Source: Promethearchaeota archaeon (GTDB lineage: Archaea > Asgardarchaeota > Lokiarchaeia > Sigyniarchaeales > SOKP01). From it: a stretch of DNA of 13,683 nt. The notes under the pieces are model-generated. The model ran no database searches and was not told where the DNA came from. It was given only the letters and a program-made list of their open reading frames with translations. The position numbers were made by a program, and so were the translations under genes. Location of the stretch: contig JAEOTZ010000064.1 of assembly GCA_016839585.1 (NCBI GenBank), positions 1 to 13,683 of the forward strand, written 5' to 3'. Positions 1 to 13,683 of this stretch are shown piece after piece. Each line of letters starts with the position of its first letter. Positions within the stretch are counted from its first letter, which is position 1.

Positions 1-33
1 GTTGTAACCAAAACTTAGAAAAAATAGAAGTAA

Positions 34-174
34 TTATCTTCTATGCTTTCTATAACACTCTCGACAATAAACAGGTCTGCCTTCCGTAGGCTTAAATGGA
101 ACTTCGCACTCGTTTCCACAGTCGGCACATGTGGCTTTGTGCATCGTTCTATTGCCATAATTTCTATTAGACAT
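34..174 (-). CDS. Small CxxC-x17-CxxC zinc-ribbon protein
   Basis: MHKATCADCGNECEVPFKPTEGRPVYCRECY fits the CxxC-x17-CxxC family pattern. Start moved from 231 to the ATG at 174 (MSNRNY), which follows a GGTGA RBS. Confidence 0.85.
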   Translation of the reverse strand: MSNRNYGNRTMHKATCADCGNECEVPFKPTEGRPVYCRECYRKHRR

Positions 175-542
175 ACTTTCACCAAATTTTAATTTTATAC
201 TTGAAACTTTGAAATATCTCTGTTCAAGCATGTAAGATATATTTTTAAATTTAATAAACCTTGGTATTATGAAAAAAAAACTTCAAAATTCTGTTAGAAA
301 ATATCTTAGGCATAAATTTTTACTTATTTTTGCGAATATTTAAATAAATTAATGAAATTAAAATCTTGATAAATATAAGAGATTTTAACTACCAATAATT
401 TTTAAACTAAAAAGTTTAAATGTTCCTATTTACCATTTTTGTTAATAACCATAAAATGTTTTTTAAAATTAGAAATTCGTATTAAGAAAAGCGTGTCCTA
501 ATACAGAATGGATATTGGAATATTATAAAAAAAGGTGAAATA

Positions 543-758
543 ATGGAAGTAAAATGTAGCGTATGTGAAAATGATAGACCAAAAAGGAAGGTTGTAAAAA
601 AAATGCCATTATTGGAGAACGAATTACCTGAGAAATACAGTGATTACAAGGAATTTATGTGCATGAATATTATTAAGGAACTTCGTAAAGATAAGAAATG
701 GTATGATAATGTATGCAAGAATCGTATGCTAGTATTAAAAAAGAATTTGAAAAAATGA
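543..758 (+). CDS. Small basic hypothetical protein with an N-terminal CxxC
   Basis: AAGGTGA RBS just upstream of the ATG; CSVC motif plus two further Cys; no family recognised. Confidence 0.55.
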   Translation: MEVKCSVCENDRPKRKVVKKMPLLENELPEKYSDYKEFMCMNIIKELRKDKKWYDNVCKNRMLVLKKNLKK

Positions 759-820
759 AAAAATACAATAAGGTGAGTATAAATACTTCCTTCTTGTTCG
801 TTCAAAAAAACAAGAAAAAT

Positions 821-1432
821 TTATACTTTACTTTTTTGTTTCTCCACATTTTTCTTTAAAAGAATAATGGATTCTTCTCTTGCTTTTAATATGGTTCTCT
901 CATCAGTTCCTTCCATTTCCTTAGATGATAGAATATATTCCTTTAAAGCTTTTTTATACAATAAATATTCATCTTTTCTACTGATAAACGGATCTACTTT
1001 CTCTGTGTAAATAAATTCCTCGATAGATGTATTTTTCCCGTTGCAATTACCTTCTGTTAGATCAAAACGATAATCATTATATACTAAAAAACAGTGGGCC
1101 ATGGGTATATAAGGTAAATCATATTTTTTTAGAATTTCATTTGCACCAGTAGAGATTTCTTCTGTAAATTTATAGACACCTACATGTTTATGTAGTGGTA
1201 TATTAAGATCTTCCGCAAGACCAGCTATTACCGCATGTTTGGTTGTGCACGTCCCCATATTTTCCTTAAAAAATATCATTTTATCATCAGCATTGGTATT
1301 ATACCCATACTCATTATGATGTATATAATCGCAGGCTTCCTTGAAGGATTTAATTCCCAACTCTAAAAACTTTTTTGATAATTCTCCAACAGGTTTAATC
1401 TCTAGATCAGGTAATTTATCATATGAATCCAT
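821..1432 (-). CDS. Conserved hypothetical protein, possibly transglutaminase-like (Cys-His-Asp)
   Basis: ~200 aa ORF with GTCTTKHA, PMAHCFL and RFDLT motifs in catalytic-triad order. Start is 1432 (MDSY) or 1453. Confidence 0.6.
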   Translation of the reverse strand: MDSYDKLPDLEIKPVGELSKKFLELGIKSFKEACDYIHHNEYGYNTNADDKMIFFKENMGTCTTKHAVIAGLAEDLNIPLHKHVGVYKFTEEISTGANEILKKYDLPYIPMAHCFLVYNDYRFDLTEGNCNGKNTSIEEFIYTEKVDPFISRKDEYLLYKKALKEYILSSKEMEGTDERTILKAREESIILLKKNVEKQKSKV

Positions 1433-1564
1433 AATAAGTCCAAAAATCTCCATTTTAAAAGTTTTATCCTAATTATTTAAAATAATATTGAAAAAAAAGT
1501 TATTTTTTATTTTCATGTAGAAATCTGGATAAATTTATTTTTATATTTTAACTAAAAGTAAATT

Positions 1565-2398
1565 ATGAATCTTGAAAATTTAATATATGAAGAGAAAGAT
1601 AAAACAGCGTTTATAACGCTTAATCGTCCCGAAGTTAAGAATGCTTTAAGCATGAAACTCTCTGATGAGATAGTTTCAGTAATAGAAATTGTTAGAAAAT
1701 CTAAAAATCTTAAATTTTTAGTTATAAAGGGAGCAGGGAATGATTTCTGTGTTGGTGACGATATTAGTGAAATGACGAGGTGGGGTGATGCAAACGGTAT
1801 TACTCGACGTGCAAGGTATTATCAAAATATGGCTAATCAACTTGAAGAGTTAGATAAAATTACAATTGCTGCTGTAGATGGATATGCGGTCGGTGGTGGT
1901 TTAGAAATAACCATGGCGTGTGATTTTGTTATCGCCACTGAGCGCTCAAAATGGGGGATGCCTGAAGTAGATGTTGGAATAACACCTGGATGGGGGGGTA
2001 CGACAAGATTGGCTCGACTCATTGGTAAAAGGAGGGCGAAAGAGATAAATCTTCTTGGTGCGCTTCATTCCGGTAAAAAAGCCGTCGAATGGAATTTGTG
2101 GAATAGATTAGTTCCTGATGACCAACTTGATAATGAGGTAGAAAAGCTATTGGAAGTACTTAAATCTAAAAACCAGCAAGGCATGCGTCAATTAAAATTT
2201 ATAATTAACCGTGGTGTTGAATGCGATTTGTATACTGCTCAAGGCTTTGAAGTTTTATCAGCTGGCTTGACTGGAGCTGTTAATGGAATGTGGAAAATAA
2301 AAGACGCTGATCAAGGAGAGGGTGTTATCGGTTTTATTCGCAAAGATGGCTTGTGGCAGACTAGAAGACGATTGGCAAAAGATTTTTGGGTTGATTAA
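1565..2398 (+). CDS. Enoyl-CoA hydratase/isomerase (crotonase) family protein
   Basis: ITLNRPEVKNAL, FCVGDDI, IAAVDGYAVGGGLE and GMPEVDVGITPGWGGT motifs; both catalytic Glu positions present. Confidence 0.95.
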   Translation: MNLENLIYEEKDKTAFITLNRPEVKNALSMKLSDEIVSVIEIVRKSKNLKFLVIKGAGNDFCVGDDISEMTRWGDANGITRRARYYQNMANQLEELDKITIAAVDGYAVGGGLEITMACDFVIATERSKWGMPEVDVGITPGWGGTTRLARLIGKRRAKEINLLGALHSGKKAVEWNLWNRLVPDDQLDNEVEKLLEVLKSKNQQGMRQLKFIINRGVECDLYTAQGFEVLSAGLTGAVNGMWKIKDADQGEGVIGFIRKDGLWQTRRRLAKDFWVD

Positions 2399-2437
2399 AC
2401 AAAAGAAAATATACTTATAAATGAAAGTGAATGAATT

Positions 2438-2536
2438 CTAAAATTCCTTAAGGAATTCTTCTTTCATTTTCTCATAGAAATCTAATGATTCTGGATTTCT
2501 TGAGGCACCTCGGTTAGCTACAGCCATTCCATGAAC
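2438..2536 (-). pseudogene. Orphan diverged copy of the acetoacetate-CoA ligase 3' end
   Basis: Minus-strand translation VHGMAVANRGASRNPESLDFYEKMKEEFLKEF* matches the C-terminus IHRMAVANRGALRNPESLDFYEKIREELK* encoded at 3356-3445. Similarity stops upstream of about 2536. Confidence 0.9.
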
Positions 2537-2636
2537 ATGCATTAACATGCTATTAGACTCTATATTTTTGAGCATTTTACAAATCTTATTTTTTCCTTGT
2601 TTAAGTTTATTATAGTATTCAGTAGAAAAATATTAA

Positions 2637-2662
2637 TATGTGTATTCACATAAATTCACATA
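2637..2662. promoter_or_regulatory. Putative antitoxin operator
   Basis: TATGTG-tatt-CACATA inverted repeat (2637-2652) plus a third CACATA half-site (2657-2662), 20 bp upstream of the antitoxin ATG. Confidence 0.55.
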
Positions 2663-2682
2663 GAATAAAAAAGTTTTAAAAA

Positions 2683-2907
2683 ATGGCAAACATAACCCTT
2701 TCAATCCCAGAAGATTTAAAAAAAGAAATGGAAGAATTCCCTGAAATTAATTGGTCAGAAGTTGCTCGAACATCTATTAAACAAAAAATAGCCCATCTTA
2801 AATTTTTAAAAGGATTTCGGATGGATAGTGAAATTACTCCTGAAGATGCCCTAGATCTAGGAAAAGAAGTAAGTAAATTGTTAGCTGACCGTTATATGAG
2901 GGAATAA
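2683..2907 (+). CDS. vapB: Ribbon-helix-helix/CopG-like antitoxin (VapB-type)
   Basis: MANITLSIPEDLKKEMEEFPEINWSEVAR is a typical archaeal RHH antitoxin N-terminus; ends 2 bp before a PIN-domain gene. Confidence 0.8.
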   Translation: MANITLSIPEDLKKEMEEFPEINWSEVARTSIKQKIAHLKFLKGFRMDSEITPEDALDLGKEVSKLLADRYMRE

Positions 2908-2909
2908 TA

Positions 2910-3353
2910 TTGAAATTAGTAATTGATGCTAATATTATATTTGCAGCCTTAATAAAGGAAGGCCTAACTGCTGAGTTAATTATCAATGATGAGCTTCAAT
3001 TATTTGCCCCCGAATTTTTATTAGAAGAAATCTCCAAATATCAAGACCAAATTTTTGAAAAAACACACAGATCAAAAGAAGAATTTGAGATTTTTGTACA
3101 AATACTAAATGAATATATTACTTTTATCCCTCAGAAAAATATTAAACCCTTCCTTGAAAAAGCAAATTTATTTTCACCTGATCCTAAAGATTCTGTTTAT
3201 TTAGCACTAGCATTAGCACTTAAATCGGCAGTTTGGTCAAATGATAAAAAGTTAAAAGAAGAACAAGTTCAAGTAAAAGTGCTATCCACAGAAGATCTAA
3301 TAAATAAAACTAAAATACTTAAAAAGAATAAGAAAAAAATAAAAAGAAATTGA
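2910..3353 (+). CDS. vapC: PIN-domain toxin (VapC-type RNase)
   Basis: LVIDANII, EEI, DPKDSVYLALA and WSNDKKL acidic PIN motifs; TTG start. Confidence 0.9.
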   Translation: MKLVIDANIIFAALIKEGLTAELIINDELQLFAPEFLLEEISKYQDQIFEKTHRSKEEFEIFVQILNEYITFIPQKNIKPFLEKANLFSPDPKDSVYLALALALKSAVWSNDKKLKEEQVQVKVLSTEDLINKTKILKKNKKKIKRN

Positions 3354-3355
3354 AT

Positions 3356-5374
3356 CTATTTTAATTCTTCTCTTATTTTTTCGTAGAAATCAAGCGACTC
3401 AGGATTTCTCAGTGCACCTCTATTAGCTACAGCCATTCTGTGAATAATCTTAGTAACTGCTATTTCAACCTTTTTGTTGCTGAAAGTATAGGGTATGCCA
3501 TCTGAAGGTGTTTGTAATATTAGTTTAGGAACATGTCTAGGTGAAGTTTTCTCTCTTAATGTTTTTTTAATTTTTTCTTTTAATTCATTAGTTAATTTAT
3601 ATCCCTCATTCAATAAAACAAACATTATTATTCTAATATCTCCCTGCCATTTCTGCCCAATAACTAGTGAATCAGCTATCTCGGGAAGTTGTTCAATTAC
3701 ATTATAGATTTCAGCTGTTCCTATTCGTACACCACTTGGTTTAAGAACAGCATCAGATCTACCCCAGAATGTAACTCCTCCAGTATCGCTGTGAATAACG
3801 ATATAATCACCATGCCTCCATACATTTTTGCCAATTTCCTTAAAATGATCAAAGTAAGCAGCTTTATATTTAGTCATATTGTCATCATCACCCCAGAAAT
3901 ATACAGGCATAGATGGTGATGGGGCTTCGCAGACCAGCTCAGCTTGTTCATCTTTTACTGGTTCTGCAATATCATTATAGGATTCAACTTTCATTGCGAG
4001 TGCTCTACCTTGTAATTCACCAGAATAAACAGGTAAGATAGGAATTGCACCTGCAAAACATCCATTGATATCAGTACCGCCACTTATTGAGTTAAAGTAT
4101 AAATCTTTTTTAATTTCACGATAAACATATTCAAATCCTTCAGGAGATAAAGTAGATGCAGTTTGTGAGATTTCTCTAAGTGAACTTAAATCGTATTTCT
4201 TGGCAGGCTTAAGATCAAGACCCATGAGATAATGAATATAAGCAGCGCTAGTTCCAAATATGGAAATTTTATGTTTTTCTATCAATTCAAAAAATCTAAG
4301 AGGATCAGGATAAAGGGGATTGCCATCATATAAAAAGATGGTTGCACCTACTGCTAATGCACTAATCAACCAATTCCACATTTTGGCTGGTATAAGGATA
4401 TCTTATACCATCATCCATGAGGGAGCAGTGATATAGTTCAGTACATCGCTCCTTTTAACATCAGTAGAAAGGATAAGCTCCTTTAGATGGTTTATAAGAA
4501 CTCCTCCAGCGCTCTGTACCATGCTTTTTGGCTTTCCTGTCGTTCCCGAGGAGAACATTACATATATAGGATGGTCGAATGGTAATTGCTCAAATTCAAG
4601 TGGAGGATTCTCATCCTTCGAGATAAAGTCCTCCCAATTGACGGCTTTAGGGATTCCTGATACATCACATTTTCCGTCTGAAATATAAGATACCACCACT
4701 ACTTTTTCTATGGAAGGGAGGGCATCAACGACCTCTTTTGCATTATCTCGAATATCAAATATTTTATCTCGATAAAAATATCCATCTACAGTAAAGAGCA
4801 CTTTTGGCTCAATTTGACCAAATCTATCAATTACTGCACTTGGTTGGAGCTCTGCTCCGCAAGATGCCCAAATTGCACCAATAGTCGCTCCCGCAAGCAT
4901 TGCTACGGGCGTCTCAATTAAGTTAGGAATATATGAAACAACTCTATCTCCAACTTTAACCCCTGCTTCCTTAAGAGATTTAGCTAAACGAGCTACGGTT
5001 TTATTTAATTCTGCATAAGTCATTGTTTTGGATACTTTAGTCTCACCTTGAAAGTCGAAAGCTAATTGATCGTCTTTATACTTCAGAAGGTTCTCCGCAA
5101 AATTGAGAAGACTTCCTTCAAACCATTTTGCCCCAGGAAAATGATTGAGATCATCAATAACTCTATAATATTTCTTGGAACAAATTATACCAGAAAACTC
5201 CCACATAGCTTCCCAAAAATCTGGGATCTCTTCAACTGACCATTTATATAACTCTTTCCCACCTTGAATATTTATTCCGTATTTATCATTAACAAAGTTA
5301 ATAAACCGTGTAATCTCTGTATTTTTTATCCATTCTTCTAAGGGTTCCCAGAGTTTTTTTCTATCATCGCTCAT
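3356..5374 (-). CDS. Acetoacetate-CoA ligase (acetoacetyl-CoA synthetase), two exons: complement(join(3356..4381,4412..5374)), 662 aa
   Basis: LNFAENLL, FSSGTTGKPK, SISGGTD, WRHGD and GRSDAVLKPSGVRIGTAEIY motifs. The two track ORFs are in the same frame, and removing 30 nt rebuilds the family motif SWMMWNW. Confidence 0.92.
4382..4411 (-). other. 30-nt BHB micro-intron in the acetoacetate-CoA ligase mRNA
   Basis: Sense strand: CCUCA UGGA UG^A UGGUAUAAG AUAUC CUUAUACCA GCCA AA^A UGUGG. Perfect 9-bp stem, 3 of 4 central-helix pairs, two 3-nt bulges; contains an in-frame UAA. Confidence 0.85.
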
Positions 5375-5637
5375 GATTTTAATAACACATCTATCATTTT
5401 TATTTGGATTAAATTGATTTGTTATTTTTTTTTTTTAATAATTCTATATAGAATCTGTCTTTTTTTAATTTTTTTTAAATTAAAACTGAATTAATCTAAA
5501 ATCCTTAGTTTTATTTCAAATTTAGAATAAAATCCAAAGATATATAATTAGGGTAAAATCTGCTAGATTTATAAGGTTGTGAAATTAATCTTTTTCTAGC
5601 AATCTTACTTATGAAAAAAAATTTACTAAAGCTTCTA

Positions 5638-7431
5638 TTATTTAAAATGCATTTTTTTTCTCTCTAAGCTATCTCTATAATTTTCAAGCATTTCTCGCAT
5701 TAAATCCATCCCTAGATAAATATTGTAACCAACACCACCCCATTCACTATCAGTACGCCAGATTTTGTATGTTATTTTAAAATACCTTCTAACTTGGTTT
5801 ATAAAATTAATGCTTCCTGATGTTATTACAGTTGAGCCCACTTTTCCATCACCATCATAGTACCCTAAAATAAAAGCTAAATATAATTCTCTTGAAGCTA
5901 ATTTTGGCAATTCTATAGATTTAGATTTTTTCTTTCCAACAATGAAACCATGTTTAATTAAATTTTTAGCAAACTCATCACTAACAAACCGAATTCTCAC
6001 ATAATCAGTTATTTCTCCATCTCTTCTAATTTCAGTTTCCTTATGCTCAAGATTAAAACCTATAGCTCTGGCAAATTTATCTAATAAATCTTTCTCATCA
6101 TCTTTATGCAATTCAACTCCAAATCTTAAATATTTGTCATGCTTGGAAAGCCAACCTTCTGCGAATAACCATCCTAACCAATAAGCTTTTTCTTTAGTAT
6201 CAATATATTCAAAATAGTCAATTTTTAAGTTTGGATGCCAGCTGTAGATACCATGAAGTGACTTTTTTAGATTATTAGAATTTTTATATTTATTCAATAG
6301 ATTAATGATTTCTCTTGGAACTCTAGCTAAATTTTTTTTGATATTAGATTCATATTCTTCAATTGTTTCTATTGAAATTAAATAATTTGAATTTTTCTTT
6401 ATTTGGTTCCTCTTTTTTCTAATATGAGAATTTGACTGTCCCAAAATGAGACTTAGTTGCTCATCTGTTAATTGACCTCGCCATAAATTAGTTTCTGAAA
6501 CATTTTTAGCAAGAACACCTTTTAAATCATTTAAAAAGCTTAATGTACTATATTCATTTGTGATTACCGTTAAAAACTCATTAGTTTTTAAAGCTTCTAT
6601 ATCAGATCTAGTAAATTTTTTGGTAAGGTTTTCCTTCCAGAATTCAAGATAAGCGGAGAACCTGTCAAAAGCGGATATCCTTTTATTAGATGAAAGTCCA
6701 AGTAAGCATTTACCTGTGTCTAAATTTAAAATCCTATCATAAAAATCTTTCACTTGGGATAATGGGATATTTTGTTTCTCTCCTATTTTTAATAATTCCA
6801 TTTCTACATTTGAAGAAAATTCGAGCCATTTAATTAACATATTCCTCAGTTCTGGAGAGAGATTTAAAATTTTTTGTTTATTAACAAACACCTCAGAATG
6901 CGCCCGGAGGTGCTTAAGTAGCCTTGTATATTGTAAAGTAATTTCATCAATACCTCTCTTTATCGCATTAAATACTTCTTCTTTTTTTCTCTCAATTTTT
7001 ATACTTAAATCATCCTTGAGAATCTTCAGCTGTTTCTTTGTAATTTGTTTTAAATACGATTTTGAAAGAGAATCCATGTAAGATGAAATGATAGAAGCAC
7101 CCCTTCCAATTGTAATACAATAGATCCAACTGTTAATAAACGTATTTAATTCTTGGGGGTATTTCTCCTTAATTTGGCTCAATAACACCTTAGGAGGGAG
7201 CCCCGCTTTATCAAATAAACATGCTAATGCACCATCAACAATTTCCCCTATTCGTTCATCAATATACACTAAGGGAAGGTGGTGTTGTTTGCATTTAGGG
7301 TATTTTCCAAACCCAAAAAATCCAAGTTTTAAAGGTTTTACTCTTTTCATCATATCACAACCTAATTGAGGACAAATAGCAATCATATCCTCATTTGTGG
7401 TTTTCCGAGATACTTTAGTATATTCTACCAT
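5638..7431 (-). CDS. Protein with an N-terminal Cys/His Zn-binding motif and a C-terminal two-motif LAGLIDADG homing-endonuclease-like domain
   Basis: AYWLGWLFAEG and AFILGYYDGDG motifs about 100 aa apart, followed by ITSGSINFINQV; N-terminal CPQLGC...CKQH. Confidence 0.8.
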   Translation of the reverse strand: MVEYTKVSRKTTNEDMIAICPQLGCDMMKRVKPLKLGFFGFGKYPKCKQHHLPLVYIDERIGEIVDGALACLFDKAGLPPKVLLSQIKEKYPQELNTFINSWIYCITIGRGASIISSYMDSLSKSYLKQITKKQLKILKDDLSIKIERKKEEVFNAIKRGIDEITLQYTRLLKHLRAHSEVFVNKQKILNLSPELRNMLIKWLEFSSNVEMELLKIGEKQNIPLSQVKDFYDRILNLDTGKCLLGLSSNKRISAFDRFSAYLEFWKENLTKKFTRSDIEALKTNEFLTVITNEYSTLSFLNDLKGVLAKNVSETNLWRGQLTDEQLSLILGQSNSHIRKKRNQIKKNSNYLISIETIEEYESNIKKNLARVPREIINLLNKYKNSNNLKKSLHGIYSWHPNLKIDYFEYIDTKEKAYWLGWLFAEGWLSKHDKYLRFGVELHKDDEKDLLDKFARAIGFNLEHKETEIRRDGEITDYVRIRFVSDEFAKNLIKHGFIVGKKKSKSIELPKLASRELYLAFILGYYDGDGKVGSTVITSGSINFINQVRRYFKITYKIWRTDSEWGGVGYNIYLGMDLMREMLENYRDSLERKKMHFK

Positions 7432-8078
7432 TCTTTTAATCCTTCCTCTAAGAATTTATCTTTTCTGATTTTGCATTTCCCGACATTTTCTTCTGAAATT
7501 AATAAGGTAAGTTCATCATCCAATTGAAGATAATTTACTCTCAGCTCCGTATAAAACTCTGAAGCCCAGTTATTAATACTTTTAAATACAATACACATTT
7601 CTTGAGTAATTCTTACAATGAATTTAAGCAGTTTATGGTGTAAGTGTATTTCTTGCTCTGATAATGCATGAATGGTTATAAAGAGTTTTTGTGATACATC
7701 TTTTAAAACTGCGAGGAGACTTTTATTAATTTTATCTTCCATGTGGATAACTCTCTCTAGCAATTTTTTAACTTCAGCTTCATATGAAACGCCACTTCCT
7801 CTAATTTTAAGGAGTAATTTTATAAATTTAGAAGCTAAAGTTTTAAACCTCTTTTTAGTCTCTTTATATTTTTTATCTTCTCCATCAAGACAGGTAATAT
7901 TTTTAGGGCGAAACCTATATTGTATCGTAGCAGTTTTATAATTCAGAAAAGTCCGTAGTTGTCGTGAAAGTTCCTTTACTTTACTTACGCCATATATTTC
8001 ATATAAGCTATATGGTATATCATCTGATTCATATTCCATATAAGGATTCTCTAAATCAAAGTTCATTTTTCTTTCCAA
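7425..8078 (-). CDS. Hypothetical, probably helical protein
   Basis: 217 aa ORF overlapping the LAGLIDADG gene start by 7 nt. Start uncertain (TTG 8078 or ATG 8066); no family recognised. Confidence 0.6.
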   Translation of the reverse strand: MERKMNFDLENPYMEYESDDIPYSLYEIYGVSKVKELSRQLRTFLNYKTATIQYRFRPKNITCLDGEDKKYKETKKRFKTLASKFIKLLLKIRGSGVSYEAEVKKLLERVIHMEDKINKSLLAVLKDVSQKLFITIHALSEQEIHLHHKLLKFIVRITQEMCIVFKSINNWASEFYTELRVNYLQLDDELTLLISEENVGKCKIRKDKFLEEGLKEW

Positions 8079-8360
8079 TATACTTTTTTTTTATTTCTTC
8101 ATAAATTCTTTATATTTAAATAAAAAAACTCATTGCAAATTTTTTAATAATTTAAAAACCATTTTAAAAAGATATCAATTCTAACTTTATGAATTTCAGG
8201 AAAAAAATTTTTAAAATTAAAGTAAAAAATTTTCTCTTTAAGAAAAGGCTACTTCATCATATTTTCTAGAAGAAATACTGATTCTTAGGATTGAATTTTA
8301 AAATTTAAATATATTCTAATAGTATAAGAAGATAAATACAATTCATTAAGAGTATAGATT

Positions 8361-8651
8361 ATGTATCAAGAAATAGTTCCTCTATTAAAATGTCCTAATT
8401 GCAATAAACCATTACATCTTGTAGATTCAGTATTAGAAGCCGGTGAAATAGTACAGGGAAATTTAAAATGTAGTTGAGAAGAGACTTGGGAGATAAGAGA
8501 AGGGATTTTAGATTTCAGCGTAGAAAAACAGGAAAGTGTGAACAGGTGGTGTGAATTAACTAAAGAGATCACATTTGAAGAATTAGATGAGATGATTTTG
8601 AGTAAAAGTGTATTTACGTCTAAACTCAACATATTCACAAATTTTTGCTAA
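8361..8651 (+). pseudogene. Truncated Trm112-like Zn-ribbon N-terminus (as seen in methyltransferase fusions) with an in-frame TGA
   Basis: MYQEIVPLLKCPNCNKPLHL...GEIVQGNLKCS*EETWEIREGILDF. TGA at 8475-8477; the frame then runs into the 3' end of the convergent ACD gene. Confidence 0.65.
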
Positions 8652-10085
8652 AGCATTAACTGGGCGATCCCATAATCTAAAGAGAATTACACCATTGTTC
8701 CTTAATCTTTTAGACCAAGGAGTGTTAAAATTCATAGGGCTTATATGTAATATTGGTACCGAATACTTTTCTGAATTTTTGACTGTTGGCTTAACTAATT
8801 TATCAGCTAAGGAATCAATAACTTCTTCAGGTTGATGCTGAAATTCAGCATGTTTAGCAATCTCTTCATATGATAAATAATCATCCATAACATCCTGAAA
8901 CCCAACAACCCCATATTGAATGATGGCATCGACTTCGCCTGATTTCATTAATAATTCAGGCAGAGTAATATAGAAATACGGAAGATCCATATCAAAAGTA
9001 CAATCTATAGGATTTTTAAAACTTGCTGTTTGAGGTAAAATTTTCTTTAACTCATCTTGAAGTCCTTCAGAAAGTTCTGGAACTACTAAACCATGCTTTT
9101 CAGCATTATTAGCAACCATTGCTCCTGGACCTCCAGAATTTGTTATGATCCCTAATCGATTACCTTTAGGCTGGATGCCCCTTGATAAAATTAACGCAAT
9201 ATCTAAAAATTCTTGAACATAATCTGTTCTGATAACCCCAGCTTCTTTAAATATTGCTTCAAACATCCTTGAATCACCTGCTAGTGCTCCGGTATGACTT
9301 TGTAAAGCTCGATTTCCTGCTTTAGAACCACCTACATATATCGCAATAATAGGTTTTTTGGGTGTAATTTCTCTTGCTAATTCTAAAAATCTTTTTCCTC
9401 GTTTTAGTTCTTCAACATAGAGTCCTATGATCTCTGTATATGGATCATCTTTATAATATTCTAAGCAATCAACGATATCAATATTAGCTTCATTCCCAAC
9501 TGATAAAGATCTACCCAATCCTAAATCTAAATTTATTGGATCATACCAAATATGGCATGAAAGTGTACCACTTTGCGAGCCAATTGAAAATTTACTCCTT
9601 TCAAGGTTTTCCCAAATAAAGATATTGAAGGATTTATTTTCTTTTTCTGGTCCATACCAGTTATTAAAAACACCTAAACAATTTGGTCCAATAAATCTAA
9701 TTCCATATTCTGTAGCAATCTCATTGATTTCTTCTGTTAAGGTATTTTTGCGATCTCCAACTAATTCACGAAAACCTCCAGAAATTAAAACTATCCTTTT
9801 GACTCCTTTTACTCCACACTCCTTAAAAATATGAGGGACTACTTTAGCGGGGAGGACGATGACTACGAGATCGGGAATCTCCGGAACGTTAGCAATAGAT
9901 TTATAAGCTTTAAATCCCATCACTGTCTGTAATTTTAAGTGTATAGGGTAGACCTTTCCATCATATCCTGACTTAATTAAATTCATAATTTGAAGGGCAG
10001 CTAAGGAATTACCTTTATTATTAGCTCCATAAATCGCAATGCTTTTAGGATTTAGAAATTCATGCAGGAAATGATGTTCACTCAT
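8583..10085 (-). CDS. ADP-forming acetate/acyl-CoA ligase alpha subunit (CoA-binding protein)
   Basis: NPKSIAIYGA, RFIGPNCLG, SQSG, SVGNEA, phospho-His motif SHTGALAG, ITNSGGPG and NPID motifs. Confidence 0.93.
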   Translation of the reverse strand: MSEHHFLHEFLNPKSIAIYGANNKGNSLAALQIMNLIKSGYDGKVYPIHLKLQTVMGFKAYKSIANVPEIPDLVVIVLPAKVVPHIFKECGVKGVKRIVLISGGFRELVGDRKNTLTEEINEIATEYGIRFIGPNCLGVFNNWYGPEKENKSFNIFIWENLERSKFSIGSQSGTLSCHIWYDPINLDLGLGRSLSVGNEANIDIVDCLEYYKDDPYTEIIGLYVEELKRGKRFLELAREITPKKPIIAIYVGGSKAGNRALQSHTGALAGDSRMFEAIFKEAGVIRTDYVQEFLDIALILSRGIQPKGNRLGIITNSGGPGAMVANNAEKHGLVVPELSEGLQDELKKILPQTASFKNPIDCTFDMDLPYFYITLPELLMKSGEVDAIIQYGVVGFQDVMDDYLSYEEIAKHAEFQHQPEEVIDSLADKLVKPTVKNSEKYSVPILHISPMNFNTPWSKRLRNNGVILFRLWDRPVNALAKICEYVEFRRKYTFTQNHLI

Positions 10086-10250
10086 ATATTTTCACTTATT
10101 TTTAAAAAGATTTCATCACTTTAAAATATAAATAAAACATTTCTGCGATGTTTATGTCTAAAATATTTGATGGATTAAGAATTTTAGATTGTTCTCAGTT
10201 TATCTCTGGATTTATTTCCTATGATATATAAGCTCCTGTCAAATTAAAAA

Positions 10251-10279
10251 GACTCAAATCTTGTTTCTACATTTGAGTC
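10251..10279. repeat. 9-bp inverted repeat in a divergent intergenic region
   Basis: GACTCAAAT-N11-ATTTGAGTC; function unknown. Confidence 0.45.
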
Positions 10280-10347
10280 AAATTTTTCTTTAAATATGTA
10301 GAAATTATTTTTCTTTTAGGTTTATAAAATTTCTGCTAAATAAAAAA

Positions 10348-10665
10348 TTGAAAAAGTATAAAATGTCAGTGAAAAAAGTTAAAGATATTCTTATGTATTA
10401 TTGCCAAGTCTGTGGATGGAGTATTTCGAAAAAATTACTAAATGAAATAACTGGGAAAAAAGAAGATATTAATTATTGTACTGAATGTGGAGCTGAGCTC
10501 ATTAAGGGGAATATCATTAGTGACAAAGAATTTGTTATAAAAAATAATATTGATTTAGAGAGAGACATAAATATCACATTAATTAAAAAAGATTTAGATT
10601 TACCATTTCATCGAAGTCACATTAAAGAGATTACAGATTATTTGAAGAAAAGATATTCAAGTTAA
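10348..10665 (+). CDS. Small zinc-ribbon protein
   Basis: CQVC...CTECG pairs. Start may instead be the ATG at 10363. Confidence 0.65.
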   Translation: MKKYKMSVKKVKDILMYYCQVCGWSISKKLLNEITGKKEDINYCTECGAELIKGNIISDKEFVIKNNIDLERDINITLIKKDLDLPFHRSHIKEITDYLKKRYSS

Positions 10666-10811
10666 TATGTAAATAAATTATAAAATTCGATATCTTTTAA
10701 TTTTCAATTTTATGATTTAATTATCATGATTTTTGTAATTTTTTTCTTAATTCAAAAAATTTTTTATTCGTAAAATACAAATTTAATATAAAAACAAAAA
10801 GAGGAAAATAT

Positions 10812-12067
10812 ATGACCAAAATATTTGAAGAAATCCGCATTCTTGATTGCTCACAGAATTAAAGCATATCGCTTTTTAATGAGTAAAATTCATAAGCGGA
10901 CCTTGGGCGGGTATATTTTTTGCAGATCAAGGGGCTGAAGTAATTAAGGTAGAAATTTGAATGCATATCGTATTCATACTATAACCTCCGCCATTTGGAG
11001 AAAGTTTTCGATACTTTATTTTATATGATAAAACCATGTTTCCCTTATTTTCTATATTAAATAGAGGAAAAAAGTCAATTTCTTTAGATTTAAGAAAAGA
11101 GGAAGCTCAAGAAGTTTTCAAGAAATTAGTGGAAAGATCAGATGTAGTAATAGAAAATTTTGTAAGAGGTACGATGGAAAAGTGGGGTATTGGGTATGAT
11201 GTATTAAAAAACATTAATTCAAAATTAATATATGCCAAAATTTCTGGATATGGTAATGAGGGTTTAGAAGAATACACCAACAAAACAGCTTTCGATATTA
11301 TTATTCAAGCAGAGGCAGGAATCTTAAATGCTCTAGGATTTAAAGAAGGACCTCCGAGACTTCCTATTGCAGATTATACAGCAGGTCATATCGCGGCTAT
11401 TGGGATTAGCCAAGCACTTTATTATAGAGAAAAAACAGGTATTGGGCAATTTATTGATATTTCTATGCATGATATCATGTTTGCTATCAATGTTAGAGCT
11501 CAAGCAAAAGAATTTATACCTTTAGCATCCAAAATTGATGTAGGAGGTAAATTTTTACCAGTTTATAATCAATACAAAACAAAAGATGGTAAAAAAATTG
11601 TATTTACAACTCTAACTGAAAACCAATGGATAAGACTATGCGAAAATGTATTGAAGAAACCAGATTTACTAAAAGATAATAGATTTGATAATATAATTAA
11701 GCGTTTTTCTTATGTAGATGAATTAGATAAGATTATAGAAGAATGGACAACAACTGTAACAAGAGAAGAAGCTATAAAACAACTTAATGAATTCAGAATT
11801 CCATGTGGAAAAACCCTAACCATTAATGAAGTTCATAATCATCCAAACCTAAGGGCAAGGGGGATGTTATGTGATCAATTTGATTTTACAAAATGGGGTG
11901 TTGAAAAAGCAACAATTCCCAACCGATTAATCAATTTCTCCGAAACAAAAGGTTCTGTTAATGTTCCAGGTCCGGAATTTGGTGTTCATAATGAAGAGAT
12001 TTATTGTGGTTTATTAGGGTATAAAAAAGAAGATTTAAAGAGATGGAAGCGTGAGAAAATAATATAA
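10812..12067 (+). CDS. Family III (CaiB/BaiF) CoA-transferase, three exons: join(10812..10854,10887..10954,10985..12067), 397 aa
   Basis: Spliced N-terminus MTKIFEEIRILDCSQFISGPWAGIFFADQGAEVIKVEPPPFGE matches the family pattern. NRGKKSISLDL, DVVIENF and catalytic PIADY follow; GAGG RBS at 10801. Confidence 0.92.
10855..10886 (+). other. 32-nt BHB micro-intron 1 of the CoA-transferase gene
   Basis: UGAUU GCUC AC^A GAAUUAAAGC AUAUC GCUUUUUAAU GAGU AA^A AUUCA. Central helix GCUC/GAGU; excision corrects the frameshift and removes the stop. Confidence 0.8.
10955..10984 (+). other. 30-nt BHB micro-intron 2 of the CoA-transferase gene
   Basis: AG GUAG AA^A UUUGAAUGC AUAUC GUAUUCAUA CUAU AA^C CU. 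Central helix GUAG/CUAU; contains in-frame UGA and UAA; excision gives KVE|PPP. Confidence 0.85.
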
Positions 12068-12160
12068 GACATACATATAAGGATTGGAAAAAATTAATTA
12101 AATCATATATATTTATTTTCTAAAAAAATATCTATTAATGTCAAAAAAAGGTAAACTAAT

Positions 12161-12457
12161 ATGAGTGAAGAAGGAGAAGAAAAAGAAAATTTCTTAGAGA
12201 AAATGAATAAAGCATTCGTAGATTTTGTAGGGAGTGTTTTTGGAGAATCTGGAAAAGAATTTATTGAGGAAACTTCTGAAAAAGTGAAAGATTTTTCAAG
12301 TGGTGCCATAAAAAAATTCGTGGAATTTAGTGACGATATGATAGAAAGGTTAAATCTCCAAGAAAATGAGCAAGTTATTAAAACTCGTGATAGTATCGAA
12401 GATATGCTAAAACAGGCAGGATTCCTAAAAGAAGACGAAGAAGAAGAAGAGTTTTAA
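12161..12457 (+). CDS. Acidic helical hypothetical protein
   Basis: 98 aa ORF with an AAGGT RBS and a poly-Glu tail, followed by a T-run. Confidence 0.75.
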   Translation: MSEEGEEKENFLEKMNKAFVDFVGSVFGESGKEFIEETSEKVKDFSSGAIKKFVEFSDDMIERLNLQENEQVIKTRDSIEDMLKQAGFLKEDEEEEEF

Positions 12458-12561
12458 TTCAATTTTTTTTAGCTTTAATGAAGTATTATTAAATTCTTAT
12501 TTATTTTAATTTTTTTACGATATTTTTTTAACAAATTGCTTGAAGAATGTTAAAAATTGCA

Positions 12562-12807
12562 TTATAATGCATCAGCATTTCTTAGAAAAGATTCAATTTC
12601 ATCTTCGGTTGCGTTGAATAATTCAGATATGACCTTTAGAGAGGTTTCTTTGTCCATTCCTACACCAATATAATCCTGATATAATTTAACCCAAGTTTCT
12701 TTTTGAGAATATTTATCTGGATGCTTTTTCTGAACATGTTGCCAGTAAGGATGTTTCAACTTTACACCACAATAAGGGCAAAATCGAGATTCTTCTTCGT
12801 AAGCCAT
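12562..12807 (-). CDS. Small C2H2-type zinc-finger protein
   Basis: CPYC...HVQKKHP motif, then a short helical domain; AGGT RBS. Confidence 0.75.
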   Translation of the reverse strand: MAYEEESRFCPYCGVKLKHPYWQHVQKKHPDKYSQKETWVKLYQDYIGVGMDKETSLKVISELFNATEDEIESFLRNADAL

Positions 12808-12932
12808 ATCAACTACCTATTTTCAGATAGAAAATAATTTTTCTTGAATAATTGTATAAACCAATATTAGTTTAAAAAATTTATAATTTTAATTTTTACT
12901 CAGATTTTTTATAGAGAAGAAATTGTTGATGA

Positions 12933-13442
12933 CTATGTCCATTTCTTTTTTAAATCTGAAGCTGTTAATTCCCTTACTTTATTAATAGCAAATATCACAT
13001 ACTTATAGCATTGCTGTTCCCATTTTTTATTCTCAATATATTTATTCGCAGAATCTAAATCACTAAAATCTATTCCACATAGTTCATAACAAGTAGTTGA
13101 ACCGAATTCTTTTTCGAAGTAATGCACAAATTTAGCCGCTGTTTGATATGCCTCCAAATTTTGGGCTAATTTTTTCTGCCCTCCAACTATTATGCCAATT
13201 GCAGCACAACCTCCACAAACAGCTCCACAAGGGCCTTTCCAACCTTTTAATGATTTGAAACCACCAAAACCTCCGGCTAGTGGGACTGCAAGATTATGAA
13301 AATAAAAATTATCCACTCCCAGAACTTCAAGGATATTTGTTAGAGTAAGTGCTGCACAGTTTGTTTCCATTTCTAGTTTCGGTAAAATTTCTTCTAAGTT
13401 TTTAATTTTTTCATCAAATCGTAAATTAATATCTTTAACCAT
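12933..13442 (-). CDS. C-GCAxxG-C-C family putative redox protein
   Basis: NCA, GGFGG, PCGAVCGG, FGSTTCYEL and QC motifs. GAGGTGA RBS (13448-13454) favours the ATG at 13442. Confidence 0.88.
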   Translation of the reverse strand: MVKDINLRFDEKIKNLEEILPKLEMETNCAALTLTNILEVLGVDNFYFHNLAVPLAGGFGGFKSLKGWKGPCGAVCGGCAAIGIIVGGQKKLAQNLEAYQTAAKFVHYFEKEFGSTTCYELCGIDFSDLDSANKYIENKKWEQQCYKYVIFAINKVRELTASDLKKKWT

Positions 13443-13463
13443 CCAAATCACCTCTAGAAATAA

Positions 13464-13683
13464 CTAGTAGTTTGGAATAAATCCATTATTCAAGATGATT
13501 TCTGTTGCCATTTTCGCAACAGTTCCTACTACATTGGAGCAATGATGTATCAAACCGGATTCAAATGCTTCCTCAAACTCCTTTTCATCCCAGAGGTTGT
13601 AAGTTCGTCCCACTAATTTTGTTTGCACATCAAAGCATCGACATGACCCAAATTTTTCTACATATATGTCATGAAGTTGTTTA
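13464..13683 (-). CDS. C-GCAxxG-C-C family protein, C-terminal part (5' end outside the window; missing from the ORF track)
   Basis: KQLHDIYVEKFGSCRCFDVQTKLVGRTYNLWDEKEFEEAFESGLIHHCSNVVGTVAKMATEIILNNGFIPNY*. Confidence 0.8.
   Translation of the reverse strand, partial: KQLHDIYVEKFGSCRCFDVQTKLVGRTYNLWDEKEFEEAFESGLIHHCSNVVGTVAKMATEIILNNGFIPNY

What the first reader, a model, noticed from the sequence alone, without database searches (positions are those of the whole stretch)
4382..10984. A family of BHB micro-introns in protein-coding genes: a candidate mRNA-splicing system
Seen in sequence: three 30/32/30-nt insertions (4382-4411 -, 10855-10886 +, 10955-10984 +) in two unrelated metabolic genes share one architecture: A + 9-10 nt arm + ATATC + complementary arm + 4 nt pairing with the upstream exon + AA. 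Established: the archaeal tRNA-splicing endonuclease EndA cuts BHB motifs after the second nucleotide of each 3-nt bulge and RtcB ligates the exons; known substrates are mainly tRNA and rRNA, with crenarchaeal cbf5 as the classic mRNA case. Applying that cut rule restores the frame and the expected motif spacing at all three sites. The arm sequences differ while pairing is kept, and the 4-nt segment matches each local exon, which points to selection on structure. Every intron carries an in-frame stop, so full-length protein would require splicing. Inference: three introns in 13.7 kb suggest many more genome-wide, hidden as split genes or pseudogenes. This would be especially notable if the host is an Asgard archaeon.
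Basis: partly seen in the sequence, partly recalled or inferred. Interest (0 to 1): 0.97.

Follow-up and report, generated by a model that had tools for sequence, protein, structure and literature searches.

The report
Mobile tRNA-type mini-introns in Asgard genes
Two working metabolic genes of an Asgard (Loki-type) archaeon are broken by three 30-32-base inserts of the kind archaea cut out of tRNAs, so their mRNAs almost certainly must be spliced, and the inserts arrived sideways on imported gene starts, one of them beside a selfish DNA-cutting gene.

Summary
All three inserts are real, at the stated coordinates, and present in independent assemblies. The host is a Promethearchaeota (Lokiarchaeia) genome with a two-subunit EndA and RtcB. 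Same-genus orthologues carry or lack each insert exactly at the bulge-helix-bulge cut sites. All 41 orthologous copies break the frame, stems and the exon-intron helix covary, and intron-bearing genes stay under purifying selection (dN/dS 0.065-0.08, as intron-less ones). Splicing by EndA/RtcB is the best explanation (0.9); no RNA run was available. Corrections: the ATATC loop is not a family mark (6 of 41 copies), and the window is a hot spot (at least 15 such introns in 3.45 Mb). New here: both genes are mosaics with breakpoints at the introns. The acetoacetyl-CoA synthetase exon 1 and intron came in with a free-standing LAGLIDADG gene, whose close homologues sit only beside intron-bearing copies. 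The CoA-transferase keeps its old intron-less start as a scar upstream of an imported two-intron start. This resembles phage collaborative homing. The scan has noted both the introns and the homing link before on other Asgard DNA; papers I could search confirm archaeal mRNA splicing only for cbf5 and one Haloferax 5' UTR.

The parts
4382..4411 (-). BHB intron in the acetoacetyl-CoA synthetase gene (30 nt, phase 0, stop at its third codon; central helix 3/4 bp, 9-bp stem)
   Evidence: present in 10 orthologous copies, absent at the exact site in about 30
4412..5374 (-). Synthetase exon 1 (321 codons); imported: 72-82% identical to the close intron-less relative L081
3356..4381 (-). Synthetase exon 2 (341 codons); native, 88-95% identical to L081 from the intron site to about codon 560
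5638..7431 (-). Free-standing two-motif LAGLIDADG endonuclease gene (597 aa; N-terminal module shared with other nuclease fusions in the genome)
   Evidence: absent at this place in L081
7425..8078 (-). 217-aa partner ORF of the endonuclease cassette; homologues precede two other nuclease-module genes in the genome
10154..10210 (+). Scar: original intron-less first 19 codons of the CoA-transferase, at the ancestral spacing from the divergent CoA-ligase gene (region 96% identical to intron-less relative L302)
10348..10665 (+). 105-aa zinc-ribbon ORF inside the imported block; weakly like the N-terminus of another LAGLIDADG fusion (E 2.6e-5): possible endonuclease-cassette remnant
10812..10854 (+). 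CoA-transferase III exon 1 (replacement start)
10855..10886 (+). BHB intron A (32 nt, phase 1, frameshifting and stop-bearing; central helix 4/4)
   Evidence: 9 orthologous copies of 32-35 nt
10887..10954 (+). CoA-transferase exon 2 (68 nt); exons 1-2 are 77% identical to close intron-less relatives
10955..10984 (+). BHB intron B (30 nt, phase 0, stop at its second codon; central helix 4/4)
   Evidence: 22 orthologous copies of 30-31 nt
10985..12067 (+). CoA-transferase exon 3; native, 91-97% identical to close intron-less relatives

Best explanation
The three inserts are ORF-less bulge-helix-bulge introns in mRNA. The pre-mRNA folds so that four exon bases pair with four intron bases between two 3-nt bulges; the host's two-subunit tRNA-splicing endonuclease cuts after the second base of each bulge and RtcB joins the exons, giving full-length 662-aa and 397-aa enzymes (structure, junctions, selection and enzymes shown; the cutting and joining inferred). 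The introns spread between lineages by DNA-level gene conversion. Here the synthetase exon 1 plus intron came in as one block with an upstream free-standing LAGLIDADG gene, and the CoA-transferase received a new promoter and a two-intron start (mosaic structure shown). Most likely the endonuclease cuts the intron-less site and the intron shields the carrier, as in phage collaborative homing (inferred; about 0.7 for the synthetase, about 0.4 for the CoA-transferase, where only a possible remnant is left).
For: Exact presence/absence at the predicted cuts in orthologues. 41/41 copies disrupt the frame, lengths vary mod 3 (32-35; 30-31) while the junction codon stays fixed. Covariation: synthetase stem 4 of 9 pairs with two-sided changes, 0/500 shuffles; intron B 17 two-sided cells, 0/500, including a synonymous exon change matched in the intron in two lineages. 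dN/dS 0.065-0.079 with introns vs 0.058-0.078 without; exons 1-2 of the CoA-transferase pN/pS 0.09. Two EndA paralogues of about 200 aa, one with the Tyr-His-Lys triad, and RtcB; Asgard EndA is reported as the broad-specificity two-subunit type (PMC5829648). Mosaicism: identity to L081 jumps from about 0.75 to 0.95 at the intron codon; max-chi breakpoints at codons 323 and 316, 0/300 permutations; scar of the old CoA-transferase start. The only three close LAGLIDADG homologues in 54 genus genomes (77-80%) all abut intron-bearing synthetase copies: 4/8 vs 0/27. Three further mRNA introns and one tRNA intron lie beside more distant homologues.
Against: No spliced transcript, excised intron or junction peptide was seen. 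The synthetase BHB has a mismatch in the central helix in 9 of 10 copies. Copies are related, so covariation and Fisher counts overstate independence (the endonuclease link rests on about 2-3 events). Half of the intron-bearing synthetase copies and nearly all CoA-transferase copies have no endonuclease nearby. Intron-less pairs also show recombination breakpoints elsewhere in the gene. Nuclease activity and target are untested.
Confidence: 0.9

Rival explanations
1. The inserts are skipped by the ribosome (bypassing, frameshifting or readthrough), or the synthetase is made as two separate halves because exon 2 begins with ATG.
For: At the synthetase site the insert can be slid so that take-off and landing codons are both ATG, with a stop and hairpin between, as in T4 gene 60 (own knowledge); exon 2 starts with ATG.
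Against: Intron A is phase 1: read unspliced its first codon would be Gln, His or Leu at an invariant Gln, while splicing gives Gln in all copies (the one His in that table is my typing slip for L007). Intron B has no matched landing codon and lengths vary mod 3. The exon-intron 4-bp helix covaries, which bypassing does not need. The synthetase break falls inside the AMP-binding domain.
Confidence: 0.04
2. The genes are dead or truncated, broken by small palindromic insertions.
For: Gene callers split them; databases list 312-364-aa truncated products. Each insert has a stop.
Against: dN/dS equals that of intron-less orthologues at saturated synonymous distance; the short exons 1-2 are as constrained as in intron-less genes; no second lesion in the full-length intron-bearing copies analysed.
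Confidence: 0.02
3. The inserts are removed at DNA level in part of the population, or by an enzyme other than EndA/RtcB.
For: Intron-less alleles exist in close relatives.
Against: Those alleles differ throughout exons 1-2, so they are other alleles, not excision products; no flanking repeats beyond 1-3 nt; geometry matches the EndA rule at all three sites and in tRNA introns of the same genome.
Confidence: 0.03
4. On origin only: the introns are ancestral to the genus, lost many times, and the endonuclease gene is a chance neighbour.
For: Intron B occurs across the whole tree, loops are saturated and stems show several compensatory changes, so the introns are old. Flank codons shared by intron-bearing alleles could reflect selection on an exon-exon helix.
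Against: In this genome both intron-bearing gene starts are demonstrably imported, with a scar of the older intron-less start; breakpoints fall at the intron; close endonuclease homologues occur only beside intron-bearing copies. Old age and lateral spread are compatible.
Confidence: 0.25

Closest known systems
cbf5 pre-mRNA intron of Desulfurococcales and Sulfolobales (Watanabe 2002; Yokobori 2009, PMC2738675)
   Same: Short ORF-less BHB intron in a conserved motif of a protein gene, cut between bulge residues 2 and 3 by a hetero-oligomeric EndA; patchy among relatives.
   Different: One gene in one crenarchaeal group, confirmed by cDNA. Here at least 15 introns in unrelated genes of one Asgard genome, two in one gene, with signs of lateral gain; not yet confirmed in RNA.
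Haloferax volcanii HVO_1309 5' UTR intron (Schwarz 2020, PMC7714728)
   Same: EndA substrate in an mRNA.
   Different: Outside the coding region; does not gate the reading frame.
Non-canonical tRNA introns of Asgard archaea (bioRxiv 10.64898/2026.10.13.758758) and Thermoproteales
   Same: Same size class, BHB geometry and enzymes; many independent gains; about 13 seen in this genome's tRNAs.
   Different: Host is tRNA; that paper found no general route of arrival and does not treat mRNA.
Collaborative / trans homing in phages (reviewed in PMC2988022; mobE with nrdB intron, PMC2790892)
   Same: Free-standing homing endonuclease beside an ORF-less intron, with co-conversion of flanking exon.
   Different: Phage group I introns with HNH or related nucleases; here a cellular archaeon, a host-spliced 30-nt BHB intron and a LAGLIDADG fusion; cleavage untested.

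Membership tests
Archaeal BHB intron in mRNA (cbf5 type) | 4-bp exon-intron helix between two 3-nt bulges | tested here: met
   4/4 pairs at A and B, 3/4 at the synthetase site; at least 3/4 in all 41 copies; covariation
Archaeal BHB intron in mRNA (cbf5 type) | Cuts after the second bulge base regenerate the uninterrupted gene | tested here: met
   Junctions equal intron-less orthologues
Archaeal BHB intron in mRNA (cbf5 type) | Host encodes a broad-specificity EndA and RtcB | tested here: met
   Two EndA paralogues, triad in one; RtcB. The L1 loop itself was not aligned.
Archaeal BHB intron in mRNA (cbf5 type) | Host gene is functional | tested here: met
   dN/dS 0.065-0.079
Archaeal BHB intron in mRNA (cbf5 type) | Spliced mRNA observed; EndA cleaves in vitro | not testable with these tools
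   No RNA holder listed
   6 of 41 copies; no excess over control loops. A 5-nt loop ending in TC is seen in 31 of 41.
Collaborative homing | Free-standing endonuclease gene with intact motifs next to an ORF-less intron | tested here: met
   5638-7431, both LAGLIDADG motifs with acidic residues, about 1.2 kb from the intron
Collaborative homing | Endonuclease and intron co-occur across genomes | tested here: met
   4/8 intron-bearing vs 0/27 intron-less copies; about 2-3 independent events
Collaborative homing | Conversion tract runs from the intron site towards the endonuclease gene | tested here: met
   Own genome: exon 1 side replaced, gene upstream; G064/G024: exon 2 side shared, gene downstream
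Collaborative homing | Enzyme cuts the intron-less allele and spares the intron-bearing one | not testable with these tools
   Needs an in vitro assay
Group I / group II self-splicing introns | Ribozyme core | tested here: not met
   30-32 nt; no Rfam match in the window
Translational bypassing elements | Matched take-off and landing codons | tested here: not met
   Possible only at the synthetase site; fails at A and B

The most novel reading that the evidence does not exclude
Lokiarchaeia routinely splice tens of mRNAs with the tRNA-splicing enzymes, and these micro-introns are spread as shields of free-standing homing endonuclease cassettes that import a new promoter and first exon: an intron-invasion route in the archaeal sisters of eukaryotes that needs neither a ribozyme nor a spliceosome.
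Probability: 0.6. Interest if true: 0.93.

Novelty: new variant of a known kind. Interest (0 to 1): 0.85.

Why it matters
In the papers I could search, archaeal mRNA splicing is confirmed for cbf5 and one 5' UTR. Here one Asgard genome has at least 15 candidate coding-region introns, in central and eukaryote-like genes (two Ras-family GTPases, ubiquitin E2, DnaG, PFK, RNase HII, uS3, thioredoxin). Such genes are now annotated as truncated or split, which affects Asgard gene inventories. This window also preserves how two intron-bearing gene starts arrived, which bears on the open question of how archaeal introns are gained (named as the central open problem in the 2026 Asgard tRNA preprint) and gives a defined enzyme-target pair to test. 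It offers a prokaryotic parallel to IRE1/RtcB-type mRNA splicing (own knowledge; analogy only).

Tried and rejected
RNA evidence: no RNA holder listed; two exact searches for spliced junctions in JGI metagenome contigs found nothing; two full-length close homologues from Logan proved to be DNA-like contigs of intron-less alleles. None of this bears on expression. No copy of the synthetase intron in viral contigs. ATATC-anchored genome scan: no enrichment. Motif-only BHB scan: as many hits as its mirror-image control, so structure alone cannot census these introns; homology was needed. One scan timed out. Origin from tRNA introns: CoA-transferase intron A resembles the tRNA-Ala(TGC) intron of this genome (best score 14, 5/200 structure-preserving shuffles): borderline after many comparisons, left open. 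My automatic tRNA-intron parsing was imperfect; only clean cases were used. PDB search with the endonuclease gave only weak I-CreI-type matches. No structure prediction was needed.

Full report
Observation. The three inserts are present as described. Removing 4382-4411 joins two ORFs into a 662-aa acetoacetyl-CoA-synthetase-type protein; the break lies inside the AMP-binding domain (profile 8-207 in exon 1, 222-304 in exon 2). Removing 10855-10886 and 10955-10984 gives a 397-aa CoA-transferase III whose first 37 residues match the start of the Pfam model. Each insert has an in-frame stop. The central helices are 3/4, 4/4 and 4/4 bp; the inner stems are 9, about 5 and 7 bp. Logan contigs from the source run (0 differences) and from two other studies span the inserts, so they are not assembly errors.

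Host. The window is contig C53 of a 3.45-Mb, 99%-complete genome. The nearest CoA-transferases are from Promethearchaeota / Lokiarchaeia MAGs. The genome has two EndA paralogues of about 200 aa, one with the Tyr-His-Lys triad, and RtcB, fitting the two-subunit, broad-specificity EndA reported for Asgard (PMC5829648). Many of its tRNAs carry non-canonical BHB introns of the same size.

Orthologues. Each insert is present or absent at exactly the predicted cut: synthetase intron in 10 copies, intron A in 9, intron B in 22, with A and B varying independently. All 41 copies disrupt the frame; lengths vary (32-35 nt for A, 30-31 for B) while the junction codon is fixed, and all 19 copies whose length is a multiple of three contain a stop. 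The synthetase stem has two-sided changes at 4 of 9 pairs (0/500 shuffles). For intron B 93% of cells pair, with 17 two-sided changes, including a synonymous exon change answered in the intron in two lineages; the tool warns that relatedness inflates such counts, but slid controls are far lower. Intron-less genes use varied codons at the helix, intron-bearing ones do not. dN/dS is 0.079 vs 0.078 (CoA-transferase) and 0.065 vs 0.058 (synthetase) with and without introns, and the two short first exons remain constrained (pN/pS 0.09), which excludes both dead genes and use of the internal ATG at 11036.

ATATC is one form of a loose 5-nt loop that often ends in TC (31 of 41 copies); the exact word occurs in 6 of 41, three of them here, and is not enriched genome-wide. 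Introns A and B resemble each other more than shuffles do; the synthetase intron does not. A motif-free comparison with 76% of a congeneric genome (1.19 Mb aligned) found 10 BHB inserts specific to this genome and a validated scan two more: two Ras-family GTPases, PFK, DnaG, an Fe-S/CCG protein, thioredoxin, ubiquitin E2, an unknown protein and uS3 (by motif). Three more named in earlier notes (RNase HII, a second PFK intron, a small zinc protein) I confirmed only by reading the sequence. That makes at least 15, perhaps 20-30 in all; the comparison genome has 3-4 of its own. Three in one window is a hot spot.

How they arrived. Following a lead from earlier notes, I tested the LAGLIDADG gene at 5638-7431. 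Against the close intron-less relative L081, the synthetase is 72-82% identical in exon 1 and 88-95% from the intron codon onward, and L081 has neither the endonuclease nor its 217-aa partner between synthetase and ligase. So intron, exon 1, promoter and endonuclease cassette form one imported block ending at the intron. In 54 genus genomes the only close homologues of this endonuclease (77-80%) are three copies, each directly downstream of an intron-bearing synthetase; two of those genes share 93% of synonymous sites after the intron and 44% before it (break at codon 316). The tract thus points towards the endonuclease whichever side it lies on. More distant homologues had three further mRNA introns and a tRNA intron in about 29 kb of aligned flank, against 0.1-0.3 expected (P about 0.003; 0.06 if the background is three times higher). 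In this genome two other introns lie within about 1.2 kb of a LAGLIDADG or GIY-YIG gene of the same modular family, and a third beside a relative of it. For the CoA-transferase, the original intron-less first 19 codons survive at 10154-10210, 96% identical to close intron-less relatives, followed by a foreign block (zinc-ribbon ORF, new promoter, exons 1-2 at 77% identity, both introns) that rejoins the native gene (91-97%) about intron B. The mosaic structure is shown; that an endonuclease drove it is inferred, well supported for the synthetase and weakly for the CoA-transferase. The introns are also old (saturated loops, several compensatory changes), and loss surely occurs too.

Mechanism. 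Shown: structure, exact junctions, selection on exons and on pairing, enzymes present, imported gene starts. Inferred: EndA cleavage and RtcB ligation of the mRNA (0.9); endonuclease cutting of the intron-less site with the intron as shield (about 0.7 for the synthetase). Ribosomal bypassing is formally possible at the synthetase site only and fails at A and B.

Known and new. Searches of open literature found confirmed archaeal mRNA splicing only for cbf5 (PMC2738675, which notes that introns in other protein genes had been predicted) and the Haloferax HVO_1309 5' UTR (PMC7714728); the 2026 Asgard tRNA-intron preprint does not treat mRNA. Subscription papers are not covered. The elements work like, and on all testable features belong to, the cbf5-type BHB introns; their number, spread over unrelated genes and link to free-standing endonucleases (like phage collaborative homing, PMC2988022) make a new variant. 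This scan has noted the same phenomenon in at least 68 genomes, these same genes in relatives, and the homing link in at least 16; those notes were used as leads only.

Verdict. Real, most likely spliced, with an unusually clear record of lateral gain; unconfirmed at RNA level. Interest 0.85.

Noticed in passing
window 2453-2536 (-) and 2683-3353 (+): A displaced copy of the synthetase's last 28 codons lies beyond an antitoxin-like and PIN-domain gene pair; the gene's present tail (after about codon 560) is only 72% identical to the close relative: an insertion that replaced the gene end. Similar displaced tails in L041, L051, L053, L086, L107.
   Followed up: partly
window 5638-8078; G000 C33 5814-7869 and 21498-25067, C63 23292-26588 and 45810-48402, C75, C78, C5 68685-71661: A modular family: shared N-terminal zinc/helical modules fused to swappable C-terminal domains (LAGLIDADG, GIY-YIG, unknown), some preceded by a 206-235-aa partner gene.
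   Followed up: partly
G000 C72 tRNA-Ala(TGC) intron vs L022, L092, L009 intron A: 13-14-nt identity between a tRNA intron and CoA-transferase intron A of relatives; borderline against shuffles (5/200); would suggest tRNA-to-mRNA intron copying.
   Followed up: partly
all 41 orthologous copies: All 19 copies whose length is a multiple of three keep an in-frame stop; may reflect selection against read-through of unspliced mRNA, but only three independent sites.
   Followed up: no
L284, L293, L295, L297: BHB inserts in an aldolase-like gene, a 2-oxoacid oxidoreductase gamma subunit, PFK and the T-loop of tRNA-Sec, each beside a LAGLIDADG homologue; L283, L284 and L288 also show displaced gene ends.
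   Followed up: partly
G006 (L061-L267) positions 1129378, 1505071 and one minus-strand gene: Introns specific to the comparison genome in uL11-like and undecaprenyl-diphosphate-synthase-like genes (by motif) and a 241-aa unknown.
   Followed up: no
L020 and L022 CoA-transferase: Intron-bearing copies with a further frameshift (L022, 1 nt) or local misalignment (L020); assembly error or decay not resolved; left out of dN/dS.
   Followed up: no
G006 (two loci) and G000 C86: G006 has two tRNA-Sec genes, each with a D-arm intron; the G000 tRNA-Sec appears to have both a D-arm and a T-loop intron.
   Followed up: no

What the first reader, a model, noticed from the sequence alone, without database searches (positions are those of the whole stretch)
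4376..4423. Acetoacetate-CoA ligase is split exactly inside the WMMWNW motif by a 30-nt hairpin intron
The 323-aa and 341-aa ORFs are in frame. The insert has a perfect stem (TGGTATAAG/CTTATACCA) and a TAA stop. BHB cuts at UG^A and AA^A give TCA TGG ATG ATG TGG AAT TGG (SWMMWNW). The central helix has one A-G mismatch (relaxed BHB), which could indicate a tolerant endonuclease. No other lesions are visible in the gene.
Basis: partly seen in the sequence, partly recalled or inferred. Interest (0 to 1): 0.88.

Follow-up and report, generated by a model that had tools for sequence, protein, structure and literature searches.

The report
Mobile mini-intron in Asgard ligase gene
A fatty-acid-activating enzyme gene of an Asgard (Loki-type) archaeon is broken by a 30-base insert shaped like the introns that archaea cut out of tRNAs; comparison with about 100 related genes indicates that it is spliced out of the messenger RNA and spreads between genomes together with a neighbouring DNA-cutting enzyme gene, whereas the papers I could search show such splicing inside a coding sequence only for the gene cbf5.

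Summary
A 30-nt insert (4411-4382, minus strand) with an in-frame UAA splits the acetoacetate-CoA ligase gene of a Promethearchaeota archaeon between the two Met codons of WMMWNW. Of four equivalent registers, only the bulge-helix-bulge (BHB) one forms a central helix.

The insert sits at the same site in 23 of 102 related alleles from 8 genera. Its stem shows compensatory changes, and both exons stay under purifying selection (dN/dS 0.06-0.08). The genome encodes a two-subunit splicing endonuclease with the broad-specificity loop lysine, and RtcB. Best reading: an EndA/RtcB-spliced mRNA intron (0.85). No RNA data could be obtained.

The adjacent ORF 7431-5638 encodes a two-motif LAGLIDADG endonuclease. 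All 11 loci of its close clade lie beside this ligase gene, and all 9 that show the site carry the intron. This points to collaborative homing, although cutting at the site is only inferred.

Two further BHB inserts interrupt a CoA-transferase gene in this window. The scan has reported both patterns before on other Asgard and DPANN DNA.

The parts
4412..5374 (-). 5' exon of acetoacetate-CoA ligase (codons 1-321, ending in S-W-M)
   Evidence: dN/dS 0.08 among intron-bearing alleles
4382..4411 (-). 30-nt BHB mini-intron: A, 9-bp stem with 5-nt loop, 4-nt central-helix strand, AA
4388..4410 (-). intron hairpin, 4410-4402 paired with 4396-4388
   Evidence: z -4.7; 5 of 9 pairs have changes on both sides, 96% of cells paired
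4403..4405 (-). in-frame UAA inside the 5' arm of the hairpin, invariant in all 27 copies seen
4414..4417 (-). exon strand of the central helix (UGGA); pairs with 4387-4384 (GCCA); A-G mismatch
   Evidence: three paired positions invariant; the mismatched one varies and gives a perfect helix in G102
4376..4423 (-). whole BHB including the exon-exon helix (4419-4418 with 4380-4379; 4422-4421 with 4377-4376)
   Evidence: present in 22 of 23 alleles
4343..4427 (-). possible long-range exon helix, 4427-4421 with 4349-4343 (stronger in relatives than here)
   Evidence: 6-7 of 7 pairs in 21 of 23 intron-bearing versus 24 of 78 intron-less alleles; confounded with co-conversion
3356..4381 (-). 3' exon of acetoacetate-CoA ligase (starts M-W-N-W, 341 codons)
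   Evidence: 4WD1 residues 319-654; dN/dS 0.055
5638..7431 (-). free-standing two-motif LAGLIDADG endonuclease gene (597 aa; nuclease part about 6540-5638; acidic residues E425 and D528 at the catalytic positions), here fused to a 290-aa N-terminal domain
   Evidence: dN/dS 0.11-0.29 within its clade

Best explanation
The insert is a tRNA-type (relaxed BHB) intron in an mRNA. After transcription, the two-subunit EndA cuts after the second base of each 3-nt bulge (inferred). RtcB then joins the exons and restores WMMWNW and a 662-aa acetoacetate-CoA ligase (inferred); unspliced RNA stops at the UAA. At the DNA level the intron sits in the middle of the gene's most conserved stretch. It is spread between alleles by gene conversion, most likely started by the neighbouring free-standing LAGLIDADG endonuclease, which would cut intron-less alleles while the intron protects its own allele (collaborative homing). 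Shown here: geometry, covariation, selection on both exons, presence of the enzymes, patchy distribution, shared flanks and linkage to the nuclease. Inferred: splicing (about 0.85), nuclease-driven spread (about 0.7) and a cut at the intron site itself (about 0.55).
For: Only the BHB register has a central helix, in all 23 alleles. Covariation exceeds 500 of 500 shuffles and all slid controls. G153 has three compensated pairs, and G102 has a perfect central helix. dN/dS is 0.080 and 0.055 in the two exons of intron-bearing alleles, against 0.087 and 0.061 in intron-less ones. Two EndA paralogues and RtcB are in the genome, and the catalytic subunit keeps the broad-specificity loop with the K44 equivalent (PMC3241643). 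Two more BHB inserts with 4 of 4 central pairs interrupt the CoA-transferase in this window; one is 32 nt and frameshifting, so it must be removed. Mobility: 17 state changes for 20 intron-bearing alleles on a tree without the flanks, no fewer than with shuffled labels (233/1000), against 7 changes on the tree of the flanks alone (0/1000). Synonymous identity is raised only from about codon -6 to +15. G024 and G096 step from 68-84% to 96-98% identity at the intron, on the side of the nuclease. The nuclease clade at 60% identity or more occurs at 5 genomic and 6 metagenomic loci, all beside this ligase. All 9 that show the site carry the intron, against 23 of 98 alleles overall; none of 91 more distant LAGLIDADG loci showed the ligase in the DNA fetched.
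Against: The central helix is imperfect in 22 of 23 alleles, and three pairs alone arise in 33% of shuffles. The BHB form lies 2-14 kcal/mol above the minimum-energy fold. G081 lacks the exon helix. All 27 copies keep exactly 30 nt and the UAA, which splicing does not require. Most intron-bearing alleles have no intact nuclease beside them (5 of 23), and two intron-less alleles carry nuclease remnants. The nuclease lies about 1 kb from the site and could cut elsewhere in the gene. The 9 linked loci are not independent (perhaps 5-6 events). Flank homogeneity could partly reflect selection for an exon helix.
Confidence: 0.8

Rival explanations
1. The gene is split into two proteins. Ribosomes stop at the UAA and re-initiate at the AUG 21 nt further on, and the two halves assemble into an enzyme. 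The hairpin only protects the DNA or tunes the coupling.
For: The UAA is invariant in 27 copies and the 3' exon starts with AUG. Purifying selection on both halves fits this reading too.
Against: The spacer never changes length. The intron's first A and the last five bases, which include the three that pair with the exon, are invariant, while the one unpaired central base varies. The break falls inside a conserved motif of the large N-terminal domain. No Shine-Dalgarno-like run precedes the AUG. The neighbouring frameshifting insert sits at codon 15, where a two-protein reading makes no sense.
Confidence: 0.07
2. Ribosomal bypassing as in T4 gene 60: the ribosome takes off at an AUG, skips the hairpin and lands on the AUG of the 3' exon. 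In T4 such an insert also travels with a homing endonuclease (MobA).
For: AUG codons flank the insert; there is a stop codon inside a hairpin, a constant length and an adjacent nuclease gene (10.1101/2022.08.31.505936).
Against: Bypassing needs a stop or hungry codon directly after a take-off codon that matches the landing codon. Here a variable sense codon (GTA, ATA, GCA, GTT, GTG, GCT) lies between the AUG and the UAA, and it has no matching landing codon. In G153 the first insert codon is ATA, which removes the match but keeps the BHB.
Confidence: 0.05
3. It is a spliced intron, but the nuclease is an independent passenger that targets the end of the ligase gene or another site, and the patchy pattern comes from ordinary recombination plus repeated intron loss.
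For: Duplicated 3'-end fragments of the ligase near many loci suggest an insertion hot spot there. Some intron-less alleles carry the flank haplotype of intron-bearing ones (L097, L068), as loss would leave.
Against: 9 of 9 informative nuclease loci are intron-positive. The link holds although the nuclease lies downstream in relatives and upstream here. The identity step in G024/G096 is at the intron, not at the gene end.
Confidence: 0.25
4. Pseudogene, transposon footprint or assembly error.
For: The insert is bounded by a 3-nt ATG repeat.
Against: The same insert occurs in 22 genomes of 8 genera and 4 metagenome contigs. dN/dS equals that of intact alleles. It has no other copy in the genome within 7 mismatches, and this is the genome's only close copy of the ligase.
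Confidence: 0.02
5. Stop-codon read-through that yields a ligase with a 10-residue insertion.
For: The insert is in frame and of constant length.
Against: The encoded residues vary freely (16 different peptides in 23 alleles), variation follows base pairing and not codon position, and UAA is the genome's ordinary stop.
Confidence: 0.02

Closest known systems
cbf5 pre-mRNA intron of Crenarchaeota (Watanabe 2002; Yoshinari 2006; Yokobori 2009, PMC2738675)
   Same: Short (16-44 nt) ORF-less intron in a coding sequence, at a conserved motif, with a relaxed BHB; host has a hetero-oligomeric EndA; presence is patchy.
   Different: Different gene and phylum. cbf5 splicing is shown by cDNA and in vitro cleavage, this one is not. 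cbf5 introns are described as having no nuclease, whereas this one is linked to a free-standing LAGLIDADG gene and shows signs of recent horizontal spread. This genome has several such introns.
Collaborative homing in phages (free-standing endonuclease plus nuclease-less group I intron in T3/T7-like phages and a cyanophage; T4 mobE with the nrdB intron; PMC10448857, PMC2790892)
   Same: Free-standing nuclease gene within 2 kb of an ORF-less intron in a conserved gene; co-inheritance and polar co-conversion.
   Different: Cellular archaeal chromosome; a 30-nt intron that needs host protein enzymes in place of a self-splicing group I intron; LAGLIDADG family; cleavage not shown.
T4 gene 60 bypass insert with MobA (10.1101/2022.08.31.505936)
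   Same: Small stop-containing hairpin insert at invariant codons, travelling with a homing endonuclease.
   Different: No stop directly after a matched take-off codon and no mini-SD; BHB geometry instead, so removal is most likely at the RNA level.
Asgard tRNA introns (10.64898/2026.10.13.758758) and the Haloferax HVO_1309 5' UTR intron (PMC7714728)
   Same: BHB boundaries, repeated gains in Asgard lineages, EndA substrates outside the anticodon loop.
   Different: Those lie in tRNAs or an untranslated region. The preprint found no general route of arrival and does not mention mRNA introns.
Archaeal rRNA BHB introns encoding LAGLIDADG endonucleases (I-DmoI, I-Tsp061I)
   Same: BHB intron together with a LAGLIDADG nuclease; fold and profile matches to 2DCH and I-DmoI.
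   Different: There the nuclease is inside the intron and the host gene is rRNA; here it is outside, about 1 kb away, and the host is an mRNA.

Membership tests
Archaeal BHB (EndA-spliced) intron | Two 3-nt bulges on opposite strands whose cut sites give the exon junction | tested here: met
   Cuts at UG^A and AA^A remove 4411-4382 and restore the frame
Archaeal BHB (EndA-spliced) intron | Canonical 4-bp central helix | tested here: not met
   3 of 4 pairs in 22 alleles and 4 of 4 only in G102; it belongs to the relaxed class, not to canonical hBHBh'
Archaeal BHB (EndA-spliced) intron | Flanking exon (h) and intron (h') helices | tested here: met
   h' 9 bp with covariation; h in 22 of 23 alleles
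Archaeal BHB (EndA-spliced) intron | Host has a broad-specificity EndA and an RNA ligase | tested here: met
   Two EndA paralogues, loop lysine aligned to K44, RtcB; specificity inferred from sequence
Archaeal BHB (EndA-spliced) intron | Excision from RNA in vivo or cleavage in vitro | not testable with these tools
LAGLIDADG homing endonuclease (monomeric) | Two LAGLIDADG helices with acidic catalytic residues and the family fold | tested here: met
   Motifs LGWLFAEG and LGYYDGDG; model pLDDT 90; the best 50 Foldseek matches are all LAGLIDADG proteins, at modest TM-scores of 0.3-0.45
Collaborative homing | Nuclease gene outside the intron, close by, co-inherited with it | tested here: met
   9 of 9 informative loci; about 1.0-1.2 kb away
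Collaborative homing | Co-conversion of flanking exon sequence | tested here: met
   partly confounded by a possible exon helix
Collaborative homing | Nuclease cuts the intron-less allele at the intron insertion site | not testable with these tools
   Indirect only: the site is the most conserved 18-26 nt window of the gene, and this genome has no intact copy within 1 mismatch
Gene 60-type translational bypass | Matched take-off and landing codons with a stop or hungry codon directly after take-off | tested here: not met
   A variable sense codon intervenes; G153 lacks the matched AUG
Acetoacetate-CoA ligase (TIGR01217/PRK03584) | Full-length match to the family model | tested here: met
   The halves cover the model without gap or overlap; 358 + 423 bits against a cut-off of 521; activity not tested

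The most novel reading that the evidence does not exclude
In Loki-type Asgard archaea, tRNA-type mini-introns are a routine, spreading class of mRNA introns. They act as protective inserts in homing-endonuclease target sites, are carried between alleles by free-standing LAGLIDADG nucleases, and are tolerated because the broad-specificity EndA and RtcB remove them from ordinary metabolic mRNAs.
Probability: 0.55. Interest if true: 0.88.

Novelty: new variant of a known kind. Interest (0 to 1): 0.77.

Why it matters
In the papers I could search, EndA splicing inside an archaeal coding sequence is shown only for cbf5, and how BHB introns arrive is described as open (PMC2738675; 10.64898/2026.10.13.758758). 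This locus offers an intron, its empty site, a candidate nuclease with intact catalytic residues and the splicing enzymes, all testable in vitro. If confirmed, the closest prokaryotic relatives of eukaryotes splice ordinary mRNAs with tRNA-splicing enzymes, and one route of intron gain becomes concrete. In practice, such genes are mis-annotated as two ORFs or as pseudogenes in Asgard genomes.

Tried and rejected
2. Genome-wide BHB scans. The loose scan gave 20,424 hits and 273 frame-joining candidates, mostly AT-rich noise. The strict scan gave 23 hits against 14 in a reversed control, with this intron ranked second by energy. It missed the CoA-transferase inserts, so I give no genome-wide count.
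3. A tRNA-intron census with a lowered ARAGORN threshold was swamped by false positives. The default run lists 30 tRNAs, many with introns.
4. Attempts to locate the pfk, E2 and uS3 inserts named in earlier notes by coordinates did not succeed, and the 31-nt candidate on C25 did not translate as recognisable uS3. These are not used as evidence.
5. Folding the nuclease from a single sequence failed (pLDDT 36); it was repeated with an alignment.
6. The first long-range-helix count had an indexing error; it was corrected.
7. A MITE or repeat family was rejected: the insert has no second copy in the genome.
8. An alternative 28-nt BHB register was rejected because it shifts the frame (worked out by hand).
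9. The 'most conserved window' result could be circular, because alleles were extracted by that motif. However, the protein-found loci that reach the site all had it.

Full report
What is in the sequence. The window is contig C53 of a 3.45-Mb, 29% GC genome whose relatives are Promethearchaeota (Lokiarchaeota) MAGs. ORFs 5374-4403 and 4381-3356 on the minus strand are in one frame. They cover the acetoacetate-CoA ligase models end to end, positions 4-320 and 320-654. The only internal stop is the TAA at 4405-4403, and deleting 30 nt gives a 662-aa protein with SWMMWNW. An ATG repeat permits four deletion registers. Only 4411-4382 gives a central helix (3 of 4 pairs), a 9-bp intron stem, an exon helix and an A as third base of both bulges. 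The hairpin has z = -4.7. The full geometry, given the hairpin, arises in 0.5% of random placements, but three central pairs alone arise in 33%. The minimum-energy fold leaves the central helix open.

Relatives. A pattern search of 135 genomes of the family found an insert at this site in 22 genomes of 8 genera, 23 copies, all 30 nt. The empty site occurred in 74 genomes. After merging all loci, 23 distinct alleles carry it and 79 do not, so no orthologue has a natural 10-aa insertion. In the alignment, 5 of 9 stem pairs show changes on both sides and 96% of stem cells pair; the covariation measures exceed the shuffles (0-3 of 500) and all slid controls. The loop varies freely. The three paired central positions never vary, while the mismatched one does and becomes the perfect complement in G102. 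Both exons are open wherever the contig allows, with median dN/dS 0.080 and 0.055 against 0.087 and 0.061 in intron-less alleles; this genome against its intron-less sister gives 0.07. A dead gene or an assembly error is therefore very unlikely.

Splicing machinery. The genome encodes two EndA paralogues and RtcB. One paralogue aligns along its length to the catalytic subunit of Aeropyrum EndA, including the loop with K44 and R46; that loop confers broad substrate specificity (PMC3241643). The other lacks the catalytic histidine by inspection, which fits a two-subunit enzyme. Following a lead from note e1-5589093, I checked two more inserts in this window. Inserts 10855-10886 (32 nt, frameshifting) and 10955-10984 (30 nt) have 4 of 4 central pairs, and removing both gives a 397-aa CoA-transferase. 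Of 13 same-genus orthologues with sequence there, 3 share the first insert and 4 the second, with some length variation; the rest are uninterrupted. A frameshifting insert at codon 15 cannot be read through or give two useful proteins, which supports excision as the general mechanism here.

Mobility. Intron-bearing alleles are scattered over the ligase tree, with near-identical sisters differing in state. Parsimony needs 17 changes on a tree without the flanks, like shuffled labels (233 of 1000 as low). It needs 7 changes on a tree of the flanking 72 nt (0 of 1000), 13 on the 3' exon tree (2 of 1000) and 16 on the 5' exon tree. Synonymous identity among intron-bearing alleles is raised only from about codon -6 to +15. 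Part of this could be selection for a 7-bp long-range exon helix, which I could not separate from co-conversion. Sister pairs that differ in state diverge mainly in the first 90-180 nt after the site, for example 78% against 90-98% elsewhere. G024 holds two divergent ligase copies with identical introns.

The nuclease. ORF 7431-5638, directly upstream, ends in a domain with two LAGLIDADG motifs whose acidic catalytic positions are intact. A profile of it matches I-AniI, I-DmoI and I-Tsp061I. A model with pLDDT 90 retrieves only LAGLIDADG structures among its best 50 matches, at modest TM-scores. The family is common in these genomes, but the clade at 69-75% identity occurs at only four other loci, each directly after the stop codon of an intron-bearing ligase gene. 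That is 5 of 23 intron-bearing against 0 of 75 intron-less alleles (Fisher p = 0.0005, overstated because the loci are related). As a fresh test I searched metagenomes. All six hits at 60% identity or more lie beside the ligase, all four that include the site carry the intron, and none of the 65 distant hits showed the ligase. G024 and G096 step from 68-84% to 96-98% identity exactly at the intron, towards their shared nuclease. In this genome, where the nuclease is upstream, the 3' flank resembles the intron-less sister (91%) and the 5' side is more divergent (70-82%), which is suggestive only. The clade has dN/dS 0.11-0.29. Remnants lie beside two intron-bearing and two intron-less alleles, as a cycle of invasion and decay would leave. 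The insertion site is the most conserved 18-26 nt window of the gene, being built from Trp and Met codons, the kind of target that homing endonucleases are known to favour (own knowledge).

Mechanism and rivals. The most likely reading is that EndA and RtcB remove the insert from the mRNA, while the free-standing nuclease spreads intron and nuclease by cutting intron-less alleles. Gene 60-type bypassing fails its defining test: a variable sense codon separates the AUG from the stop, and G153 lacks the matched AUG yet keeps the BHB. A two-protein split is not excluded, but it does not explain the fixed spacer and the invariant pairing bases. One point stays unexplained: all 27 copies keep exactly 30 nt and the UAA. 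Selection to stop translation of unspliced RNA would account for the stop.

Comparison with what is known. Published EndA substrates in mRNA are the crenarchaeal cbf5 intron (16-44 nt, relaxed motif) and a Haloferax 5' UTR intron (PMC2738675, PMC7714728). A 2026 preprint documents heavy tRNA-intron gain in Asgard archaea, finds no general arrival route and does not treat mRNAs. Collaborative homing is described for phage group I introns, with co-conversion up to about 2 kb (PMC10448857, PMC2790892). My literature searches found no paper on Asgard coding-sequence BHB introns or on their pairing with free-standing nucleases; the library lacks most subscription journals. The element works like a cbf5-type intron and meets the relaxed but not the canonical BHB definition. 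Earlier notes of this scan report similar introns and nuclease-intron pairs at other genes in Asgard and DPANN genomes. I reached the nuclease link at this locus before reading those on homing, apart from one line on carB, and I treat them as leads, not support.

Verdict. A real, conserved, mobile mini-intron; a new variant of a known kind; interest 0.77.

Noticed in passing
window 10855-10886 and 10955-10984 (+); gene 10812-12067: Two further BHB inserts (32 and 30 nt, central helix 4 of 4) split a family III CoA-transferase; removal gives 397 aa. They are patchy among same-genus orthologues and vary in length.
   Followed up: yes
window 4401-4397 and the loops of the two CoA-transferase inserts: All three inserts in this window have the loop ATATC, although the loop varies among relatives' copies; a 25-nt candidate on contig C8:33610 contains it too.
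   Followed up: partly
window 2454-2535 (-): A 79%-identical duplicate of the ligase 3' end lies about 0.8 kb downstream, beyond a PIN-domain toxin-antitoxin-like pair (2683-3353). Similar 3'-end fragments occur near the gene in many relatives, suggesting an insertion hot spot.
   Followed up: partly
window 7431-6541 and 8078-7425 (-): The N-terminal 290 aa of the nuclease ORF and the overlapping 217-aa upstream ORF have paralogous pairs on contigs C63 and C33 without the nuclease domain attached; no Pfam match. The nuclease seems to have fused to a mobile two-gene module.
   Followed up: partly
G000 contigs C33:5803-7866, C75:2957-5692, C67:6413-6762: Three more LAGLIDADG genes of the wider family, one of them frameshifted; the C33 copy lies near an RFC-like clamp-loader gene that appears broken into pieces.
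   Followed up: no
L039 (G081): Intron-bearing allele with an intron-less-type 5' flank (AGT serine codon), so it lacks the exon helix; probably a recombinant with a breakpoint next to the site.
   Followed up: partly
L097 (G120), L068 (G071), L098, L153: Intron-less alleles with the 3' flank haplotype of intron-bearing ones, possibly precise intron loss.
   Followed up: no
L225, L226, L228: Metagenomic members of the nuclease clade with a stop codon in the N-terminal part of the match, possibly decaying or starting later.
   Followed up: partly
G000 contigs C72 (+148), C86 (-59799), C16 (-464): Strong 27-30 nt BHB elements, two of them directly after a GGGTTC tRNA T-arm sequence, so probably tRNA introns of the same size as the mRNA intron.
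   Followed up: no
window 12933-13451 (-): C-GCAxxG-C-C family redox protein (PF09719); 8583-10085 is an ADP-forming acyl-CoA synthetase alpha subunit and 1565-2398 an enoyl-CoA hydratase, so the contig is a fatty-acid/CoA metabolism region.
   Followed up: no

What the first reader, a model, noticed from the sequence alone, without database searches (positions are those of the whole stretch)
10844..10892. Frame-shifting 32-nt intron 1 in the CoA-transferase N-terminus
The true start at 10812 is missed by the ORF track because of TAA at 10860 and a frame change. Rejoining needs a deletion of length 2 mod 3. The BHB register GCUC/GAGU with bulges ACA and AAA predicts 32 nt and yields LDCSQFISGPW, which matches the family spacing (LDxSxxxxGP). 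The frameshift excludes stop-codon readthrough as the explanation. The inner stem is AAAGC/GCTTT; the outer stem is imperfect.
Basis: partly seen in the sequence, partly recalled or inferred. Interest (0 to 1): 0.88.

Follow-up and report, generated by a model that had tools for sequence, protein, structure and literature searches.

The report
tRNA-type intron in Asgard enzyme gene
A CoA-transferase gene of an Asgard archaeon is broken by a 32-base insert (and a second, 30-base one) shaped like the introns archaea cut out of tRNAs; relatives lack it exactly or carry similar inserts at the same spot while the gene stays under selection, so the messenger RNA is very probably spliced, which the papers I could search document inside the coding part of only one archaeal gene.

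Summary
Observation confirmed, interpretation supported; no RNA data were available. The insert is 10855-10886 (32 nt). The organism is a Promethearchaeota (Loki-type Asgard) archaeon. Of 61 distinct orthologous alleles, 48 read LDxxxFISGP-type sequence contiguously across the site. 13 carry 32-35-nt inserts at the same base; all break the frame, all three length classes occur, and all keep the bulge-helix-bulge (BHB) register. A second BHB intron (10955-10984) must also go; removing both gives 397 aa. Carrier genes stay under purifying selection (dN/dS 0.07-0.11). The genome encodes an (αβ)2 EndA with the broad-specificity loop, and RtcB. New here: (1) intron 1 is scattered over the gene tree (at least 7 changes); (2) the nearest intronless relative apparently lost both introns by swapping in a foreign 5' end; (3) intron 1's hairpin resembles intron 2 and the genome's tRNA-Ala(UGC) intron (a lead, spotted by eye, then tested). 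Weak point: the intron-side stem is poor and the BHB fold lies 3.9 kcal/mol above the predicted minimum. This scan has noted such introns before, in this genome, in orthologs of this gene and in other Asgard genomes. Closest in print: the crenarchaeal cbf5 intron.

The parts
10800..10805 (+). Shine-Dalgarno-like AGAGGA before the true start
   Evidence: sequence; not conserved in relatives, so weak
10812..10854 (+). Exon 1 (43 nt): start codon to the first base of the Gln15 codon
   Evidence: orthologs start at the same codon
10845..10848 (+). Exon-side outer helix, 5' strand (pairs with 10888-10891, 3 of 4 pairs)
   Evidence: same pattern in all 13 carriers
10849..10852 (+). BHB central helix, exon strand GCUC
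   Evidence: GCTC in 12 of 13 carriers vs 16 of 48 intronless alleles
10853..10855 (+). 5' bulge ACA; predicted cut 10854|10855
   Evidence: BHB rule plus ortholog junction
10855..10886 (+). Intron 1, 32 nt, frame-shifting, TAA at 10860
10861..10875 (+). Intron hairpin AAAGC-AUAUC-GCUUU; GC-N5-GC core kept in carriers
10881..10884 (+). BHB central helix, intron strand GAGU
   Evidence: 4/4 pairs in 11 of 13 carriers, 3/4 in two
10885..10887 (+). 3' bulge AAA; predicted cut 10886|10887
10887..10954 (+). Exon 2 (68 nt): ..FISGPW...EVIKVE
   Evidence: matches PF02515 positions 12-33; orthologs
10955..10984 (+). Intron 2, 30 nt, in frame with TGA and TAA; helix GUAG/CUAU, bulges AAA and AAC
   Evidence: 30 alleles carry it; compensatory change to GUGG/CCAU in L146 and L156
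10985..12067 (+). Exon 3 of the family III CoA-transferase (spliced product 397 aa)
4382..4411 (-). Third BHB-like intron of the window, 30 nt with a stop, in the WMMWNW motif of an AMP-binding (acetoacetyl-CoA synthetase-like) gene
   Evidence: 7 carriers incl. this genome, 22 intronless orthologs

Best explanation
A tRNA-type intron in a messenger RNA. The pre-mRNA folds so that four exon bases (GCUC) pair with four intron bases (GAGU) between two 3-nt bulges. The heterotetrameric splicing endonuclease EndA cuts after the second base of each bulge, and the ligase RtcB joins the exons. The same happens at intron 2, and only the doubly spliced message encodes the 397-aa family III CoA-transferase with its intact CoA-binding N-terminus. 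Shown here: the insert, its exact borders, the conserved BHB register, selection on the joined frame, presence of the enzymes. Inferred: cleavage by EndA, ligation by RtcB, transcription, and any regulatory role. The intron is most likely a tolerated passenger that comes and goes by recombination, not an adaptation.
For: Exact absence in 48 of 61 distinct alleles. 13 carriers have inserts of 32, 33, 34 and 35 nt at the same base, only 54-97% alike; all break the ORF (all five 33-nt ones hold a stop). The helix is 4/4 in 11 and 3/4 in 2, always at the same distance from the 3' end. In the one carrier whose exon strand reads GTTC (L028), the partner base changed too (C-G to U-A). Intron 2 shows A-U to G-C in two alleles. 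Splicing at the BHB sites gives 385 aa or more in 29 of 31 carriers; one ends at a contig edge and one has a 1-nt deletion. dN/dS between carriers is 0.07-0.10 at dS 0.17-1.3, and 0.11 against the nearest intronless allele. An independent metagenome contig (L201) has the same intron 2 and a variant intron 1, so this is no assembly error. The genome has two EndA genes. One has the catalytic Tyr/His/Lys and aligns with A. pernix alpha, including the loop Lys44; PMC5829648 reports Asgard EndA as (αβ)2 with the loop that permits relaxed motifs. RtcB is intact.
Against: No junction read was seen. The intron-side stem is weak: the BHB-constrained fold is 3.9 kcal/mol above the minimum (0-4.4 in other carriers), although the genome's own tRNA-Ala(CGC) intron shows a similar 3.8 gap. 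Fold z-score is only -1.84. Carriers are kin, so counts overstate independence. Across the genome comparison, BHB enrichment in frame-breaking versus in-frame inserts was not significant (p=0.065 and 0.22). An intact distant paralog exists, so essentiality cannot be argued.
Confidence: 0.9

Rival explanations
1. Pseudogene: the inserts killed the gene.
For: No expression data; an intact paralog exists; one carrier (G047/L029) has a 1-nt deletion in exon 3.
Against: dN/dS 0.07-0.10 between carriers that diverged to dS 0.17-1.3; 29 of 31 carriers are otherwise intact; inserts of different length keep the BHB register.
Confidence: 0.02
2. Ribosomal bypassing or programmed frameshift (T4 gene 60 / byp-like; from my knowledge): the ribosome hops over a hairpin from a take-off codon to a matching landing codon.
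For: A stop follows 5 nt into the insert and a hairpin follows it; sizes resemble byp elements (recalled).
Against: An exact take-off/landing match exists in 1 of 12 intron-1 and 3 of 29 intron-2 alleles, and not in this genome; four intron-1 alleles have no stop inside; all three frame classes occur. The helix joins exon to intron with fixed 2-nt offsets, which bypassing does not need.
Confidence: 0.03
3. The insert is excised precisely from the DNA in part of the population (phase-variation-like), or the gene is an on/off polymorphism repaired by recombination.
For: Presence is scattered over the gene tree and the gene is mosaic.
Against: No target duplication beyond one base and no terminal repeats within the insert; long persistence under selection in carriers; the BHB geometry is an RNA-enzyme signature.
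Confidence: 0.03
4. Truncated protein from Met 11036, with the upstream pieces as relics.
For: An open 343-aa frame with ATG exists.
Against: It lacks Pfam positions 1-53; that ATG is present in only 6 of 31 carriers; exons 1-2 are under selection (1 amino-acid vs 4 silent differences to L201, 4 vs 16 to L026).
Confidence: 0.02

Closest known systems
cbf5 pre-mRNA intron of Crenarchaeota (Watanabe 2002; Yokobori 2009, PMC2738675)
   Same: Short intron (16-44 nt there, 32 here) inside a coding sequence; BHB-like borders, often relaxed; cut between bases 2 and 3 of the bulges; hetero-oligomeric EndA; gained and lost among relatives.
   Different: Different phylum (Asgard). A metabolic enzyme rather than an RNA-modifying gene. 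Two introns in one mRNA, 68 nt apart. Presence varies within one genus, with at least 7 changes on the gene tree. About nine such inserts in this genome by my partial census. cbf5 splicing is shown by cDNA; this one is not.
BHB site in the 5' UTR of Haloferax HVO_1309 (Schwarz 2020, PMC7714728)
   Same: EndA acts on an mRNA.
   Different: That site is untranslated; here the intron breaks the reading frame.
Asgard tRNA introns (bioRxiv 10.64898/2026.10.13.758758)
   Same: Same lineage group, BHB borders, repeated gains and turnover; none yet shown spliced.
   Different: The preprint treats tRNA genes only ('mRNA' 0 hits) and found almost no copying between tRNA genes. Here an mRNA intron resembles a tRNA-Ala intron.
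CoA-transferase family III (PF02515; CaiB/BaiF, formyl-CoA transferase fold)
   Same: The intronless ortholog covers profile 2-366, E 8e-95, and matches PDB formyl-CoA transferases from residue 8 on.
   Different: Substrate unknown; the neighbours are acyl-CoA synthetase, enoyl-CoA hydratase and AMP-binding genes.

Membership tests
Archaeal BHB (EndA-spliced) intron | 4-bp central helix between exon and intron | tested here: met
   4/4 here; 11 of 13 carriers 4/4
Archaeal BHB (EndA-spliced) intron | Two 3-nt bulges, cut after the second base, restoring the mature sequence | tested here: met
   Predicted junction equals intronless orthologs
Archaeal BHB (EndA-spliced) intron | Flanking helices on both sides (strict hBHBh') | tested here: inconclusive
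   Outer 3 of 4 pairs; inner only one G-U next to the bulge here, 3-4 pairs in ten other carriers: a relaxed motif
Archaeal BHB (EndA-spliced) intron | EndA able to cut relaxed motifs, and RtcB, encoded | tested here: met
   enzyme type from PMC5829648; activity not tested
Archaeal BHB (EndA-spliced) intron | Spliced RNA or in vitro cleavage observed | not testable with these tools
   No RNA holder listed for this stretch
Archaeal BHB (EndA-spliced) intron | Host gene alive (for an mRNA intron) | tested here: met
   dN/dS 0.07-0.11; 29 of 31 carriers full length after splicing
Translational bypass element | Matched take-off and landing codons | tested here: not met
Group I/II intron or known RNA family | Catalytic RNA core / Rfam match | tested here: not met
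   32 nt is too short; no Rfam hit at E<=1
CoA-transferase family III | PF02515 over its full length | tested here: met
   Exon 2 and exon 3 hit separately; intronless ortholog covers 2-366; the joined protein has no reference and was not submitted

The most novel reading that the evidence does not exclude
In these Asgard archaea, tRNA-type mini-introns move between tRNA genes and protein-coding genes. Intron 1 shares descent with the tRNA-Ala(UGC) anticodon-loop intron and with intron 2 of the same gene. The introns then spread and vanish among species by homologous exchange of gene segments. The result is multi-intron mRNAs spliced by EndA/RtcB in the closest prokaryotic relatives of eukaryotes, and a first traceable donor for an archaeal mRNA intron.
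Probability: 0.35. Interest if true: 0.92.

Novelty: new variant of a known kind. Interest (0 to 1): 0.78.

Why it matters
In the papers I could search, splicing within an archaeal coding sequence is documented only for cbf5. A two-intron mRNA for an ordinary metabolic enzyme, in a genome with about nine or more such introns, means protein-enzyme splicing of mRNA is routine in some Asgard archaea. That bears on how the eukaryotic host lineage handled interrupted genes before the spliceosome, and on endonuclease/RtcB-type mRNA splicing such as HAC1/XBP1 (my inference). It also means Asgard gene annotations lose N-termini or call live genes pseudogenes. Close relatives with and without the intron, plus a candidate tRNA donor, make the open question of how BHB introns arrive directly testable.

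Tried and rejected
RNA evidence: no RNA holder was listed for window 8500-12500; this is no evidence either way, and read laying could not be used. A homology-free genome scan for BHB plus ORF-joining gave as many hits as a mirror-geometry control, and a loop-motif version matched its controls (24 vs 12-21); both rejected as non-discriminating. One search used a structure string that I misregistered; it is disregarded, and pairs were counted in scripts instead. Census test of BHB enrichment in frame-breaking vs in-frame inserts: not significant (the second criterion was chosen after seeing the data); the census covers 2.4 of 3.34 Mb of one relative and misses shared introns. The first tRNA-Ala comparison caught only CGC genes and was negative; it was redone for UGC. 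The idea that all three window introns form one ATATC family was rejected: the AMP-binding gene's loop varies in relatives and intron-1/2 profiles rank it at background. The sigma-70 promoter scan is not meaningful for an archaeon. Loss by reverse transcription was considered (one RT gene), but it does not explain the diverged exons 1-2 of G043. Literature searches found no paper on Asgard mRNA introns; the library lacks most subscription papers.

Full report
Setting. The window is contig C53 of a 3.45-Mb, 29% GC genome. The closest relatives of this protein lie in records named mostly Promethearchaeota, so the host is a Loki-type Asgard archaeon. The ORF track shows a 343-aa ORF at 11036-12067 that matches CoA-transferase family III only from profile position 54; a short frame at 10883-10957 matches positions 12-33.

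Observation. ATG 10812 reads to TAA 10860, and the family sequence resumes in another frame. Several deletions of length 2 mod 3 reopen the frame. The BHB register selects 10855-10886: helix GCUC 10849-52 with GAGU 10881-84, bulges ACA and AAA, cut after the second base. Only two registers give that product, and only this one has a helix (4/4 against 1/4). Shuffled inserts reach such a helix in 1.2% of trials, and 0.08% with the inner hairpin as well. The motif is relaxed: one G-U and three mismatches border the 5' bulge, and ViennaRNA prefers a longer helix that swallows the bulges. The BHB-constrained fold lies 3.9 kcal/mol higher. The genome's tRNA-Ala(CGC) intron shows 3.8 and its tRNA-Ala(UGC) intron 0, so this does not count strongly against splicing, but splicing may be inefficient.

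Orthologs fix the borders. Genus searches and two collection scans gave 60 distinct alleles plus L002. 48 have no insert and read the predicted junction directly. 13 carry 32-35-nt inserts at the same base, in two sequence subtypes. All break the ORF, all three frame classes occur, and the central helix is 4/4 in eleven and 3/4 in two. The exon strand GCTC, a synonymous choice, is kept in 12 of 13 carriers against 16 of 48 others (p=2.5e-4, overstated by kinship), and the single exception has a compensating intron change. A second insert, 10955-10984, occurs in 30 alleles; two of them switch the helix from GUAG/CUAU to GUGG/CCAU. All four states (both, either, none) exist. A separate metagenome contig (L201) carries the same intron 2 and a variant intron 1, which excludes an assembly error.

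The gene is alive. Removing both introns gives 397 aa; 29 of 31 carriers give full-length proteins. dN/dS is 0.10 to L201, 0.07 to L026 and 0.07-0.10 in other carrier pairs, and exons 1-2 share that constraint. The intronless ortholog covers Pfam 2-366 and aligns with solved formyl-CoA transferases from its eighth residue, so the N-terminus is part of the fold. Met 11036 is not conserved. Bypassing lacks matched codons.

Machinery. Two EndA genes are present. One has the Tyr-His-Lys triad and aligns with the A. pernix alpha subunit through the specificity loop and its Lys44; the other lacks the His and fits a structural subunit (my reading). PMC5829648 describes Asgard EndA as (αβ)2 with that loop, the type that cuts relaxed motifs. 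RtcB is intact. Many tRNA genes of the genome carry introns. Mechanism: transcription, BHB folding, two EndA cuts per intron, RtcB ligation, translation from 10812. Every enzymatic step is inferred.

Gain and loss. On a 57-allele gene tree intron 1 needs 9 changes, at least 7 forced by well-supported branches, and it is no more clustered than shuffled labels. The gene is a mosaic, so the tree is only a guide. G043 sits among three carriers but has neither intron. Its exons 1-2 differ from this genome at 25 of 111 bases against 69 of 969 downstream (p=1.8e-6), whereas carrier L201 differs evenly. The simplest reading is that G043 replaced its 5' end with a foreign intronless allele: loss by recombination, not by reverse transcription of its own message. 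This is inference from one case.

Possible origin. I noticed by eye that the genome's tRNA-Ala(UGC) intron (C72, 31 nt) has a similar AAGC-N5-GCUU hairpin, then tested it. A profile from relatives' intron-1 cores, with copies like this genome's left out, ranks that tRNA intron 1st to 16th of 6.9 million positions over six window choices. Whole intron-1 sequences score 11.0 against that gene and 8.0 or less against the other 28 tRNA calls. No hairpin-preserving shuffle of 500 reached the family score, though 13 of 500 did for this genome's intron alone. An intron-2 profile ranks intron 1 7th to 64th, so the two introns are also alike. The shared core is only about 13-18 nt and AT-rich, the reciprocal ranks are weaker (97-2380), and a shared binding motif could explain it. 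It stays a lead. It contrasts with a 2026 preprint that found almost no copying among Asgard tRNA introns.

Scale. A third such intron lies at 4382-4411 (-). Aligning about 1,750 ORFs from 2.4 Mb of relative G006 gave 23 frame-breaking inserts of 18-60 nt in this genome. Nine have 25-40 nt and BHB-like borders in well-conserved genes (three in this window); two such were found in G006. The nine are my pick after inspection; the preset criterion passed seven, and enrichment over in-frame indels was not significant.

Comparison. It works like the crenarchaeal cbf5 intron (PMC2738675) and meets every sequence-level feature except a strict inner helix; observed splicing could not be tested. PMC7714728 lists cbf5 and one Haloferax 5' UTR site as the known mRNA cases. 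My searches found no paper on Asgard mRNA introns. Earlier notes of this scan report the same kind of intron in this genome, in orthologs of this gene, and with RNA support in other Asgard genomes; I treat these as leads, not support.

Verdict. A real feature and very probably a spliced mRNA intron (0.9); a new variant of a known kind; interest 0.78.

Noticed in passing
window 4382-4411 (-): 30-nt BHB-like intron with a stop, splitting an AMP-binding (acetoacetyl-CoA synthetase-like) gene into ORFs 4403-5374 and 3356-4381; perfect 9-bp inner stem, helix 3/4; in 7 of 29 parsed orthologs.
   Followed up: yes
G000 C25:15416, C27:6607, C33:20984, C43:72715, C61:45810, C62:43178: Six further 25-40-nt frame-breaking BHB-like inserts absent from G006: two small GTPases, and by motif or earlier notes a thioredoxin, an Fe-S protein, dnaG and a phosphofructokinase-like gene.
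   Followed up: partly
G006 C1:1129379 (+) and C1:1621977 (-): Two BHB inserts (28, 30 nt) in G006 that this genome lacks; the first looks like ribosomal protein uL11 by recalled motif.
   Followed up: no
L281 / G000 C72:7809-7913 (-): tRNA-Ala(UGC) with a 31-nt intron whose hairpin resembles intron 1; identical in G043.
   Followed up: partly
window 10812-12067 vs L026, L034, L039: The gene is a recombination mosaic: G057 is 92-99% identical in the 3' half but about 80% in the 5' half; G043 is mostly 89-96% identical except exons 1-2.
   Followed up: partly
L029 (G047): A carrier of both introns has a 1-nt deletion near codon 110 of the spliced frame: assembly error or a decaying copy.
   Followed up: no
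window 5638-7431 (-): 597-aa ORF with a weak C-terminal LAGLIDADG-like domain (E 1.4e-4), next to an unannotated 217-aa ORF.
   Followed up: no
window 2683-3353 (+): Small gene pair (74 and 147 aa) that looks like an antitoxin plus PIN-domain toxin, from recalled motifs only.
   Followed up: no
window 8583-10085 (-): Stand-alone ADP-forming acyl-CoA synthetase alpha-like gene (CoA-binding plus ligase domains), divergent from the CoA-transferase.
   Followed up: no
window 13464-13628 and 12933-13451 (-): A short ORF ending like a C_GCAxxG_C_C protein lies just before a full C_GCAxxG_C_C gene at the contig end.
   Followed up: no
G000 C86:59799 (-): 30-nt insert with BHB-like pairing after GGTTCGAT, probably a T-arm intron of a tRNA, caught through a shadow ORF.
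   Followed up: no
G000 C16:25596-26219 (-): One reverse transcriptase gene in the genome.
   Followed up: no

What the first reader, a model, noticed from the sequence alone, without database searches (positions are those of the whole stretch)
10947..10987. Second intron only 68 nt downstream: a multi-intron prokaryotic mRNA with a micro-exon
A 30-nt insert with two in-frame stops separates KVE from PPPFGE in the conserved GAEVIKVEP motif. Stem TTTGAATGC/GTATTCATA (one mismatch, one G-U pair), central helix GUAG/CUAU, bulges AAA and AAC. The gene would have exons of 43, 68 and 1083 coding nt and need two splicing events, both near the 5' end, which raises the question of how splicing outpaces coupled translation.
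Basis: partly seen in the sequence, partly recalled or inferred. Interest (0 to 1): 0.87.

Follow-up and report, generated by a model that had tools for sequence, protein, structure and literature searches.

The report
Two tRNA-type mini-introns in Asgard gene
A metabolic enzyme gene of an uncultured Asgard archaeon is broken by two inserts of about 30 bases, only 68 bases apart and shaped like tRNA introns, so its messenger RNA very probably has to be cut and rejoined twice; in the papers searched this was reported for only one archaeal coding sequence, and there with a single intron.

Summary
Confirmed. The 30-nt insert (10955-10984) is the second of two bulge-helix-bulge (BHB) inserts in a family III CoA-transferase gene of a Loki-type Asgard archaeon. 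Removing both at the standard cut sites gives a 397-aa enzyme; partial products stop at 16-38 aa. Among 48 orthologs, 25 carry insert 2 at the same base (30-31 nt): 10 have both inserts, 15 only insert 2, 2 only insert 1, 21 neither. The central helix pairs in 95% of cells, a silent exon change is compensated inside the intron in two genomes, and exon 3 is under purifying selection (dN/dS 0.07-0.16). An independent metagenome contig has an identical insert 2. The genome encodes a two-subunit EndA and RtcB. Splicing itself is not shown: no RNA run was listed. No race with translation is needed: ribosomes stop inside intron 1 until it is removed. Patchy presence partly reflects recombination. 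I found no published multi-intron EndA-type mRNA in the library searched. The scan has already noted such inserts on other DNA: this gene in relatives, and other Asgard genes with 2-3 inserts.

The parts
10800..10805 (+). Shine-Dalgarno-like AGAGGA upstream of the start
   Evidence: seen in sequence; function inferred
10812..10854 (+). exon 1 (43 nt), start ATG to the first base of Gln15
   Evidence: collinear with intronless orthologs
10855..10886 (+). intron 1, 32 nt, frame-shifting, TAA at 10860-62; central helix 10849-52 / 10881-84, bulges 10853-55 and 10885-87
   Evidence: 12 of 48 orthologs carry a 32-35-nt insert here, central helix 96% paired
10887..10954 (+). exon 2 (68-nt micro-exon), FISGPW...AEVIKVE
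   Evidence: PF02515 positions 12-33
10947..10948 (+). exon-exon helix, 5' side (pairs with 10986-87)
   Evidence: G-C in 16/16, A-U in 12/16
10949..10952 (+). central helix, exon strand GUAG
   Evidence: 96.9% paired in 16 sequences; compensatory A-U to G-C in 2
10953..10955 (+). 5' bulge AAA; predicted cut after 10954
   Evidence: only register 0 pairs the helix in all orthologs
10955..10984 (+). intron 2, 30 nt, two in-frame stops, hairpin 10956-10978 with 5-nt loop 10965-69
   Evidence: 25 of 48 orthologs, 30-31 nt; identical in metagenome contig L222
10979..10982 (+). central helix, intron strand CUAU
10983..10985 (+). 3' bulge AAC; predicted cut after 10984
10985..12067 (+). exon 3 (1083 nt incl. 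stop), rest of the CoA-transferase III with the catalytic Asp motif (IADY)
   Evidence: PF02515 E 3.7e-78; dN/dS 0.07-0.16; PDB matches of the intronless ortholog

Best explanation
Both inserts are tRNA-type mRNA introns. Each folds with its flanking exon bases into a BHB motif; the two-subunit splicing endonuclease EndA cuts after the second base of each bulge and RtcB joins the exons. Only the doubly spliced RNA encodes the 397-aa CoA-transferase. Each motif is local and self-contained, so the two events are independent and can occur in either order. Until intron 1 is removed, ribosomes stop at codon 17, about 85 nt before the second motif; after that they stop at codon 39 until intron 2 is removed. 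So translation is gated by splicing, not raced by it. The introns are most likely tolerated, near-neutral passengers, kept spliceable by selection and shuffled among species by recombination. Shown: inserts, geometry, covariation, selection on the protein, presence of the enzymes. Inferred: cleavage, ligation, order, neutrality.
For: Exact removal gives 391-397 aa in 25 of 27 insert-bearing orthologs; one exception is cut by a contig end, one has a 1-nt frameshift further on. Central helix paired in 95% of cells at register 0 against 3-65% when slid. Structure count on 16 sequences: 93.2% paired, 15 double-sided changes, 0/500 shuffles, slid controls 21-59%. Silent exon change GTA to GTG matched by CTAT to CCAT in two genomes on different branches. 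The Val/Ile codon ends in the base that pairs with the intron in 25/25 insert-2 genes; 15 of 23 genes without it end in T/C, which could not pair (kin not independent). All 25 inserts close the frame within 7 codons, 19 shift it. dN/dS 0.07-0.16. EndA alpha with Y/H/K triad and the loop lysine matching A. pernix K44 (PMC3241643), a second EndA paralogue, RtcB. cbf5 precedent (PMC2738675).
Against: No transcript evidence. The BHB 2 fold is not the predicted ground state (pair probability 0.11-0.29), RNAalifold prefers a different outer helix, and the exon helix is only 2 bp. 5 of 25 orthologs have a mismatch at the outer pair of the central helix. One both-intron ortholog (L022) has an extra frameshift (error or decay).
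Confidence: 0.88

Rival explanations
1. The inserts are inactivating insertions; intron-bearing copies are pseudogenes, or are translated from the internal ATG at 11036 as a 343-aa product.
For: Two stops and a frameshift; an ATG at 11036; intronless relatives exist; L022 has a further frameshift.
Against: dN/dS 0.07-0.16 also between intron-bearing copies; no other lesion in 25 of 27; inserts span several genera; ATG at codon 55 in only 6 of 32 orthologs; the N-terminal exons stay conserved and carry PF02515 positions 12-33.
Confidence: 0.03
2. Ribosomes hop over the inserts (T4 gene 60 or yeast mitochondrial byps type); the RNA is not cut.
For: Short hairpin inserts with a stop two codons after the junction.
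Against: No matching take-off and landing codon in any of 25 orthologs (GAA/GAG before; TAA, AAA, CAT, TAG and others at the end). Covariation links exon and intron at the spacing of the endonuclease motif.
Confidence: 0.03
3. The BHB is cut by EndA but rarely rejoined, or is removed only under some conditions: a regulatory switch or decay signal for acyl-CoA metabolism genes, perhaps read by a factor that binds the 5-nt loop.
For: Marginal stability of BHB 2; three inserts in this window share loop AUAUC; inserts in two neighbouring CoA-metabolism genes; a 5' UTR BHB intron affects expression in Haloferax (PMC7714728).
Against: 21 of 48 orthologs have no insert and 17 have one; loop length is mostly kept but its sequence varies among orthologs. 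It still requires splicing to make the enzyme, so it is an add-on to the main reading.
Confidence: 0.12
4. The inserts are tiny DNA elements excised precisely at the DNA level (IS200/IS605-like), or assembly artefacts.
For: Hairpin, no target duplication, precise presence/absence; the closest ortholog by exon 3 lacks both.
Against: Identical insert 2 in an independent assembly; no second copy in the genome with a covariance model; the intronless close ortholog is a recombinant with a foreign 5' end, not a clean excision; geometry fits the RNA endonuclease.
Confidence: 0.02

Closest known systems
cbf5 pre-mRNA BHB intron of Desulfurococcales and Sulfolobales (Watanabe 2002; Yokobori 2009, PMC2738675)
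   Same: Short BHB intron in a coding sequence, cut after the second bulge base by a hetero-oligomeric EndA; lineage-specific absence; variable interior.
   Different: One intron in one gene that itself acts on RNA, with cDNA proof. Here two introns 68 nt apart in a metabolic gene, all four presence states within one family, a third insert in a neighbouring gene, no cDNA.
Multi-intron tRNA genes of Asgard archaea and Thermoproteales (PMC11291895; bioRxiv 10.64898/2026.10.13.758758)
   Same: Several short BHB introns per transcript, repeated gains, two-subunit EndA in most Asgard genomes; splicing not yet shown in an Asgard cell.
   Different: Those are tRNAs; the preprint's text has no occurrence of 'mRNA'. 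Here the exons are codons, so removal must be exact and silent sites are constrained.
HVO_1309 5' UTR BHB intron of Haloferax volcanii (PMC7714728)
   Same: mRNA processed by EndA at a BHB motif.
   Different: Lies in the untranslated leader, single, does not break a reading frame.
Ire1/RtcB splicing of XBP1/HAC1 mRNA in eukaryotes (own knowledge)
   Same: Protein-catalysed removal of a short frame-controlling intron, joined by a tRNA ligase.
   Different: Different nuclease and two separate stem-loops; one regulated intron.
Phage and bacterial genes with several group I/II introns (own knowledge, e.g. phage Twort nrdE)
   Same: Prokaryotic mRNA needing more than one splicing event.
   Different: Self-splicing ribozymes of hundreds of bases; these are 30-32 nt with no Rfam match.

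Membership tests
Archaeal BHB (EndA-type) intron | 4-bp central helix of exon 5' strand and intron 3' strand | tested here: met
   GUAG/CUAU; 95% of cells paired in 25 orthologs, slid controls 3-65%; compensatory change
Archaeal BHB (EndA-type) intron | Two 3-nt bulges on opposite strands; cuts after the second base restore the mature sequence | tested here: met
   Cuts at 10954/55 and 10984/85 give a sequence collinear with 23 orthologs lacking the insert
Archaeal BHB (EndA-type) intron | Flanking intron helix and exon helix | tested here: met
   Intron stem with covariation; exon helix minimal (1-2 bp; G-C 16/16)
Archaeal BHB (EndA-type) intron | Motif is the dominant fold | tested here: inconclusive
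   Pair probability 0.11-0.29 for intron 2, 0.95 for intron 1; energy models penalise bulges
Archaeal BHB (EndA-type) intron | EndA and RtcB encoded in the genome | tested here: met
   Two PF01974 genes, one with Y/H/K triad and loop Lys; one RtcB
Archaeal BHB (EndA-type) intron | Excision and exon ligation in RNA | not testable with these tools
   No RNA run available to lay
Group I/II self-splicing intron | Ribozyme core of hundreds of bases | tested here: not met
   30 nt; no Rfam match up to E 1
Translational bypass element (gene 60 / byps) | Matching take-off and landing codons | tested here: not met
   0 of 25 orthologs
Mobile DNA hairpin element (MITE, IS200/IS605-derived) | Related copies elsewhere in the genome | tested here: not met
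   Covariance model finds only this site at significance; the model includes exon flanks, so it is not sensitive to copies at other sites
CoA-transferase family III (CaiB/BaiF) | PF02515 over the full length with catalytic Asp | tested here: met
   substrate unknown

The most novel reading that the evidence does not exclude
Loki-type Asgard archaea run a general, protein-catalysed, multi-intron mRNA splicing layer with exons as short as 68 nt, and use it to control expression: uniform ~30-nt introns with a 5-nt loop are recognised by a dedicated factor and spliced conditionally, a spliceosome-free exon-intron gene architecture in close prokaryotic relatives of eukaryotes.
Probability: 0.2. Interest if true: 0.92.

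Novelty: new variant of a known kind. Interest (0 to 1): 0.78.

Why it matters
Published archaeal mRNA splicing, in the papers I could search, rests on one coding intron (cbf5) and one leader intron. A metabolic gene with two such introns, present in all four combinations across 48 relatives, shows that exon-intron structure can build up in archaeal protein genes without a spliceosome, in the lineage nearest to eukaryotes. It gives a natural series to study intron gain, loss and spread, and a 200-nt substrate for a direct test. It also means Asgard gene catalogues are mis-called: standard ORF calling starts this protein at residue 55.

Tried and rejected
RNA test: no RNA holder listed, so no reads were laid; not evidence either way. 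De novo genome scan for BHB inserts from ORF joining and folding had no power: real and decoy counts equal, so I give no genome-wide intron count. Comparison with 1.6 Mb of a congener (722 genes) found 4 convincing hairpin inserts absent there, but missed intron 1, so it is insensitive near gene starts and blind to shared introns. Covariance model found no second copy. Rfam: nothing. Sigma-70 promoter scan is not meaningful for an archaeon. ARAGORN mis-places introns in this genome's tRNAs, so I did not compare tRNA intron loops. Counting gains and losses on the gene tree rejected: states are no more clustered than shuffled labels and the gene is mosaic. Exon skipping as a productive isoform rejected: out of frame, 28 aa. 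'Invariant AUAUC loop' rejected: holds in this genome only. PDB comparison of the second EndA paralogue failed on a frame slip and was not repeated.

Full report
Observation. The start codon is at 10812. The frame reads MTKIFEEIRILDCSQ and stops at 10860-62; a second piece ending in GAEVIKVE stops at 10958-60; the rest runs from 10985 to 12067. The insert described is 10955-10984, with two in-frame stops, central helix 10949-52/10979-82, bulges 10953-55 and 10983-85, a 9-position stem with one mismatch and one G-U, and a 5-nt loop. Exons of 43, 68 and 1083 nt join to 397 aa; unspliced or singly spliced forms give 16, 38 and 16 aa, and skipping exon 2 gives 28 aa. Only 3 of 200,000 shuffles of the insert gave as good a motif. 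Exon 2 matches PF02515 positions 12-33 and exon 3 positions 35-366.

Organism and enzymes. The nearest named orthologs are mostly labelled Promethearchaeota (Loki-type Asgard) MAGs; the genome is 3.45 Mb, 29% G+C, 99% complete. It has two EndA paralogues and one RtcB. One EndA is closest to the A. pernix alpha subunit and keeps the positions of Y125, H133, K164 and the loop lysine K44, which that enzyme needs for activity and which is tied to broad specificity (PMC3241643). The other lacks the catalytic His in my reading of its sequence, as expected of a beta subunit.

Survey of relatives. I collected 48 distinct orthologs at 70% or more identity: 21 have neither insert, 15 only insert 2, 10 both, 2 only insert 1. 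Eight more distant homologs (about 50-60%) have none. Insert 2 is always at the same base and 30-31 nt; insert 1 is 32-35 nt. Removal gives 391-397 aa in 25 of 27; one is cut by a contig end and one has a single-base frameshift further on. All 25 copies of insert 2 close the frame within 7 codons and 19 shift it, so read-through is excluded. An independent metagenome contig (Ga0114921) has both inserts, insert 2 identical, with 76 differences over 1191 coding bases, which rules out an assembly artefact.

Selection on the RNA shape. The central helix pairs in 95% (insert 2) and 96% (insert 1) of cells at the BHB register, against at most 65% and 54% when slid. On 16 aligned copies the whole motif is 93.2% paired with 15 double-sided changes; no shuffle of 500 reached this and slid controls gave 21-59% (relatedness inflates the shuffle test). 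In two genomes on different branches the silent exon change GTA to GTG is matched by CTAT to CCAT in the intron. The third base of that codon pairs with the intron in 25 of 25 genes; 15 of 23 genes without insert 2 have T or C there. Exon 3 has dN/dS 0.07-0.16 in all pairs tested, with or without introns. The internal ATG at 11036 is present in only 6 of 32 orthologs, so it is no conserved restart. No ortholog has matching take-off and landing codons, so ribosome hopping is unsupported. Against: the BHB 2 helix has a predicted probability of only 0.11-0.29 and competes with another pairing.

How it most likely works. EndA cuts each motif after the second bulge base and RtcB joins the exons (established chemistry for cbf5 and tRNA introns; inferred here). 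The two motifs do not overlap, and each occurs alone in other species, so they are independent. The 15 orthologs with insert 2 alone show that shielding is not required. The real hazard is losing the 68-nt exon if both motifs are cut before ligation; that product is out of frame, so there is no useful alternative isoform.

History. Presence is scattered on the exon-3 tree (13 changes for insert 2, 8 for insert 1), but this cannot be read as gains and losses. The intronless ortholog L034 sits between two double-intron genes by exon 3, yet differs from this gene at 23 of 96 bases in exons 1-2 against 7% in exon 3, and its leader resembles another lineage: it is a recombinant. Several double-intron genes that are distant in exon 3 have nearly the same micro-exon (4-5 differences of 96 against 15-19%). 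So the two-intron block probably moves between species as a unit; constraint on silent sites is the alternative. Here intron 1 resembles that of L002 and intron 2 those of L007/L018, which hints at separate histories. How the introns first arose is not resolved.

Context. A homology comparison blind to the finding recovered insert 2, a third 30-nt insert in this window (4382-4411, minus strand, acetoacetate-CoA ligase-like gene, mid-gene, in 5 of 24 orthologs) and two more elsewhere. All have 5-nt loops; the sequence AUAUC is shared by the three in this window but varies among orthologs. The scan's notes list many such inserts in this genome and other Asgard genomes, including this gene in relatives and genes with 2-3 inserts; these are unchecked leads except where I saw the same loci.

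Comparison with what is known. It works like the cbf5 intron and meets every sequence-level feature of a BHB intron; excision is untested. A 2020 study names cbf5 as the only earlier mRNA case and adds a leader intron (PMC7714728). Asgard tRNAs with multiple introns are described (PMC11291895; bioRxiv 10.64898/2026.10.13.758758), without mRNA cases. Seven searches found no report of a coding sequence with two EndA-type introns; the library lacks most subscription journals. Multi-intron prokaryotic mRNAs with self-splicing introns are known (own knowledge).

Verdict. Observation confirmed, interpretation supported; two real mRNA introns spliced by EndA/RtcB, probability about 0.88. New variant of a known kind. 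Interest 0.78.

Noticed in passing
window 4382-4411 (-): Third 30-nt BHB-like insert with a perfect 9-bp stem and the same AUAUC loop, splitting SWM/MWNW of an acetoacetate-CoA ligase-like gene; removal gives 662 aa; present in 5 of 24 congeners, with a compensatory stem change; central helix has one A-G.
   Followed up: partly
G000 C61:45771-45810 (-): 40-nt frame-shifting BHB-like insert with loop AAUUC, absent from the congener's ortholog; gene not identified here, probably the dnaG insert of note e1-5589150.
   Followed up: no
G000 C86:59770-59799 (-): 30-nt hairpin insert with BHB-like geometry that is in frame and has no stop: it could be spliced or read through as 10 extra residues.
   Followed up: no
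G000 C2:58875-58904 (+): 30-nt candidate with a strong hairpin (-10.7 kcal/mol) and 4-bp helix from the de novo scan; that scan had no power, so only a lead.
   Followed up: no
L022 (G030), about 80 codons into exon 3: One base missing in an A run relative to its sister gene; sequencing error or recent decay of a both-intron copy.
   Followed up: partly
L034 (JAHLWP010000039.1), 5' end of the gene: Chimeric gene: leader and exons 1-2 from another lineage, exon 3 close to this genome's; the gene is mosaic further on too.
   Followed up: partly
window 5638-7431 (-): 597-aa ORF with a weak C-terminal LAGLIDADG-like domain (E 1.4e-4) and an unknown N-terminal part, directly upstream of the intron-bearing ligase gene; the 217-aa neighbour has no Pfam match.
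   Followed up: no
window 2683-3353 (+): Small ORF pair; the second begins with a PIN-like motif, likely a vapBC toxin-antitoxin pair abutting the ligase 3' end.
   Followed up: no
G000 tRNA genes: ARAGORN finds only 18 tRNAs, many with odd inserts, suggesting multi-intron tRNAs that it mis-calls.
   Followed up: no
L032 (G000 C39): The second EndA paralogue lies next to a PIN-domain ATPase-like ORF; the first lies next to a MEMO-like and an FBPase-like ORF (names from sequence look, not searched).
   Followed up: no

Follow-up and report, generated by a model that had tools for sequence, protein, structure and literature searches.

Apical loops of bulge-helix-bulge mRNA introns in a Loki-type Asgard archaeon probably carry a selected U-C

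Short introns of the tRNA type interrupt protein-coding genes in the genome of this Loki-type Asgard archaeon, and many of them fold into a hairpin with a five-base apical loop, the last two bases of which are UC and lie 8-10 nt upstream of the central helix of the splice-site structure. As comparison of orthologous copies shows, purifying selection maintains the loop U-C while the first three bases drift. The NNNUC loop, with its fourth and fifth bases (U4-C5) constrained beyond positions 1-3, is probably a selected recognition element. We came upon it in a window of 13,683 nt (contig C53 of a 3.45 Mb genome with 29% GC), in which three introns happen to carry the same loop. Rab-like GTPases and a ubiquitin E2 encoded in the genome point to its Loki-type affiliation. 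The joint reading that we favor, at a probability of about 0.55, is that the introns are spliced out of mRNAs by the endonuclease EndA together with RtcB, that a trans-acting factor contacts the unpaired U-C, that one of the introns (intron A) spread by homing, and that the identity of the remaining three loop bases (AUA) is a coincidence.

The three introns measure 30-32 nt and lie in two genes. The first gene (10812-12067, plus strand; exons 10812-10854, 10887-10954 and 10985-12067) encodes a family III CoA-transferase (PF02515) of 397 amino acids when spliced, with intronless orthologs that are 75-80% identical. Intron B (32 nt, 10855-10886, plus strand; central helix 10849-10852 with 10881-10884) splits its codon 15 (DCSQ|FISGP) and shifts the frame, and intron C (30 nt, 10955-10984, plus strand; central helix 10949-10952 with 10979-10982) sits between KVE and PPP and contains in-frame stops. 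The second gene (3356-5374, minus strand; 662 amino acids spliced) encodes an acetoacetyl-CoA-synthetase-like AMP-binding enzyme (PF00501, PF16177), whose specific substrate is presumed from sequence motifs; its orthologs have open frames of 665-672 codons. Here, intron A (30 nt, 4382-4411, minus strand) is inserted within the WM|MWNW motif and contains an in-frame stop. Upon testing the junctions for a bulge-helix-bulge (BHB), in which a 4-bp helix is flanked by a 3-nt bulge on each strand, we found four of four helix pairs in introns B and C and three of four in intron A, where one pair is mismatched, with flanking helices present. If each 3-nt bulge is cut behind its second base, the joined exons give open frames of 397 and 662 amino acids that are collinear with the intronless orthologs. 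At their length the introns hold neither a group I or II ribozyme core nor an internal nuclease ORF, and no Rfam match falls on them. On these features we class the three inserts as ORF-less canonical BHB pre-mRNA introns and infer that they are spliced.

The genome encodes a catalytic EndA alpha, a structural EndA beta and one RtcB. Aeropyrum EndA is the closest match to the alpha subunit, in an alignment that runs through the crenarchaeal-type specificity loop; we take this enzyme type to be the one that splices the cbf5 pre-mRNA. The host's two-subunit tRNA-splicing endonuclease would cut the introns and RtcB would join the exons. Among the genes flanking the EndA subunits and RtcB, we saw no obvious candidate for a loop-binding protein.

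All three introns come and go among related genomes. Within the genus, intron B is present in 10 of 28 orthologous loci and absent from the exact same junction in the other 18, intron C is present in 11 of 28, and intron A in 7 of 28 scored loci. Each site requires 5-7 gains or losses to account for this patchiness.

The apical pentaloop reads ATATC in intron B (10866-10870, plus strand) and intron C (10965-10969, plus strand), both closed by C-G, and in intron A (4397-4401, minus strand), closed by G-C. The sequence-only reading had proposed an invariant AUAUC, closed by G-C or C-G and borne on diverging arms. The three loops are indeed there and their arms differ from one another as described, but the invariance breaks down in orthologs and in other introns, and the closing pair varies as well: a site-B ortholog has U-A, and the second pfk site has A-U. 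Orthologous copies carry ATTTC, AATTC, GTTTC, TTTTC, ACCTC, GGTTC, TTATC, TATTC and others: ATTTC, TTTTC, GTTTC, ATGTC and AATTC occur at site B, mostly AATTC at site C and mostly TATTC at site A. In all seven other genomes that have both introns, the B and C loops are unlike each other. ATATC is found in none of the 12 other mRNA introns that we located in this genome and in about 3 of 49 other NNNUC loops, and AUAUC loops also occur in pfk and uS4 introns elsewhere. Genome-wide, hairpins with stems of at least 6 bp present an ATATC loop 30 times against 29.7 expected, that is, without enrichment. A high-copy mobile repeat (MITE or REP-like) is ruled out: ATATC, AATTC and ATTTC hairpins are not enriched in the genome, and the arms differ between sites. 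Given the UC constraint, three identical loops would arise by chance with a probability of about 1-2% (sum of p^3 = 0.012-0.018). The shared AUA is thus most likely a coincidence atop a real two-base constraint, though local copying between introns B and C may instead be the source of their matching loops.

The two-base constraint becomes apparent when the copies of each intron are aligned. U4-C5 is unchanged in 10 of 10 copies of intron B (10869-10870 in the window), in which positions 1-3 vary, and in 11 of 11 copies of intron C; in intron A, C5 is kept in 7 of 7 copies and U4 in 6 of 7. Parsimony on host-gene trees for sites A, B, C and pfk2 gives 29 changes over 12 columns at loop positions 1-3 (2.4 per column), about the rate of fourfold synonymous sites (2.25-2.73 per column), versus 2 changes over 8 columns at U4-C5 (p = 3e-5, binomial; 8e-7, Poisson; the genomes are related and introns may have moved laterally, so that these and our other p-values assume more independence than there is). 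It was the loops that had drawn attention to sites A, B and C. At pfk2, which was not picked by its loop, we counted 8 changes at positions 1-3 against 1 at U4-C5. No fourfold site at the four loci is all-C in the same taxa. Because positions 1-3 drift at the neutral rate and U4-C5 do not, simple common ancestry is insufficient to explain the motif.

The same signature recurs well beyond the window. We searched for further introns by self-homology, by comparison with three relatives, from which 2.4 Mb was sampled, and by locating individual candidates in the sequence. De novo scans for a BHB combined with an open frame were too noisy on their own, and we kept only cases that were supported by homology or that restored a motif. 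This census covers about 30% of the genome's ORFs (those with a close match in the relatives) plus the individual candidates, and yielded 12 further mRNA introns: in genes for thioredoxin, uS3, dnaG, GAPDH and E2, in three Rab-like genes, two in pfk, and two on contig C33 (8087-8116 and 20954-20984, each with a LAGLIDADG-like family member alongside). Those of two Rab-like genes and GAPDH lie at C43:72715-72743, C47:50778-50807 and C90:43551-43580. The genome thus holds at least 15 mRNA introns, and the lineage 27 intron sites. Five of the 12 have an NNNUC pentaloop and a sixth has a hexaloop that ends in TC, compared to 61 NNNUC loops among 4000 random genomic hairpins (1.5%; binomial p of about 6e-7 for 5/12). 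The sequence-only reading had suggested collecting such instances and would have given up its loop had other introns shown random ones. The outcome falls in between: AUAUC is absent from these 12 introns, yet their loops are not random. Its proposal of an extra recognition factor fares similarly, in that EndA's known recognition of the BHB does not explain a constraint on the loop, but the signal is NNNUC rather than AUAUC.

A replicate blind to the loops gave a concordant picture. In 80 metagenome loci around uS3, with inserts called by alignment only, 4 of 5 new intron sites have NNNUC loops, one of them ATATC. We note that three new sites fall in a single small membrane-protein gene near the ribosomal-protein cluster, two of them in the same copy (L327, L354, L371, L377), that uS4 has one new site (L339), and that uS8 has one site with a 29-nt intron and tetraloops (L325, L343, L358). 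Overall, NNNUC is the majority pentaloop at 15 of 27 independent sites, and 17 of 27 end in UC when hexaloops are counted; the remaining 10 have no UC-ending loop, including this genome's uS3, thioredoxin, GAPDH and E2 introns. The host genes of motif-bearing introns are as varied as Rab GTPases, dnaG, pfk, uS3, uS4 and an undecaprenyl-diphosphate-synthase-like gene. This variety leaves unsupported the earlier suggestion of a switch that co-regulates CoA metabolism.

Throughout the lineage the introns are built alike: a single base leads into an arm of about 9 nt and the 5-nt loop, which is followed by a second arm (8-10 nt), the 4-nt strand of the helix and two last bases. In those with UC loops, the 3' arm keeps to 8-10 nt, whereas the 5' arm varies between 9 and 19 nt. 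The motif is retained with C-G, G-C, U-A and A-U closing pairs, including a compensatory swap of the closing pair. At most sites, judged by eye, purines predominate in the 5' arm beside the loop, and the loop UC together with the 3' arm thus forms a pyrimidine-rich run before the 3' splice site. We also made the comparison with tRNA introns that the sequence-only reading had recommended. The tRNA introns of these genomes are often of the same length, but only about 1 in 20 has a clear NNNUC pentaloop (Fisher p of about 0.008 against the mRNA introns, an approximate contrast, as the tRNA loops come from automated calls, several with mis-set boundaries, and from reading by eye). As a separate observation, the 31-nt intron (loop ATTTT) of this genome's tRNA-Ala at C72:7810-7912 agrees with some of the site-B mRNA introns in 15 of the 16 bases surrounding the loop, which possibly reflects a transfer from tRNA to mRNA or a chance likeness between AT-rich hairpins.

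These properties suggest how the loop might act. In the mechanism that we propose, the unpaired U-C would be a contact for a trans-acting factor that makes the mRNA introns splice efficiently. The constant distance from the UC to the 3' helix strand, set against the variable 5' arm, suggests that this factor is positioned from the BHB, and it would most likely be the splicing machinery or an accessory RNA-binding protein. Fixed 3' spacing, persistence across closing pairs and rarity in tRNA introns together argue for a contact that helps to splice introns of mRNAs, which lack a tRNA body. Because about 40% of sites (10/27) have no UC loop, the U-C would act as an enhancer rather than a requirement. 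More tentatively, and with the odds against it, Loki-type Asgard archaea may have a dedicated factor that reads the loop U-C and its constant spacing from the 3' splice site; such reading would separate mRNA introns from tRNA introns and allow regulated splicing.

How the introns spread is a separate question, and for intron A the neighborhood offers a clue. Between introns A and B lies a gene for a free-standing LAGLIDADG-like protein (5638-7431, minus strand; 597 amino acids; weak PF14528 match), and upstream of it a partner ORF of 217 amino acids (7425-8078, minus strand). Two other genes of the genome have the N-terminal domain of the LAGLIDADG protein in common with it, and each is preceded by a homolog of the partner ORF. 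Among 54 genomes, the three closest homologs of the LAGLIDADG-like protein are 79-82% identical (the next, 53%), and all three flank synthetase genes that bear intron A. A close homolog adjoins 4 of 8 intron-bearing synthetase copies versus 0 of 26 intronless ones (p = 0.0015; one copy was scored as intron-bearing from match length only), remnants lie next to one more intron-bearing and one intronless copy, and the module is absent from the syntenic region of an intronless relative. Elsewhere in the genome, two other family members are neighbors of the two C33 introns, at distances of 0.2 and 1.2 kb, and in three genomes more distant homologs flank intron-bearing pfk genes. Intron A was thus probably spread by collaborative homing with the neighboring LAGLIDADG gene, whose cleavage activity is putative; comparative evidence thereby lends support, for intron A, to the involvement of a mobile element that the sequence-only reading had raised, whereas simple common ancestry does not suffice for the loop. 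Collaborative homing would account for insertion in conserved motifs and would leave the loop constraint unexplained. The link between introns and LAGLIDADG genes is suggestive rather than proven, because 10 of the 15 introns have no family member on their own contig and because the side of the synthetase on which the nuclease gene lies varies among genomes.

The window holds other traces of rearrangement. Segments 2419-2570 and 3342-3476 pair the synthetase 3' end with a diverged second copy of it (104 of 133 aligned bases identical), possibly an integration scar, and a two-gene module resembling an antitoxin and a PIN-domain toxin (2683-3353) parts the duplicate from the real end. At 8361-8620 (plus strand) lies a truncated methyltransferase-like remnant with an in-frame TGA; relatives have a gene of about 294 amino acids between the ligase and the synthetase, and the LAGLIDADG module sits where the 3' part of the remnant would be. 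At 2385-2476 (plus strand), an Rfam family of box C/D snoRNAs matches weakly, below the gathering score (E = 0.05).

Several other explanations of the loop have to be weighed. The conserved bases could be structural only: C5 would pair across the loop with base 1 (A-C, G-C or U-C), and the resulting lone-pair triloop cap would help the hairpin to fold within a translated mRNA, with no protein reader. Position 1 is A in 33, G in 10, U in 8 and C in none of 51 loops, and the predicted fold with G1 does close to a triloop, which makes this the main rival. We nevertheless consider it rather improbable: little follows from a missing C1 at 29% GC, U4 shows the same degree of conservation as C5 and would require a separate reason, and tRNA introns of equal length and geometry mostly do without the motif. 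T-loop mimicry, a UUCG tetraloop and the histone stem-loop were also considered, but their register does not fit. Alternatively, the introns might be copies of one progenitor spread recently by homing, with UC an inherited remnant that has no present function. The stereotyped 9-5-9 build, the patchy presence with its repeated gains or losses, the LAGLIDADG association and the resemblance of site-B introns to the tRNA-Ala intron over about 16 nt (to which we attach no statistical weight) would all fit. Such neutral inheritance is unlikely, as it predicts no contrast within a loop, while positions 1-3 changed about 10 times faster than positions 4-5 of the same loops, and AT bias should have eroded an unpaired C.

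A constraint on the DNA or on the opposite strand, which would read G-A at the start of the loop, might serve as a signal for the insertion machinery or as immunity to a homing nuclease. LAGLIDADG-family genes do lie within 1.3 kb of three introns in the genome, but the motif persists at ribosomal-cluster sites and where we found no such nuclease on the contig, the stems have 17 G-U pairs on the mRNA strand versus 8 would-be G-U pairs on the other (a mild argument), and immunity would be achieved by mere disruption of the target; we therefore give this idea little credence, slightly less than the previous one. It is quite improbable that the inserts are not spliced at all and represent gene-inactivating insertions or assembly artefacts. 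In its favor, splicing is predicted from sequence, and the truncated methyltransferase remnant shows that the region does decay; against this, the same junctions recur in 7-11 divergent genomes with the pairing kept (the four pairs adjoining the loop are retained in 28/28 cases for A, 35/40 for B and 43/44 for C in orthologous copies), the host frames are otherwise intact, and similar inserts occur in uS3 and dnaG, which are normally essential. The least credible account is the original one of an invariant AUAUC bound by a single regulator of CoA-metabolism genes. It draws on the identity of the three window loops and on two host genes that both act on CoA esters, but it is refuted by the differing B and C loops of all seven other genomes that have both, and it conflicts with AUAUC in pfk and uS4 introns and with NNNUC introns in unrelated genes.

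Splicing in archaea is not known to read anything but the shape of the exon-intron junction. If the reading of U-C as a contact for a trans-acting factor is right, the intron's own sequence would count too, through an unpaired dinucleotide conserved in many mRNA introns of those archaea that stand closest to eukaryotes, and our data hint that the UC loop is an unrecognised signal for splicing archaeal mRNAs. NNNUC also offers annotators a signature for genes that are now wrongly called broken in these genomes. The literature that we searched, which leaves out most subscription journals, contains no paper on Asgard mRNA introns or their loops and reports one family of coding-sequence introns in archaea, that of cbf5. 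According to a 2020 study, the mRNA cases were limited to cbf5 and a single intron in a 5' UTR (PMC7714728). The latter, the BHB intron of HVO_1309 in Haloferax volcanii, resembles those described here as an mRNA intron processed by EndA (a role that is predicted here), but lies in an untranslated leader and interrupts no reading frame (PMC7714728). Like the psbA group I intron and F-CphI of cyanophage S-PM2, our intron A involves a free-standing nuclease gene and, adjoining it, a gene in which an ORF-less intron interrupts a conserved motif; unlike them, it combines a LAGLIDADG-like gene, of putative cleavage activity, with a protein-spliced BHB mini-intron in a cellular archaeal genome (PMC6083498). 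The tRNA introns of Asgard and other archaea share with ours the BHB, a similar length (many are 30-31 nt in the genus), the same enzymes and repeated gains (bioRxiv 10.64898/2026.10.13.758758). By contrast, the introns described here lie in mRNAs, and NNNUC is rare in the tRNA introns examined; a term search of that preprint turned up neither mRNA introns nor loop motifs. The closest parallel is the crenarchaeal cbf5 pre-mRNA intron, which is likewise short, ORF-less, placed in coding sequence, framed by a BHB, cut by a hetero-oligomeric EndA with the specificity loop, and patchily gained and lost (PMC2738675). That case concerns a single gene, whereas this genome has at least 15 such introns and its lineage 27 sites. 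Moreover, Yokobori et al. (2009, PMC2738675) describe the interior of the cbf5 intron as highly variable and attribute this to an endonuclease that ignores it, whereas here two unpaired bases of the loop are conserved.
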